Assembly: GCA_963702095.1 (NCBI GenBank)
Contig: OY969706.1
Location: 1,568,001-1,632,000, forward strand
Reading direction: 5' to 3'
Length of the DNA stretch: 64,000 bases
Source: Candidatus Bathyarchaeota archaeon
GTDB taxonomy: Archaea > Thermoproteota > Bathyarchaeia > Bathyarchaeales > Bathycorpusculaceae
Shown here: one piece after another, positions 1 to 64,000 of the stretch
Layout: each line of letters starts with the position of its first letter
How positions within the stretch are numbered: position 1 is the first letter of the stretch
Notes under the pieces: generated by a model
What the model saw: the letters and a program-made list of their open reading frames with translations, nothing else
Databases searched by the model: none
Told to the model about the DNA's origin: nothing
Program-made: the position numbers and the translations under genes

Positions 1-106
1 GGTAGCCGCCACTAAACTATTTAAACGGAAAATGTTGGCTCCTTCCAAGTTAGCAACACTATAAACCCTGCATTTGTTTTTTCTTTTATCGGTTTTTTGG
101 AGGCTG

Positions 107-290
107 GTATGTTGCTTCACACCCACACGCAGCCTCACCCGACATGGAGCCATGTACCGTTGTGTGGGAGAAAATGCACTTCTCACACCGAAACAGAGGC
201 AGAAAAACAATGCAACCAAAAAAAGCAACCGCCTCCAGTTACAGTCTTGTGGCACCCCACAAACCACCACACCCACATAAAGACAAAAAA
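107..290 (+). repeat. Dispersed repeat family A, copy A1 (5'-truncated)
   Basis: Contains the CATGGAGCCATG, GTGTGGGA..TCTCACAC and TTGTGGCACCCCACAA hairpins; 201-283 is identical to 36461-36543. Confidence 0.9.
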
Positions 291-410
291 CCGCTCAAAC
301 CCCACTGATAGGGAGCGGAAATGCGGCAGAGATATAACAATCGATTCTTTGCTTGACCTAAAATTTCTCTATCACACTGGAAATCCTTAAAAGCCCTCTG
401 CACCTATGCG

Positions 411-1808
411 GTGAAGTGGAGAAATGCTGCTTTGGTTTCAGAGGAAAAAAATAAGCCCACAGTGGACGAGTTGCTTGCAAAAGCCAAAAAACCCGCTCAG
501 CTCTCGCCGCCCATGCACCGTTTCTACGAGGGGAAAATGCAGGTTATCCCCAAATGTGCAATCAGAAGCGTAGACGACTTCGCCATATGGTACACTCCGG
601 GTGTTGCGGCGGCATGCAAAGAGATCCAAGCGTCAAGCGACAAATCCTTCGAATTAACCAACCGATGGAACTACGTTGCCGTAGTCACAGATGGCACCCG
701 CGTTTTGGGTTTAGGCGACATCGGACCTGAAGCAGCCCTGCCTGTTATGGAGGGTAAAGCGCTCATCTTCAAGTATTTAGGCGGAGTCGACGCCTTCCCC
801 ATTTGCCTGCGCACCAAAGATCCAGAGGAAATCATTAAAATCTGCAAAGCGCTCGAACCCACATTCGGCGGTATAAACCTCGAAGACATCGAGAAACCCA
901 AATGCTTCCATGTGCTCGAGAAGGCACGCTCGGAAATGCAGATTCCGGTTTGGCATGACGACCAACAGGGAACCGCCACCGTCATCTTGGCAGGGTTAAT
1001 GAACGCTTTCAAGTTGGTCGGCAAAAAACCCAAAGAAAGCCTCATTACACTGGTGGGTTCAGGCGCCGCCAACATTAGAACCGCCTATGTGCTTATGAAT
1101 TGGGGCGTAAAACCCGGCAACATAATCCTAGCTGACACCAAAGGCGTCATCTACAAGGGCAGACCCGACATAACCGAAGCAGAAGACCCCTGGAAATACG
1201 ATGTTACCCAAAAAGCCAACGGCGAAGGCAGAAGAGGCGACATCGCAGAAGCCTTCCGCGGAGTCGACGCAGTCGTTGCCGCCTCCAAACCTGGTCCAGG
1301 CACCATCAAAAAGGAATGGGTCAAAAGCATGGCTGACGACGCCATCGTGTTTGCCTGCGCCAACCCTATTCCTGAGATTTGGCCTTGGGAAGCAGAGGAA
1401 GCAGGCGCCAAAGTGGTCGCGACTGGACGCAGTGACTTCCCCAACCAAGTTAACAACAGCCTCGGGTTCCCCGGGATTTTCCGCGGCGTCCTCGACGTTA
1501 AGGCAAAAACTGTTACCGACGACATGTGCATAGCGGCGGCGACGGAGCTTGCCAGGTATGCGGAGGAGCGGGGTATGGATGAGAAGAATCTGTTGCCACG
1601 GATGGATGAATGGGAAGTTTTCCCCCTTGAAGCCGTTGCATGCGCGCTCAAATGCATCGAGCAGGGTGTTGCCCGTGTTAAGCCCAGTCGTGATGAACTC
1701 TTTGAGCGGGCTTCAGCGATAATAAGGAATGCTCGGGCTTCGACTGAGTTGCTTATGAAGCATGGCTTGATTAAGCAGCCTCCAAGCGAGGATGAACTCC
1801 TCAAATAA
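411..1808 (+). CDS. mae: NAD(P)-dependent malic enzyme (true start possibly about 432)
   Basis: YTPGVA, VVTDGTRVLGLGDIG, PVMEGKA, INLEDI, HDDQQGTA and TGRSDFPNQVNN motifs. Confidence 0.95.
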   Translation: MKWRNAALVSEEKNKPTVDELLAKAKKPAQLSPPMHRFYEGKMQVIPKCAIRSVDDFAIWYTPGVAAACKEIQASSDKSFELTNRWNYVAVVTDGTRVLGLGDIGPEAALPVMEGKALIFKYLGGVDAFPICLRTKDPEEIIKICKALEPTFGGINLEDIEKPKCFHVLEKARSEMQIPVWHDDQQGTATVILAGLMNAFKLVGKKPKESLITLVGSGAANIRTAYVLMNWGVKPGNIILADTKGVIYKGRPDITEAEDPWKYDVTQKANGEGRRGDIAEAFRGVDAVVAASKPGPGTIKKEWVKSMADDAIVFACANPIPEIWPWEAEEAGAKVVATGRSDFPNQVNNSLGFPGIFRGVLDVKAKTVTDDMCIAAATELARYAEERGMDEKNLLPRMDEWEVFPLEAVACALKCIEQGVARVKPSRDELFERASAIIRNARASTELLMKHGLIKQPPSEDELLK

Positions 1809-1851
1809 TACTTTTTTTCAAAGTTGGGTTTGGGTTACAAAAAATAGAAAG

Positions 1852-2142
1852 TTAGAGAGTTGCGACGGCTGCTGCTTGAAGCGTGATTTTAACGATGTTT
1901 CTTTTTTCGAGTCTACGCAGTGCATCGAGACATTCGTCTTTCTTTTCACCGGTAATGTTGAGGTTCAACATTATCTCCTTAACGGATACGCCGGGTTTGC
2001 CAAAGCTTTCATGGCGCTTATAGAGGTGTTTGACAATGGATTTCTCGAGTTTTCCACATCGCCAAGTGGTGTTACGCATAAGAACAACTATAGTGTGGAC
2101 AAGGGTTTGCTCGTTTGATTTTCTTCCACGGGTTTCTCCCAT
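1852..2142 (-). CDS. Hypothetical small basic protein, possible winged helix
   Basis: 96-aa ATG ORF; C-terminal LDALRRLEKRNIVKI is wHTH-like. Confidence 0.6.
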   Translation of the reverse strand: MGETRGRKSNEQTLVHTIVVLMRNTTWRCGKLEKSIVKHLYKRHESFGKPGVSVKEIMLNLNITGEKKDECLDALRRLEKRNIVKITLQAAAVATL

Positions 2143-2223
2143 CTTCCCCCACCACCAGATTCTACGGCATCTATTGATTTAAACGTTTGTTCGATTGGAG
2201 AATACGGAGGCTGAGTTTAGGGT

Positions 2224-2670
2224 TTAGAGGGCTTTTTTTAGGTACAAGCCGTGTCTTTTGCCATAATACCGTTCCAGTTTACCCTGTGTTTGATAGCCCA
2301 GTTTATGGTAGAGTTTTATGGCGACGCTGTTGTCTTCGCGGACTTCTAATCGGCACTCCCTTATCCCCCGCTGCCGTAGCAAACTCTCAACTTCATTGAG
2401 CAGTTTTGAACCGATGCTTTTACGTCGGTAACTGAGAGCAACGTTTATGGTGATTATGTGCCCAAATTCAATGTCATCTGTTTCTATTTGAGCAATGATG
2501 AACCCGGCCACGTCAGTGTTGACTTTAGCAACAAAGGCGATTGTGTTGTAATCAGTTAACAAGTAGGCTATTTGTCGTCTAGTGAAGGCTTCTTCACTAA
2601 AGCATTGCTCCTCAATCCTGTACAATGTATCGAGGAGTCTAATATTAGCCGTTTCGATTTTAACATCCAT
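2224..2670 (-). CDS. rimI: RimI/Ard1-like GNAT N-acetyltransferase
   Basis: HIITINV..YRRKSIGSKLL, LEVREDN..AIKLY..LGY and RYY motifs. Confidence 0.9.
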   Translation of the reverse strand: MDVKIETANIRLLDTLYRIEEQCFSEEAFTRRQIAYLLTDYNTIAFVAKVNTDVAGFIIAQIETDDIEFGHIITINVALSYRRKSIGSKLLNEVESLLRQRGIRECRLEVREDNSVAIKLYHKLGYQTQGKLERYYGKRHGLYLKKAL

Positions 2671-2693
2671 AATTTAGGACTAAACTGTAGTTG

Positions 2694-3767
2694 TCAGGGT
2701 TTGTTTTTAGTTTTTTCCGTATCGGCAGTCGAGGCAAACGCGGGTTTCAACTCCAAATACTGCTGAGCTCCAAACCCTATGAAGAACCGCATCCACAGCG
2801 TTATAATCCTTATGAGTATGGTTGCAGTAGCGCTCAAAGCAGCTTCAACGCCCATAGCATAGTAGAGCGTAGTCATAACTGCCTCAGGCAACCCCACCTC
2901 AAAAGGTATCCCAATCGGTATAGCCTTAACCGCCAAAACAATCGAGTAAGTAATCAAAATAAGGCTCAACGGCACAGGATGCCCCAGCGAAACAAACACC
3001 AAATAAGGTATGCTTAAACTGAAAGCCCATGTTATGGTTAGATAGAAGAGGGAGGCAGCGACGGGTTTGGGGTTGTTGCGGAATTCTTTCATGGCGTCGT
3101 GGAAGTGAGCGGTAATTTCGATGGCTTCACCTTTGAGTTTATCGAGTTTCCACCTGCCAAACGTGATTGTTCGGGCAAACTTTATGGTCCAATCAATCAC
3201 CTTCATGGTCCACTGCTGCTTAAACGATAACACAAACATGAACGCTACAATCGCTGTGATGGCAACCGCGACAACAATGATCAGATTGAAAACCAATGGA
3301 GAAACTTGAGTGCCGAAGTAGAGGAATACAATGCCGACGATTAAGGCGACAACGTTCATAACCATACCCAAAATGCGGTGCATGTAGAGGGAAGCCACGG
3401 TTTTCCCAAAGGAACCGGCTTTGTCCCGTGTTACGAGGTAGGTGCGGGTTACTTCGCCGCCGATGGATTGTGCTGGAACAAGGGTGTCCACGTATAATCC
3501 ATACCAGACGTAGAGGTAGGCGCGGATGAGTCCGATTTTTATGGCTAAGAAATTTGTTAATTCACGCCATGATATGGTGAAGAAGAGGACTTCAAGCAAT
3601 CCGAAGACGATGGCGACAGAGTAGACGTAGGGGTTGGCGGTTGCGGCGGTGGCTAGGATGCCTAAGATGTCAACGTTGAAGAGGTAGATGTAGAGGAAAA
3701 ACCCTACTAAACCCAGTAGTGGAAAAACAACGGTTTTCCAAGTGAACTTTAGTTTAGGAGGCTCCAT
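2694..3767 (-). CDS. Lysylphosphatidylglycerol synthase TM-domain / flippase-like membrane protein
   Basis: Multi-TM protein with P..SIGGEVTR, P..VGLPE and ATILIRIITLW motifs; start placed at ATG 3767. Confidence 0.85.
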   Translation of the reverse strand: MEPPKLKFTWKTVVFPLLGLVGFFLYIYLFNVDILGILATAATANPYVYSVAIVFGLLEVLFFTISWRELTNFLAIKIGLIRAYLYVWYGLYVDTLVPAQSIGGEVTRTYLVTRDKAGSFGKTVASLYMHRILGMVMNVVALIVGIVFLYFGTQVSPLVFNLIIVVAVAITAIVAFMFVLSFKQQWTMKVIDWTIKFARTITFGRWKLDKLKGEAIEITAHFHDAMKEFRNNPKPVAASLFYLTITWAFSLSIPYLVFVSLGHPVPLSLILITYSIVLAVKAIPIGIPFEVGLPEAVMTTLYYAMGVEAALSATATILIRIITLWMRFFIGFGAQQYLELKPAFASTADTEKTKNKP

Positions 3768-3871
3768 ATCTACCAGCGTGAACATGCAGGTGGAGAACTG
3801 CAATTATATACTTTATCCAAATCTGGGTTTAGCTCAACAGCCAGTCTTTTTCTTAGCGTTTGCCTACTCAA

Positions 3872-4378
3872 TTATACGATGTATTTGCCTGTTTTTTCGA
3901 AGTCATGCACTATTTCCATGACCCGTTTAGGCGTATTTAATGAACCCAGCGGGAGGTCTTTTAGCAGAACCCACGGCGACTTCTTAGCAAGCACAGTGGC
4001 AACGTGTCCTTCGCCGAAGCTTTTACGGGCAACCTCAACCACTTCCCGCCTCACCCCTACCTCAGACATTTCGCCGAGTGCATGTAGATATTCATGGAGC
4101 AGCAGGTTGTAGACTAAGGCGTTGACGGTGGGTCTATCGGTGACCGACGCCTCCACCACATCTACCAATGCACGGTTGAGCACTATGTTGTTGGTTCCCA
4201 CAGGGTAGTAGGCGCCTAGTTGCAGCGGCAAATCGTCGAGGAACAGCATCATGCTGTTGCGGCGTTTACCAACTGCGTATTGGGCGGTTTCCTGTACGAT
4301 TGTCCATACCTCAGCGTAGTTTTTGGCTTTGTCTAAGCTGTCGCTGAAGCGTTCAATGTTAGAGTTGTCAATGCTCAA
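3872..4378 (-). CDS. Hypothetical zincin-like metalloprotein
   Basis: LLHEYLHALG (HExxH); start placed at TTG 4378. Confidence 0.7.
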   Translation of the reverse strand: MSIDNSNIERFSDSLDKAKNYAEVWTIVQETAQYAVGKRRNSMMLFLDDLPLQLGAYYPVGTNNIVLNRALVDVVEASVTDRPTVNALVYNLLLHEYLHALGEMSEVGVRREVVEVARKSFGEGHVATVLAKKSPWVLLKDLPLGSLNTPKRVMEIVHDFEKTGKYIV

Positions 4379-4504
4379 AACATCGTCCCCTCTACTTTTA
4401 CAACGATCATTTCGTGCCTTTAAGGGTTGCACCCATTGTGATGGAAAATAAACGTAAAATTGATAAAGAACAACACCACTGAAATAGCGATAAGGCGAAA
4501 AAAT

Positions 4505-4924
4505 ATGGCAAACGATGTTACCGTTAAAGACATCATGCAAAAAGATGTTAAAACCGTAGAAAACAACACCGTCTTGAAAGACGTAATCTCTTTAATGACT
4601 AAAAACGACAAAGACGCAATTTTCGTTGTCCAGAGCGGCAAACCGACAGGCATCATCACAACAAGAGACTTAGTTGTCCGCGCAATGGAAGCTGAAGTGC
4701 CAATCAAAACCATCATCGCAAGAATGGTTTACACAAACCCCCTTGTCGTCATTGACCAAGGCGCATCCCTCAAAGAAGCGGCTGAACTCATGAAGCACTG
4801 GAATATAAAGCACTTACCAGCAGTTGACAAAAACGGTGCACTCGTCGGCTTGATCGATGCAATGCAAATCGTCCAAGCAGACCCCAAACTGATCCCCATA
4901 ATGGATTATGCCCGCCGAAAGTAA
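4505..4924 (+). CDS. CBS-domain protein
   Basis: VKDIM..V..V, GIITTRDLV, IKHLPAVD..LVGLI tandem CBS pattern. Confidence 0.9.
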   Translation: MANDVTVKDIMQKDVKTVENNTVLKDVISLMTKNDKDAIFVVQSGKPTGIITTRDLVVRAMEAEVPIKTIIARMVYTNPLVVIDQGASLKEAAELMKHWNIKHLPAVDKNGALVGLIDAMQIVQADPKLIPIMDYARRK

Positions 4925-5005
4925 TTTCGGCTCAACACTTTATTTTTTGAAAATCCAATACACTTTTTCAAAATATCTTAAGATAAAAATAAGTTGTAAG
5001 CAGTT

Positions 5006-5308
5006 TTACTGCTTGCCGGTCTCTTTTGCCCATGCCTCTTTAGCTGCTTTGGCTATAGCTTCAATGTTTGGCTGGGTATTCAAATCGTATAAAACACCTT
5101 TAACAAGCTCGTTGTTTATGATTAGCGCGATTTCGCCGGGTCGAAGTGGCTCGGGTCTCGTTGATTGAAAAACGCGAAGTGCGCGTAGAGCAAATTTGAC
5201 GAGTACATTGTTAAGTTCTGCTTGAAGTTGACCTAATTCGTCTTTTGCCTCAACCATTTTCTTGCTGTAAGCGTCTGAATCTCTTTCTCCAGTAGGTTCC
5301 ATTCCCAT
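5006..5308 (-). CDS. Hypothetical helical protein
   Basis: 100-aa ATG ORF with plausible composition and a TATA-like site upstream. Confidence 0.65.
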   Translation of the reverse strand: MGMEPTGERDSDAYSKKMVEAKDELGQLQAELNNVLVKFALRALRVFQSTRPEPLRPGEIALIINNELVKGVLYDLNTQPNIEAIAKAAKEAWAKETGKQ

Positions 5309-5411
5309 TTTACATCGGTCCTTTAGGGAGTCATGTCAACGGCTCATTATAGCTTTTACTGAAAAAAGACGCTTCTGTGTTTAGCAGTGTATCAAGGGGT
5401 TGTTGTTTTTG

Positions 5412-5652
5412 TCTCTTTATGTGGGTGTGGTGGTTTGTGGGGTGCCACAAGACTGTAACTGGAGGCGGTTGTGTTTTGTGGTTTCGTTGTTTTTCTTTGT
5501 CTGTTTCGGTGTGGAAAAAGCGTTTTTCTCCACACGCGGTACATGGCTCCATGGAGAGGCGCACTGGATGTGTGTGAAAGCATGTATCGACTACTTTTTT
5601 AGCGTCAAAGCAGTGAACGGCAACGACAGCGCAATGCAATCGGGCACAAGCA
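5412..5652 (-). repeat. Dispersed repeat family A, copy A2 (full length, 241 bp)
   Basis: Reverse complement matches 36305-36545 with 5 mismatches by manual alignment. Confidence 0.95.
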
Positions 5653-5853
5653 TAACATATTCCTTTGAACGCCACTAACAAATCGGTCGTGTACTGCGTT
5701 GTGGATATGGGCAGACGACGGGACAGTCATAGGAGCACAGGTACACCTACCCCATGAATTTCCTGAGGAAGGGAGAAACCTCTTGACCTGATGTGATTTT
5801 AGGTAAAAAGAAATAAGTAAAAAAAGAAAAAGTTGCTTCAACAGATGGGAAGT

Positions 5854-6429
5854 TTAGTATCTTGGTCTGTAACCGCCGCCACCGCGTCGGTCGCCGCCTC
5901 GACGATCGCCACCGTAGCCTCCACCGCCGCCGCCACGTCGGTCTCTTCCACCGTAGCCTCCACCGCCGCCATAGCCGCCGCCACCGCGTCGGTCGCCGCC
6001 GCCTCTATAGGGGCGTCTTTCCTGCTCATAGGCTTTGCTGGACACGTTGTTTTCTGTGTTAACTTCTGCTTCTAGCGGTGCCTGTGCTTGTTCGAGTTTG
6101 CCGTATTTGCCGATGTTTAAGCGGATGTTGCCTTTGAAGAGGGTTACATATCCGTTTTCGACGCGCACTGTGTCTCCATCGTTGACTTTCTCGATGTTGT
6201 CGTCCCAGAGTGTTAGGTAGACAACGCCGGTTTCGTCGCCGACGAGTGCGTCACTTACTTTGTGCGGAGAGCCATCTCTGCCCATTGGGATTTCACGTAT
6301 TTCAGTTTTGGATACTACTTTGGCCGTGACATTAACTGCTTTAGATTGCGGGGTTAAGTCGCCGACTTTAGCTTCTACTGGTTCTTTTTTGTTTTCGAAA
6401 AAACCTTCTACAGCCAATTGATTCAACAC
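5854..6429 (-). CDS. ssb: Single-OB-fold single-stranded DNA-binding protein with Gly/Arg-rich tail
   Basis: VNVTAKVV..GDETG.V.LTLWD..NGYV..FKG...LNIGKYG; GGGGYGG/DRR tail. Confidence 0.9.
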   Translation of the reverse strand: MLNQLAVEGFFENKKEPVEAKVGDLTPQSKAVNVTAKVVSKTEIREIPMGRDGSPHKVSDALVGDETGVVYLTLWDDNIEKVNDGDTVRVENGYVTLFKGNIRLNIGKYGKLEQAQAPLEAEVNTENNVSSKAYEQERRPYRGGGDRRGGGGYGGGGGYGGRDRRGGGGGGYGGDRRGGDRRGGGGYRPRY

Positions 6430-6543
6430 CTATATTGTGGTCTGAGACACATCTTAGATTTCTCTGCACTTAAGTGTTTCGCTTCGTGGTTTTTGGTGTT
6501 TTAACGCTGAGCATATAAGGAAGACATGCCATTCTGGGTTTAT

Positions 6544-7458
6544 ATGGATAAAAAAGCCCTAATTATCGCTGTAGTCATCGTCGCTGTTTTGGTTGCAGGC
6601 GCAGTTTCCATCGTTATCACGAACCAGCCAAAGAGCCCTCAACAAACGCCTACCCCGACGCCCACGCCAACTGCAGAACCCACAGCAAACCCTACCGCAA
6701 CCCCCACCGAAACACAAACCGCAACGCCAAACCCAACCCCTACTCCGACCCCCACGACCAGCGCCTCACAGTACACATACACTATCGTGAAAACTTATCC
6801 CCATGACACCTCCGCCTTCACGGAAGGCTTAGTGTATGATAACGGGACCTTGTTTGAGAGTACAGGCGGTTGGGGCAACTCAAGTCTGCGCCGAGTCGAC
6901 TTGGAAACTGGGCATGTGCTTCAGCAAACCAACTTGTCCTCTGAGTTTTTCGGTGAAGGCTTAGCGGTCGTGGGCGATTCACTAGTTCAGTTGACTTGGC
7001 AGAGTAAAGTGGGATTTGTCTTTGACAAAGAAACCTTTGATGTGGAGGGCAACTTTACTTATCAAACTGAGGGTTGGGGATTAACCTACGACGGCACACA
7101 CCTCATCATGAGCGACGGCAGCGCAACCCTCTACTTCCTCGACCCCGCAACCCACCAGAAAACAGGCGAAGTCACCGTCACAGACGGCGGCACACAAGTC
7201 GCCAACCTCAATGAACTCGAATACGTCAACGGCGACGTCTACGCCAACGTTTGGATGCAGCAGAAAATCGCCATAATCAACCCCCAAACAGGACAGGTCA
7301 AAGGCTGGATAGATTTAACGGGCATCTACCAAACTCCAAGCGGCAACCCGGATGCAGTACTAAATGGCATAGCATATGACAAAGCCGGCGACAGGCTTTT
7401 TGTAACGGGAAAAGACTGGTCCAACCTCTACCAGATAAAAATCAACCCTATTGGTTAG
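6544..7458 (+). CDS. Membrane-anchored glutaminyl-peptide cyclotransferase with Pro/Thr linker
   Basis: YPHD..AFTEGL, ESTG, FFGEGL, EGWGLT, LNELE, ANVW, VLNGIAYD and VTGK.W motifs. Confidence 0.92.
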   Translation: MDKKALIIAVVIVAVLVAGAVSIVITNQPKSPQQTPTPTPTPTAEPTANPTATPTETQTATPNPTPTPTPTTSASQYTYTIVKTYPHDTSAFTEGLVYDNGTLFESTGGWGNSSLRRVDLETGHVLQQTNLSSEFFGEGLAVVGDSLVQLTWQSKVGFVFDKETFDVEGNFTYQTEGWGLTYDGTHLIMSDGSATLYFLDPATHQKTGEVTVTDGGTQVANLNELEYVNGDVYANVWMQQKIAIINPQTGQVKGWIDLTGIYQTPSGNPDAVLNGIAYDKAGDRLFVTGKDWSNLYQIKINPIG

Positions 7459-7525
7459 CGGTAAATCCCTCAAAATGAACCGTTATTTACAAACGAAAAT
7501 AGTCAGAAGAAAAAATAGAAAAGAG

Positions 7526-8203
7526 TTAGATTCTTAGGTTGATTTTTTCGGTGTAGGGTTCAATTATCTTTGCCAATTCACCGATTTTCTCAGGGGCATA
7601 AGGCTTCATTGTTCGGTAGCGTTTGTCCAGTGAGTCTTCGGGGACGAATTGCTGCAGAGTGTAGGTTTTGGTGCCTTTTATCATTTCACCGATTGCATGT
7701 GCATCCTGCTCTGTTAGGAGTTCGGGGACGACGGTTGTGCGGAATTCGTAGGGAACATTGCCTTTTTTGAGCAGCTCCATTGACTTCATCAGTGAGGCGG
7801 TGTCGACGGCGCCTAGCAGCTCGTATTTTTCGCGGCAGGTCTTCACATCCATAGCCACGTAATCCACATAGGGCAGGCATTCTTCGAGGACAGCGGGGAA
7901 GAAGCCATTGGTGTCCAACTTGACGTTGAAGCCGCGCTCTTTTAGTTTAGCGAGGAACCTTGGCAGTTCCTTGTGCATGCAGGGTTCGCCGCCGGTTACG
8001 ACGACGGCGTCGACGTATTTTTTGCGGTTCTCCAAAATCTCCAGTGCAGCGCCTTCTTGGAGAAAAGGAGGTTGCGGGTCGACGGCGATTTTGTAGTTGT
8101 GGCAGAACGGACAACGCAGGTTGCAGCCGGGGGTAAATAGCACAGAGGCTACTTTATCGGGGTAATCCAGTAGACTTGTCTTCTGTAAACCGCTAAACTT
8201 CAT
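7526..8203 (-). CDS. nrdG: Anaerobic ribonucleotide reductase activating radical SAM protein
   Basis: SLLDYP, GCNLRCPFCHN, TGGEP, KLDTNG; follows nrdD. Confidence 0.92.
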   Translation of the reverse strand: MKFSGLQKTSLLDYPDKVASVLFTPGCNLRCPFCHNYKIAVDPQPPFLQEGAALEILENRKKYVDAVVVTGGEPCMHKELPRFLAKLKERGFNVKLDTNGFFPAVLEECLPYVDYVAMDVKTCREKYELLGAVDTASLMKSMELLKKGNVPYEFRTTVVPELLTEQDAHAIGEMIKGTKTYTLQQFVPEDSLDKRYRTMKPYAPEKIGELAKIIEPYTEKINLRI

Positions 8204-8218
8204 CTTTGCATGTTCACC

Positions 8219-10345
8219 TTAAACTGTCAGGGGCGCTGACGCCAAGACGGCAGAGCGGTCGAATGTTTTGCGTATGCCGAATTCAGCTTGTTTGCCGTCA
8301 TTCCATTGGTCCACTGGGCGGAGGTAACCGACGACGCGGCTGTAGACCTCGCAGGCTGCGCCGCAGATGGGGCAGTGTTTACGTTCACCAGTTGTGTACC
8401 CGTGTGTTGGGCAGATGCTGAAGGTTGGTGTCAAAGTGAAGTAGGGTAGCTTTGAGTTCCAAGAGACTTTTTTGATGAGTTCAGCTGCGGATTTCCAAGA
8501 GGGCAGACGTTCGCCTAGGAATATGTGGAAGTTGGTGCCGCCTGTGTAGAGGGTCTGCAGAGATTCTTGGTGCTCCAACGCTTCAAAGAGGTCACCTGCG
8601 AAATCCACTGGCAACTGTGATGAGTTAGTGTAGAATGGTTCAGCGTGTTCGGCGACGATGTGTTTCTGGTTGGCGAAGACGATGTCGCGGTACCGTTTCC
8701 TATCGATGCGGGCTAAACGGTAGGCGGTGCCTTCTGCGGGTGTGGCTTCGAGGTTGTATATGTTACCTGTTTCTTCTTGGTATTCGGTTATGCGTTTCCG
8801 CATAAATTCGAGTGTTTTTATTGCGAAGGCTTGCCCATCTTTGGTGGCAATGTTTTGGCCAAGCAAGTTGATGATTGCTTCGTTGACGCCGACGATGCCG
8901 ATGGTTGAGAAGTGATTCTTCCAGAATCTGTCAAAGCGCTCTTTTACTTCGTGCAGATAACGTTTGGAATATGGGTATAATCCGTTGTCAGTGAAGCCTT
9001 CGAGCACTTTGCGTTTAATTTCCAAGCTTGATTTAGCCACATCCATGATGTCGGATAATTTTTCGAAGAATTCATCCTCGTCTTTTGAGAGGTAACCGAT
9101 TCGTGGAACGTTTAGTGTAACTACGCCGATGCTGCCCGTTAAGGGGTTTGCGCCAAAGAAGCCACCGCCTCGTTTTCGGAGTTCGCGGTTGTCTATGCGC
9201 AGTCTGCAACACATGCTGCGTACGTCTTCGGGTTTTAGATCACTGTTGACGAAATTGCTAAAGTTTGGAACACCATATTTGGCGGTTACTTCAAAGACTG
9301 CTTGTGATACGGCTGAGTCCCAGTCGAAGTCTTTGGTGATGTTGTAGGTTGGGATGGGGAAGGTGAAGACTCTGCCTTTTGAGTCGCCTTGCGCCATGAC
9401 TTTTGCGAATGCGAGGTTGAACATCTCCATCTCTTTAGTCATGTCGCCGTAAGTGTCCTGTGTGATTGTGCCGTTGTATATGACTCCTTCGTCCTTCATG
9501 AAGCGGGGTACTGTGAGGTCTAGAGTTAGGTTGGTGAAGGGTGTTTGGAAGCCGACACGTGTGGGTACGTTCATGTTGAAGAAGAATTCCTGTAACGTCT
9601 GTTCAACATCCTTCTGTTCAAGGTGGTCATATCGTATGAAGGGTGCTAAGTAAGTGTCAAAGTTGCTGAATGCCTGTGCACCTGCCGCTTCGCCCTGCAG
9701 GGTGTAGAAGAAGTTGACTACCTGACCTAAAGCGGTTCGGAAGTGTTTAGCGGGTTTGCTCTCGATTTTGCCATGCACCCCACCGAAGCCTGACAGCAAG
9801 AGGCTGTTGACGTCCCAGCCGACGCAGTACGGGCCCAAGACGCCTAAGTCGTGAATGTGCATGTCGCCTGAGAAGTGGGCTGCGGCTACGTGTTCTGGGT
9901 AGATGCGGGCGATCCAGTACTTGGCAATTACCGTGGACGAGAGATAGTTGTTTAAGCCCTGAAGGGAGTAGCTCATGTTGCTGTTTTCTTTGACGCGCCA
10001 GTCCTCTACCTCAAGGTACTGGTCCACCATGTCTGAAGAACTCAGCAGCGCCGCTAACTCGCGCATGTCAGTGTGTTGTTTACGGTAGAGGATGTAGGCT
10101 TTGGCAGTTTGGGCGTGACCGTTCTCGATTAAGCGCTTCTCAACGACGTCTTGGATTTCCTCGACTGTTGGGACGCCGTCGTCGCCGTAGGCTTTCTGTA
10201 GGTCAGCAACGACTGCGTCACTGATGTGTTTAGCCTGCGCTTTATCTCTGCCACCGACTGATTTGACAGCTTTCCAAATGGCAATTGTTATGCGTTCCTG
10301 ATCGAAGGGTTCTAATTTACTATCACGTTTAAGTACAAACTTCAT
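8219..10345 (-). CDS. nrdD: Class III anaerobic ribonucleoside-triphosphate reductase with ATP cone
   Basis: N-terminal ATP cone, RSMCCRL, NLEATPAEG, zinc site and glycyl-radical loop YSRVVGYLRP. Confidence 0.96.
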   Translation of the reverse strand: MKFVLKRDSKLEPFDQERITIAIWKAVKSVGGRDKAQAKHISDAVVADLQKAYGDDGVPTVEEIQDVVEKRLIENGHAQTAKAYILYRKQHTDMRELAALLSSSDMVDQYLEVEDWRVKENSNMSYSLQGLNNYLSSTVIAKYWIARIYPEHVAAAHFSGDMHIHDLGVLGPYCVGWDVNSLLLSGFGGVHGKIESKPAKHFRTALGQVVNFFYTLQGEAAGAQAFSNFDTYLAPFIRYDHLEQKDVEQTLQEFFFNMNVPTRVGFQTPFTNLTLDLTVPRFMKDEGVIYNGTITQDTYGDMTKEMEMFNLAFAKVMAQGDSKGRVFTFPIPTYNITKDFDWDSAVSQAVFEVTAKYGVPNFSNFVNSDLKPEDVRSMCCRLRIDNRELRKRGGGFFGANPLTGSIGVVTLNVPRIGYLSKDEDEFFEKLSDIMDVAKSSLEIKRKVLEGFTDNGLYPYSKRYLHEVKERFDRFWKNHFSTIGIVGVNEAIINLLGQNIATKDGQAFAIKTLEFMRKRITEYQEETGNIYNLEATPAEGTAYRLARIDRKRYRDIVFANQKHIVAEHAEPFYTNSSQLPVDFAGDLFEALEHQESLQTLYTGGTNFHIFLGERLPSWKSAAELIKKVSWNSKLPYFTLTPTFSICPTHGYTTGERKHCPICGAACEVYSRVVGYLRPVDQWNDGKQAEFGIRKTFDRSAVLASAPLTV

Positions 10346-10791
10346 TGTTTCTTCACTTCTGAGATTACTTTCCTGAAATCTTCAGGCTCTTCAAACTGTT
10401 TGTAAACTGAAGCAAAGCGTATGTAGGCGATGCGGTCCAAGGTTTTGAGCCGTTTCATGATGGAGTCGCCGATGTCTCTGGACGCAACTTCCTCGGTGCC
10501 TCTAAGCATAAGGTCTTGGCGGACTTGTTCGGCTAACGCGTTGATTTGACTCATGGTTACGGGGCGTTTTTCGCAGGCTTTCTGGAGTCCACTTAAGATT
10601 TTGTTGACATCGAAGCGTTGGAGTTGCCCGTCTTTTTTTCGTACCATGAACTCGATGGTTTCGAGGTATTCGTAGGTGGTGTAGCGTTTGCCGCATTTGA
10701 TGCATTCTCTGCGTCGGCGCGTGGTGTTCTCTGGGGAATCGCGTGTTTCGAGGGTTTTGGATTCTTCAGAGTTGCAGTAGGGACATCTCAT
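10342..10791 (-). CDS. nrdR: Transcriptional repressor NrdR
   Basis: MRCPYC..TRDS...RRRREC..CG.RYTTYE, ATP cone, AYIRFASVYK.F. Confidence 0.96.
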   Translation of the reverse strand: MRCPYCNSEESKTLETRDSPENTTRRRRECIKCGKRYTTYEYLETIEFMVRKKDGQLQRFDVNKILSGLQKACEKRPVTMSQINALAEQVRQDLMLRGTEEVASRDIGDSIMKRLKTLDRIAYIRFASVYKQFEEPEDFRKVISEVKKQ

Positions 10792-10813
10792 AGTTATACA
10801 TGCTCATGCCGTG

Positions 10814-10861
10814 TTATTATGCATAGTGTTACAAAGATATTCAGTACACTACATTTAGCGC
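10814..10861. promoter_or_regulatory. Tandem NrdR-box-like operators
   Basis: ACACTACATTTAGCGC (10846-10861) and TTATTATGCATAGTGT (10814-10829) resemble acaCwAtATaTwGtgt, lie 32 bp apart and sit next to TATA-like TTAAATA (minus strand, 10863-10869). Confidence 0.7.
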
Positions 10862-11115
10862 ATATTTAATGATTTTTTACACATAAACCTCAAACAACCA
10901 CACAACCGCCCAAACGACACCATAAAAAATGCACAAAAAAAACAACAATTAAAAACCCAGAAAAAACCCCAAATCAAAAAAACAGCCCTATTCACGTAAA
11001 TACCTACCCATGTTAAGTTTTGCGCAAACAATATAATCAAAAAACCCCCAACACCCCTAATACCGCCAAAAAACGGCGTCCAAACCCAAAAAAAACGCCG
11101 AAAAAGTGATGGAAA

Positions 11116-11475
11116 ATGAACCCAAAAATCATCCAAGCCCAAACACCCCACCAATACCTGACTCCTGAGAGATGCTATATAGCTGAAAACCACAGCGATC
11201 CCGCAGTCTCCATAGCACGCGCAACCGTCAAACCCGGAGTAACCACCAAAGCGCACCACCTCATCGACACACAGGAAATCTACATCATAACCAGCGGGGA
11301 AGCCCTCGTCACAGTCGGCGATTTAGAACCCGCCCAAGTCGGCGTCGGAGACGTCGTCGTAATACCGCCATTGATCTCTCAGAAAATCACCAACACCGGC
11401 AAAACCGACCTGGTGTTCTACTGTGTCTGTACACCCAGGTTCACAGAAGCCTGCTACGTCAACGAGGAGCCCTGA
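11116..11475 (+). CDS. Cupin-domain protein
   Basis: PG.TT.AHH...QEIYII.SG and GDVVVIPP...QKITN. Confidence 0.88.
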   Translation: MNPKIIQAQTPHQYLTPERCYIAENHSDPAVSIARATVKPGVTTKAHHLIDTQEIYIITSGEALVTVGDLEPAQVGVGDVVVIPPLISQKITNTGKTDLVFYCVCTPRFTEACYVNEEP

Positions 11476-11701
11476 CATGCATCGACTCTGGAAATAGGGG
11501 TTAATAAGCTAATTTAACGATAGGTACTTTGAGGAGAAAGATAAGGAGAAACCGAGGAGAAAGGAGAGGCTTCTCACAACTCTCTTTCTAGTTTGTTTTA
11601 GGGTTAATCATTCAAGGCTTAAACTGCTTCGGAATCGACCATGTAAAACGTTATATGGCGTAAACTCTAATAAAGGGTAAAGGTTGTATGGGGTAACTTA
11701 G

Positions 11702-12984
11702 TTGGGGATGAAGCAGTCAGCGGTTTTGTTTGCGTTGCTCATACTTCTCGGCGCTGCTTTTATGTTACCGTCCACTGGAGCATCGCTGGCTTGGACCATA
11801 CAAACCGTAGATGACATTAACAATGCACGCGTCGGCTTCATTGCCCTTGACTCTAATAATGACTTACATGTAGCCTACTTAAGAAGCACCGGAGGCCACC
11901 TTAATGGAGTAATCGATTTGATGTATGCAAGTTGGAACGGAAAAAGCTGGGATATTCAGGAAGTAGCGACAGATTACTCTCCTGAAGGTCTAGTCATAGA
12001 TTCAAGTAATAACCCGCATATTCTGTGCAGTTCAGTCGGAGTCTTAGGCTTAACGTATGCAAGCTGGAACGGTACACAATGGAACTTAGAACCCATTGAT
12101 CCGGACGGGCGAACAGGCTCGGTTGCGTTGGACTCTTTAGATAATCCCCATATTGCATACAACTCAAGAGATGGAGCAGAAAAATATGCTGTATCTACGG
12201 AGGCGGGCTGGAGCATCCAAACTGTAGCATCAGTCTCGATCAATCAAGCGAAATCAACTAATGATGACTTAGGACTGCCGCAAATAGCATTAGATTCAAG
12301 CAATAACTCACACATAATCTATCAAAAAAATGTTCATGATTACAATATGCAACAAAATACAGCAGAATCGGCAATCGAATACGCTTTATGGAATAATTCA
12401 ACAAAACAGTGGAACTACGACAGTGTTGTTTCAAATGCTACTCTTGAAAGTATGGCTTTGGATTCAAAGGGTTATCCCCATTTCACCTATCATAAAGGCA
12501 TCGTAAGCGGGGCATTATGTTATGCCAGCTGGAATGGCACCACTTGGACCACACAAATCGTCGATAACTTGGCACCTTTTAGCCCTAGCTGTTTAGCTAT
12601 AGATGCGAATAACAAGTCACACATAATCTATCTCAGCAATACAGGGAATCTAACATATGCAAGGAGCACAGACAACTCATGGGATATTCAAACGGATGGT
12701 GTATCACAGGTCTATCAATAAACAGCATGACATTAGACACATACGGAAACCCGTACATATGCTACTCAAGAGGCACACCCTTTACAGGACCATATGAATT
12801 GTTGTATGCTACAGTTACAGAAAACACACAAGTGCCTGCTAAAACATCCAGCGACGGTACTAATACCATCCGGGGTACTGGCTTAGGCTTGCTTATAGCT
12901 ATACCTTTGATTGCTTTGGCAGTTCTCGTAATTGTGCTGGTGTTTAGAAGAACAAAACAAAAAAGAGGGGAAAGCACGCTTTAG
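11702..12984 (+). CDS. Secreted beta-propeller-like repeat protein with C-terminal TM anchor, frameshifted near 12700
   Basis: Repeated ALDSxxxPHI.Y / YASWNG..W..Q.VD units continue in the 12679-12984 frame to a TM helix and basic tail. Confidence 0.75.
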
Positions 12985-13943
12985 CTTGTTTTTAGATCAT
13001 CCATAAACTCGCTTAAATCCACCGTGGATGCGCCGTTTTGGTCTTTTAGCTGCTGCTTAGCGGGTGGGTACTGGAGGTAGCTTGGTATGCGTTTGGCGAA
13101 GCGTTCCTCAAAGGTAGATTCAAAGGAGTTCACGTAGAAGACGCCTATTGGGATGTGGTCGCCCCATTCCTGTGCTTTTTCCATGCCAGCCATTTTTTTC
13201 TTGAAAATCTCGCTTGGGTCATGCACTTCTGGGTCGAATCCGGTGTCTTGGAGCTTGTAGAGGCGGCTCTGCGGTTTGCCGTCTGCGTCGGGGCGGTCGA
13301 CTCCATTGTACCAGTCTTTGGTGTTGATGTCGTTGTATGTGGGGCAGGGTTGCAAGCAATCTATTACTGCTAAGCCCTTGTGGTTGATTGCTTTGACAAT
13401 GGTGTCTTTTAGGTGCATGAGGTCGAAGGCGTATGCGCGGGCTACGAAGGTGAAGCCTGAGGTTATGGCGAGTGAAACTATGTTTATGGCTTCGTTTATG
13501 TTGGGTTGGGGGAGGCTTTTGGTTTGCATGCCGAGGCGTAGGGTGGGGGATGCTTGTCCTTTGGTTAAGCCGTAGACGCCGTTATTGTGGATTATGTAGG
13601 TCATGTCGATGTTTCTTCTGCCAGCGTTGACGAAGTGGCCTGCACCGATGCCTAAGCCGTCGCCGTCCCCTCCGACGCCGATGACTTCCAGCCCGGGATT
13701 CGCCATCTTTATGCCCATAGCAAACGGTAAAAGCCTACCGTGGAGAGTGTGGACGCCGTTGGCTTTGACGAAATGCGGCAGTTTCGGAGCGTTGCCGACG
13801 CCTGAAACAACGACGACGTTGTGGGGTTCTAATGCGAGTTCCGCCAGTGCCATCTGCAATGCGGAGAGGATGCCGAAGTCGCCGCATCCGGGGCACCAGT
13901 CCTCGTAGACGTCTGTTTTGTATTCTTGGGGTTTATGCGCCAT
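12981..13943 (-). CDS. korB: 2-oxoacid:ferredoxin oxidoreductase beta subunit
   Basis: [20 protein letters not shown] motif, [22 protein letters not shown]. Confidence 0.95.
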
Positions 13944-15867
13944 AGGTTAACACCTGCCGCTCGGCTGCTTGATTGGTTAATATATTCTTGAGGGCACCGT
14001 ACACTTCGGTAACCGTCATGGGTCTGCCGGTATATTTGAGGATGTAATAGTTGGGTTTCACAAGCGCGTACTGGGTGATTACGCCTGCAAGCTGCGCGTC
14101 ATGGTTGTCTTCAACGTCGATTACCCGTTTTTTGCCCTGAAGCATCTGATTCAGGTAGGCGGCGGGCAAGGGATGAACCATGCGGACTTGGATGAAGCCT
14201 AAACTGTAGCCTTCCTCTTTAAGTTGAGCTATGGCTTCGATGATGGCGCCTTTAGGCGACCCCCAACTGACCACAATGTTCTCAGTATCTTTGTCGCCGA
14301 AGTAGTTTACTCTCATATCCAGCGGCACCTCTTTGTCGATTAAGCCGAGTTTGCCTATGCGTTTATCCATCATTTTGCGCCTGTTGGTGGGTTCCTCGTC
14401 GATGTGGCCCATTTCATTGTGTTCGTCGCCACTGTAATATTGGATGCCGCCTTTTGTGCCCAGAAAAGCCCGTGGCGAAACACCCGACTCGGTGAATTCG
14501 AAGCGTTTGTAGACTTTGCCTTCAAGGTCTTTTTCATCCACGATTAAGCCTCGGTCGATTTGCACTTTGGCGGAGTCGAACACGGGGTACGTCGCCGAAG
14601 AATTCGCCAGGCCCTTATCGAGCAAGTGAATCGCGGGCACCTGGTACTTTTCGGCTAGGTTGAAGATTGTGGCGGCGTCAAAGAAGCATTCACGTATGTC
14701 GCCGGATACCAGGATGATTCGGGCGAATTCTCCGTGTGCCGCGTGCATGGCGAAGCGGAGGTCCTGCTGGCTGTGCCTTGTGGGCTGCCCAGTTGCGGGT
14801 CCGCCCCTCTGGTAATAGGTTACGACGACGGGAACCTCGTTTGCTCCTGCCCAGCCAAAGCCTTCCGCCATCAATGAGAAGCCGGGTCCTGAAGTGCTGG
14901 TTGCCGCCCGCGCGCCCGCCAAACAAGCGCCTGAAGCGGAGTTGATGGCGGCGATTTCGTCCTCAGTTTGGATGACGATGACGGATTCTTGGCTGTCGCC
15001 TTTGGTTTTTAGGATTTCGTGGGCTTCAAGGTATTCGCTTTCGTCTGCGGCGGGTGTGATGGGGTAGTAGGTTTGGACTCTGCATCCGCCTAGGACTTTG
15101 CCCATGGCGACCGCCTGGTTTCCTGTTAGGAAGATTCGGGCTTCGTCGGTGGGTTGTTTTTCAAGTTTGTACTTGAAGCTGCCTACGTCAAAGTGGGTTT
15201 GGGTGTACTGGTAGGCTTGGTCTACGGCGACCACGTTCATTTCGGCGATTTTTTCGTGGAAGGTGGCTCTTATGGCGTCTTCGACAAGTTTTTGGTCGTA
15301 CTTTAGTAGTGCAAAGGATACGCCGATTGTTAGGACGTTGATCATTTTTTTGAGTAGGCTCATTTTTTCTATGTTGAGTTTTTTGCCGATTTCTTGGAGC
15401 AGCTCCATGTAGGGTACAGGGTAAACTTGGATACCTTTGCCCTTGGCATAATTCACATAATCCTGAATTGTTTCGCCTAAACCGTTCTGCCCCAGAAAAG
15501 CCGCCACCTGCGCCTTGTACCCTTCGCCGAAAGTAGCAATATCATGCAACACATTGACGGAGAGGTCTTTGGAATCCACGATTAAGCCGCCCACGACCTC
15601 GCCGAGGTGCCGCACCACGGTTTCAGCGTCAAACGCCGCTAAGAGGTCCACGTCGCTTATGTTGGCATGCGTGGGCTCCTTGGAGATTCGCTGGTGGAAG
15701 TAACTGTGCATGGTTTTAATGTTTGAGTGGTACTCGCGCCTGCCGAAGACATACAGTCCGCCGTATCCACAGGCCCTGCCAAATATGGTGGATGCCGTGT
15801 CAACGCCAGCTCCCTGCGGTCCACCCGCCATCCAATTCACACTTTCAATTACCATTTCTAAACTCAC
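13933..15867 (-). CDS. korA: 2-oxoacid:ferredoxin oxidoreductase alpha (gamma-alpha fused) subunit
   Basis: [48 protein letters not shown]. Confidence 0.95.
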
Positions 15868-15897
15868 ACTCGAAAAACTTCTTGCCGCCTGATTGCG

Positions 15898-16035
15898 CTA
15901 TCCGCCGCCAGACGCCTTATCGATACCTACACAACAGGTACATTTAGCTGTTTCGCCACAGTATGGACACACACAATTGCAGTCATCGATAAAATTTCCA
16001 CAGTTGATACAACGAGGCAAATCTTCCTCACTCAA
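15898..16035 (-). CDS. 45-aa cysteine-rich microprotein (9 Cys, C-terminal GGG), not in the ORF track
   Basis: Manual translation from TTG: MSEEDLPRCINCGNFIDDCNCVCPYCGETAKCTCCVGIDKASGGG; GAGG upstream; ends 30 bp before korA. Confidence 0.8.
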   Translation of the reverse strand: MSEEDLPRCINCGNFIDDCNCVCPYCGETAKCTCCVGIDKASGGG

Positions 16036-16189
16036 TAATCCTCGCCTCTGCCACAATACATGTTTTACCAACAAAAGATTTAAGGATTCACAACTACAGG
16101 TCGCCTACTAGAACACCAAATGGTCTTAGCCTAAAGGCAACTACAAGAGACCCTTTACAAGAAATGCCACTTTTGCTAAGGTTTGATTA

Positions 16190-16399
16190 ATGAAGAGACG
16201 GACGACTGTTTACATAGATTCTAAGTTATGGCAGGATTTCATGAAATACATAATCGATAAGAACGGCAAAACACACGGCGGAGTAATATCGGACGAAGTG
16301 GAAAACGCCCTAAAGTTATTGATAAAAAAAGATAGCAAATTTACAAAGAAAAATCCTTTTTCTCTTTTGTATACGCACTTGAGTGTGGAGACCTGTTAA
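16190..16399 (+). CDS. Ribbon-helix-helix/CopG-like small DNA-binding protein
   Basis: MKRRTTVYIDSKLWQDF...ISDEVENALK pattern. Confidence 0.65.
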   Translation: MKRRTTVYIDSKLWQDFMKYIIDKNGKTHGGVISDEVENALKLLIKKDSKFTKKNPFSLLYTHLSVETC

Positions 16400-16486
16400 T
16401 TATGACTTTAAGGTGTGTACTTTGGGCAGAATGATATGTTTAAAGTGTGCACCTTTTAGGAAGAAAGGTCTTAAGAGCCCACCTAT

Positions 16487-17380
16487 TTAACAATAATCTG
16501 ATTCAATCCAGTTCAAATTGGATTTTCTTTTTCCCTTTACATCATCATATAATAATTTGACCAGTAACGAAATAATGATGCCACTTGCAATAAAAGGAAA
16601 TATTTGCATTAACATTTTATATCCAGACCTTGAGATTTCGTTTTCATAGGTTCCTGTTATTTGAAAAGTATTACTCTTCTTTTGAAGATTCCAAAGGTTA
16701 GAACCTGCAAATTTTTGGGTTATACTTGGATAACTCTCAGATAAAGTATAATCATTCCCAAGCATGACCCCTACTCCTATGGGCATGTTGTATAAGTTAC
16801 CTGCCGAATCAGTTTGTAAAAGTGGATGAAAAGGTATTTCTTCATTGTCCATCAGATAATGATATGCCCTTCCTTCAACATTGAAAGCATATTTGTCAAA
16901 ACCAATTTCTTTTGAAAATGAAGCCCAATTAAAATAAACAGTGAAATAATCAAATTGGCTTGTATTCATAGTAATAGGCATGTAAACGATGTTGCCATAG
17001 GGACGATATGAAACATTTAGGAAAAAGGTATCAAGAGTAGGGTAAGGGATTGCATCACAAGGTAAGAGAAATATGAGAGTACCATTTAGTGGGCTATCTC
17101 CATTTTGAATCCAAACCTCTGAGGCACCTATTGCATCAGTTTTACTTTTCAGAGTGAAGTCAAACTCAAACTGCCTCACTGTGAAATTCTTTCCAATATC
17201 TTCCAAGGTACCTATTGCAAAAACCCTTCTATCTTCTTCAGTCCTTGTCAATGTGGAAGACTCTGGAGCATCAACCAACATCAGAGCTATATAAGATGTG
17301 ATAACAATTATTATTCCAATTATTGCCAGCCATGTGCTTCTATGGAGTCTAAACCAACTAACAAGAAAATTTTTCTTCAT
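16487..17380 (-). CDS. Hypothetical membrane protein with N- and C-terminal TM helices (AT-rich)
   Basis: 297-aa ORF with two hydrophobic segments. Confidence 0.7.
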   Translation of the reverse strand: MKKNFLVSWFRLHRSTWLAIIGIIIVITSYIALMLVDAPESSTLTRTEEDRRVFAIGTLEDIGKNFTVRQFEFDFTLKSKTDAIGASEVWIQNGDSPLNGTLIFLLPCDAIPYPTLDTFFLNVSYRPYGNIVYMPITMNTSQFDYFTVYFNWASFSKEIGFDKYAFNVEGRAYHYLMDNEEIPFHPLLQTDSAGNLYNMPIGVGVMLGNDYTLSESYPSITQKFAGSNLWNLQKKSNTFQITGTYENEISRSGYKMLMQIFPFIASGIIISLLVKLLYDDVKGKRKSNLNWIESDYC

Positions 17381-17468
17381 AGGACATAACGACTATTTGG
17401 AATTGGATAATTGTCCTAACTCTGTCTTGGTATTTAAGACCAACTAAGGAAAAGTTGCCTGCCTAATG

Positions 17469-17996
17469 CTAACTAATGTAAGGCTTTATCAATTTTCTGA
17501 GGTATTCAACGTACTCCAATCTAACCTCAAAGCTAACACCCTTTTGATGGTTAAAAGAAACTATTGAATCCTCAGGAATTGTTTTCAGAAGTTCAGAATG
17601 GACATATACATCTATACGATTGTGCCCTTCATTATCAACATATCTGGTTACTCTTCCTTGTAAGCATTCTTTTACTTTTATTCTCTCATTGAGCTTGAGT
17701 CCATTGATCAAATTTGCATAAGTTAAAATCTCAGTCAAGAGGCAAAATTCGGCATGAGAAGGTGCCCATGACAAATAAGCATTGGTTCTTGGATAATTTC
17801 CATTAGGAATAGTGAAAATGTAAGCAAAGTCCTTATCAGTTATTGAGGATTCATCCAACTCAGTAAAAGCTATTGTTTCAAAATCTTCTTCTTTTATCCT
17901 CATTCTCAGATTTTCTTTACCACTATCCCAAAAGTGAAAAACTGCTAACAGGGTTTGAGTCTTTTCTATCCATTTCCACTCAACAAATATTGCCAT
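17469..17996 (-). CDS. Hypothetical protein (AT-rich)
   Basis: Long ORF in AT-rich DNA; ATG start at 17996 chosen. Confidence 0.6.
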   Translation of the reverse strand: MAIFVEWKWIEKTQTLLAVFHFWDSGKENLRMRIKEEDFETIAFTELDESSITDKDFAYIFTIPNGNYPRTNAYLSWAPSHAEFCLLTEILTYANLINGLKLNERIKVKECLQGRVTRYVDNEGHNRIDVYVHSELLKTIPEDSIVSFNHQKGVSFEVRLEYVEYLRKLIKPYIS

Positions 17997-18043
17997 GATT
18001 CTTTTGTTGGAACTGAAAGGGTTTAAGTGTTTGCATTGCAAGT

Positions 18044-18241
18044 TTACCAGTCTAAGACTGCTGCACCTGGCTTGAATCCTTCTTCTAAATCCTTAAGTCT
18101 CTCTTTCCTCAAGGTATGCCTGCCATTCTTTACGACAATCTTTGCCTCTTCGTCTTCCTTACCGGCTGGAATACGAAAGAGAGCAGGGCCTTGGGCAAAT
18201 ATGGTTACTTCTGGTTTTTTAGACCCTTCAGAAATTAGCAC
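18044..18241 (-). CDS. Hypothetical small protein or gene remnant
   Basis: 65-aa GTG ORF with protein-like charged composition. Confidence 0.35.
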   Translation of the reverse strand: MLISEGSKKPEVTIFAQGPALFRIPAGKEDEEAKIVVKNGRHTLRKERLKDLEEGFKPGAAVLDW

Positions 18242-18281
18242 AGGTTTTAGCCTGAAGCTGTGGGTTTAACTTAAATTTCGT

Positions 18282-18350
18282 GTGTGTGAGCGTGTGTGAA
18301 TAGAGACCGCCAGTAATTAAGAGGAAATTTCCCCCTACACACTCACACAC
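18282..18350. repeat. Inverted repeat (15-bp arms, about 40-nt loop)
   Basis: GTGTGTGAGCGTGTG (18282-18296) vs TACACACTCACACAC (18336-18350). Confidence 0.75.
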
Positions 18351-18781
18351 TCGCTGTGTGTCGGTTTTTATTTAGTTGGTGGGTGGGTTGTAGTGGGTTT
18401 GAGTGATGGAGCGGGTTTGTCAGTAAGTTAGTTTCAGAGAGAGGATAGAAACTCTATGCAGTGTCCTGTAGAGGCGGTGGGGGTGACTGTTTTGGCGAGG
18501 TGTGTTTTCTGGTTGTTTAATGCTGTTTTAATCGCTCTTTTTTAGTCGCAAAATTGTTTTTATGGTGTGTGTGGGGTTGGTTTGTCTTTAGACGGGTGAC
18601 TGTTTGGTTTTTTGCTTTTTGTAGGGGGAGTGGAGGAGGCGGCAGAGCGGTAGAAGGTGTTTGTTGGATGCTTGGAAAATGCTTTTTTTCTAGTGTTTTT
18701 TGTTTGCCGAAATTGCTTATAGGGGGCGGTTGGGTGGGGTGTTTGGATGTGAGAGATTGCTTAATCTCCGCTTTTTGGGCC

Positions 18782-18932
18782 ATGCTAGTGCTCGCTTGTA
18801 TTGTGCTGTTCGTTGCTGTTCATTTGGATTCTTGTGAAACCGTAAGAAGACTCTGCATGCTTCCACACCCACACTGTGGCTGATTCAAAATGCTTCAGCA
18901 TAGGGCGTGTGGAGGAAAACGCCTCTGCCACA
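18782..18932 (+). repeat. Dispersed repeat family A, copy A3 (diverged, 5' part only)
   Basis: TGCTAGTGCTCGCTTGTATTGTGCTG..GCATGCTTCCACACCCACAC..GCGTGTGGAGGAAAACGC aligns to 36305-36450. Confidence 0.75.
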
Positions 18933-19114
18933 ATACCTCAGTATTAGTTAGAATTTTAGTGAAGTATTTTCTAGCAGGTAATATTGCGTCAAAATGCTGG
19001 TAATTCGATAATAGGATGGAAGGTTTTTGAAGTGTTTGAAAAAGCGTTAAAGATGTTAACGTCGATTAGCAGTTGAACTCATGTTTGTGTCTTCAACGGT
19101 GGGTCAAGGGGTTT

Positions 19115-19255
19115 TTTCGGTTCTGTTTGTGGCTTGTTGCACAACCAGCCTGCAACCCCTAAGATTGGCAGAAACATAAAAACAAACCTCTACACAATCC
19201 GCTGGTTGTTGTGTATAGGCGGTTTTTGCCAACAACAACTATAGAAGAAAACAAG
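19115..19255 (-). repeat. Dispersed repeat family B, copy B1
   Basis: Reverse complement aligns to 37450-37595 (GGGTTGCAGG.TGGTTGTG..CCACAA.CAGAAC). Confidence 0.7.
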
Positions 19256-19284
19256 AGCTAAAGAAACAAAGAAAAGAAAAGAGT

Positions 19285-20271
19285 TTATTTGACGTAGTCG
19301 TCGAAGGTCCAGTAGTGTGCTTCTTCTTGGATAATGATATCTTCGAACATGCGTCTGGTGGTGGTGTCGCCGAGTTCAAGGGCTTTGGCGATAATTCTGC
19401 GGTATAGTGCGATGGTGTCAGCTTCAAGTTTGTGGTCTAAGTTCAGGAAGTCTTGGGCAGTGTTGCCAACTACTGGCAGGGGGTCTGCGGTGGCGACTGC
19501 TTCTCCTTCAAGAAGATAGATGCGTTCACTGATTTTCTCTAGGTGATCCATTTCCTGCATAAAAATCGGCTTAAGAAGTTTGCTTACGACATCGGCTTTG
19601 TTGGTGTCTGTGACGGCTTCAAGCGCCGAGCTCTTCATGCGCAGTTCAAGGAAAGCGGCTTTTTCATGCTGGTTAGTGTACTGGAGGACCCCGGTGATTT
19701 CCGCGGCTACCGCCTTGTTTAAGAGGGCAAAGTATTCGTCAGTGTAGATTTTACGCCACTCATCTGCGGGGGGGCTGCTGGCTTCGTCTTTTTCGTCTTG
19801 GAACTTTATGTATTCTTGGAAGTTGAAAAGGTGATCTTCCTCTTCTTTGTAGATGCGTTCAAAGAGTTCACGGGTCTTCCAGTCGCCAATCTGGCCAGAT
19901 GCAACGATGATTTCACGGTACAGACTTAGAGCTTCTTCCTCTGCTGTAACGCCAAGTTGGGCAAACTCGCTTATGCTACCGCCAACTGTTACTTTGCTGG
20001 ATTTGGTTGTGGCTTGCCCGCCAAGGTAGTAAATGCGTTCCATGATGTCTGCGGCATGCTTCATTTCGGCGATGGCGGTGTCTCTGAGGATTTTTCCAAC
20101 TGCATCATAAGTGGTTTTGTCTAAGAGTAAGTTTTCAGGGATGGTTTTTCGGATGAGCTTCTCCATCTTACCATGTTGCAAGATGTATTGAACTGAAACA
20201 CCTATTTCACGTTCAACAGCTTTGTTTAGCAATCTAATATAGTCGGGTGTTACTTTGACAGACATAAACAA
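19285..20271 (-). CDS. Tandem double ferritin-like (bacterioferritin/DPSL-type) protein
   Basis: Two homologous halves: LNKAV..EI....QY..QH, EM.H...I.ERIY.L.G, EE.H. Confidence 0.88.
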   Translation of the reverse strand: MFMSVKVTPDYIRLLNKAVEREIGVSVQYILQHGKMEKLIRKTIPENLLLDKTTYDAVGKILRDTAIAEMKHAADIMERIYYLGGQATTKSSKVTVGGSISEFAQLGVTAEEEALSLYREIIVASGQIGDWKTRELFERIYKEEEDHLFNFQEYIKFQDEKDEASSPPADEWRKIYTDEYFALLNKAVAAEITGVLQYTNQHEKAAFLELRMKSSALEAVTDTNKADVVSKLLKPIFMQEMDHLEKISERIYLLEGEAVATADPLPVVGNTAQDFLNLDHKLEADTIALYRRIIAKALELGDTTTRRMFEDIIIQEEAHYWTFDDYVK

Positions 20272-20358
20272 TCACTACTGCCTATGCAGAGGAGAAACCT
20301 GACATATAAGATTTTTTATAAAAACAAGTTAAGGGTACAGGTATCTACCAACCGCTCT

Positions 20359-21150
20359 CTACAGTTGCCTGCCGCAGTTTCCACAGTAAACCGCGTCGGG
20401 AGCATTTTCTGCGCCGCAGACAGGACAACGCTTGGTGGCTCCAGTAACGGGTGGCGCCATTGCAGGCGGGTTATAGGTGTTGGCGGTGGCGGGCGCCAGT
20501 TTATGGTAGCCCATAGCGGCAAATATCCATGCAATCCAAATGATGATTACTCCGACCCCGATAACAGTTAATATTGTGCCGATTAGGTAGAGTAAGCCTG
20601 TGGTTTTGAAGTTGTCGACTCCTGATTTCTCCGCGAGTTTATCGAATGCACGTTTGTAGAGTAGGGCACAAACAATTCCGATGACCACGCTTACTAGGAC
20701 CAGCACTAGTGCGAGTATTATTATGCTCAAAAACACCGGTGTCACCGAAGTTGTTGGTGTTGATGTTTGCACGGCCCTTCCTACTGCTGAAAGTGTAAAC
20801 CCAAACATGCCAACCGAGATTACAACGCCTAAGACGATTTGTATGATTAAGGCGTAGAGGAGATTTCTGAAGATGCCTGGTTCACAGTAGTACTTGGATA
20901 GTTGGTACATGGCAATCATAAACAGTACATAGCCTGCCAACGCCACAGCTGCCAAGGCGATGATGACTGCAAAAGTGGAGTTGTAGAACAAGAGTGGATT
21001 TTGGAATCCGGTGGTTCCCGTGCTAAAGGCGGATAAGGTACTGAAGATGGACATAAGTAAACTTACGTAGATTATACCAGCGGCGACAGGTACGACTATT
21101 GAGATTAAACTTGCTGTTAACCCCATTTTTCTGGCTGATTCGAAAGACAT
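20359..21150 (-). CDS. DUF996-like membrane protein with C-terminal zinc ribbon
   Basis: LSKYY.EPGIF, LAEKSGVDNFKTTGLLY; CPVCG..N...A.YC.NCG. Confidence 0.8.
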   Translation of the reverse strand: MSFESARKMGLTASLISIVVPVAAGIIYVSLLMSIFSTLSAFSTGTTGFQNPLLFYNSTFAVIIALAAVALAGYVLFMIAMYQLSKYYCEPGIFRNLLYALIIQIVLGVVISVGMFGFTLSAVGRAVQTSTPTTSVTPVFLSIIILALVLVLVSVVIGIVCALLYKRAFDKLAEKSGVDNFKTTGLLYLIGTILTVIGVGVIIIWIAWIFAAMGYHKLAPATANTYNPPAMAPPVTGATKRCPVCGAENAPDAVYCGNCGRQL

Positions 21151-21284
21151 ATGGATCCACAGAGTTATTACTGGTTATTCAGGGATAAGTTTTTCCATAC
21201 AAGTCTACGCTAACAAAACTAAACAGTATACATAGAAAATCGTTAAATCACCAAAAAACTATAGGGTCTATTGAGGAGTAATTT

Positions 21285-21527
21285 ATGGCTGAAGGAGCAA
21301 CAGTAGCAGAAACATCACAAGCAAGTTGTTACCGAGTAAAATTCGACCGCGAACCCTTCCTAGAACTCGTAGGCATAGCCAGACCCAAAATCATCTACCG
21401 CAGAAAAAACGTGTACTTCTTCGCTTACGACGGCTTTGTCATGTACTGCGACCAATGCCAAGAAAGAGACTTTTCAGCGCGTATCTTGGATGCTATTGAG
21501 TTTTCGAATTATCAGTGGGCAAAGTAG
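21285..21527 (+). CDS. Hypothetical protein
   Basis: 80-aa ATG ORF with GAGGAG RBS. Confidence 0.7.
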   Translation: MAEGATVAETSQASCYRVKFDREPFLELVGIARPKIIYRRKNVYFFAYDGFVMYCDQCQERDFSARILDAIEFSNYQWAK

Positions 21528-22323
21528 CTGCCCCAGTTTCTGTTCCTGCTTGACTCTGAGGGGGTTGGGTTGGTTCCGGTTGTTTTCGGATGTCTTTTGT
21601 TGCGTACCAAGCCACCCAAACTGACAACGCAGACAGAGCAAAAAATCCCCCTTCAAAGACCAGCGGCGAGTACTGCGCAAAGGGCACCAAGAAATCGATG
21701 AAGCCCATTGGCAAGGCGATGTAGAAGAGCTTTTTTTTGTGGTAGAGCACTGCCATAACGCAGAGGTAACCCCAGGCTATATGGATAAGCATAGAAGAAA
21801 TCCGCTCTAAAACCCCAATCCCCACATTACCCAATGCCACAGCGTTAGAGGCAAAGAGCCCCGATGCATTTTGCTGGAGTTGGTCATAGACTGTCTGCGC
21901 CAGTGGTCCTGCGCCGGAAAGTATAAAGTAATAGGAAACCAAGTTGACGAGGGAAAGCGCGCTTAGGAATCCCACGTTTTCCCAAAAAGCCAAGCCTGAA
22001 CCATACGCTTCTGCATCTTTTCTGCTGAGGTTGCCCCGTTTAGCCGCAAAATAAGCCACCAAATAAGCTAAGCCCACCTCAAAAACCATTGTTTGCACCC
22101 CATAGTAAACGCCTAAAACAACATCGCCCGCTGGCTTAACCGCATCAATTGTGGGAATCTGCACCGCGTATTTGAGGGCAATCGCCACGGCATAAGCAAC
22201 CAACGTGTATAGCCAGACTGTTGAGTGGAAACGGCGTTTTTTGTACCAGTAAAGCATCAGTGCAACAGAGATGGCTATGACGATTATGGGTTGGAGGATG
22301 TAGAGGGGGTTGATGTTTTCCAT
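21493..22323 (-). CDS. YhfC/PrsW-like intramembrane glutamic protease family protein
   Basis: Multi-TM with FE.GL.Y, YG.GLAF.E and LERISSMLIH motifs. Confidence 0.75.
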   Translation of the reverse strand: MENINPLYILQPIIVIAISVALMLYWYKKRRFHSTVWLYTLVAYAVAIALKYAVQIPTIDAVKPAGDVVLGVYYGVQTMVFEVGLAYLVAYFAAKRGNLSRKDAEAYGSGLAFWENVGFLSALSLVNLVSYYFILSGAGPLAQTVYDQLQQNASGLFASNAVALGNVGIGVLERISSMLIHIAWGYLCVMAVLYHKKKLFYIALPMGFIDFLVPFAQYSPLVFEGGFFALSALSVWVAWYATKDIRKQPEPTQPPQSQAGTETGAATLPTDNSKTQ

Positions 22324-22371
22324 AGCAACCGTTAACTGGGTTTGTGCTTAAAAAATTTGGGTTGTTTAGTT

Positions 22372-22555
22372 TGTCTTCGTCTCTTTATGTGGGTGTGGCG
22401 GTTTTAGAATTTCCACAAGACTGCAAAGGGGGCGGTTGCTTTTTGGGTTTGCGTTGTTTTTCTTTGGCTGTTTCGGTGTGGGAGTGGGTTTTTCTCCACA
22501 TGCCCTGCATGGCTCCATGCAGACGCAGCCGCCGTGTGAGTGTGGAAGCATGTTG
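22372..22555 (-). repeat. Dispersed repeat family A, copy A4
   Basis: Reverse complement has TGCATGGAGCCATGCA, TGTGGAGAAAAA, CACACCGAAACAG and CACACCCACATAAAGAGA. Confidence 0.88.
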
Positions 22556-22661
22556 AATACGCACAAAAACTGTATGTTGAAAGAAAAATAATCATCCAGG
22601 AAAATGGCACCCGTAAATGAAATCTTAAATAGACAAATGCAATATCAGAAACAGTGCAGCT

Positions 22662-23427
22662 ATGGCTAAACCGCTAAACAGAACCCCAGACTACGGCAAC
22701 TGGGTACCTAACAGACTAATCTACCCGACCGCCATATTAGGCGTCGTATCTTTCGGCCGCCGCATGCTTCTTTTTGCCCCTAATAGCGTTAACAGCGCTT
22801 TTCTGGGTTGTAGCCGCCTACTTTGCGTATGCACAATACTTGTTTTCTCCCAGCGGAGGAAACGTTCAGAACCAAATCTGGGAAACAGTCATTTCCAACT
22901 TGGACTGGAACGGGGAGGGAAAAGCACTAGACATCGGCTGCGGAAACGGCGCGTTAACCATGAAGGTTGCCCGCAGATTTCCAAGCGCCCAAGTCATAGG
23001 CATAGACTACTGGGGCGGAAGATGGGAATACTCCAAAAAAGTATGTGAAGCCAACGCCCAAGCCGAAGGCGTAAGTGGCAGAGTGGTGTTTGAGAAAGCC
23101 AGCGCTTCGAAGTTGCCTTTCAGCGACGGATACTTTGATGCTGCAGTAAGCAACATCTGCTTCCACGAAGTCACAGACGCCAAAGACAAACGGGAAATCA
23201 TCCGTGAAGCGCTAAGAGTGGTTAAGAAGGGAGGCAATTTCTCTTTCCAAGACCTGTTTCTGCTAAAGCAAGCCTACGGCGAAGTTGACAAACTGGTTGA
23301 GACCATAAAAAGTTGGGGTGTAGCCAGAGTTGAGTTTGTGGAGACAAACAACGCAGAGTTCATTCCCCAAGCGTTGAAGCTGCCGTTTATGGTTGGCAGA
23401 ATAGGGATAATTAAGGGAGAAAAATAG
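22662..23427 (+). CDS. Class I SAM-dependent methyltransferase, frameshifted near 22760
   Basis: N-terminal PDYGNWVP in one frame; LDIGCGNG, GIDYW, LPF.DG.FD and FHEV in the next. Confidence 0.85.
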
Positions 23428-23430
23428 CGG

Positions 23431-23859
23431 TTACTTCAGGTTGCCCTCAGACCAACGATAGAAGCTGGTCGGCGTGATTTTTATGATGGGCAAGTCACCT
23501 TCTTTCCAGCTGCCCTCTTCAGTCTGATACTCAGGAAACTTTTCTTTGAGCAGGTCGTGGGCATAGCGGTATTCTTCTCCGTTCCAGAGCAGTTCTGCCT
23601 CGCCCTGGATGCGAATGCCCTTAGTGATTGACCAGTTCTCGCGGTCATAGTCATCAATCACCAGCGAAACCTGTGGATTGGATTCGATGTGTTCCAGTTT
23701 AGGAGTGTCTGGGTCAGAGGCAATATAGAAGTAGACACCGTCAAAAACCGGCCACACTGGCCTAACGACGGGTTCACAGTCCTCCGTTGCTGTTGCTAAG
23801 CGCCCAACTGGCAATTTATGTATGAATGCTTTATCGGATTTTGACAGTTTGATTCCCAT
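23431..23859 (-). CDS. Pyridoxamine 5'-phosphate oxidase-like (FMN/F420-binding) protein
   Basis: VGRLAT...P.VRPVW, K...I..NPQVSLVID. Confidence 0.85.
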   Translation of the reverse strand: MGIKLSKSDKAFIHKLPVGRLATATEDCEPVVRPVWPVFDGVYFYIASDPDTPKLEHIESNPQVSLVIDDYDRENWSITKGIRIQGEAELLWNGEEYRYAHDLLKEKFPEYQTEEGSWKEGDLPIIKITPTSFYRWSEGNLK

Positions 23860-23998
23860 TTAACCACCGACTTATAATCTGAATAAATGCAAGAGAATAG
23901 TTAATTTGGTCACCCTTTTAAAACTTAATGCTTGCGCTTTAACCTTTATGCTTTGTGAAACTACTTGTAAGGGCGTCGAGAAGCCAATGTTGCATGCA

Positions 23999-24799
23999 TC
24001 AACGTTTTTTCCCAAAAAGAACAACCACCGAAGCGGCGGCAATAACGATAAAGACGCAAACAGCAAACACCACCCCGAAAAGAACGCCGCCTTCGTTGAT
24101 GAGTTGGGTGTCTCCGCTTTGATGCAGAACAGCCTTAGGTGTAGACAAAACAGTGGATACTGGAACCATCAGGGATGTTGGTATCGGCTCGGGATTAACG
24201 ACAAAACATGTTCGCACGCTACTCAAGAAGTAACCTACCTGAAAATAGGGTTTCACTGATCCATCGGCTAAAGTCTTGTATTGCTCACAGTTCTCTGAAA
24301 AAGGCACCTCAGGTTTGGTTGGGCTTAATCCGTCTGACCCCAGAACCAGTATTACCCAATCCCCAGGCGTGGCTTCACAGTAGTAGAAACCTGCTGTGCT
24401 GGAACCGTTTTGAATAACAAGTGAGTTGCCTCCTTCTGAGGTGGGCAGTGGGAGATGAGAGAGATCGTAGAATTTGGCGGTGGTGGATTTTTGCGACAGG
24501 TTTTCTGCGGGTCTTGCCTCAACATAAATGGTGTTTTCCCAAGCGGTGAGTGCGGTTCCGTTTAGGTGTTGTCTTTGGATGATGATTAAGCATGAAAGTT
24601 CATTGTGCTGGAGGGTTTGGTTTGTGCCTGCTGTGAAGACGATTTTGCCGCCGTGCAGCAGGGGGTCGTTGAGGTCGCTGTAATCGATGTTTGGGGCAGC
24701 GTCAACCAACATAATGGTTGCCAGAGAAATTAATGACAAGATCAAGAAAGCCACAGTTAGTTTGGGAATTATGCCCGCTGTTGATGTTTTACGGGTCAT
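23999..24799 (-). CDS. Hypothetical secreted, C-terminally anchored protein
   Basis: Signal peptide, C-terminal TM helix and KKR tail. Confidence 0.75.
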   Translation of the reverse strand: MTRKTSTAGIIPKLTVAFLILSLISLATIMLVDAAPNIDYSDLNDPLLHGGKIVFTAGTNQTLQHNELSCLIIIQRQHLNGTALTAWENTIYVEARPAENLSQKSTTAKFYDLSHLPLPTSEGGNSLVIQNGSSTAGFYYCEATPGDWVILVLGSDGLSPTKPEVPFSENCEQYKTLADGSVKPYFQVGYFLSSVRTCFVVNPEPIPTSLMVPVSTVLSTPKAVLHQSGDTQLINEGGVLFGVVFAVCVFIVIAAASVVVLFGKKR

Positions 24800-24869
24800 T
24801 GAAGATCCAAGTTGTGTGTTTAGAGGTCTTGCAATTTAAGATTTGCTAAATAACCAGATAAGCTGTAAA

Positions 24870-25045
24870 TTAGAGGCATTCTTGGCAGTTGGGGCAAAGA
24901 AACACTTGTCCACCGCCAAAACTCAACTTCTCCACAGCCATACCGCACACCGGACAAAGTTGGCCTCTCATATTGGGTCCCATCACTGCTACATAGCTGC
25001 CCCGTTTGCCATGGAGGTCAACAAACTGGTCCTTGCCGCCCAAAC
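24870..25045 (-). pseudogene. 3' remnant of an Fpg/Nei (MutM-like) DNA glycosylase zinc finger
   Basis: GG..QFVDLHG..G.Y...M....GQLCPVCG..VEKL..GG..VFLCPNCQ; no N-terminal domains present. Confidence 0.7.
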
Positions 25046-25049
25046 CTTC

Positions 25050-25529
25050 AGTGCCGGCGGTCAAGCGGTTGTGATTGCAAGTGATTCCCCAGTTTCAAAT
25101 TTCCAGTACGATTCATCGTGGCACAGCCTAGGCTTTCTTGCACAGGGAATCCCAGCCACCACAGGCACCTGCACGGTTACAGTTCCCAAAACGCTGATGC
25201 AAGCCCCGTTCACGGTAGCATCGGGCACGCAACCCTTGACAGTGACCACCCAAGAAAACGCCACCCCCTACCAGCTATCCTTTACCCACAGCCGAAACAC
25301 GGAGGCAATAAAGATAGCGGGTTCAGCGCCAGCGCCGACTTTGGCCTCAACTGGCACTCCAACCCAAACAACCTCGCCGTCACATGCCATATCAAACACT
25401 TCAACGCCGTCTCCATCCGTCCCAGAAATAGGCGCCATAGCAGTACCCATATTGGTCGCCGTCTTAGCCGCTGTTTTCGCCATTGCCGCCCTCTCAAGAA
25501 ACAGGAATAGCCTAAGTAAGCAACGGTAG
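25050..25529 (+). pseudogene. 3' remnant of a secreted surface protein with VPE-TM-basic tail
   Basis: Resembles the SNSTV..F...TGTTG...V.V.KTL domain of 30334-31710; lacks a signal peptide and a convincing start. Confidence 0.6.
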
Positions 25530-25628
25530 AATGCGCTTCTACGTTGAAGACTAAGGGGAGACCGCTGTTTATTTGCCCAGAAAACTTTAATTAAAGTACC
25601 TTGTATTGAAATGGCTGTAATGTGGCGT

Positions 25629-25715
25629 GCGGGATTCCCCAAGCCTGGTATGGGCAGGCCTGCTAAGTCTGTGGTCGAAGTGGCCGCGTGGGTTCAATTC
25701 CCACATCCCGCGCCA
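25629..25715 (+). tRNA. tRNA-Ser(GCT), CCA encoded
   Basis: Acceptor GCGGGAT/ATCCCGC, anticodon arm CAGGC-CTGCTAA-GTCTG, long variable arm, T arm GTGGG-TTCAATT-CCCAC, G73. Confidence 0.92.
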
Positions 25716-26068
25716 ATTTTTTACTTCCAAATTTGACCAATCATTTTCTTGCCCTTACTTCCAGGTGACAACGTGTTGCCTAACGAATTATCAGAAGAAT
25801 CTGCACCAACACTACTGTAACCCTGGGCTAGAAAGTCGCCAAACGTACAAAAAATTTACATGCTCCTTGCAAAGACTAACTAACATTCAGGGGTTCCTCA
25901 ATTCCCCTTAATTGCAAATTATTCAACGACAAAACTTAAAAAGTTAAAACAATCAAAGGAATATTTGGTTATCGAAATGTCTAAAAAACCTTTGGCTATC
26001 GGTATCACCGTTGCACTATCAATTTTAGACCATGAAAGAACAACGGAAATCTTAAGAAGATCAGATAA

Positions 26069-27424
26069 TTGTGGGCGGTTCGTCGTTTGAATAGGCTCAC
26101 GGTGACAAGCATAGAGGTTGCGGCTAACAGATTAACAATTAACTTTGAGTGCAAGGGGCAAATACGCAAATTATTCAACGAAACCCAGTTTATAGTTGAA
26201 TACGATACTTCACTACAAGAAGTTCCTGAAGCTGTGTTAATAATACCATTTCTTGCAACGGTTGCTCCGATAGCATGGGCAAATCAAGCTAATGTCTTTG
26301 TTAAAAATGTAGACGCAACCTTTTACCAATCGCTTGAACTTGTTAGGAAGACCTTGGAAAGATTTTACCCCAAAATGGAATTTAACGGGAAAATTTACGC
26401 AGAAAATGTCGTATTCCTGCCAACTACTAACCAAACAAGAAAAATGGCGCTGTTTTCGGGAGGACTTGACTCTTTAGCTACTTTTGTCAGACATCAAAAA
26501 GAGAATCCTATTCTTGTTTCTGTTCTGGATGCCCCCCTTGTTGCCAAACGTCGGCTTTCACCAAATTATAGACATTTGAACGTTAATTCCGAAAACATTA
26601 AGCGATTATTTAATTCGATTAAACCTGAAATCGGAATAATAATAAGTAATTGGATGAATATCCCTAACCTTTTTGCACTCAGAATATATGAACAAAAACT
26701 ATCAGGCGAATGGTACATGCGTATCATGCACGGATTAGCATTCATAGGCCTTTGTGCCCCACTCGCATTCGTTGAGAAGGTAGACAAACTATACATTGCT
26801 TCCTCCTTCACTGCTGATGCACAAATACCCTGGGGATCTCACCCAGATATCGATAACAAGGTTAAATGGGCAGGAACAAGCATTGAACATGACGGATATG
26901 AACTAAGTCGACAAGAGAAAATGTTCCTCATCGCCGACTATATTCAAAAATATGAGCCCACGCTCCAAATTACAGCCTGCAATGCCACCCCTCGCAACAG
27001 CCGAACTATCGGCAGAAACTGCAATGTTTGTGAGAAATGCAACAGAACAATTTTAGGACTTGAAATTGCCGGAATAAACCCAAATGAACATGGCTATCTG
27101 GTTAGCGCAGAAACTTTCTCACAAATGAGGAAAAAAATCGAAAGTGGAGCCTGGCTATTTGGAGATGACGAAATATACATGTGGACTGACCTTCAGAAAT
27201 ATGGGAACACACCCCAAAACCTCCAAAATCTTCCCCACCAAGAAGCCCAAGCTTTCTTGGATTGGCTAAGAAAAATAAATGTTGAGAGTTTAAGGTCAAA
27301 GGATAATAACAAAATGCGCATAGACCAACGCTTCATTGTGCTTCCCTATCCAGTTCTAAAATTAACGGAGAAGCTGTATCACTTATCGAGGTTATGGCTA
27401 ACACGCCTTAATATACATGTATAA
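26069..27424 (+). CDS. PP-loop (adenine nucleotide alpha-hydrolase-like) protein with C-terminal Cys cluster
   Basis: LFSGGLDS, PWGSHP.ID, SR.EK, NC.VCEKC.RT; AT-rich. Confidence 0.7.
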   Translation: MWAVRRLNRLTVTSIEVAANRLTINFECKGQIRKLFNETQFIVEYDTSLQEVPEAVLIIPFLATVAPIAWANQANVFVKNVDATFYQSLELVRKTLERFYPKMEFNGKIYAENVVFLPTTNQTRKMALFSGGLDSLATFVRHQKENPILVSVLDAPLVAKRRLSPNYRHLNVNSENIKRLFNSIKPEIGIIISNWMNIPNLFALRIYEQKLSGEWYMRIMHGLAFIGLCAPLAFVEKVDKLYIASSFTADAQIPWGSHPDIDNKVKWAGTSIEHDGYELSRQEKMFLIADYIQKYEPTLQITACNATPRNSRTIGRNCNVCEKCNRTILGLEIAGINPNEHGYLVSAETFSQMRKKIESGAWLFGDDEIYMWTDLQKYGNTPQNLQNLPHQEAQAFLDWLRKINVESLRSKDNNKMRIDQRFIVLPYPVLKLTEKLYHLSRLWLTRLNIHV

Positions 27425-27489
27425 GGTATGGCAATACGCTTCTTTGGAAGGGAAAAATTCGAAGATAGTTATAGTCTTATGCTGATTTC

Positions 27490-29358
27490 TTATTCTACAG
27501 GTACTGTGATAGGATTAATATTCTCGGGGTCAATATAAATTTGGAACCAGATTTCCAGAGTTAAGACCATCCAAAAGAATTGTGAAACATTGTATTCGTT
27601 TGCTGGATCAAAGTTGCCGCTACACAACATGTCGTAGGTTCTTGAGAGTTCCTTTTGATTGAATATTCCTCTATTCTTGAATTTGTCGGACGACAAGATT
27701 TCAAGGATTTCTAGACGAAAACTCTTAACCCATTCGACTACTGGAGCAGAGCTACCAAATTTCCGTCTGGACTTACGAACAGCTTCCGGTATCAACCCTT
27801 TAACTGCCTGTCTCAAAACAAATTTAGTTACCCCTCTTTTAATCTTCTGTCCATCCGGCAATGACATATTAAAAAGCATGAATTCCGTGTCTATACAAGG
27901 ATACCGCGGTTCAATGGAAAAAGCTGAGAAAAGCCTATCCTGAGCTTGCAAAATCTCTGTAATGGTTCCAATCGTTCGGTCAACCTGTGATTCTTCTGTT
28001 CGAGCAAAATTCTCAGTAATACGTGCATGGGCTATGTATTCTTGGTTTAAAAATTGTGTTTCTTTTCGTGTTCTTGTCGTTCTAAGTAACCTTACTTGGT
28101 TAGCTATCTTCCCAAAAGTTATGTAAGACAAATCCTGATGCACTATCATTCCTAATACTTCGATTAAAAATCTTCCAACATTTCTTTTTTGCCAAAGGAG
28201 TCTTAGATACTCATTCCTCTCAACGTCCCCACCAAGATATGTATCCATTCCAGTTCCCAAGAAAGCCACTTTTGCACGTTCGTTCCCCAACGCCCTGGCT
28301 AAACATAATGACATATAAGCACTCTCAAGGTGGTAGGGTTCTTCCAAACAAAAAACCAATCTCTCTAACTCTTCCCGTCCAAGTGATTGAGGAAGGTTTA
28401 CATACTTTATCTCGTTTTTCCGAAATCGTTCGTATTCTCTGATGTAGGGTTCCTCATTTACGCCTTTGGAGCCGCCTGTACTGATAGCTGAAACCAATGT
28501 TTGTCTTCCAACATGATTTGTTGTTTCAAGTTCATCTGAAATCAAAGAAGCAATAGCTTGGCTATCGATGCCTCCACTTGTGCATGTTCCAAACTGCACC
28601 TCGTTAGGCATCATTTTCTTTGTTGTATGGCTTAATTTATCTAAGAAAAGCGAGGAGTAGTTGTATTTGCCCTGTTTTGGCGCTGGTGGAGAGGGGAGAT
28701 GCCAGTACTCAACAACTTCGGGCTTGTTTTCCTCTAAAGTGAAAACCGCATAATATCCAGGCAACACTTCTTTTATCTGGGCAAAGTAAGTGTCACCGCT
28801 CCTGAAATGGTAACGCTGTATTAGGTATCTGCATAACAGATCATGGTTGGGTTTGCGGGGGATTGTTTGGTCCATAAAAATGGCTTTTATCTCAGATGCC
28901 AACACACAACTATTGCCGTTTGTCGTATAAAATAGTGGCTTACTTCCGAATCGGTCTCGGACAGCAAACAACTTTTCCTGTGTTGAATCCCATATGCAGA
29001 AGGCAAAGACGCCGTCTAACTGTTTCAAGCAATCTACTCCATTGGTTTCATAGGCTTTTAAGATGAGTTCGGCATCGGAGTAAAATGTAGGTGTGTCTTT
29101 ATCAAGCTGTTCTTTGAGCTCACAGTTGTTGTATAGTGTTCCGTCAAGGGTGATCCATATGGTTTTTTTCTTGTTGCAAAGTGGCTGGTGAACGATTTTG
29201 GAGCCTTTGTAAGATGCGACGTTTCCTATGGCTATTTCTGAATCTACAAACCAGCCAGAATCGTCTGGTCCTCGATGTTTGAGCGCGTGACACATTTTGC
29301 GTATTGACTCGTTGGACCTGACTGAATCATACCCTAAAAGAGCGACAACACCACTCAA
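27490..29358 (-). CDS. Asparagine synthetase B-like amidotransferase with degenerate glutaminase domain
   Basis: HRGPDD, QP, LDGVFAF.IWD, RDRFG.KPLFY, SGGIDS, E.RYP, K.VLR. Confidence 0.85.
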   Translation of the reverse strand: MSGVVALLGYDSVRSNESIRKMCHALKHRGPDDSGWFVDSEIAIGNVASYKGSKIVHQPLCNKKKTIWITLDGTLYNNCELKEQLDKDTPTFYSDAELILKAYETNGVDCLKQLDGVFAFCIWDSTQEKLFAVRDRFGSKPLFYTTNGNSCVLASEIKAIFMDQTIPRKPNHDLLCRYLIQRYHFRSGDTYFAQIKEVLPGYYAVFTLEENKPEVVEYWHLPSPPAPKQGKYNYSSLFLDKLSHTTKKMMPNEVQFGTCTSGGIDSQAIASLISDELETTNHVGRQTLVSAISTGGSKGVNEEPYIREYERFRKNEIKYVNLPQSLGREELERLVFCLEEPYHLESAYMSLCLARALGNERAKVAFLGTGMDTYLGGDVERNEYLRLLWQKRNVGRFLIEVLGMIVHQDLSYITFGKIANQVRLLRTTRTRKETQFLNQEYIAHARITENFARTEESQVDRTIGTITEILQAQDRLFSAFSIEPRYPCIDTEFMLFNMSLPDGQKIKRGVTKFVLRQAVKGLIPEAVRKSRRKFGSSAPVVEWVKSFRLEILEILSSDKFKNRGIFNQKELSRTYDMLCSGNFDPANEYNVSQFFWMVLTLEIWFQIYIDPENINPITVPVE

Positions 29359-29503
29359 ACATGGCACCAGTCGTATTTTTCATATTCAGCAATTTAAATA
29401 TTATGTATCATCCATCAATAAGTCTAAATTTAAACTAAAGTCAAATATATAATATTTAATATTTTAAATTTCTCAAATTGCTATTTCGATTTGTGGCATA
29501 CCA

Positions 29504-29584
29504 GCACCTCCAAGCAATTAACAATTTCTACGATTGCGGGTAAGTATTTCATGCACTAACTCGTTGGCAATAATACTATTAAGC
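29504..29584 (-). promoter_or_regulatory. Duplicated promoter/RBS cassette, copy 1
   Basis: GCTTAATAGTATTATTGCCAACGAGTTAGTGCATGAAA..GCTTGGAGGTGC matches 38753-38820. Confidence 0.7.
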
Positions 29585-29715
29585 CGTGGACTTGGTTTGC
29601 TTAATACCACTTTCCGTTCAGCCTCAAACTGTTCACCGCTAACTCAAATAAAAAGGCTTTTGATTGAAGTGCATTTAGTTCCCTTCTTTAATAACTATGC
29701 ACCCTAAGAAAAATT

Positions 29716-30162
29716 TTAAGCACCATTGATTTCAGCTATTTCTTTCTTTAGTGCTTCTAACTCGATTTCTATGTCAATCTGCCTAACTCTTAAGTCGTTT
29801 TTGCCTTTGGATAGATTATCATCGATATAGTTTCTTTTGCTTCTTATCTGCCTCAAATAATGGTGCAAAATCAACCCCAAAATACAGACGGTTATGACTA
29901 AAACAGTCGTGCTAATGTATAAGAGCCCATAATTTAGGCTGGACAGGCTGTCAAAAAAGGCATAAAGAAATTGCGCAAAGATGTTTCCGACTATACCTAT
30001 GGCTAAGCCTAAAATTAATCCCCTTGAAACCTCTATTTTCTTTACGCCTTCGGTTTCCAGCATTTCTATTCTTTCAAGTATGCTGTTGTTGAACTCTTCC
30101 TCTTTTTTTAGGCGCTGTATCTTCAGTTCGATTTCTTCTTTTCTTACCTTTGTAGAAGCCAT
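29716..30162 (-). CDS. Hypothetical two-TM coiled-coil protein
   Basis: 148-aa ATG ORF with two hydrophobic helices. Confidence 0.65.
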   Translation of the reverse strand: MASTKVRKEEIELKIQRLKKEEEFNNSILERIEMLETEGVKKIEVSRGLILGLAIGIVGNIFAQFLYAFFDSLSSLNYGLLYISTTVLVITVCILGLILHHYLRQIRSKRNYIDDNLSKGKNDLRVRQIDIEIELEALKKEIAEINGA

Positions 30163-30333
30163 AGTTTGCCATATTATTAACCTTCGGCGCTTATTTTTTT
30201 CTTCGCTTGCAGGGTAACCAATCGAGGCTTATCAATCTAACAAAAATATTGAAAAACAACGTGCCAAATTTTTGGGTGACTACAAAACAGGAAATGTAGT
30301 CACCTAAACAAAAACCGATGCGTAAGCTGGGCT

Positions 30334-31710
30334 TCAACGTTTTTTGCGCAACAAAACCAGCGCCGCCGCCACAACTGCCACCGCCGCCAACGCAGCCGCT
30401 GCAATCAGCAAAGCTTCCTGCGGCAATTCGGGGGCTGGTTCAGGCGTAGCCGTATGGGATCCTGTTGTGTTGCTTGTTAAGTCAAATTCTATGTTGTGGC
30501 TGCTGTGGTGATATGTGAAATGTAGTATCCAACTGTCCGCTGTAGAGGAAACGGTGTAGCTTGCGGGGTTGCCGTCGATGTAGGCTTGGATTGTTGAAGC
30601 GTCATCTACAAGGGTTTTGCTGACACAAACATCGACATAGCCGGTTGTTCCAGTCTCTCCTGTTACAGAGAAGCTCAACTGTGCATCAGCCGAGTTAAAC
30701 GCTAAATCCGCCACAGTAGAGTTGGAATCCACTGAAAATACAGTTTGCGATTGATTGCCGCTTGAGGGTGTGATGAGAACGGAGATAGCTTTGAATACGA
30801 AGCTGGTTGTTGAACTTCCCCAGTAAGTTGCGTTAATTAGATAGTTGCCTTGAAGTGAAGGTGACCAATCAACTGAGTAGCTTCCAGTGGCGGAAGTGGT
30901 TGTTGAGCCAATAGAATGCCCTTCTGTTTCGCCGATTTGTCTATATGAAAAGTCTATGGTTGCTTGAGGTATACTGGCGCCGTAAACTGTTAGATCGCCG
31001 AAAACTTGCACTTTGCCATCGGAGTCTCCGCTTTGACAGTTAACCGTTAACGTTGACATTCCAGGATGTGAAGCATCAACAGATGGTGCAGGCATCACAG
31101 AGGCTGTGCCCTGTCCCGAAGCGTAAATTGCAACAACCTCATTATCAATGTATTGTATTGAACTGACGGTTCAAGGGAATGTTATGTCGTTTAAGCTGCC
31201 CCTCGCCCTTTGGACCGATTGATTAGTCCTATCGTTGTCTACAAGAATGTTTGGACCATGGACAATCACAGCTAACCAGTATGTGCCAGCCTGCAGAGAT
31301 ATTGGGGACGCGAAGTTTAGCGTTTGGAAATCATCCAGTGTTAATGGAAGTTGGTCATCCGCTTGTTTGCTGACGGTACCCACTTCTGTTTGACCAATCA
31401 GTTCTCCTACTTGTCAGTTGCTGTCGCCATAAATTGCAAATCGGTAAGTGCTGTCTCCTCCCTGTTCGTTAATAGAATACCCGATGTACATTTGGCATGA
31501 CATAGAAGTGACTGTTGCAGCATCGTTGAGTTGGAAGTTTGAGCCCGAAAAACTGTATGCGTCTCCGGTTCCATCTGCGCCATGAGCCAAATAGGGATAA
31601 CCAAGGATGGGTTTATCGCTCTGCGCAGAGGTAACTTGTAGAGTTCCAACTGCTATTGGCAATGTAATCAGGATAATCAAGGAAACCGCTAGAGGTAAAT
31701 GCTTATTCAA
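30334..31710 (-). pseudogene. Secreted Ig-like surface protein interrupted by two in-frame TGA codons
   Basis: ORFs 31414-31710, 31171-31383 and 30334-31098 share one frame and are separated only by TGA at 31414-31416 and 31171-31173; signal peptide to PEL-TM-RKKR tail. Confidence 0.8.
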
Positions 31711-31808
31711 GCGTGTGTAGCCTCCTCAGTGTCTGGGGCAAGGTTTGTTATACAGTTTACTGATATGAAATGTTATCAGAGCTTACATAGTGCAAGCGGA
31801 TGTCCCCG

Positions 31809-33782
31809 CTATTTGGTTTGCTTCTCCAACGGCAACCGAACAATAAACGTTGTGCCCTCTCCCACGCGGCTCTCAAAGGTTATTTCGCCATCCAGCATTT
31901 CAACCAGGCGTTTCACAACAGCCAACCCTAAACCTTGACCCTTCGCCTTGGTCGTAAACAAAGGCTTAAACAAGTTGGGTTTTGCCTCCTCAGAGATGCC
32001 AACGCCAGTGTCGCTAAGGGAGATGCAAGCTGTCTTGTCTTCTTTGGTTGCCTCAATCGTTAATTTGCCTCCCTTCGGCATAGCTTGGATAGCGTTGGTT
32101 ACCAAGTTAGTTATGATTCGTCTGAGAAAAGTCGGGTCAGTTGTTAGGGTCAAATCCTTTTTAGGCATTTGGAAGGTTATGTTGGGCGGTATTTTTCTGC
32201 CGCTTAGGGCACTATTTACAGTGTCCTTTACACTAACTGAGGACATTGTCGGTTTTAGAGTTCTTGTATAATCTTGGAGGTCGCTGACAATCTTGTTAAT
32301 ATACGCGATGTTTTCTTCTATGGCAGCAATGCTTTCGGCTATTTCGGGGCTAATACATGTGGGGTTAGTCTTGATTTCCTGTTCAATCAAGTATAGATCG
32401 CTTGTTATAGCTTGCAAGGGATTGCGTATGTCATGACCCACCATTCCCGCGGTTTGGCCGATAGCCGCTAAACGTTCAGACTCTCGAAGTTGCTTTGTGC
32501 GTTCATCAACGATTCTTTCAAGGTCTTTAGTGTAGAGTTCGAGTTGTCTTTGCAGTTCTTTCTGCTTCGATATGTCCTCAAATAAGACGACAGCATATCC
32601 CTTCTCAGGACTGTACCCTGACATTCTAAACCACCTGTCGAGACCTGCCATGTAGTTTTCGATTCTTGCAGGTTCCCGTTTAAGGGCAATTTTGCCAAGA
32701 ATATTTATCCAGTCAACGGGGTCCTTCTCGATTCCAACAATTATCTCTGTCAAACGCTTCCCTAAAATATCCGCCTTTCGTAGGTCCGTATTTGATTCGA
32801 AGGCATTATTGACTTCTAGAAAGATCGCGTCAACGGCATGGTCATACTTGTCAGCGACGACTCTTAAGTAGGCAACGCCACTCAACATGTTAGCAAATAA
32901 GACGGCAAACTGGTCGCGGCTGTTGCCGAAGGTTTCGAACCATCTTTCAGGAAAATCAGCCCCGGCAAATACCTGCTGCCTAAGCGTTAAAAGGGCAATG
33001 ATAAAAAACACACCCCCTAAATAATCGGAAATTCGTCCAACCCACTGTAAGGCATCGCCTAACTGGGTTGAATTGTAAGAAACGAAAAGGTCCAATGCAA
33101 ATAGGGCTAAAGCTAAAGAATACCAGTAAAGCGCACGTGTCCTTGTGCGCAAATATTGATAGCCAAAAACGATGCTTGCTAAAACAAAAAACAGAAATGA
33201 TAAACCGACGACAAACTGGCGCAAATCCGTTGTGCCGCCGTCAGCCGTAACAAATGGCGGAGTTACGCCTGCTACGGCCAACGCAGTTACTAACGCAATA
33301 GAACCGATTGATAACAGCAAAATCAACCCGATGATAAGTCCTCTGTTCGAAAGAACTTTGGAAGCAGGAGACGCCGCGGAAAGGTAAACCGCCCCAAAAG
33401 CCTGCATAATCGAGGAAACCAGAAAACCCACATTGAAGATTGTAAAGTTAGCGTTGGTTGATATGCCTGAAACCCAGCCTGACAAGAAAGCCGCTAAACC
33501 ACTTGCTACCAATGCACCGCTCAATAGGGCAAAACTAATTTGTCCAAATCTCAAAAAGCTTCTAACTGCGACGACGGCAACAAAAATGTTAGTTGCTGAA
33601 ATGAAAATGGCGTTGAGGACTAAGCGGAGGTAGGGCGGGTTGAAAGCGCCCTGTCCAGTGTAACCAGTTGCAATCAAAAGCAAAATCACAACTATTAAAC
33701 CAATGAAAATTATTAAGCCTGCGTTGCGAACGATTCTAGTCTGCTTAGACACTGAAACACCTAAAAAACAGCTAAGTACCAA
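31809..33782 (-). CDS. Membrane PAS-domain sensor histidine kinase
   Basis: Multi-TM, PAS, H-box GHDIRNPL, NLVTNAIQA, DTGVG, FTTK, GQGLGL. Confidence 0.93.
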   Translation of the reverse strand: MVLSCFLGVSVSKQTRIVRNAGLIIFIGLIVVILLLIATGYTGQGAFNPPYLRLVLNAIFISATNIFVAVVAVRSFLRFGQISFALLSGALVASGLAAFLSGWVSGISTNANFTIFNVGFLVSSIMQAFGAVYLSAASPASKVLSNRGLIIGLILLLSIGSIALVTALAVAGVTPPFVTADGGTTDLRQFVVGLSFLFFVLASIVFGYQYLRTRTRALYWYSLALALFALDLFVSYNSTQLGDALQWVGRISDYLGGVFFIIALLTLRQQVFAGADFPERWFETFGNSRDQFAVLFANMLSGVAYLRVVADKYDHAVDAIFLEVNNAFESNTDLRKADILGKRLTEIIVGIEKDPVDWINILGKIALKREPARIENYMAGLDRWFRMSGYSPEKGYAVVLFEDISKQKELQRQLELYTKDLERIVDERTKQLRESERLAAIGQTAGMVGHDIRNPLQAITSDLYLIEQEIKTNPTCISPEIAESIAAIEENIAYINKIVSDLQDYTRTLKPTMSSVSVKDTVNSALSGRKIPPNITFQMPKKDLTLTTDPTFLRRIITNLVTNAIQAMPKGGKLTIEATKEDKTACISLSDTGVGISEEAKPNLFKPLFTTKAKGQGLGLAVVKRLVEMLDGEITFESRVGEGTTFIVRLPLEKQTK

Positions 33783-34098
33783 TTCACTGGAACCAATAAA
33801 AGCGTTATCAGTGCCGTCTTCCTCAGCGGGCTGACTCCGCTATTTGCCAATGTCAAATTCTGCTCAATAGGGATTTTAATCAGGCTTTCTAGGCACTTAG
33901 CCATCGTAAAAACGTTTTAATACAAAGCAGGCTCTCAAAAACATAGGAAAAAACCCCTTTTTAGAAAAACAGCATAGTTAAGCTAAGATTTAACGCTAAA
34001 AGAGGCAAAATTACTATGTCCTTTTCAGACCGAAAAAATTGAGGCTAAACAAACAATTGGAAACAAAAAATGAATACCAAAAAATCTTCAGAAGCCGG

Positions 34099-35002
34099 AT
34101 GGAACGAGTTAAGTATTTTATGGATTTAACGGTCGTTAAGCCCTGCCATAAAGTTAACTTGAAAGATTGCAAAACTGGTTGGGCACAAAACGAAGAAGCA
34201 AAATTGATGGGCAAAGGCGAACTTAAAGATAGAGCAAACAGGCTTCTGCAGGAAAACCAGCAACAGACTAGCTGAAGCACAGGAACTCCTCTATGCCAGC
34301 CACACCTACGCCTTGCTGGTGATTCTGCAGGGCATGGATGCAGCAGGAAAAGACAGCACAATAAAGCATGTGATGTCAGGAGTTAATCCCCAAGGGTGCA
34401 GAGTCACCAGTTTCAAGCAACCCTCAAGCACCGAGCTTGACCATGATTTCCTTTGGCGACAATGTGTCGCGCTGCCTGAGAAAGGCATGATTGGCATATT
34501 CAACAGATCCTATTACGAAGAGGTCTTAGTGGTTAGAGTACATCCAGACCTTTTGGATAGGCAGAGGTTGCCGCCGGGGAACCGAGGAGAAAAGTTTTGG
34601 CAACAACGATACCAAGACATCGCATCCTTCGAACGCCATCTTGCACGCAACGGAACCGTCCTCCTAAAGTTTTTCCTAAACGTTTCCAACGAGGAGCAGA
34701 AAAAACGTTTCTTAGAACGCCTCGATACACCCCAGAAAAACTGGAAGTTCTCGGCTGCAGACCTAAAGGAACGCGATTATTGGGAACAGTATAGGGGGGC
34801 TTACGAGGATATGCTGAGTAATACAAGCACCAAGTGGGCGCCATGGTACATTGTCCCCGCGGATTACAAGTGGCTAGCGCGTTCCCTTATCGCTGACATA
34901 ATTACATCGAGCATCCTCTGCTTAGACCTCAAATATCCAGAGGTAAACAAGCAGCAGCTAGAGGGGCTTAAGGCAGCTAAGATGAAACTTGAATCCGAAT
35001 AA
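34099..35002 (+). CDS. ppk2: Polyphosphate kinase 2 family protein, frameshifted near 34265
   Basis: QELLYA..LLVILQGMDAAGKD, FK.PS..EL.HDFLWR, FNRSYYE.VLVVRVH, WKFS..D..ER. Confidence 0.9.
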
Positions 35003-35004
35003 CC

Positions 35005-36182
35005 TCAGGATGCCTTCCTAAAAGCTAAAAGCAAGGGTACAGTCGCCGCTGCTACTCCAGCAGAAAACAAAAACGCCAACCCCACAAACCCAGCGGCTAA
35101 CCCAACCGAAAACAGGGTAGTAGCCAAAACAGGCGCGATGCTCTGTGCTAACCCCGCGATTGCCAGGCCACACCCAAAGTGCCCCCCTGAGCAGCCTCCG
35201 AAGCGCTAACAGAAATCAAGGTGTTATAAGTTACGAATTGTATGCCAAAGCCGAATGAGGATATTGCTGTGACGACTAATAGAACCTCAAGGTTGGCAAC
35301 AAAGGACAGGACGGCGAGGCCAAAAATGAAGGCGACTACGCCTAAAAGAACCAACGTTTGCCTGTCGAAGCGTTTGCCAAGCGGCGGCAGCAAAACAGCC
35401 TGAGTGAAAACGCTCACCGCACCGATGAAAAAGAAAACTAAACCCGTTTGCAGTGAGCCAAAATTGAAAACAGCTTCCAGCCAAGGAGAAAGTGCGGATT
35501 GCAGAAAGACGAAGGATACAAAAAAAAGGAAATATACCGCAAGTAAAAGAACCATTTTTCTGCCTCTGATAGTGTCTAAGAGGGCTCTAAAAGAGAGAGT
35601 AACCCGTTTAACGTTGAAGCTGGCGGGTTCAGGCAACAGAAAAAACGCTGAAACAAGATTTCCTAACGCCAGCGCAGACGCCAAAAACGATGGCACCCCA
35701 TAGCCCAAGAAGGTGCTTAGTGTTCCGCCAATGGCAGGACCAAAAATAAACGCTAACCCCGCCGCTGCACCCAGCAACCCCAGATATTTTAGCCGCTGCT
35801 CTTTGGTGGTTACGTCGGCGACGTAGGCTTGGGCAACCGGAACCGTGGCAGCGGTGGTTCCAGAGAGCATCCTCCCCAAGAAAAGCATCCAAAGTGCCTG
35901 AGCTGCGCCAAAAAGTAAGTAGCTGAAACTTGACACGGCCAAGGCAGCTAAGAGGATTTTTCTTCGTCCATAGCGGTCGCTTAATCGGGCAACGAGGGGA
36001 GTAAAAACAAACGACATTAAACTGTAAGATGCCAGAAGCACGCCGTATAACAGGGTGCTGCCGCCCAATGATTGAACGTAGAAGTAGAGGTAGGGAACAA
36101 CTATGGCGAAGCCTAAGTTATCGAGGAAAACCACGGAGAAAAGCACGCTAAAGGTGGACCGCTCAGGGTTGGTGTTTACCAA
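35005..36182 (-). CDS. MFS transporter (TetA/DHA1-like), frameshifted near 35165
   Basis: LSDRYGRR, LFLGRMLSG, AYVAD.T, GPAIGG; adding one G (TGG GCA) restores the last TM helices to TGA at 35005. Confidence 0.88.
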
Positions 36183-36304
36183 AATTTCACTAAGAAGGTA
36201 GTGTTGACAGGGCAAATAAGCGTTTTTAACTAGAAATGCACCTTGACAGTAATCAAAATAATTGTTTTTTGGGGTTGCTGGCGGCGGGTATGTTTGTTTA
36301 GCCC

Positions 36305-36545
36305 TGCTTGTGCCCGATTGCATTGCGCTGTCGTTGCCGTTCACTGCTTTGACGCTAAAAAAGTAGTCGATACATGCTTTCACACACATCCAGTGCGCCT
36401 CTCCATGGAGCCATGTACCGCGTGTGGAGAAAAACGCTTTTTCCACACCGAAACAGACAAAGAAAAACAATGCAACCAAAAAAAGCAACCGCCTCCAGTT
36501 ACAGTCTTGTGGCACCCCACAAACCACCACACCCACATAAAGAGA
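36305..36545 (+). repeat. Dispersed repeat family A, copy A5 (full length, 241 bp)
   Basis: Near-identical inverted copy of 5412-5652. Confidence 0.95.
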
Positions 36546-36661
36546 GAAAAAACAACCAGCAAAAAACCTGTTAAGGCTGAGGTTGGCATTGTTTGTTATT
36601 GATACGGCACAGTCACGCACACTAATACACGCGTTTCGAGGCTATTGTGTGGGTGAAAAAT

Positions 36662-36871
36662 ATGCAAACCACAAGTTTTAACGACAAACAGGGGATGGAA
36701 ATCTGCGAAAACGTTGGGCGCGTCTTAGTAGACGAACTTGACACAGAAAATGTTTGGAACAAAGTGGAAGAAAGCCTCAGCCAATACCTGAAAAGCAACA
36801 ACATTGCTGAAAACGCGACTGAATTAACCGATAAACTTGAATGGTCAGTTAAAGTTAGGCTAAAGAAGTAG
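36662..36871 (+). CDS. Hypothetical small protein
   Basis: ATG ORF with GGGTGA RBS. Confidence 0.65.
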   Translation: MQTTSFNDKQGMEICENVGRVLVDELDTENVWNKVEESLSQYLKSNNIAENATELTDKLEWSVKVRLKK

Positions 36872-36895
36872 CCTATTTTTTCTAGTTTTTTGGGG

Positions 36896-37069
36896 GTGAA
36901 CGTTTTTTCAGAAGCTAAAGATGTAGGCAAATTTACGGTTGAACAGAAGAAAAAGAAACGGGAGATATTCGAGGAGAATGGTCACCGAGTTGAGGTTCCG
37001 CCTGATGTTGGAGATGAGGAGAAGAAGGCGCTGGAACAAACAGGCGATGACGCGACTCAAGGATGGTAA
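36896..37069 (+). CDS. Hypothetical 57-aa charged protein, not in the ORF track
   Basis: Manual translation MNVFSEAKDVGKFTVEQKKKKREIFEENGHRVEVPPDVGDEEKKALEQTGDDATQGW. Confidence 0.5.
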   Translation: MNVFSEAKDVGKFTVEQKKKKREIFEENGHRVEVPPDVGDEEKKALEQTGDDATQGW

Positions 37070-37170
37070 TTTTCCTATTTTTGAAGCATTTTTGTACCAA
37101 AATTTTAGTAATTAGGGTTGAAACAATAAATCTTTTATTCAGAACTTGAATATTAATTTGAGGATAAATC

Positions 37171-37428
37171 TTGGAAGAAGAGATAATCGAAATCGGCTGC
37201 ATAAAAAACTATTTTTCTAAAATCAACGTAGCAGTAGTCGAATTGATGCTTCCACTATCTGTGGGAGACCGCATTCAAATCAAAGGACCCTTCACCGATT
37301 TTGATCAAATAGTTCATTCCATGCAGATCGACCATAAAGATATCCAACGCGCCGAAGGCGGCCAAAGCGTCGGCTTAAAAATAACACAGCATGCACACGA
37401 AAAAGACGTGGTCTACAAGAAGCTTTAG
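37171..37428 (+). CDS. Small translation-factor-like beta-barrel protein (EF-Tu domain 2 / U32 C-terminal-like)
   Basis: IG.I..YFSKI.VAVVEL...L.VGD.I.IKG...F.Q.V.SMQID. Confidence 0.8.
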   Translation: MEEEIIEIGCIKNYFSKINVAVVELMLPLSVGDRIQIKGPFTDFDQIVHSMQIDHKDIQRAEGGQSVGLKITQHAHEKDVVYKKL

Positions 37429-37449
37429 CTGTAGATCAAATTTCGGGTT

Positions 37450-37595
37450 GTTTGTTTTTCTATTGTTAGTTGAAGGCAGGGGTGCCCTTTGCTCATCTTC
37501 TTCTTGGGGGCTTTGTGGGCGTTTGTGTTTTGGTTTCTGCGTTTGCTCTGGGTTGCAGGGTGGTTGTGGAGCAAACCACAAGCAGAACAGCAAAA
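37450..37595 (+). repeat. Dispersed repeat family B, copy B2
   Basis: TTGTTTTTCTA..GCCCTTT.CTCA.CTTC..GGCTTTG..TGGTTG..ACAAGCAGAACAGC. Confidence 0.75.
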
Positions 37596-37598
37596 CGG

Positions 37599-38729
37599 TT
37601 AGGGAATTATTTCGGCTCCATTGTATTTGACGTAGTCGAAGTCGGCGAGTTTGATTTTCCCGCTTTTTATTAGCCGCTGTATCGTTGGCGTCTGCCGCTT
37701 TACTGATTCGATAAGTTGCAAAACGGTGTAGCATACTCTGCTGTAGGCTTCGTCTGTCCACCGCTTGGTTATGTTGGTGTAGAGGCAGCGTCCTCCGCAG
37801 AGACCTAAGATCGTGCATTCGCTACAGGGTTTCTCCTCCACAAACCGTTTAGGCAGCCGCATGGGATCAGCGTCTTTTATATTGCCCATATAATAGGCTT
37901 TCATTCCCCACATGGTCGGGCAAGGAATGATGTAGCCGTCGGTTTGGATGGCATAGTTGATCCAGCCGCCGCCACACCGCATCAGACAATCCGCTTCGCC
38001 ATGCAGAAGCGAATATGCGATGCCCAGCAACGGGTAGAGTTTTAGAATTATACCCTTGTCTTCCATTTGGTCCACCCAGAACTTGGCTAAAGCGTCGACG
38101 CCGGGGATGTAGCTGGTTTTGCTCCACTCGTCAAAGTTGCGGCGTTGGTAATCGTTGCCCCAGAACCCAGCGTTTAGTTGCCAATGAACCGAAGAAAAAG
38201 AGAATTCATCGTTGCACAGTAGCCATTTTACTTGTTTCTCTATGTCTGTTTGTTCCATGACGGTCATGCGTGCGATGAGTTCGCCTTGGAACCCGTTTTG
38301 CCGGATGTGTGTGAGGTTGTTGATGACTTTGCGGAAGGTGCTTTTGCCGCGGTAGTGGTCGGTGAGGTTTTCGTCGCCGTCTAAGGAGACTAGGATTGTG
38401 TGGAAACGGTTGACGTATTTGGGTTCGAGTCTATCGAGTAGTAAACCGTTGGTTTGAATCATGTAGTGTTTAGGCGTGATTCTATCCATGATTTGCCGCA
38501 GCTTATCCATCTGCATGAGGGGTTCGCCGCCGTAGAAGGTTAAAACGCAGTCGGGGTCTTTGCGGCAAAACTTGTCCAGCAAACGCAGGTCGTAGTTGAG
38601 GTTGCGGGGCAGATTATAGTCGACTTCGATGTCGCCGCCGAATTCCTCGTCGAAGTCATCAAGGCTCTCGCCGAAGCAGTACTTGCACTGGAGGTTGCAG
38701 TTGCTGGTGAGGATCACATGGAAGAACAT
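37599..38729 (-). CDS. Radical SAM/SPASM protein (AF0577/TIGR04084-like, putative peptide modifier)
   Basis: CNLQCKYC, FYGGEP, CGGG..N...DG...PCP, C..C....CGGRC. Confidence 0.85.
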   Translation of the reverse strand: MFFHVILTSNCNLQCKYCFGESLDDFDEEFGGDIEVDYNLPRNLNYDLRLLDKFCRKDPDCVLTFYGGEPLMQMDKLRQIMDRITPKHYMIQTNGLLLDRLEPKYVNRFHTILVSLDGDENLTDHYRGKSTFRKVINNLTHIRQNGFQGELIARMTVMEQTDIEKQVKWLLCNDEFSFSSVHWQLNAGFWGNDYQRRNFDEWSKTSYIPGVDALAKFWVDQMEDKGIILKLYPLLGIAYSLLHGEADCLMRCGGGWINYAIQTDGYIIPCPTMWGMKAYYMGNIKDADPMRLPKRFVEEKPCSECTILGLCGGRCLYTNITKRWTDEAYSRVCYTVLQLIESVKRQTPTIQRLIKSGKIKLADFDYVKYNGAEIIP

Positions 38730-38752
38730 AGCTTATCCATAGATTACGGCCT

Positions 38753-38820
38753 GCTTAATAGTATTATTGCCAACGAATTAGTGTATAAAAGAATACAAAA
38801 ACTTAACCGCTTGGAGGTGC
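38753..38820 (+). promoter_or_regulatory. Duplicated promoter/RBS cassette, copy 2
   Basis: 35 of 38 nt identical to the reverse complement of 29547-29584, plus the shared GCTTGGAGGTGC. Confidence 0.7.
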
Positions 38821-38913
38821 AATTGGTTTGAGCAGAATGACAGACGAGACAATACCCTACCTTGAGCAGTTGTATTCAAGCACTTTCATTGGATGTCGTA
38901 CATTCCTTCTCTA

Positions 38914-39864
38914 CTATGGTCTGTAACCGTTCAAAGTCGTCAACGCTAACGCCGCCGCGGTGATGTCTGCAGTGGTTCCGGGGTTATAATCGTTGCCCGC
39001 TTTACGCAGCTTCTTATCAAAAGCAATCAGGGCTTCTTTGCCCCTGGCGGTTTCGGCGCCGCCATAGTCGAGGATTTGCTGGGCGCCCTCAGAGACTTCG
39101 TTGGCTTTTTGTCGACCGATTTTTCGGGCGATAAAAGTGTCAGGGTTCCTGGCGAGAACGTTGAGGAACGTGTTAACAATAGCTGTGTTATGGTCTTTAC
39201 GTTTGAGTTCTGTGGCTAAGTATGGGTAGGCTAAGTCGAAGGTTATTGGGTAATTGTTTATCCATTCACTACAGATGTCATCGTAGCTCGAAGCGATCTC
39301 AAAAACCTGGCGCAACGTAACGTTTTCTGTGATTAGGCGGGCTTTGGAGTTTTGGTCTTTGACGTTTAAGTCAGGTGCACCGTTGAGTCCACTGGGTTTC
39401 GCAATATCTATGGCTTCGTATACTGCCACGGAATCCAAAGCGGTAGATGCCTTGATTACTTTGTCAATATTTTTGCGGAAAACCGCGAAGTCAAGCGTAT
39501 ATTTTTCGTCGGTCGGCGTCATGCCAGCCGCGACCGCCATCGGAGCAAACAGCATGATGGTGCCAAGCAGGGTGTTGCCGCCACGCTGCCACTCGTCGAT
39601 GTCTTTGATGCCCAACCGTATAAGCTCGCCTAATTCCGCGTTGGCGAGGCCGCGTTTGCCCTGGGCGATTTCGATGCCGCGGTAAGCCGCCTCCTGAAAA
39701 GATGGCCCTGCGGCGATGGAGGAGGCCAAAAAGTGTTCGGCTCTGGTGCCTTCAAAGTCTATGACTAAGTTTACGTTGCCTGGTTTGTCGGCGCTGACTT
39801 CTAGGATGATGGCTAATTGTAGGCATCTGCTGATGTGTTGAGCTTTTTCGCAGTTGATTGCCAA
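38914..39864 (-). CDS. citG: Triphosphoribosyl-dephospho-CoA synthase (CitG/MdcB)-like protein
   Basis: LEV...KPGNV, NT.LG...L..P, PDT.I.RK.G, NPGTTAD..AA. Confidence 0.88.
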   Translation of the reverse strand: MAINCEKAQHISRCLQLAIILEVSADKPGNVNLVIDFEGTRAEHFLASSIAAGPSFQEAAYRGIEIAQGKRGLANAELGELIRLGIKDIDEWQRGGNTLLGTIMLFAPMAVAAGMTPTDEKYTLDFAVFRKNIDKVIKASTALDSVAVYEAIDIAKPSGLNGAPDLNVKDQNSKARLITENVTLRQVFEIASSYDDICSEWINNYPITFDLAYPYLATELKRKDHNTAIVNTFLNVLARNPDTFIARKIGRQKANEVSEGAQQILDYGGAETARGKEALIAFDKKLRKAGNDYNPGTTADITAAALALTTLNGYRP

Positions 39865-39958
39865 TTTTGATGCACCGTTCTATTACGGTTCAAAAAAAGC
39901 CTTATTAACGTTATGTAAAAAATTACACACAAGTGCAGCAGTATACAACCGTGATGCT

Positions 39959-40972
39959 ATGAAGGCGCGTGAAGGAGACTTAATCAAAACCAAGAGCAAC
40001 GTGGTTTTCGACGTTAAAGGGTTAGTTCATCCGCCGCAGAAAATCATCGCGTTCCCCCGTTACATACCTACGCCGAATGGCCAAGAAAAAACCAAAGCGT
40101 CACATACGGCAAAGTCTACAGTTTAGGCGACCGCTTTCGGTACCTCCAACAAAACCACCCTGACCTCATCGTAGACGACCCCGTTTTCGGTGAAACCCTC
40201 TGCGAAGTCCCAACCAACCAAATCATAGAAATCCTTCAGCCCACAGAGAAGCTTGCAGAGTTCCGCAAAGCCAAAACCCTCTCGCCGCTGGAAGAAAAAG
40301 CCCTCCGCTTAGCAGAGCGCCTCAAAGAGAAGGCGGGTATCCCGTGGAGCAGCATCGGCATCTCAGGTTCCATCATGGCAGGCTTAACCACAGCCGCCTC
40401 AGACATTGACCCGCTTGTCTACGGCATAGAAAACAGCCGCAAAGCCTACGCTGCATTGGAGGAGTTGCGCAAAGAAGACGATTCAGGCTTCAAAGCCTAC
40501 ACGCAGGCGGAGCTAAGAACGCTCTATGATTTCCGCTCAAAAGACACGCAGATGAGTTTTGAGGATTTTTTGGCAGCGGAGAGTCGCAAAGCGTTTCAGG
40601 GCATGTTTATGGGCACAGACTACTTTGTCCGCTTCGTCAAAGACTGGACTGAAACCGCCCAAGAGTACGGCGACGTAACCTACCGGAACAGCGGCTACTG
40701 CAAAATCCTCACCAAAATCGTTGACACAGAAGACGCCCTGTTTACGCCCTGCACCTACAAAGTCGGCAGTGTTGTGACGCTTCAGGGGCCAGCAGCTCTC
40801 GTCGATTGAGGAAATTGTTTCTTTCCGCGGCAGATTCTGCCTCCAAGCTGCAGTTGGCGAACGCGTCGAGGCACAGGGCAAGGTCGAGTTGGTAGTGGAT
40901 AAAAAAAGCGGCAGCGAACATTACCGCCTCATTTTAGGCAATAAACCCCAAGACTACTTGGTGCTCACTTAG
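39959..40972 (+). CDS. Pol-beta-type nucleotidyltransferase paralog 1, frameshifted near 40082 and 40795
   Basis: REGD..FDVKG..HP, GISGS..SDID..VYG and C-terminal SFRGRF..A..GE.V...GKVE across three frames. Confidence 0.8.
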
Positions 40973-42042
40973 TGGAGTGCTTTTAGGACTTGCTCGTAGT
41001 AGCGTGGGCAATAGGTTAAGGTGACTTGATGGTAGCTGCCTTTGGGCGATTGGACCTCTTCTAAGTTGCCCTCGACGATTACGGTTTCGTCGCGCTGCAC
41101 TTGCTGGCGGAACTCCTCCATATAACTAAACACGCGGACGACTTCAAGGGCTTCTTTGGGTCCACTGAGCACTTCTAAGGGTTCGATGCCGTAGACTGAG
41201 GGAATAAACGGTCCATCATCGTCCGCTGTCACCCGTGCTTTGAGTTTTACCCAGCCCTTCTGCACAATCCGAGCTTCGGGATCATACTCGTTTACGATTT
41301 CCCCCCATGCTTTGACGGGTTCAAACTCTGCTTTGATTACTCTGCCGCTGCACTTGCGGTCGTCGTAGAGACCATAAATGTATTTTCGGCGCTGATGCCA
41401 CACAAAGTCGGGTACGGTGAAGTTTTTGAAGAGCCACCTTTTGCCTTTCATGGCGTCTTGGGAGGCGAACTCGTTGCTAAGCCCTGATGTTGGGTCAGAG
41501 TAGAGTTGCTTGTTTGTTTCGACGATTTTGCGGTTTTCTTCTTTGCCGTAGATAGTGAAGTCGATGTCAGAGTATTTGGGGTGGTGGAAGCCATGCAGCA
41601 TTGAACCGAAAACCCCGAAGCTCTGCGGTGACACACCCGACTTGCCGGTGGAGATTTCGAGTACTCGTTCCATAGCCGCTAAAAGCGGGTCAGCTGGGCC
41701 TTTTTTGAGCAGTTCCTGCAACCGGGGCTGCGGCTGCCTTGCCTCAGCAATCAGGTCATGAGGAACGCCGACGATTTTTAACCCAAGCATTTGGTGGTCG
41801 ATGAGGTATTGGGGGTATTTTTTGGCGACGAGTTTCATGCCTTCGTCATTGTAGAATTTGTAGTAAAGCTCGTTTCTGCCTTCGCGGGGTGCTCTTGGGT
41901 CGGTGGAGTGGAAGATTTTTGAGCTGGCGTATTCCGCATCGCAAATGTAAGCGTTTTGTGGGTGGTTGTAGCCGAAGACTCGGAAAAGGATGCCCTCAAC
42001 GCTTTGGATGGCGTCTCGGTCGCGGAGTTTTAGGTTGGCCAT
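40969..42042 (-). CDS. Pol-beta-type nucleotidyltransferase paralog 2
   Basis: RDRD..FRVFGY.HP, GVFGS..SDIDF.IYG. Confidence 0.85.
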
Positions 42043-43079
42043 ATGTACTCTTCTTCTGAAGTGGCTGTTCCCACAACGACCTGGTAGAAGGTGCTGCCGT
42101 CTGTTGTGGATTGGGCTTTCTCTAGGGTGCCTGCGACTTTGATTTGCCCCCCGTTGCGGGCGATGTTTCGGTAGCAGCCAATGTTTGAGATGACCTGTGT
42201 GGGAATCTGTTCGAGGTCAAGTTCTGACTGTGCATCCATGGGCTTGTAATTGGTGATTCTGTAGGCGGCTGGGCGATACATGGTTTCGGTGTCGTCGCAC
42301 ACAGTTGCGGTGAAGCGCAGGGGCGCCAACGCGGTGTAGGTGTAGTCGCCGTATTTGCCCTTGATTTCCTCTGGGTTTTTGGTGGCGTTGTACATCCAGA
42401 TTTTGCCGTGGTATTTGCCGACGAATTTGCGGGCGGCTTCGATGCGGTTACCCGCGATGTAGGTTAAGGTGCCCTCATTCACCAGGATTTGGATGGTTTG
42501 TTCGACCTGACGGAAGTTGTCGGTGCCGTACACGACAAAGTCAATGTCGCTTTCAGGCGCATGCATCTCCAACGCGATAGAGCCGTGGATGCCCAAGTCG
42601 CTGTAGGCTACACCTGATTCTTTGTGGATGAGGTCGATGAGTTTGAGCGCGTGGGTTTGGAGGCTGTCGGGGCTTTTTAGGTTCTGCAGCCACACAAGCC
42701 GGTCTCTTGGCACAAACATCTGCTCAATCTTGTCTAGTGGCGCGGTTATGAGTTCTTTGCTGCGGGTTTGGTCGTAGAAGAGGTAGTTGGGGAAGTTTTT
42801 GCGGAAGGCTTCGATGAAGGTTTGGTAGTTTTTAGCTGTGTAGAGTTTTTCGGCACGGAACAACTGCGCCGTAAGCGGTTTTGATCCAAACTTCCATGTG
42901 CGCTGCAGCATTTCTACGTTGAAGAGGTCCTTGTACTTGGCTGGGATGTACTTGAGAAACGCGAACACCCTATCCTCTGGGTGCTCGTAGCCGAACGTGT
43001 TCATGATGAAGCCGTCTTCGGTGACAAAGGTGTCGCCGTCGGCTGGAACCCAAATTGTTGCGTCTTCCGTAAGTTGCAC
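42030..43079 (-). CDS. Pol-beta-type nucleotidyltransferase paralog 3
   Basis: [23 protein letters not shown]. Confidence 0.85.
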
Positions 43080-43137
43080 CGCAAAAGTATGACTTGGCGT
43101 TCACTAAAAAAGCTATTGCAAAAGGCTTGGCAAAAGT

Positions 43138-43278
43138 TTTGTTTTTCTATGTTAAGAAGAAGAGAACGCCGCCCTTACTCAGCTTCTTCCAGCGGGCTTT
43201 GCTGTGCAGTGCTTTTTGGCGTTGGATTGTGTGTGTGATTGCGGATTGGTTGAGGCGTTTTCTACAAGCAGAGCAAAC
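43138..43278 (+). repeat. Dispersed repeat family B, copy B3
   Basis: GTTTTTCTA..TTAAGAAGAAGAGA..GCCCTTACTCA..TGGTTGAGG.GTTT..TACAAGCAGA, closely matching 54628-54768. Confidence 0.85.
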
Positions 43279-43304
43279 ATAGGAGCCTCACTTAGAAATG
43301 CGGA

Positions 43305-43852
43305 TTAAATTTGACTTAAGATGTTCTGCGCCAAGACCTCAGGCAAACCTTCACGGTTATCATGTGTAACCAAAAACGCCTCAGCATCTGCACGGCACTT
43401 GGTCTCCACTATTAAGGGATCTTTGGCTTTGGCATGCACAATCGCCAACACAACCTTTGGACTATTCAACGCTGCCTCTACAGCTTGCTTAAACTTTTGC
43501 GAAAAAAGCTCCAGGGGCCAATGTCGTCGATGACTACTACCTCATACTTATGGGTGGCTTCAGAGATGGCTTCTACGCCTATACTGTCAAGATCCTCAAG
43601 ATTAACATGGTATTTTCCTATTTGTGGCCCCGTTTTCTGCGCTACATGTGCTAGCCAGCCATGCTTGCCGCTTGTTAAATCGACGACTTCAAACCCTACA
43701 CGTGCATAGCCATTTCTGGCTTCACGGCTAATCATGCCGCCTATACTGATGCCGTGACTTTTGAGGGTCTCAACGGTTTTAGAGAGAACAGTGGTTTTTC
43801 CACTCTCTGGTGCGCCGGTAATGATTAGGATTCTCTTCTCCAAAGCAACCAT
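43305..43852 (-). CDS. THEP1/NTPase_1 family nucleoside triphosphatase, frameshifted near 43515
   Basis: ITGAPESGKTT, GG..S.E.R...RVGF, VVIDDIGP; adding one C restores LELFSQKF to TAA at 43305. Confidence 0.85.
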
Positions 43853-43880
43853 CGTTGTTTCAATAAGCAGAAAGAATAGT

Positions 43881-44858
43881 TTAAACTGGTTTGGGATGCA
43901 TTCGCCCTGTTTTTAGATTGCTTACGAGTTCCGTGGTTGAGTTGAAAGAGTTTACTAAGAATTTTCCGATAAATCCCTCACCTGTTGTCAGTGTTAGCGC
44001 TGTATAGAGGGTGCTTGTGACATGTGTGTGGTCAATTTTTAGTGCCTGTAGATAGTATTTTTTTGCTTCATTGTCTTTGCCCAGTCGCGACAGGTAAAAG
44101 CCGATTTGATAGTTAATATCCGCCTTAGCCCTTGCCGACATTCTGCCCCCATACCTTTGGAGGAAATATTGGCGTATGAGAACCTTGTCTTTCGCCCAGC
44201 CCAACATGTTTTGGTTGCTGATGTTACTTTCGTGGATACGGTATTTCGCTAGGATTTCAGGCATAAAGAGGAATTCGTGGTCAACTGCTAAATCCACTAA
44301 AAAGCGGTGGTCATTGACGTATCTTAGTTGTGGATCAAACCTAATATTCTCTACGTAATCAGCCCTAAAGATCATGCTCTGACGAAAAACAATCAGTTCC
44401 TTTAGAAGCGGTTCAAATAAACAGCCGTTTTTATCTGAGAACGCTTTGATGTGCTGGGTTACAAGTTCACCAGTTCTTTGGCCTTGGCTGTTAATGACTT
44501 CGCCTTCTGACCAGAGAAGTTTTGTATCGTCCTTTCTTAGAATTCTTAGCTGTTTTTCCAGCTTGTCTCTTATCCATAAGTCATCTGAATCTAAGAAACA
44601 AACGTATTTGCCGCTGACGCGCTCTAAACCATCATTTAACGTTGTTGAAACACCCAAGTTTTTATTGTGGAAAAACGCGTGGACTCGTGGATCCTTTTTT
44701 TGGTAGTCAACAATTATTTTCGGAGAATTATCGGTTGAACAGTCCTCAGTAATTAAGAGTTCAAGATCCGTGAAGGTTTGGTTTAAAACACTATCCATGG
44801 CTTCTGCTACGTATTTTTCATGATTACGGCAACACATAACTACACTAACTAAAACCAT
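43881..44858 (-). CDS. Family 2 glycosyltransferase with C-terminal TPR-like helix
   Basis: VSVVM, SVLNQTF.D.E, DCSTD, FLDSDD.W. Confidence 0.9.
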   Translation of the reverse strand: MVLVSVVMCCRNHEKYVAEAMDSVLNQTFTDLELLITEDCSTDNSPKIIVDYQKKDPRVHAFFHNKNLGVSTTLNDGLERVSGKYVCFLDSDDLWIRDKLEKQLRILRKDDTKLLWSEGEVINSQGQRTGELVTQHIKAFSDKNGCLFEPLLKELIVFRQSMIFRADYVENIRFDPQLRYVNDHRFLVDLAVDHEFLFMPEILAKYRIHESNISNQNMLGWAKDKVLIRQYFLQRYGGRMSARAKADINYQIGFYLSRLGKDNEAKKYYLQALKIDHTHVTSTLYTALTLTTGEGFIGKFLVNSFNSTTELVSNLKTGRMHPKPV

Positions 44859-45024
44859 AAGTTATCAACTGCAGGGGATAGAATTAGAACCTACAGGATG
44901 TCTATCTATTGCATGAAGATAATGCTTTCGATTGACCCCGCTAATCGGCAGTACATTAAAAGCTGCTTTATCGAACATTTTTAAGATAGTCACTCAAATC
45001 ATACATTATCTTTGGAGCAGAAGC

Positions 45025-46242
45025 ATGACAGAAAAAACTGGTTTCGTTGCCGATTTCCCAAGCGAAATCATACATGAAGGCAAAGTGCAAGTTTTAGTGC
45101 CAGACCTCAAAGCCTACGGCGTAATCCCCAGCGATTACGCGCCCTCCAAAGCCCCAGTTTTCTACAATCCTGTGATGGAGTTCAACCGCGACCTCAGCGT
45201 CCTAGCCCTCCAAACCTACCAACGCATGGTTAACCATGAAGTGAGCGTCTGTGAGCCCCTATCCAGCCAGGGCATCCGCGGAATCCGCTACGCCGCAGAA
45301 GTCAACGGTGCCTCAAGGGTGCTTTTAAGCGACATCAGCACAAAAGCCTGCGAACTCGCCCAACACAACATCGAACTCAACCATCTTGAAACCAAAGTCA
45401 CCTTAAAGCACAGCGACGCAAACCGCACACTCTCCAACAACGCTTCACCCAAAAAACGCTTCGACATAATCGACATCGACCCCTTCGGCACACCCGCCCC
45501 CTACCTCGACTCAGCGCTTCGAGCACTCAAAAACAAGGGGTTGCTGGCGGCTACTGCTACGGATTTGGCGCCGCTCTGCGGGGTGCATACGAAGGCTTGT
45601 CTGCGTAAGTATGGGGGTAGACCTTTGCGTACGGAGTACTGCCACGAGTTGGCGGTGAGGCTTCTCTGCGGCGCAGTTGCGGCGACGGCGGCGAAGCATG
45701 ACATCGGCGTCAAAGTGCTCTTCAGCCACAGCACAGACCACTATATCCGCGGTTACATCCAAATAGGTTATGGCGCAAAAAAAGCCGACGAAAGCCTCAA
45801 AGCGGTGGGCTACATCATGCACTGCTTTAACTGTATGCATCGAGAAATCACCCACAATCCCTTCGGCTGCCCAACCTGCCCTGAATGCGGCACAAAGATG
45901 GATTGGGCGGGTCCGCTCTGGATAGGCGCAATTGCGGACGAGGCGTTTGTGGAGCAGATGCTTGCCCAAAACAGGACGGCGGCGTTTAGGAACAGCAACA
46001 AAATCACCAAACTCTTAACCCAAATCAGAGCCGAAGCCGCATCGCCCGCCACGTACTATGTCATTGATAAATTAAGCGGCAAACTCACTTTGCCCGCGCC
46101 ATCCAACATAGCATTCATAGAAGCCCTCAAAACAGCAGGTTTCCAAGCGGTGCCCACGCATTTCAACCCGCGGGGCATAAAAACGGATGCGCCAGCAATG
46201 GCTATGCATAAGATTCTACAAAAACTTGTAGTTGCCGCTTGA
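45025..46242 (+). CDS. trm1: tRNA (guanine26-N2)-dimethyltransferase
   Basis: VFYNP.M.FNRD, GIRGIRY, IDIDPFGTP, TATD, HE...R.L, zinc finger, GPLW.G. Confidence 0.95.
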   Translation: MTEKTGFVADFPSEIIHEGKVQVLVPDLKAYGVIPSDYAPSKAPVFYNPVMEFNRDLSVLALQTYQRMVNHEVSVCEPLSSQGIRGIRYAAEVNGASRVLLSDISTKACELAQHNIELNHLETKVTLKHSDANRTLSNNASPKKRFDIIDIDPFGTPAPYLDSALRALKNKGLLAATATDLAPLCGVHTKACLRKYGGRPLRTEYCHELAVRLLCGAVAATAAKHDIGVKVLFSHSTDHYIRGYIQIGYGAKKADESLKAVGYIMHCFNCMHREITHNPFGCPTCPECGTKMDWAGPLWIGAIADEAFVEQMLAQNRTAAFRNSNKITKLLTQIRAEAASPATYYVIDKLSGKLTLPAPSNIAFIEALKTAGFQAVPTHFNPRGIKTDAPAMAMHKILQKLVVAA

Positions 46243-46280
46243 TTTTTTAACTAACCTCTCATAAAATAACCCAAACACAG

Positions 46281-46742
46281 TTGGTTAATATGACTATTAT
46301 AGTGGAGCAGATAAGGGAAATCGTCAACCGAGAAACTCATGCATGGGACACCCAAGACGTAGAGCTTTTACTGACGATTTTTCATCCAGACATGGTTTGG
46401 CCATGGCCTCCAACCGAAAATGACCATGACCCTATGGATTGGATCCTTGAGCAGGGCAGATACAACTATAACCGCTGGAAAGAAGGCTGGCAGCGCCTAT
46501 TTGATACACACGACTTAATCCACAACAGGCGGGTCATAAGAAAGATAGTGGTTTCCAAAGAAGGTGATGGTGCATATGCAGTTGTAGACGTTGATACCTT
46601 GTGGATGGACAAGAAAGGACATAGGAACCATTGGAAGGGGAGAGCCTGTAAAGTCTACACTAAAGTGGGAAAAGAATGGAAGATGATTATGCATACAGGG
46701 TTGCTTGACTACGAAAGTTTAAAGAGCAAAACCAACTTCTAA
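46281..46742 (+). CDS. SnoaL/NTF2-like protein
   Basis: AWD..D...L...FHPD, WK...HTG. Confidence 0.75.
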   Translation: MVNMTIIVEQIREIVNRETHAWDTQDVELLLTIFHPDMVWPWPPTENDHDPMDWILEQGRYNYNRWKEGWQRLFDTHDLIHNRRVIRKIVVSKEGDGAYAVVDVDTLWMDKKGHRNHWKGRACKVYTKVGKEWKMIMHTGLLDYESLKSKTNF

Positions 46743-46761
46743 AATGTAAAAGTGATCAATC

Positions 46762-47574
46762 ATGACTCAAAAAATCGCAGTTATCGGCACCGGCATGATG
46801 GGCGGCGCAATAATCAAGAGCCTCGTCAAAGGCGGAATCACAGCATCCTCCATTACAGCCGTTGACATTCAAGCTGAAAAACTCAAGGAATTCGAAGCGC
46901 TCGGCGTTAAAACAGGCGTCGACAACGCCAAAGCCTCCGCCTCAGCCGACATCGTTTTTGTAATCGTTAAACCCGGCGACGTAGCCAAAATCCTCAAAGA
47001 AATCAGCAGAGAAATCAAGGGCAAACTCGTCATATCCGTCGCCGCCACTGTGCCACTGAGTTTTCTCAAGAAAAACGCGCCGGCTGAAGCCAAAATCGTG
47101 CGTATCATGCCCAACCTCGGCGCAATGGTGCAAGCCGCTTACACAGCCTATTGCTGTGGCGAAAACGTCACGGTCCAAGACAAAGAAACCGTGAAGGGTT
47201 TACTGGACTTGATGGGTGTCTATGATGAGGTGGACGAGAAATACATGGATGCCATCACGGCGGTCAGCGGCAGCGGACCCGGCTACATGAGCATAATCAT
47301 CGAAGCCCTCACTTACGCAGGCTTAAAAGTGGGGTTGCCCCGCAACATCGCCCTCAACTGTGCAGCGCAGACAGTGATGGGCACCGGCAAACTCGTCTTA
47401 GACCTCCATGAGGAACCCTCAAAAATCAAGGACATGACCACCACCCCCGGCGGAACAACCATCGAAGCCATCTACCAAATCGAACAATCACAAATCCGCC
47501 CAGCCATGATACGCGCCATCGAAGAAGCCACCAAAAAAAGCCAGGCCATCCGCGAAAAACTCAACCTCCAATGA
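46762..47574 (+). CDS. proC: Pyrroline-5-carboxylate reductase
   Basis: IGTGMMG, VKP, RIMPN, TAVSGSGPGY, TTPGGTT. Confidence 0.96.
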   Translation: MTQKIAVIGTGMMGGAIIKSLVKGGITASSITAVDIQAEKLKEFEALGVKTGVDNAKASASADIVFVIVKPGDVAKILKEISREIKGKLVISVAATVPLSFLKKNAPAEAKIVRIMPNLGAMVQAAYTAYCCGENVTVQDKETVKGLLDLMGVYDEVDEKYMDAITAVSGSGPGYMSIIIEALTYAGLKVGLPRNIALNCAAQTVMGTGKLVLDLHEEPSKIKDMTTTPGGTTIEAIYQIEQSQIRPAMIRAIEEATKKSQAIREKLNLQ

Positions 47575-47583
47575 GAACCCACC

Positions 47584-48237
47584 ATGTTTGAAGCAGCAAT
47601 CTTCGACTGGGACGGAACCCTCGCCGACACAAGAAAAGCCATTGATGTTTCATTCCAGAGGGCACTCAAAGATATCAGCCTCACCGTCCCCACCCCCTAC
47701 ATCGAGCGCAGAATAGGCATCGGCGCAGCGGAAACGTTCCGTGCGATTCTCGAAGCTGCAAACAGGCGGGTTGATGAGAAGGTTGTTAAGCAGCTTGTTG
47801 AGCGAAAAAGTGAAATTCAGATTCAATTAGCCGATGAAGTGGCACTGTTTGAGGGTGGGCGGGAGCTGCTTGCGGTGTTGCATGGTAAGGTGAAGGTGGG
47901 GTTGGCGTCGATGAATAACCGAAACGTCATCATGCATCTGCTTCAAATCAAGGGTTTAATCGACTGTTTTGACGTGGTTTTAACGGTTGAGGCGGTCTCT
48001 TTCTCTAAGCCTGACCCAGAGATTTTCCTAAAAACCGCGCAGCAACTAAAAGCTCAGCCTTCGGCATGTGTAGTGTTTGAGGATTCGATTTTCGGCGTGG
48101 AGGCGGCGAAGGCGGCGGGGATGAGTTGTATCGCGGTGACAACGGGCGTCTATAACAAGCAAGAGTTGGAAGAAGAAAAAGCTGATTTAGTCGTAGAAAA
48201 CTTGTCTGACCCCAAGATACAACGTTTTTTCATGTAA
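47584..48237 (+). CDS. HAD-superfamily phosphatase (beta-phosphoglucomutase-like)
   Basis: FDWDGTL, KPDPEIF, VFEDS..GV.AA..AGM. Confidence 0.92.
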   Translation: MFEAAIFDWDGTLADTRKAIDVSFQRALKDISLTVPTPYIERRIGIGAAETFRAILEAANRRVDEKVVKQLVERKSEIQIQLADEVALFEGGRELLAVLHGKVKVGLASMNNRNVIMHLLQIKGLIDCFDVVLTVEAVSFSKPDPEIFLKTAQQLKAQPSACVVFEDSIFGVEAAKAAGMSCIAVTTGVYNKQELEEEKADLVVENLSDPKIQRFFM

Positions 48238-48337
48238 TGTTGACGCTTGTTGTAGTGCCAAGCCAATCACATAGCTTTAAACATTTTTCAAAATAATAAT
48301 AGATTGTTTTTCAAACCCTGAAAGGAAGAACAAGCTT

Positions 48338-48607
48338 TTGACAAATGCCGCTCGGAGAAAAACAGGTAAGCCCGCACAATTCCAGATTCTTTTGCTGGAC
48401 AACGATGCAAGCTTAGACGTCGAAGTTAGAGAAGCCGAAGACGTGGATTTCTGCCAAGTCAAAAAGCACTTGCGTAACGGAGGCTCCGTCTTCATCACCA
48501 GCCGAGCGTCACAGAAAATACGAGTTCCAAAGGCAACGGCACAAGTTAACTATAACCGAAGCCGAAAAACGCTTGGTCTACTCCTTCATCAGCACCTGAG
48601 AAGCTAA
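48338..48607 (+). CDS. Hypothetical protein
   Basis: 89-aa TTG ORF. Confidence 0.55.
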   Translation: MTNAARRKTGKPAQFQILLLDNDASLDVEVREAEDVDFCQVKKHLRNGGSVFITSRASQKIRVPKATAQVNYNRSRKTLGLLLHQHLRS

Positions 48608-48611
48608 ATGT

Positions 48612-48679
48612 GTAGCGTGCATCCATAAGATTCCCTTTACCCCCCTCTCTCTCTTCCGAAAATTTTGGGTGCACGCTAC
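48612..48679. terminator. Long inverted repeat between convergent genes
   Basis: GTAGCGTGCATCCA..TGGGTGCACGCTAC with a pyrimidine-rich loop. Confidence 0.55.
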
Positions 48680-48702
48680 TCTCGCTAACAGTTCTTGTGT
48701 TT

Positions 48703-49680
48703 TTAAAAGGTCGATATGCCTTCATTGGCGGAAGGCCAAGGTACCCAGACTGGAAACACTGAAACCTCGATTCGTGAAATACCCAGTATTTTTGCTAATT
48801 TTTCCTGAGTCGTGAGCATTTGATTGATATCTTTTAACATCACGTAAATAAAAATATCAAATTCGCCGCTTGTTTTTATGACCAAAAATATATCGTCAAT
48901 AGCCATCAATTCACTTAGCACCGACTCTGGATCGTTTTGAGAATCAAGTGCTAACGCGATGTTCGCGATTGCATTATACCCAAGTTTAGGTAAGTCAACT
49001 TGGATGATGGGTTTGATGATGCCGTTGTCTAGTAGCCGCCGGTATTTTCTTGAAACCGTTTTTATGGATGTTCCTACGACCTTCGCTATTTGGCCAAATG
49101 GCTGCATACTATTTTTGGATAGTTTATCTATTATCTGAAAATCAACCGCATCTAATTTGATACTTCTGCCTCGGTCGGCTGGAGATGTATGGCTTTGCGA
49201 CTGCTTACACGGGTGCGTTAATTTAGTGATCTGCAAGTTTTCTGGGAAGTTTTTTATGCCTGTCCAGATTTCTGTTCTTATACTTTGCACAGACTTGTTT
49301 CTTCGGATTAGGGTTTTTAAATTAATCACGTCGTTTATGTCTTTTAGCGAGGTAAGGAAGTATATGTCGGCTTTAACCCCGCCGTAGATGATAAGTGGGA
49401 TTTCGAAAGGTATTTTTCTAATAAACGTGGCAACGGATTCTATGTCTTTTTTGTCGACTTTAACTATCACGCCGCAAGTGGCGTTTGCTCCCAGTGCACA
49501 GTGGTCCACTTGAATTGTTGAGCCAGTGATTACGCCTGCTTTTTCTAATTCCGCAAAGCGGTCCCCTATGGAGACAGCGGAGATGTTGCATTCAGCAGCT
49601 AATTCGACAAAGTTTTTTCTGGCGTTAGATAGCAGTCCTTTGATGATTTTGGCGTCTATTTCATCGATTTTTCCCGTCAT
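48703..49680 (-). CDS. Tandem double Lrp/AsnC transcriptional regulator
   Basis: Two [IL]D..D..II..L..N HTH plus RAM repeats; start at ATG 49680. Confidence 0.88.
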   Translation of the reverse strand: MTGKIDEIDAKIIKGLLSNARKNFVELAAECNISAVSIGDRFAELEKAGVITGSTIQVDHCALGANATCGVIVKVDKKDIESVATFIRKIPFEIPLIIYGGVKADIYFLTSLKDINDVINLKTLIRRNKSVQSIRTEIWTGIKNFPENLQITKLTHPCKQSQSHTSPADRGRSIKLDAVDFQIIDKLSKNSMQPFGQIAKVVGTSIKTVSRKYRRLLDNGIIKPIIQVDLPKLGYNAIANIALALDSQNDPESVLSELMAIDDIFLVIKTSGEFDIFIYVMLKDINQMLTTQEKLAKILGISRIEVSVFPVWVPWPSANEGISTF

Positions 49681-49886
49681 GTCCTCTCCCCCAATGGGTG
49701 CCTTACGCTTATTGGCTTTTTTTGCTTTTAAATTCTGTGCTAAAGAGACGGTTTCGGGAAAGAAAACAAAGGTGTTAGCCATTTTTTGCTTAGAATTTTT
49801 CGTCTTAAATGATTTAATTGACAAATGCGTGCGCTGGTGGTCAGGCACCACTCAACTCAAACCATAGACACAGGGGTATAACAACG

Positions 49887-50957
49887 CTAAGCCTTTTGCC
49901 TTAGCGCCATGGGCACGTAGGCGCATCTTAGATCCGAACCCAAAATGTCCCCTGTATAAAACAACGCTGCACTTCGGCATCCTCCGCAGATGTCGTTGTA
50001 TTCGCAGACGCCGCATTTGCCCTTGAGGTTGGCTTTGTCTTTGGCTTTGGTGAAGAATTCGCTGTTCTGCATGTTATCCCAGATTTGCCCAAGCGAGAGG
50101 CTTTCGACGTTGCCGATGCGGTAAACATCGTTGTAGCTGCAGGGGATGGCGTCGCCGTTCTCAGCTATGCTCATGAATTTGCCGAAGAAGCACCTGCCCA
50201 AAAAGAAGCCATTGTACCACTTATCGAAGTCTGGCATGCCCCGCTGCTTTGCCACCCGCGCGTAGAAGGGGATATAGACGTTGATGTTTGGTTTACCGTT
50301 GTAGCGTTGAGTTAAGTCGTAGAGTTTGTTGCAAGCCCACTCATACTGGGCGGGGGTAGGGTCAGCTTGGAGACATTCAGGTGTGTTGCTGTATGGGATC
50401 ATGCCGTGGAAAACTACCCAGCGGGCGCTAAACTTGTTGGCGAGGTCCAGCACATGCACCATGTCCTTTTCGTTGACGTTGGTTACGTCGCCGCGGTTTG
50501 CGAATGTGTAGACGAGCACGTTAAGTAAGCCTTCACGTTGAAACCGCTCGATGGCTTTAACCGCCGCCTCGTAGGCGCCTTCTCCACGGATAACATCGTT
50601 GGTTTTCGGCCCGCCATCGATGCTCACTGAGATTTTGGTTTTGTTTTTGATGATTTTCTGGATTATTTCTTCGGTTAGGAGACGGCCATCGGTGATTATG
50701 CTTGTGTTTAAGCCCTTGCTTGTAGCGTAGTCAAGTATTTCGAAGAGGTCTTTGCGTAGAAATGGTTCTCCGCCGGTGACGCCGAAGAAGGAGGCGCCGA
50801 ATTCGCTGACTTCGTCAACTATATGTTTAGCGGTTTCGGTGTTGACTTCGTCGGATACCGCTTTTTTGCCTGCTGAGATGCAGTGGGCACAGTTGCTGTC
50901 GCAAGCGAAAGTGCATCGCCAAGGAACGATAAGTAGTGGACCATTCTTCTTTGTCAA
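49887..50957 (-). CDS. Radical SAM/SPASM protein (NirJ/Ahb/PqqE-like)
   Basis: CDSNCAHC, TGGEPFLR, SIDG, PC, LKGKCGVCEY..ICGGCR. Confidence 0.88.
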   Translation of the reverse strand: MTKKNGPLLIVPWRCTFACDSNCAHCISAGKKAVSDEVNTETAKHIVDEVSEFGASFFGVTGGEPFLRKDLFEILDYATSKGLNTSIITDGRLLTEEIIQKIIKNKTKISVSIDGGPKTNDVIRGEGAYEAAVKAIERFQREGLLNVLVYTFANRGDVTNVNEKDMVHVLDLANKFSARWVVFHGMIPYSNTPECLQADPTPAQYEWACNKLYDLTQRYNGKPNINVYIPFYARVAKQRGMPDFDKWYNGFFLGRCFFGKFMSIAENGDAIPCSYNDVYRIGNVESLSLGQIWDNMQNSEFFTKAKDKANLKGKCGVCEYNDICGGCRSAALFYTGDILGSDLRCAYVPMALRQKA

Positions 50958-51094
50958 ATGACTCTACTCCTAGCGCTTATGTATGACACCTTTTTTATTG
51001 TATTTAAAGTTCACCCACCGCAGGTTTGGCGATCAAGAAGCGCCCAGCAGATTTTTAAATCCGTTAACAACTGTTCTTGGAAGGCGCATTTGTT

Positions 51095-51511
51095 ATGTCT
51101 AGGTTGAAAGGCAACGCAAAACTTCTCGAAAACACCCGTCTCGTAGCCGACAACGGCAGAGGGTACACTGTAATTTGCGATCTTCCCGAAGCACAAGGCG
51201 GAACTAATACGGGACCCACGCCGCTGGAGTTGGCGTTGATGTCATTGGCAGGCTGCGGAGTAATCATTTACGCGGAAGTTTGCAAGAACAGCAAAATTGA
51301 CCCGGGAAAAATCGAGGTAAATGTGGAAGCCGAAAAAATCCCGAACACTCCAAACGTTACAGGTGTAACCATGAAAGTCAGCATCGCTTCTAAGGTACGC
51401 AAGCCGTTGGTTGAGGCTGCTTGGCGCAGGACCGAAGCATCCTGCCCTGTAATGGTCGTCTATAAAGAGCAGGTGCCAGTGAAGGTGGAAGTTGACATAA
51501 AAATGGAGTAG
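51095..51511 (+). CDS. OsmC family protein
   Basis: D.P...GG...GPTPLEL.L.SLAGC and CPV. Confidence 0.9.
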   Translation: MSRLKGNAKLLENTRLVADNGRGYTVICDLPEAQGGTNTGPTPLELALMSLAGCGVIIYAEVCKNSKIDPGKIEVNVEAEKIPNTPNVTGVTMKVSIASKVRKPLVEAAWRRTEASCPVMVVYKEQVPVKVEVDIKME

Positions 51512-51609
51512 CCCCTTTAGCTTCTCTTGTCTTTTTTGCTCCATGTCTCAATGCTAACCATGGTTGCGTTTTTACGCAAAGTTATTTAACCGACCCCTCC
51601 AAAGTCAGT

Positions 51610-51798
51610 ATGGGAGAAGGGAGATTGACCGAAGACAGTGTATTCTACATTAAGCAAGCTAACTGCAAACATGATAGAGCACAGTTGTATAAGCAGCGGC
51701 GTTTTGACGTACTCAACGGTTTAGATGTTACCTTTACCCGATGCCTCAACTGCCACAAAATCGTAGCTTTAGACGCAAAAAAACTTGCCCAGCATTAG
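51610..51798 (+). CDS. Hypothetical small putative zinc-binding protein
   Basis: CKH..RCLNCH. Confidence 0.55.
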   Translation: MGEGRLTEDSVFYIKQANCKHDRAQLYKQRRFDVLNGLDVTFTRCLNCHKIVALDAKKLAQH

Positions 51799-52211
51799 GG
51801 CTCTTGGTCTTTGGCGTAGAGGTAGAGTTCCCCCTGCCTTAACAAATCCAACATGCGCTCTATCTGGGTAGTGGAGAGCTTGCAAACGTTGGGCTCCAAC
51901 AGAAACGGAAGCTGACTCGGCGCATCCTTGATTATATGCAGGTCTTCCCAGGTGATTTTGAGATCTTCAGAGGGAATATGGGTTTCAACATCCATAGCCC
52001 ATGTGCCAGCATCCAACTCGTCAGCACCAGTTGTTAAAGCTGTAAAGGGTCCCACCAAGGTTTTGTCGTCGGTATCATAGAGGAAAATAACTGAGCCCAC
52101 TTTGATAGATCCTTTGGGCTTGGTTTTTTCGTCTGCACATGTGTAATGTTTGGTGCTTAGGCATTTTTGGCGGGTGGATTTGTTACAGAAAAAAACGTAG
52201 CCATCGTACAT
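51795..52211 (-). CDS. DCD/PUA-like domain protein
   Basis: GYVFFCN..T...CL..IK.G..IFLY......L.GPF.A resembles the DCD domain. Confidence 0.65.
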   Translation of the reverse strand: MYDGYVFFCNKSTRQKCLSTKHYTCADEKTKPKGSIKVGSVIFLYDTDDKTLVGPFTALTTGADELDAGTWAMDVETHIPSEDLKITWEDLHIIKDAPSQLPFLLEPNVCKLSTTQIERMLDLLRQGELYLYAKDQEP

Positions 52212-52404
52212 ACAGGATACCTCTTCTAAAGAGAAAGGCTGGGCTCTTATTTGGGTTTGCTTTTTGAGATTTATTAAGCGGTGTTGTTCACCGATGAATC
52301 CACATTACCATTTATGCCATAATAACATAGAGTAATAGAGTACCGAAAAAGTGAACCTACGTTAGTAAGTCTCGCCCCTGCATTATTCACGTAGGCTCAA
52401 AAGA

Positions 52405-53061
52405 ATGATGAAAGCAATGAGTAAAAAATTCTCTGTTATTGCCTTTTTCTTGGCGACGCTTGTTCTAGGATTAATGATAACACAGGAGGCAAATGCACAA
52501 ACAGCCACTCCCACCCCGTCAGCATCGCCTACGCCCAGACCAACCGCAACCGCTACCCCAACGCCGACGCCAACTCCATCGCCGACTGCAACATCCACAC
52601 CCACCCCAACTCCTACCCCGACTCCACCGCCTACCGCAACCCCCACCCCCACGCCATCGCCGACCTCTACCCCAACACCAGCGCCCACGGCAACGCCAAG
52701 CCCAACTCCAACCGAAACATTTACGCCGGCACCGACGGCAGAACCCACCGTACGACCCACTCAAAACCCAACTGCCTCCCCACAACAAGCGACGCCTCAG
52801 CCAACAGCCGAACAGACGCCATCCCCAACTGAGAACCCGACCCAGATGCCGCCTATATACACGGCGCCAACAGCCACACCCAACTCAAACTCGACAGTAG
52901 TCGTCCACCCTAACACTGTTACTGGGAACGAACTTGTTTTCACTGGTATAGCTGGCGCAGTCACCATTATCATAGTCGTTGGGGTCACGTTGCTTCTTAA
53001 ACGTCGGCAGACGGGAGAGTCCGAGAAGTCAAGCGATGATTTAGATTTTGAAAGCCTATGA
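52405..53061 (+). CDS. Pro/Thr-rich mucin-like membrane-anchored surface protein
   Basis: Signal peptide, long (TP)n stretch, C-terminal TM helix and KRR. Confidence 0.8.
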   Translation: MMKAMSKKFSVIAFFLATLVLGLMITQEANAQTATPTPSASPTPRPTATATPTPTPTPSPTATSTPTPTPTPTPPPTATPTPTPSPTSTPTPAPTATPSPTPTETFTPAPTAEPTVRPTQNPTASPQQATPQPTAEQTPSPTENPTQMPPIYTAPTATPNSNSTVVVHPNTVTGNELVFTGIAGAVTIIIVVGVTLLLKRRQTGESEKSSDDLDFESL

Positions 53062-53128
53062 TTGCCTAAAGAGGCTCGACTGGAAAATTTATTAAAGCTG
53101 AATCCAAATTGATGCTATCTCATAAAGG

Positions 53129-54547
53129 GTGGAATGCGCTTTCAAAACTGTTTCAGTTGCTAAATTCGGCGGCAGCCTCCTAGATGCGGAAGGCAAACAA
53201 ATCCCAAAGATCATAGCTCAAATCACAAAAATCCAGCAGAAAGACGGTTTGGGACCAATAGTGGTGTTTTCTGCGCCCATGGGCGTCACGGATGCACTTA
53301 TCAAAATCGGTGAATCCCACGCTCAGGAATGCGGTTTACCCGTGGAACCAGTTTTCGAAGTCTACGAGCGCCTCGCAAAACTCTACGTTAAAGGCGACTA
53401 TGTAAAGCAAGCCCAAGAGGAACTTGCAAACTACAAAGCCCTAACACAGACCACCTTAGATGCCGTTAACAAACGGTTCAGCGGCAACATCAAAGCCCGA
53501 ACCCTCACGTTGGGCGGCGAACTTGCCATGGCGATGGTTATGGATTACATCCTGAAAAGCAACGGCTTAAACTCCACCTGCCACTCCATTGAAGAGTGGC
53601 CAATCGTAACAGACGACACTTTTGAAGATGCCTTGCCCAACTATGAGTTAAGCAAAAAACGCCTCCACTCCTTGACCAAGCCGCTGGAAGAAGGCAAGAT
53701 TGTTTGCTTAGCGGGATTCTTCGGCGTCACTTCAGACGGTTTAGAAACGGTTCTGGGCAGAGGAGGCTCAGACTTAACCGCTGTATTCATATCTTGCCTC
53801 TTAAAGGACACTTATGACACCAAAACTTTGCTCTACAAAGACGTGCCTGTGCAAAGCGCTGACCCCAAAGTTGTGCGGGGACAAAAAACCGAGCATGTCA
53901 AAGCCTTAACCTACAACGAAGCGCATAAAGCGTCGATGATGGGTATGAAAATCGTCATGAACCCCGCCATCGCGTTGGCACGCCGCTTTGGTCAGCCGCT
54001 GATGGTGGTTCCCATCGATGAACCCACGATGTATTCAGTCATTGAGGCACAGACCACTGGCGGCGAAATCGTCAAATGCTTAACCGGCAAATCAGGCTGC
54101 GCCATCCTATCGATGAGCGACGAAAAAAGCCACTCGTTCGAGGATTCCCTGCGGGTTTGGGAACGCAGAAACGACTTCATGGACCTCGGCGCCGAAACCA
54201 TGGAGACAGGCGAACGCATCCGCGACTTCCTATTTCTCGACGCTGATTTCCTTAGGAAAAACGAGGAAAAACTCAAAGGCTTCGACGAAAACCTAAAAAT
54301 CGAGTATGGGTTAGGCGTGGTCACCCTCATCGGCGACCGCATGAAAAACTCGCCGGGCGTCGCTTCACTGGCAATAGGCGCCATATCGGGCATAAACATT
54401 AAACGGGGTATTTTTGCGCCGCATACTTCGCAGATTATTCTTGTTGTGGAAGAGAAGAATGTTGGTGCAACGGTGGCGGCGATTCACCAGAAAAAAGCGG
54501 AGCTAAACAATGCGCCGCCGAACTGGCCCATAGGCTTTACACAGTAA
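53129..54547 (+). CDS. lysC: Aspartate kinase
   Basis: VAKFGGS, VVFSA..GVTD.L, GE, LGRGGSDLTA, SADPK.V, C-terminal ACT. Confidence 0.88.
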   Translation: MECAFKTVSVAKFGGSLLDAEGKQIPKIIAQITKIQQKDGLGPIVVFSAPMGVTDALIKIGESHAQECGLPVEPVFEVYERLAKLYVKGDYVKQAQEELANYKALTQTTLDAVNKRFSGNIKARTLTLGGELAMAMVMDYILKSNGLNSTCHSIEEWPIVTDDTFEDALPNYELSKKRLHSLTKPLEEGKIVCLAGFFGVTSDGLETVLGRGGSDLTAVFISCLLKDTYDTKTLLYKDVPVQSADPKVVRGQKTEHVKALTYNEAHKASMMGMKIVMNPAIALARRFGQPLMVVPIDEPTMYSVIEAQTTGGEIVKCLTGKSGCAILSMSDEKSHSFEDSLRVWERRNDFMDLGAETMETGERIRDFLFLDADFLRKNEEKLKGFDENLKIEYGLGVVTLIGDRMKNSPGVASLAIGAISGINIKRGIFAPHTSQIILVVEEKNVGATVAAIHQKKAELNNAPPNWPIGFTQ

Positions 54548-54627
54548 TCGCTCGGAAAATGATTCAGTCTGCTCTATCCCTAAAAAAGCCTCAAAAGCAA
54601 CCTTCGCAGTAGGTCTCAGTTGGGGTT

Positions 54628-54768
54628 TTTGTTTTTCTAGTTTAAGAAGAAGAGAGTCTTGCCTTTACTCAACATCTTCCTACGGGCTTGGCAGTCGGCT
54701 GTGTTTTGGGTTCTGTGTCTGGGTGGCGGTGCTGGCTGGTTGAGGTGTTTTTTACAAGCAGAACAGCG
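54628..54768 (+). repeat. Dispersed repeat family B, copy B4
   Basis: Aligns with 43138-43278 and 37450-37595. Confidence 0.85.
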
Positions 54769-54783
54769 GATTTTTGATCATGG

Positions 54784-55549
54784 TTATAGTAAAGGCGGTT
54801 CTGCACTTACGTTATGTCTCTCCAAAAGTTTCTTCAGAGTTAAACAGTTCCGTGGTGCGTTGGCGTTATAGTCATTGTTAAAGTACATTGTTAAAGTAGC
54901 ATAACATTTTCTTTGCGTTTTTCTGCTTGATTTTCTGTGCCCAAGCTGCCAACTGGTCGTCGGGGTAGTTGTACAGGTACCAACCGTCTTTGCCATGAAA
55001 CCGCGCATAAACAGCGCCGCCAGTCTGAATCAACTCTTCAGGCAGCTCGGAGGGGGAGACACTGCAGAAAACCAAGCCATGCCCATCCAAGAAATCGTAG
55101 ACTTCCCGGGTCCACCAGCTTTGATGCCTAAACTCCAACCCATTCAAAACCGAAGAATCCATCTGAGCCGCAATTGCTTCAAGCAACGCCAGGTCCTTGT
55201 GTACTGTCGGCGGCAACTGGAAAAGCACACATAGCAGCTTCTCTTTGAGCAGGTGGGCGAGTTGGTAAAAGTTTTGGGTGTACTGCTCGGTGTGCCTGAA
55301 CTTGTGGAGGTGGGTAATTATTCGGTTGGCTTTTAGGGTGAAAGCGAAGTCCGAGGGAGTTTTTGTGTACCAGCCCGTGAGGAGTTTTTCGGTGGGGTAG
55401 CGGTAGAAGGTGTTGTTTACTTCTAAGGTGTTAAAGTGTTGTGCGTAGTATTGGAGCCAACGGGTTTTCGGGAGCTCCGCTGGGTAAAAGGTTCCTCTCC
55501 AATGGTTGTAGTAGAAGCCTGAGCAACCCAGAAAAAGCTCAGCTGCCAT
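54784..55549 (-). CDS. DUF72 family protein, frameshifted by a 13-bp tandem duplication
   Basis: GCSGF.Y.HW...FYP, EVN.TFY, LFQLPP, EFRH.SW, RFHG, YFNN; duplication at 54873-54898. Confidence 0.88.
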
Positions 55550-55560
55550 CTGAAAATACC

Positions 55561-56328
55561 TTAGCTGTGTTGGAGGTGAGGAAGCACCCTCATCTCGGTG
55601 ACATCAACCCGTTTGGGACGCGTCAAAGCAAAAAGTATGACTTCGGCAATGTCTTCAGATTTAAGTTGCAGTCCCTCTTTCTCGAGGGGCAACCCATGGA
55701 TAGTTAGGCATACATGCCCCGGTTCAATAAGCGTCACCTTTATCCCTGCCTCGTTAACCTCCCTACGCAACGCCGACGCGAATCCTTCAATTCCCGACCG
55801 CGCCGCTCCGTACACGGAGCTACCTGCGACCCTAGGAGTAGGACTCATGGAGCCGACGACTACGATGTGTCCGCCCTTGCTTTTCATGCGGTCAACAGCT
55901 TCCTGAGCAATCCCCAAGTACCATAAAAGGTTGGTTTTGAGGATGTTTTCTTGGTCTTCAAGAGACATCTCCGCAATGGTTTCGGCGCCTAACGCAGTGT
56001 TAGCGACTAATATGTCTAGTCCGCCGAATTCTCGGTCAACGGTTTCAAATATTTTTTTGATGTCTTCCGTTTTGGTTGTGTCAGCTGTTAATCCGATGAC
56101 GCTGCCGACTTTGCCTATTTCTTGGATGGCGTCTTGTAGGATGGTTTCGCTTTTGCTGAAAATAAGCAGTTTAGCTCCCTTAGATGCAAGGAGGAGGGCG
56201 GTGGCGCATCCGATACCGGTTGTTCCTCCCGTAATAAGAACTGTTTTTCCCGTTAAATCCACTGTTTGGGTTGTGAGGTCCTCGGCTTTACAAGTGGTTT
56301 CTACAATTGCGCTTGCCAAAGTTTTCAC
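55561..56328 (-). CDS. Short-chain dehydrogenase/reductase
   Basis: TGGTTGIG, FGGLDILVAN, YGAAR (variant of YxxxK), VTLIEPG. Confidence 0.88.
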   Translation of the reverse strand: MKTLASAIVETTCKAEDLTTQTVDLTGKTVLITGGTTGIGCATALLLASKGAKLLIFSKSETILQDAIQEIGKVGSVIGLTADTTKTEDIKKIFETVDREFGGLDILVANTALGAETIAEMSLEDQENILKTNLLWYLGIAQEAVDRMKSKGGHIVVVGSMSPTPRVAGSSVYGAARSGIEGFASALRREVNEAGIKVTLIEPGHVCLTIHGLPLEKEGLQLKSEDIAEVILFALTRPKRVDVTEMRVLPHLQHS

Positions 56329-56493
56329 CTGAATCTTTTGTTGCTTACTTGGATATGGGTATACGAAACTTGGATAATATCGGTTTGTGACTGTAAAACC
56401 ACGCCAACACAGGGTTTAAAACAATATTACCTATGGATGGGTTGATACTGTAGCTTATACATCAGATTAGAGTGGATTGTTCTGTCTTCTATT

Positions 56494-57711
56494 TTGCATC
56501 GCCTATCCATTAGGCGTTCCCTTCTCTTTATGCTCGTTGGTTTAGCCCTTTTCATAGTGTACATTATTTTTGGGGTACGCTTGGAGCAGGTAACCCAGTT
56601 TCTTCAACAACTCAACTCGTTGCAATTTACTATCTTCTACATTTTGGCGCTTGCCGCCGTTTTAGCCTCGGTTTTCTTTTGGTCTGCCGCATGGAACACC
56701 ATACTTCGAACACTCTCGGTGGAAGTATCCTATCGACGGGCTTATCTTTACTATTGGGTCGGTTACTTCACCGATTTGGTTATTCCATGTGCCACAGTAT
56801 GCGGCGAATTAACCCGCATGTACCTTGTTGAACAGCAAACCAAGAAAAGCTATGGAGTACTGGCCGCTTCAGCCATAACCAACCGCATAGTCGCCTACAC
56901 TATAGTGACGATTGGACTCTACACTGGAACCATCCTGATTTTTCTAAAACCAAACACATCTCCCGTCTTGTTGAATGCGTTTATTTTGTTTGTGGTCGGC
57001 GTCACCGTTTACACTGCTGTTCTGCTCTACCTTGCCTTTGTGAAGCAAGCGGCAAAAAACCTTACAATGCTCTACCAGAAAATCATGAAGTTCCTCCGGC
57101 ATAAAACTTACCAAGATAGCACTCAAAAAACTAGCCAATCCCTAGCAAACTATTATCAAGGGTTCACGGTTTTCCGCCAAAACCCCCGGCTGCTAATAAA
57201 ACCGTTTATTCTAAATTTAGCCGCTTACCTTCTTGGGCTATCAGTTTATATCCTAATCTTCTATGCATTGGGCATTTCTGCGCCTTCGCCTGAATTCTAC
57301 ATAGTGATCTATTTCATTGCAACGGCGTTCCAGGATACAGCCGCAGTCCTATCAGTGGGTTCACTGGACATTGTTTTGGCAAGTGTTCTTATTTCGTATG
57401 GGTTAAACCCCGGAGTCAGCATTATCACTGCACTTCTGCTGCGGAGTGTGGGTTTTTGGTTTCCACTGTTTGCAGGGTTTGCCAGTGTCGAGTTGCTGGG
57501 GGCAAGAGAGTTAGTTTCTAAGTCGCCCACCAGCTCAGAAAACACTCCGAGGAAAAGAATGAAACAATCACCCTTTCGCTGTGGCCAGCAGAAGATGGGC
57601 AATCCCTCTGCATTTCCCAGTGACACTTTCACCGACCCCTCCCCCCATGCGAAAAGTCGTTTGGTGCGGTGCCTTAAAAGGACATTGGACATATCAGCAT
57701 CCGTGAAGCGT
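56494..57711 (+). CDS. Lysylphosphatidylglycerol synthase TM / flippase-like protein (stop apparently lost; reads into the next gene)
   Basis: Paralog of 2694-3767 (IP..TV.GE..R, LLLR...FW); low-complexity linker after about 57520. Confidence 0.75.
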
Positions 57712-57924
57712 ATGCCGCAAACCCAAGCATTAGCCGAAGACGACCTCTTGGTGTCTTTGACATTCCATAATTTTTCAGCGGAAATGCTAAAAGAATTCGC
57801 CCAGAAAATCGTTAAGCCCTACTTCAGGGGCAACATAAACGAGGCGGTACGGTCTCTTATGGAGAAAGCCATCCAAGAAGAAACACTCCTCAACCAAACA
57901 GTAATCGCAAAAGAATCTGTTTAA
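57712..57924 (+). CDS. Small RHH-like protein, in frame with the upstream ORF
   Basis: MPQTQ..LKEFA.KIVKPYF.GNINEAVRSLMEKAI. Confidence 0.55.
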   Translation: MPQTQALAEDDLLVSLTFHNFSAEMLKEFAQKIVKPYFRGNINEAVRSLMEKAIQEETLLNQTVIAKESV

Positions 57925-57975
57925 TGTCTTTGTCGGCGTAAGTTCTTATTATTCGCTGGTGCCTTATCTGCACTG

Positions 57976-58983
57976 GTGCCCTCCTTGACTGGACTACTTG
58001 ACCCCCTAAACGTCAACGGCATGACTCTTCGCAACCGCATAGTTATGCCTCCAATGCAGTCCGGCAGAGCCACCTTCAATGGCGAGGTCACCAACAAACT
58101 CATCAACTTCTACGTCCGCCGCTCATCCGCCTTGGGGTTGCCCATCGTGGAGCACGCTTATGTTTCGCCACTGGGAAAGATCGGACTCAAGCAACTAGGA
58201 ATCTACGACGACACACTTGTCCCAGGCTGAGAAAAACTTGCTTTGGGCATTCACTCTGTGGGCGCTCCAGCGGTGGTGCAAATCAGCCATGCAGGAGCAG
58301 TTGCGAGCAAGAAAATCATCGGCGCCACTCCAGTGGGGCCATGTGACCGAGACAAAGCAAGGATGCTGCAAAAAACCGAGCTCTACACGTTGGCGGAGGA
58401 CTATGCGTTGGCCGCGCAACGGGCGGTTAAAGCAGGCTTCGACGGCGTGGAACTCCACGGCGCACACGGCTACTTGCTAAACCAGTTCTTCACTCCACTG
58501 CTCAATAAGCGCACTGACGAATTCGGCGGTTCACTGGAGAATCGGATGCGGTTTCCATTGATGGTTGTGGAAAAGGTGCGCCAGAAACTAGGCGGCAGGC
58601 TTCTGCTGTATCGGTTGGGCTCTGACGATTTAGCGCCCAGTGGAACCCACATCGAAGACGCCGTTGTTTTTGCCCAAAGATTGCAGGAGGCAGGCGTCCA
58701 CATCCTTGACGTGTCAGGCGGCATGTGTGGCAGCGAACCCAAACAGCTACGTCAAATCAAAGGCTACTTTGTACCCCAAGCATATGAGGTTAAGAAGGCG
58801 GTTGGGGTGCCGGTTATCGGGGTGGGCGGCGTCACTGAACCGCAGTTTGCAGATCAACTGGTCAGCGAGGGCAAAGTGGATTTGGTGGCTGTGGGCAGGG
58901 CGCTGTGGCATGACAACCTGTGGCCTCAAAAAGCCGCCCAAACACTAAAGCATCCAACGCTGAATTGTCAAGGTCGAATGTGA
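57976..58983 (+). pseudogene. NADH:flavin oxidoreductase (Old Yellow Enzyme family) with in-frame TGA at 58228-58230
   Basis: LRNRIVMPPM, QISHAG, GFDGVELHGAHGYLL.QF, RTDEFGGSLENR; both ORFs share one frame. Confidence 0.85.
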
Positions 58984-59042
58984 CACACACACCGTTTAGT
59001 TATTCTTCAATTATATGAATGTGCATTGAAAGGGTGTCTTCC

Positions 59043-59321
59043 ATGAAAACCAAGCTTTCCCGACTCGAACTCTACCTAGAAATTCTGTCTTCGCTTGAGA
59101 AACTGCGATGCTCCAACCTAATCACCCTTCAAGAGGAAACCGAAGTGGAGCAGGCTTTCTTGGAGCAGGCGTTGGCTTTTTTGGAGAAAAACGATCTGGT
59201 ACAAAAAACCAAAGTTGAAAACCAAACCGTCTACAGCACAACACTGCGAGGCGAACGCATAACCAGGTATTTCACGCATAAAACGTTGGCTAAGACAGAA
59301 AACGAATTCAACCTCGCATAA
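59043..59321 (+). CDS. Winged-helix DNA-binding protein
   Basis: SRLE.Y.EIL..L..LE..DLV..Y.TT.RG. Confidence 0.75.
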   Translation: MKTKLSRLELYLEILSSLEKLRCSNLITLQEETEVEQAFLEQALAFLEKNDLVQKTKVENQTVYSTTLRGERITRYFTHKTLAKTENEFNLA

Positions 59322-59618
59322 CGCGATGGTTTTTTAGTTGTGCAGATTTGTAGCTTGCTCTTGATGTCCAGAGGCGTTACCCTAACCTTCCCTTGATTCC
59401 TTACTTTAAGGTCGCGTCTGCTTTGCCTTTTCAACAACCAATGAATGATCAACGGTGATTTTTCGATATGGTTGTTTTTCATTCCCTTTTTTGTCATGAG
59501 TCTTATCTTAAAAGCGGTTCCTTGAGGCTTTTTCGCTTTTTGCGTTTCGTTTGGCTTGCGCATACTCGTTCGGCGCTGGAAGCGAAGTAACAGCCTACGC
59601 TTATTATTTCAGTTCTGT

Positions 59619-60479
59619 CTAACTCGATATTAACCCTTTTTTTGCGATTTTAGAAACAAGGTAATTGACAAAAGCTGAGCATGCAACAAGCATAAATTTC
59701 GCTTCATCAAAGTCAGCTTTAATATTGTCATCTTTTAGGGCGTGTCTAATTCCATCAGCATCATTAGTATATCCATAAAGATTTTGGAAAGCTGTTTTGA
59801 GAGAAGGATGTAAAGCAATTGTTCCTTTATCTTCAAGCAATTTTAGAGCGGTGCCCAAAGTAGCTTTTTCATTCTTTGCAATAATTTTACAAATTGCTTC
59901 TACAGCTGAAATAGATTCTTTGATTGAATTCCGATAATCGGGCGACGTTTTGTCAGACATGAGTTCTAAAGATTTTTCTAAATGTAAATTAACTAACTTG
60001 AATGGTGATGTAATCGCTTGTTCAACTTCAATAATTTCTTGTTTGTTTGTCATAGGCACAATTTGTTTTCCAACAAATCGGTATCCTGAAAACTCTTTTT
60101 CTAACATATAATTGTTCAATAAAATAAAAGGTTCAATTTTTTGCTTGTTGGGATAATGGTTTGCTGTAAATTCTAACAAATTATAAATATCATACCATTC
60201 GGCTTTCGAGAAAAAGTATTGTCTCAATTTATTATATGCAGCGTTATAACTTTGTGGAATTAAATCAATTGGCTCCTTGAAGAAGGAGAGGTATAAAATT
60301 GTCAAAAAATTAGTCATGTCATCTGATTTGAGGTCTTGCCATCCAGCGCTCATAGGTTGCCTTGTTAAAAGGTCAGCGAAAGTATTCCAGAGACAATTCT
60401 TTAATTCTAAATCAATGGATTCAACTTGAATTGCAACCTTTGGCTTTGTTATCCCCATTCTGTCTGAAAACTTACTCAT
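59619..60479 (-). CDS. AbiJ-NTD4-like protein with putative HEPN-like C-terminus
   Basis: FS.RMG..Q.ES....L.N.LWN, W..IY..LEF, DYRNSIKESISAVE, LYGYT....GIRHA; AT-rich. Confidence 0.7.
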   Translation of the reverse strand: MSKFSDRMGITKPKVAIQVESIDLELKNCLWNTFADLLTRQPMSAGWQDLKSDDMTNFLTILYLSFFKEPIDLIPQSYNAAYNKLRQYFFSKAEWYDIYNLLEFTANHYPNKQKIEPFILLNNYMLEKEFSGYRFVGKQIVPMTNKQEIIEVEQAITSPFKLVNLHLEKSLELMSDKTSPDYRNSIKESISAVEAICKIIAKNEKATLGTALKLLEDKGTIALHPSLKTAFQNLYGYTNDADGIRHALKDDNIKADFDEAKFMLVACSAFVNYLVSKIAKKGLISS

Positions 60480-60649
60480 TTGTTAACCCTTGACATATTG
60501 AATTAAAGTATCCGCTTTTAAGCTTACAAGGCTTTCTTTTAAGCGGAATGATATATTCAGAAAAAGTGCCTTTGGTTGTTCGCTTTTTGGGTTTAAAATA
60601 ACCTCTAACGTTTGAGGCGACTCAAAATGGGGGCGAGCGGACGTAAAAG

Positions 60650-60724
60650 TGGACCGAGCGGGATTTGAACCCGCGGCTTCCGCGTTGCGAACGCGGCGAT
60701 CATACCAGACTGATCTACCGGCCC
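60650..60724 (-). tRNA. tRNA-Ala(CGC)
   Basis: GGGCCGG..TCGGTCCA with G3:U70; anticodon arm CCGCG-TTCGCAA-CGCGG; GGTTCAAATCC. Confidence 0.96.
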
Positions 60725-60867
60725 AGCTTTGCCCTCAAATGTGACTTGGATAACTCTTTTAGAGGTTTCGGTAGCATAGGTAGGCTGCTTAGAATTGTGT
60801 GTAGCAGTTAGCGCTGTGGGGGTTGGTTGGTTGTGGGAGACGGCTGAGGTTGTGAGGGCTATGTTGG

Positions 60868-61080
60868 TGCCCGCCTGTATTGCGCTGATGTGGCTGTTCG
60901 CTGCTACGCTATGAAGGCAGATGATACATGGGTTCACACACACATGGCGGCGGCTTCTGCATGGAGCCATGCACTGTGTGTGGGGTGGTGAATAACTTGC
61001 AGCCCCAAAAAAGCAGCTGCCTTCAATTGCCGTCTTGTGGTGCCCCACAAAAGGCCACGCCCACACAAAGACAAAAAACC
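60868..61080 (+). repeat. Dispersed repeat family A, copy A6 (diverged, internal deletion)
   Basis: GTGCCCGCCTGTATTGCGCTG, TGCATGGAGCCATGCA, TCTTGTGGTGCCCCACAA, CCCACACAAAGACAAAAAAC. Confidence 0.85.
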
Positions 61081-61567
61081 AACACTTCATTCCACGATGC
61101 CCGACGTGCCTGCGGATTTCGATGGAAGAGGCTCCTGCGGACAAGTTGCATTGCGGCACACGCTTTGAGCTTACCCCCCACATCTATGTAAGCCCAACGA
61201 GGCATACGCCCCTATGAGCCTACACTTTTTATAGCTCAACAGACCCGTGCCGCTTTACACAGCTAAGTCCACCTGAACCCCTTCCACCGCGGATGTGTGT
61301 ATGTGTTAGTTTCTACTGCAAACGGAAATTCTAACATTTTTTTATAGGCGACCAAGTGGCTCAGCCAACATCAACTTAACATCGGTCGCCTCTGTTATCG
61401 TAACATTTACTACAGCGTATAAAAGGGTTGTGTAGCGATAAAACATGTTTGGGGCAGCTTTGAGGTGGCTTTCTTTGGGGGGTTGTTACTTATTTTGTGT
61501 CTGGAGTGGTGGTTAACAATGCTTATTTACGCTGTGGTCTCTCGATAGCTTGTAGTGTTGATGGTGT

Positions 61568-62590
61568 ATGGTATATGGTCATCAGGGTCTTAAGGAGAAA
61601 GATGTTGCGAGTCGTATTCAGGAAGTGTCCTCGCTTAAGCAGGATAAGTTTAAAGTTACAGTTGAATTGGACAAAGAACGGCCTATGTCTACTTCTCCGC
61701 TCTACTACAAGTACAATATCCAACGCTTCGATTTGCACCCTAACTACAGCTTCGACTACCTATCAGATATGATTCCTAAAGGCACCCCCGAATACCTTGA
61801 CCACGGCTTAAACTACGTCGAACGCATCATACGGGCGCTGTACTACTTTAAGCAGTGCAGTCTAATCGGGCCTTCAGGCACAGGCAAAACCCACATCGTC
61901 TACCTCGTTGCGGAATTAACTGGTTTGCCGATTTGGGAAGTCAACTGCGGCTTATCCACAAGCAGCTTTGACTTGATTGGCAGATTCATCGGGTTGGGCA
62001 AAGAAAACTGGGTGGACGGATTGCTCACTCAGTGGCTCCGTAAAGGCGGCATAATGTACCTTGACGAAGCCAACATGATGAAACAAGACGTCGCCACACG
62101 ACTCAACCCAGTCTTAGACACAAGAGGTCACCTCGTACTCAACGAAAAAGACAGCGAAGTCATCGAACGCCACAAATACGGCTACATGATCATCAGCATG
62201 AACCCAGCCACCGCCGAATTCAGCGGCACCAAACCCCTAAACGCAGCCATGCGCAGACGAATGGCAGTGTGGATTAACTTCGACTTTCTCTCGGTAGGCG
62301 AAAAAATCAGCCCCGATGAAGTGGACATGCTACGCAAACGAACCAAGGTTTCGCAGGAAGTTGCTTATGGCATTATTCAGGCAGGCGCGGAGTTGCGTCG
62401 GCAGTACAAAGCCGGCGATTTGCCTTATGGTCCATCTTTGGGTGACTTGATTAACTGGGCAACATTGGTCTTCGACGGCATGACACCTATGGAAGCCGCA
62501 GAAGAAACCATCGTCGGCTTAACCAGCGACAACGTTGAAGTCCAGGCGGATGTGCGGCGTATTCTCGAGGCGGTTTTCGTTAAAAACTAG
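61568..62590 (+). CDS. MoxR-type AAA+ ATPase (CbbQ/NirQ/NorQ-like)
   Basis: GPSGTGKT, DLIG, W.DG.L, YLDEAN, SMNP, LN.A.RRR. Confidence 0.9.
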   Translation: MVYGHQGLKEKDVASRIQEVSSLKQDKFKVTVELDKERPMSTSPLYYKYNIQRFDLHPNYSFDYLSDMIPKGTPEYLDHGLNYVERIIRALYYFKQCSLIGPSGTGKTHIVYLVAELTGLPIWEVNCGLSTSSFDLIGRFIGLGKENWVDGLLTQWLRKGGIMYLDEANMMKQDVATRLNPVLDTRGHLVLNEKDSEVIERHKYGYMIISMNPATAEFSGTKPLNAAMRRRMAVWINFDFLSVGEKISPDEVDMLRKRTKVSQEVAYGIIQAGAELRRQYKAGDLPYGPSLGDLINWATLVFDGMTPMEAAEETIVGLTSDNVEVQADVRRILEAVFVKN

Positions 62591-62605
62591 TTTGGGGCAT
62601 TTTAG

Positions 62606-64000
62606 GTGGGTTTTATTGATTACGCCTGGGCTGTTTCTCTGCAAAAAGACGACACCAAAGTCAAAATAATCCAGGATCCAACAATCTCCCAGCCACAGTT
62701 GCATGGCGACGAATTTGGCTTCACCATTAAACTGCCCCTTTTCCAAAAAACCGTGGACGGCAAAATCCTTTTTGAAGGCACCAAATTCAATCAAGACAAC
62801 ACTGGCAAATCTCTCTTAGGCAGGCTTTTTCGGGCGTCCGTCATGCATTTGACTGCACACACGATGGCGCCGTTTAGCAAAGACCGCATTGTGCCCTGCA
62901 GTAAAGACTCCATCGTTGACAACTATGCAAAACAGATAGTTAACGACGTGTATGTTAATGCGTTCATGCAGTCAAGCTTCGCCGACCGATTCGTAGACCT
63001 CGCATACGCCAACGTATTGTCCTACCAGAAAACCAAACCCAACGACCACATATTCACCGACTCCACAAAAGTCATGTCCTCGCTGCTCACCCAACTCAAC
63101 ATGGGTTCAGTGAAGCATTCACCGAGTGCAGAAGAAGGGCAGACAGTGGGCAAACTTGCCTTTGAGATGGCGGCGTTAAAAAAAACTTTTCTTAATCAAA
63201 TCGCTGGTGAAGCCGTCAAAGTGGACTCGGTTTTCGATGAGAAAGTCAAGTTCATCGTGGATATGTTGGAGCCGTTTGGACCGTTTTTGGAGGCGCCTTC
63301 ACTGCGTTACACTGAGAGCAGAGGCAACTGTAGCATCTACAGCGACTTGGAACCCGACGGCGACTATGCAGGTTTAGTGGTGCAGTCGCTTGAAGCATTG
63401 GGTGCCCAAGTGCCCAGTTTTGAGAGCATTGAGGAGTTGTGGCGTCCCGAACAGGAAGCCGAAGCCCTGCAGGCGTTTAACGCTGACTTCTACCAGAAGA
63501 TGCGTAACGAGAAAATCCTCTCCAGAATCAAACCTTACTTGGGCATAACCAAACTAAGAGGCGTCTCGTTTCCCGAAGAAGACTACACCCAGTACCTGCG
63601 AGCCCGCAACCTTGTACAGGGCACCAGCCGCAGAGTTTTGGACATTCTGCGTTCCGCCTACAACTACCTTGACGAGGAACCGCGTCAGGAAATGGGCATG
63701 TTGGATTTGGCGGCGGTTATCCAGTCGCTGGCGGCAAATAAGCCCGCTACTGACGTGTTTAATCTTGATGAGTATTTGCATCCGAGTTTTGCTTGGTCAC
63801 TGCTTATTGATGTGAGCAGCAGTATGCAGGTGAGAGGTGAATTTGGCAGGGCATTGGCAATTGCGATTGCTGAAGCAGCTCGCGAGTTAATGACTGACCC
63901 CACGTCATGGACTTTTTTTGGTTTCAGCGACCAACTCTACATTTTAAAAGACAGCAGCGAATCCTACTCTAAACGTGTCAGAGCCAGAATCGGCGGACTC
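62606..64000 (+). CDS. von Willebrand factor A domain protein (NorD/CbbO-like), truncated by the window end and not in the ORF track
   Basis: Reading frame from GTG 62606 (MGFIDYAWAVSLQKD..) with G.LDL..VIQ and MIDAS motif LLIDVSSSM near 63800. Confidence 0.85.
   Translation, partial: MGFIDYAWAVSLQKDDTKVKIIQDPTISQPQLHGDEFGFTIKLPLFQKTVDGKILFEGTKFNQDNTGKSLLGRLFRASVMHLTAHTMAPFSKDRIVPCSKDSIVDNYAKQIVNDVYVNAFMQSSFADRFVDLAYANVLSYQKTKPNDHIFTDSTKVMSSLLTQLNMGSVKHSPSAEEGQTVGKLAFEMAALKKTFLNQIAGEAVKVDSVFDEKVKFIVDMLEPFGPFLEAPSLRYTESRGNCSIYSDLEPDGDYAGLVVQSLEALGAQVPSFESIEELWRPEQEAEALQAFNADFYQKMRNEKILSRIKPYLGITKLRGVSFPEEDYTQYLRARNLVQGTSRRVLDILRSAYNYLDEEPRQEMGMLDLAAVIQSLAANKPATDVFNLDEYLHPSFAWSLLIDVSSSMQVRGEFGRALAIAIAEAARELMTDPTSWTFFGFSDQLYILKDSSESYSKRVRARIGGL

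Follow-up and report, generated by a model that had tools for sequence, protein, structure and literature searches.

The closest described systems are the CitG and CitX pair of citrate lyase and the MdcB and MdcG pair of malonate decarboxylase, in which a triphosphoribosyl group is transferred from ATP and a phosphodiester is then formed with the release of pyrophosphate. Methanopterin, the C1 carrier of methanogenesis, of the anaerobic oxidation of methane, and of the archaeal Wood-Ljungdahl pathway, has a ribose-5-phosphodiester as a feature of its structure. To our knowledge, no enzymes have been assigned to the attachment of methanopterin's ribose-5-phosphate and hydroxyglutarate tail, and a full-text literature search returned no paper that makes such an assignment. 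For methylotrophic bacteria, the H4MPT-linked proteins listed include Orf7, a CitG homologue encoded in an mch-orf5-orf7 island (PMC3615186), and a gene list for Methylomonas places mch, a glutamate ligase, and a "triphosphoribosyl-dephospho-CoA synthase" one after another (PMC11533326).

In the window analyzed here, a stretch of 64,000 nucleotides from a Candidatus Bathyarchaeota archaeon, a CitG-like gene encoding 316 amino acids (38914..39864, minus strand) is divergent from the first of three nucleotidyltransferase (NT) genes, NT1 (39959..40972, plus strand), and the spacer between them, as read from the sequence (39865..39958), measures 94 nt, close to the ∼95 bp given in an earlier note on this DNA, whose gene positions all agreed with ours. 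The intact paralogues NT2 (40969..42042, minus strand, 357 aa) and NT3 (42030..43079, minus strand, 349 aa) overlap and converge on NT1, as the note had described, with the 3′ end of NT3 lying over the start of NT2 for 13 nt and the stop codons of NT1 and NT2 overlapping at 40969–40972. NT1, which had been taken for a single open frame, lies in the assembly as three frames (39959–40126, then 40018–40809, then 40778–40972) owing to two 1-base shifts, at an A6 run (40086–40091) and a G4 run (40783–40786), while its relatives hold all three pieces in one intact frame of 338–440 aa. The PF03266 NTPase gene, likewise correctly placed and taken to be intact, occupies two frames (43478–43852 and 43305–43541) split once at a C4 run. 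The radical SAM/SPASM gene (37599–38729, minus strand) was found at the position and with the identity claimed for it (TIGR04084, 294 bits against a cut-off of 225). No Mpt genes were found within the window.

The CitG-like protein matches PF01874 with 231 bits (cut-off 27) over residues 13–308 of 316, and it stays far under the CitG/MdcB equivalog cut-offs, with its best NCBIfam score of 58.4 bits against 280 for NF002315, 42.9 against 282 for TIGR03132, and 40.0 against 272 for TIGR03125. Judged by these profile scores, it is a member of the PF01874 superfamily and no CitG/MdcB equivalog. The sole solved chain that it matched is PDB 3h9p (E 1.9e-16, residues 36–315), a putative triphosphoribosyl-dephospho-CoA synthase, in which both the name and the word "putative" are the depositors' own; we know of no demonstrated function for this protein. 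The earlier claim that no acyl carrier protein (ACP) gene lies locally extends to the source genome at its 90% completeness, where searches for citrate-lyase ACP (PF06857), CitX (PF03802), and MdcG (PF10620) were all negative at E ≤ 0.01. In 14 control genomes, PF01874 was matched in four archaea, and ACP and CitX were matched only in E. coli.

NT1, NT2, and NT3 are true paralogues with 22–25% identity (BLASTP, E 2e-16 to 8e-21; NT3 to NT2 and NT1, 2e-16 and 5e-19), and the motifs that had been claimed for them are present in all three, namely, an N-terminal D/EGD..G..HP, G.xGS..SDID..YG, and a C-terminal beta domain. Across 82 NT-family sequences, G143, S147, D159, and D161 of the Pol-beta G-S...D-x-D motif are invariant, and NT1 retains all of its invariant HP, GS, DxD, and G..E residues. 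The Pol-beta profile PF01909 (cut-off 21) is passed by NT2 (24.9 bits), narrowly missed by NT3 (20.3 bits), and matched by 76 of the 82 members at E ≤ 1, with weak PF22600 matches in 15, whereas the CitX and MdcG profiles match none of the 82 (alignment A1) at E ≤ 1. The AlphaFold2 model of NT2 (pLDDT 96.9) predicts three domains, a Pol-beta core with the GS...DxD motif flanked by a small beta barrel at the N terminus and an OB fold at the C terminus. In VIA-align, the core (residues 113–246) aligns with Trf4, TUT7, TdT, GLD-2, and MenT1 (Z 6.2–6.9), the C-terminal domain aligns with the OB folds of SSB, MCM-N, and the AspRS anticodon-binding domain (Z 5.8–7.1), and the best score for the N-terminal barrel is a Z of 4.2, which is not a clear match, all of these values falling below the Z of 8 under which, according to the aligner, matches are common for unrelated models. 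The nearest folds, at a Z of only 6–7, would equally suit a nucleic-acid substrate. OB-fold RNA/DNA binders are among the top Foldseek matches, and CitX and MdcG names are absent among the listed Foldseek and VIA-align matches, although the library may hold no such structure.

The gene neighborhood was compared across 80 close loci that were fetched with NT2 as the query (NT2 thus being present in 80/80). NT3 was found in 79 of these, NT1 in 75, and the CitG-like gene in 69, and in all 69 loci holding both, the CitG-like gene was divergent from and adjacent to NT1, with a median gap between the aligned parts of 211 nt; in same-genus loci, NT1, NT2, and NT3 were adjacent in 10/10. The CitG-like gene also occurs in 16 of 18 fetched loci, directly adjoins an NT1-type gene in other families (L114, L119, L120, and L123), and adjoins a single NT in two genomes of family f33 (G066 and G112), whose NT has relatives bearing Sulfolobaceae names. 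In the tree, NT1 belongs to an NT1-type clade (support 100/99) that also includes CitG-adjacent genes from other families, and it is the universal, widely conserved CitG-adjacent type; NT2 and NT3 evolve fast and, among the sampled loci, occur only in this order, and the NT family is represented by one to four or more paralogues. The radical SAM gene and the NTPase, which the earlier note had counted into the system, each recur in 1/80 close loci and 0/18 fetched loci (the one recurring radical SAM match sits 11 kb from CitG) and are therefore chance neighbors, and only the CitG-like gene and the three paralogous NTs make up the conserved unit.

This linkage recurs in phylogenetic profiles. 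In a sample of 301 Thermoproteota genomes, the NT family and PF01874 occur together in 139 and are both absent from 146, with 12 genomes holding only the NT family and 4 only CitG; of the 30 families that the tallies name, 20 have both, 8 have neither, and 2 are discordant. The adjacency in 69/69 close loci and in distant families, together with the balance of 139 shared to 16 discordant genomes among the 301, therefore indicates a functional link between the CitG-like gene and the NTs, in agreement with the earlier note, which had proposed neighborhood and profiling comparisons as a check. The profile of the NT family also follows the methanopterin markers, with the NT family and MptG or Mch both present in 149 genomes, the NT family alone in 2, the markers alone in 9, and neither in 141. 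MptG was not matched in 39 of the 151 NT-positive genomes, of which 37 carry Mch. Since related genomes are not independent, these co-occurrence tables overstate the association.

In other lineages (L114, L115, L116, L118, and L119), the NT and CitG genes are part of clusters that also contain MptA, MptD, MptE, MptG, MptH, and DmrX. For example, L114 holds two NT genes, CitG, DUF447, an MptE-like gene, DmrX, DUF1464, a PTPS-like gene, MptG, and MptH, and L119 holds two NT genes, CitG, DUF447, MptA, an MptE-like gene, MptD, and DmrX, with Mer nearby. Similarly, MptG, DUF447, an MptE-like gene, MptH, MptA, MptD, and two NT genes make up L115, and an NT gene, an aminotransferase gene, MptH, DmrX, MptA, and MptG make up L116. 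The module thus tracks methanopterin markers and sits in Mpt clusters, so its product is likely the tail of a known type of cofactor and not the new cofactor or protein tag that had been suggested at first. On this genomic evidence, the module probably belongs to the methanopterin pathway, and we somewhat less confidently favor the fuller reading that the CitG-like gene and the NTs help to make a methanopterin-type C1 cofactor, the side-chain tail being the most likely part.

The assignment to a particular step, the building of the ribose-phosphate-hydroxyglutarate tail by a two-step chemistry in the manner of CitG and CitX, is plausible but tentative and is drawn by analogy. In the first step, the CitG-like enzyme would release adenine from ATP and transfer the 5-triphospho-alpha-D-ribosyl group to the free ribitol hydroxyl of the pterin-aminophenyl-ribitol intermediate. 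In the second, the hydroxyl of (S)-2-hydroxyglutarate, or of another lineage-specific alcohol, would attack the alpha-phosphate by means of an NT, releasing pyrophosphate and leaving the ribose-5-phosphodiester. The roles of the individual paralogues would likewise follow from inference, and the paralogues may work together, as in the heteromeric complex that the earlier note considered possible. DUF447 and DUF1464, which recur in the same clusters, may represent further missing steps. Several observations weigh against the tail reading, namely, that the NTs have no CitX or MdcG likeness, that their nearest folds are those of nucleotidyltransferases acting on RNA and DNA ends and of OB folds binding single strands, and, further, that there are discordant genomes, a window free of Mpt genes, a source genome without detectable MptA or MptG, and a broken NT1.

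The NTs, which have a core resembling terminal transferases and an OB fold, could tag a macromolecule, and if this were true, the tagging would amount to an undescribed archaeal modification system. The NTs might act on nucleic acid, by addition or modification at the 3′ end or 2′-OH of tRNA or another RNA, with or without the CitG product as the donor; the aligned core and OB folds, the Foldseek ranking, and the presence of Trm1 1.9 kb away in the window speak for such a role, but all Z values lie in the range common for unrelated models, and Trm1 is a neighbor in just 2/80 close loci. Moreover, the presence of the NTs follows MptG or Mch and no RNA-related trait, the genes lie in Mpt operons, and no member of the NT family was found in any of the 102 genomes from families f19, f23, f24, and f27, where tRNA processing is needed all the same; this role is very unlikely. 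The placing, by the NTs, of triphosphoribosyl-dephospho-CoA made by the CitG-like enzyme on the serines of carrier proteins, as by CitX or MdcG, would account for the pairing of a PF01874 gene with GS...DxD nucleotidyltransferases, and multiple paralogues could serve multiple targets. However, no conserved carrier candidate lies beside the module in the 80 close loci or in the distant loci, the source genome yielded none of the ACP, CitX, and MdcG partners, the CitG-like protein scores far below the equivalogs, and the conserved neighbors are enzymes of small-molecule cofactors, which leaves protein tagging highly improbable. A broader form, in which the NTs would tag RNA or protein with a ribosyl-phosphate-linked group from a CitG-made triphosphoribosyl donor and the tie to Mpt genes would be regulatory or coincidental, is given an equally slight chance.

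Closer to the favored methanopterin tail, the module might serve another cofactor or another step of the C1 pathway, such as methanofuran synthesis or the salvage or remodeling of pterins. Some copies adjoin fwd and mch in place of Mpt genes (L121: FwdBAC, Mch, and NT), and in L122, one relative forms a fusion with an M20 peptidase. The source genome, which is 90% complete, has Mch, FwdABC, and an MptH-like gene, but MptA gave no match, MptG was matched only at 9.9e-5, and queries for DUF447, DUF1464, MptD, and MptE gave no match, so that the keeping of the module there would suit salvage. On the other hand, 112/116 MptG-positive genomes carry the NT family, and because 77 NT-positive genomes are without Mch, a cofactor specific to formyl-methanofuran fits less well than a pterin cofactor; a different C1 cofactor or step therefore seems unlikely. 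The state of the source genome raises the separate question of decay, in which the NT1 shifts would be real mutations accompanying the loss of de novo methanopterin synthesis. Two shifts fall within the single 1-kb NT1 gene, the MptH-like gene is likewise split in two frames, and same-genus relatives have a DUF447-MptG-MptH operon of which DUF447 and MptG were not found in the source genome. However, all three shifts of the window lie at homopolymers, and ∼8 of ∼177 conserved genes genome-wide have the same split pattern, mostly at homopolymers, as would be expected of indel errors left in an assembly of a single contig. In addition, the NT1 frames are otherwise open with the invariant residues intact, and across the first NT1 shift site, a related-strain contig is one letter longer than the window (115 against 114), so decay is possible but somewhat doubtful.

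If the tail reading is correct, the known CitG/CitX chemistry would reach beyond a protein prosthetic group to include a soluble cofactor, and the CitG-like gene and the NT family offer two concrete, assayable candidates for the tail enzymes. Because Sulfolobus acidocaldarius has an NT-family member, and NT and CitG are direct neighbors in Sulfolobaceae-type genomes, these organisms form a tractable test bed. In comparison with the terminal nucleotidyltransferases Trf4, TUT7, GLD-2, TdT, and MenT1, the NTs are alike in the fold of the Pol-beta core, with no accessory domain in common and with a genomic context of cofactor synthesis. Orf7 of methylotrophic bacteria is alike as a CitG-family gene listed among methanopterin-linked genes; it is bacterial, and the parts of the two sources considered here mention no partner nucleotidyltransferase (PMC3615186, PMC11533326). 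The likeness to CitG with CitX and to MdcB with MdcG lies in the pairing of a PF01874-family gene with a G-S...D-x-D nucleotidyltransferase, whereas no lyase or decarboxylase accompanies the module and the source genome yielded no match to ACP, CitX, or MdcG. The NT family further differs from CitX and MdcG, whose profiles it does not match, in its three-domain architecture including an OB fold, and the conserved neighbors of the module, in contrast to those systems, are methanopterin genes.

The product of the conserved module formed by the CitG-like gene and three paralogous nucleotidyltransferase genes (NT1, NT2, and NT3) is likely to be the tail of a methanopterin-type cofactor. The gene contexts with methanopterin biosynthesis (Mpt) genes and the co-occurrence with marker genes make this reading likelier than the new cofactor or protein tag proposed in the earlier note. 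The strongest evidence is gene context in other lineages. In locus L114, an AMP phosphorylase gene and two NT family genes are followed by a CitG-like gene, DUF447, an MptE-like gene, DmrX, DUF1464, a PTPS-like gene, MptG, and MptH. Similarly, L119 contains two NT genes separated by a nuclease-like gene, followed by a CitG-like gene, DUF447, MptA, an MptE-like gene, MptD, and DmrX, with Mer nearby, and L115 contains MptG, DUF447, an MptE-like gene, MptH, MptA, MptD, and two NT genes. L116 encodes an NT, an aminotransferase, MptH, DmrX, MptA, MptG, DUF447, and DUF1464 on one strand throughout, and L118 carries MptH, MptD, MptA, MptG, DmrX, DUF1464, DUF447, an MptE-like gene, and a CitG-like gene. 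In L121, FwdB, FwdA, FwdC, and Mch, genes of the C1 pathway, precede an NT gene, with a CitG-like gene and another NT gene farther along. Two complete f33 family genomes each encode a single NT, ∼50 nt from the CitG-like gene and codirectional with it; relatives of this NT carry the names Metallosphaera, Acidianus, Sulfurisphaera, and Sulfolobus acidocaldarius, and the S. acidocaldarius protein matches the NT family profile with 99.8% probability.

In several lineages, DUF447 and DUF1464 turn up again near Mpt and CitG-like genes, and both are candidates that may encode further, as yet unassigned, methanopterin steps. The flavin-reductase-like DUF447 proteins (about 205–237 aa) are encoded at L114:10305–10922, L119:10355–10987, L118:8530–9159, and L116:11636–12247, and the DUF1464 proteins (about 373–398 aa) at L114:12587–13750, L116:12259–13380, and L118:7304–8500.

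The phylogenetic profile covered 301 Thermoproteota genomes with a completeness of at least 80%, among which matches were obtained to the NT family in 151, to PF01874 (CitG) in 143, to MptG (TIGR00144) in 116, and to Mch (TIGR03120) in 79. In cross-tables that treat related genomes as if they were independent, which they are not, NT and CitG occurred together in 139 genomes (NT only, 12; CitG only, 4; neither, 146), NT and MptG in 112 (NT only, 39; MptG only, 4; neither, 146), and NT with either MptG or Mch in 149 (NT only, 2; markers only, 9; neither, 141). All four queries were negative in the 102 genomes of families f19, f23, f24, and f27. Counted by family (30 named in the tallies), 20 have NT together with CitG, eight have neither, and two are discordant. 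Among the control genomes, Methanocaldococcus jannaschii, Methanosarcina acetivorans, Haloferax volcanii, and S. acidocaldarius gave matches to PF01874 and TIGR00144, and the citrate-lyase ACP and CitX were found in Escherichia coli only.

All genes named in the earlier note are found in the window, which spans positions 1,568,001–1,632,000 of a single 2.94-Mb contig. The CitG-like gene (38914–39864, minus strand; PF01874, 231 bits) has downstream of it a radical SAM/SPASM gene (37599–38729, minus strand; TIGR04084, AF0577-type, 294 bits with a cut-off of 225), and NT1 begins at 39959 on the plus strand after a 94-nt divergent spacer, in which a promoter and terminator scan with bacterial models, not applicable to archaea, detected nothing. 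NT2 (40969–42042, minus strand; PF01909, 24.9 bits) overlaps NT3 (42030–43079, minus strand) by 13 nt at its start; beyond NT3 lies a THEP1-like NTPase gene (43305–43852, minus strand; PF03266), and past it a GT2 glycosyltransferase gene and Trm1.

The NT1 query gave matches in 27 of 31 related genomes, mostly as three adjacent matches. Among 18 loci examined, the order NT3-NT2 with NT1 convergent and CitG divergent from NT1 was kept in all 10 same-genus loci, and the CitG-like gene was found in 16 of the 18, while the radical SAM gene, the NTPase, GT2, and Trm1 were found in none. A further 80 close loci contained NT3 (79), NT1 (75), and CitG (69, divergent from NT1 in every case), with the radical SAM gene, NTPase, and GT2 in one locus each and Trm1 in two; the single radical SAM recurrence was 11 kb off. 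Because the CitG-like and NT genes recur through both sets of loci and the other neighbors almost never do, they are taken as the unit, and the radical SAM gene and the NTPase, which had been counted as parts of the module, are chance neighbors outside it. The proposed CitG–NT link itself was borne out by the neighborhoods (69 of 80 close loci, and other families) and by the 139 of 301 genomes with both genes. A locus search with an NT2 subfamily alignment retrieved close Bathyarchaeia only, and proteins 85–97% identical to NT2 carry the source names Bathyarchaeota or Bathyarchaeia. One record titled Methanocella sp. MAG (L043) has no MCR alpha match and holds a Bathyarchaeia-type NT/CitG cluster; its label or binning looks wrong, and the record was left out of the analysis.

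In the genome holding the window, Mch and FwdABC are present, MptA gave no match, MptG matched only at 9.9e-5, and queries with DUF447, DUF1464, MptD, and MptE were without match; same-genus relatives carry a DUF447-MptG-MptH operon. An MptH-like gene (PF00809 and DUF4346) within C1:980000–996000 is 50–58% identical to same-genus MptH and lies in two frames; near it are two radical SAM genes, one of them B12-binding. The gap in Mpt genes may reflect a missing segment (completeness is 90%), the salvage of a precursor, or a decaying pathway.

The layout described in the earlier note stands as to the genes present, although NT1 and the NTPase are not single open frames. NT1 is distributed over three frames (39959–40126, 40018–40809, and 40778–40972) and changes frame first at an A6 run and again at a G4 run, and a C4 run is where the NTPase is broken in two; NT1 of relatives is one frame of 338–440 aa. 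We lean toward assembly indels rather than real mutations as the origin of the NT1 shifts. Across the first shift site, one relative's contig has 115 letters against 114 in the window. Among sequencing runs, the best DNA matches shared no more than 0.12 of the words and came from contigs of relatives, and no RNA run was among the matches listed. In a rough frame census of the genome, with proteins from the 80 related loci as queries and 179 conserved-gene rows, about eight distinct genes (10 rows) out of roughly 177 need two or more frames to align with their relatives, mostly at homopolymers, which suggests either indel errors left in the single-contig assembly or pseudogenes scattered through the genome; examples are C1:986491–988034, 1164303–1164978, and 851759–853334. 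Real decay of NT1 is possible though not favored, and is in keeping with the two shifts carried by this one gene and with the split in the MptH-like gene. Further start or frame problems may also explain a PPK2 open frame (34313–35002, plus strand) that begins at profile position 32 of 229 and an MFS transporter frame (35148–36620, minus strand) with a ∼150-aa N-terminal extension without match.

NT1, NT2, and NT3 are 22–25% identical in pairwise comparisons (E 2e-16 to 8e-21) and are true paralogues, all sharing the motifs pointed out in the earlier note. Residues H27, G143, S147, D159, D161, G325, and E328 (NT2 numbering) are invariant in an 82-sequence family alignment. Neither Pfam nor NCBIfam has a model dedicated to the family, although PF01909 matches 76 of the 82 members. 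Searching PDB sequences with NT2 or with the family profile gave nothing below E 0.25, Foldseek with the NT2 model had no match at E ≤ 0.001, and a protein atlas search returned only clusters of this unnamed family. A tree of 62 sequences, from which seven same-genus loci were omitted against redundancy and which has a midpoint root only and flagged long-branch joins, resolves four clades. The NT1-type clade (support 100/99) draws its members from several families of the phylum and includes the CitG neighbors in L114, L119, L120, and L123. The D-type clade is likewise widespread, with one representative named Vulcanisaeta and one Helarchaeota, and is absent from the window's genus, and the NT2 and NT3 types have long stems and, among the loci sampled, are confined to this order. 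A dedicated search for fused NT forms of 647–2000 aa found none. At L122:1850–4159 (plus strand), a 769-aa fusion joins an N-terminal D-type NT to a C-terminal M20 family peptidase/deacylase, with a second NT gene adjoining. In L119 (7497–8186) and L120 (9023–9730), a gene of 229–235 aa with a Mrr/UPF0102-like nuclease fold lies between two NT genes, and the two copies, from unrelated families, are 51% identical.

Three domains make up the AlphaFold2 model of NT2 (pLDDT 96.9): an N-terminal small beta barrel (residues 1–112), a Pol-beta core (113–246; Z 6.2–6.9 to Trf4, TUT7, TdT, GLD-2, and MenT1), and an OB fold (258–357; Z ∼7 to SSB and MCM-N). For the N-terminal domain folded alone (pLDDT 93), the best matches are Sm/KOW-like barrels, with Z reaching 4.2. 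Judged from this model, RNA would also suit as the NT substrate, and the family fold would accommodate it equally; however, all fold matches lie in the Z range that the tool calls common, and the fold therefore leaves the substrate undecided.

The bacterial CitG homologue (Orf7) is placed in H4MPT-linked islands in two papers (PMC3615186; PMC11533326), and the enzyme is tabulated for Methanobacterium in a third (PMC7386643). Full-text searches, largely without subscription journals, gave no paper with a function for the NT family or one tying the CitG-like enzyme to a defined methanopterin step.

A two-step assembly of the tail by the CitG-like enzyme and an NT would be the simplest reading. 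In the reaction of CitG/MdcB, a hydroxyl of dephospho-CoA receives the ribose-triphosphate from ATP, adenine is released, and an alpha-glycoside results; CitX/MdcG then links a serine hydroxyl to the alpha-phosphate and releases pyrophosphate. An alpha-ribofuranosyl-5-phosphate of this type is part of methanopterin, with a glycosidic bond to the ribitol in the aminophenyl-ribitol unit and a phosphodiester bond to (S)-2-hydroxyglutarate. Dephospho-H4MPT, the form made by some bacteria that keep the CitG homologue, has neither the phosphate nor the hydroxyglutarate; the NT family would be expected in all makers of full methanopterin and not in these bacteria. The CitG-like enzyme would charge the pterin-aminophenyl-ribitol intermediate with a triphosphoribosyl group, and the NT would couple this product to hydroxyglutarate, with a different alcohol taking its place where lineages have variant cofactors. 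The chemistry proposed by analogy for the CitG-like enzyme and the NTs is of the same kind as that of CitG and CitX. The NT family shows no sequence relationship to CitX or MdcG, the profiles of which matched 0 of its 82 members.
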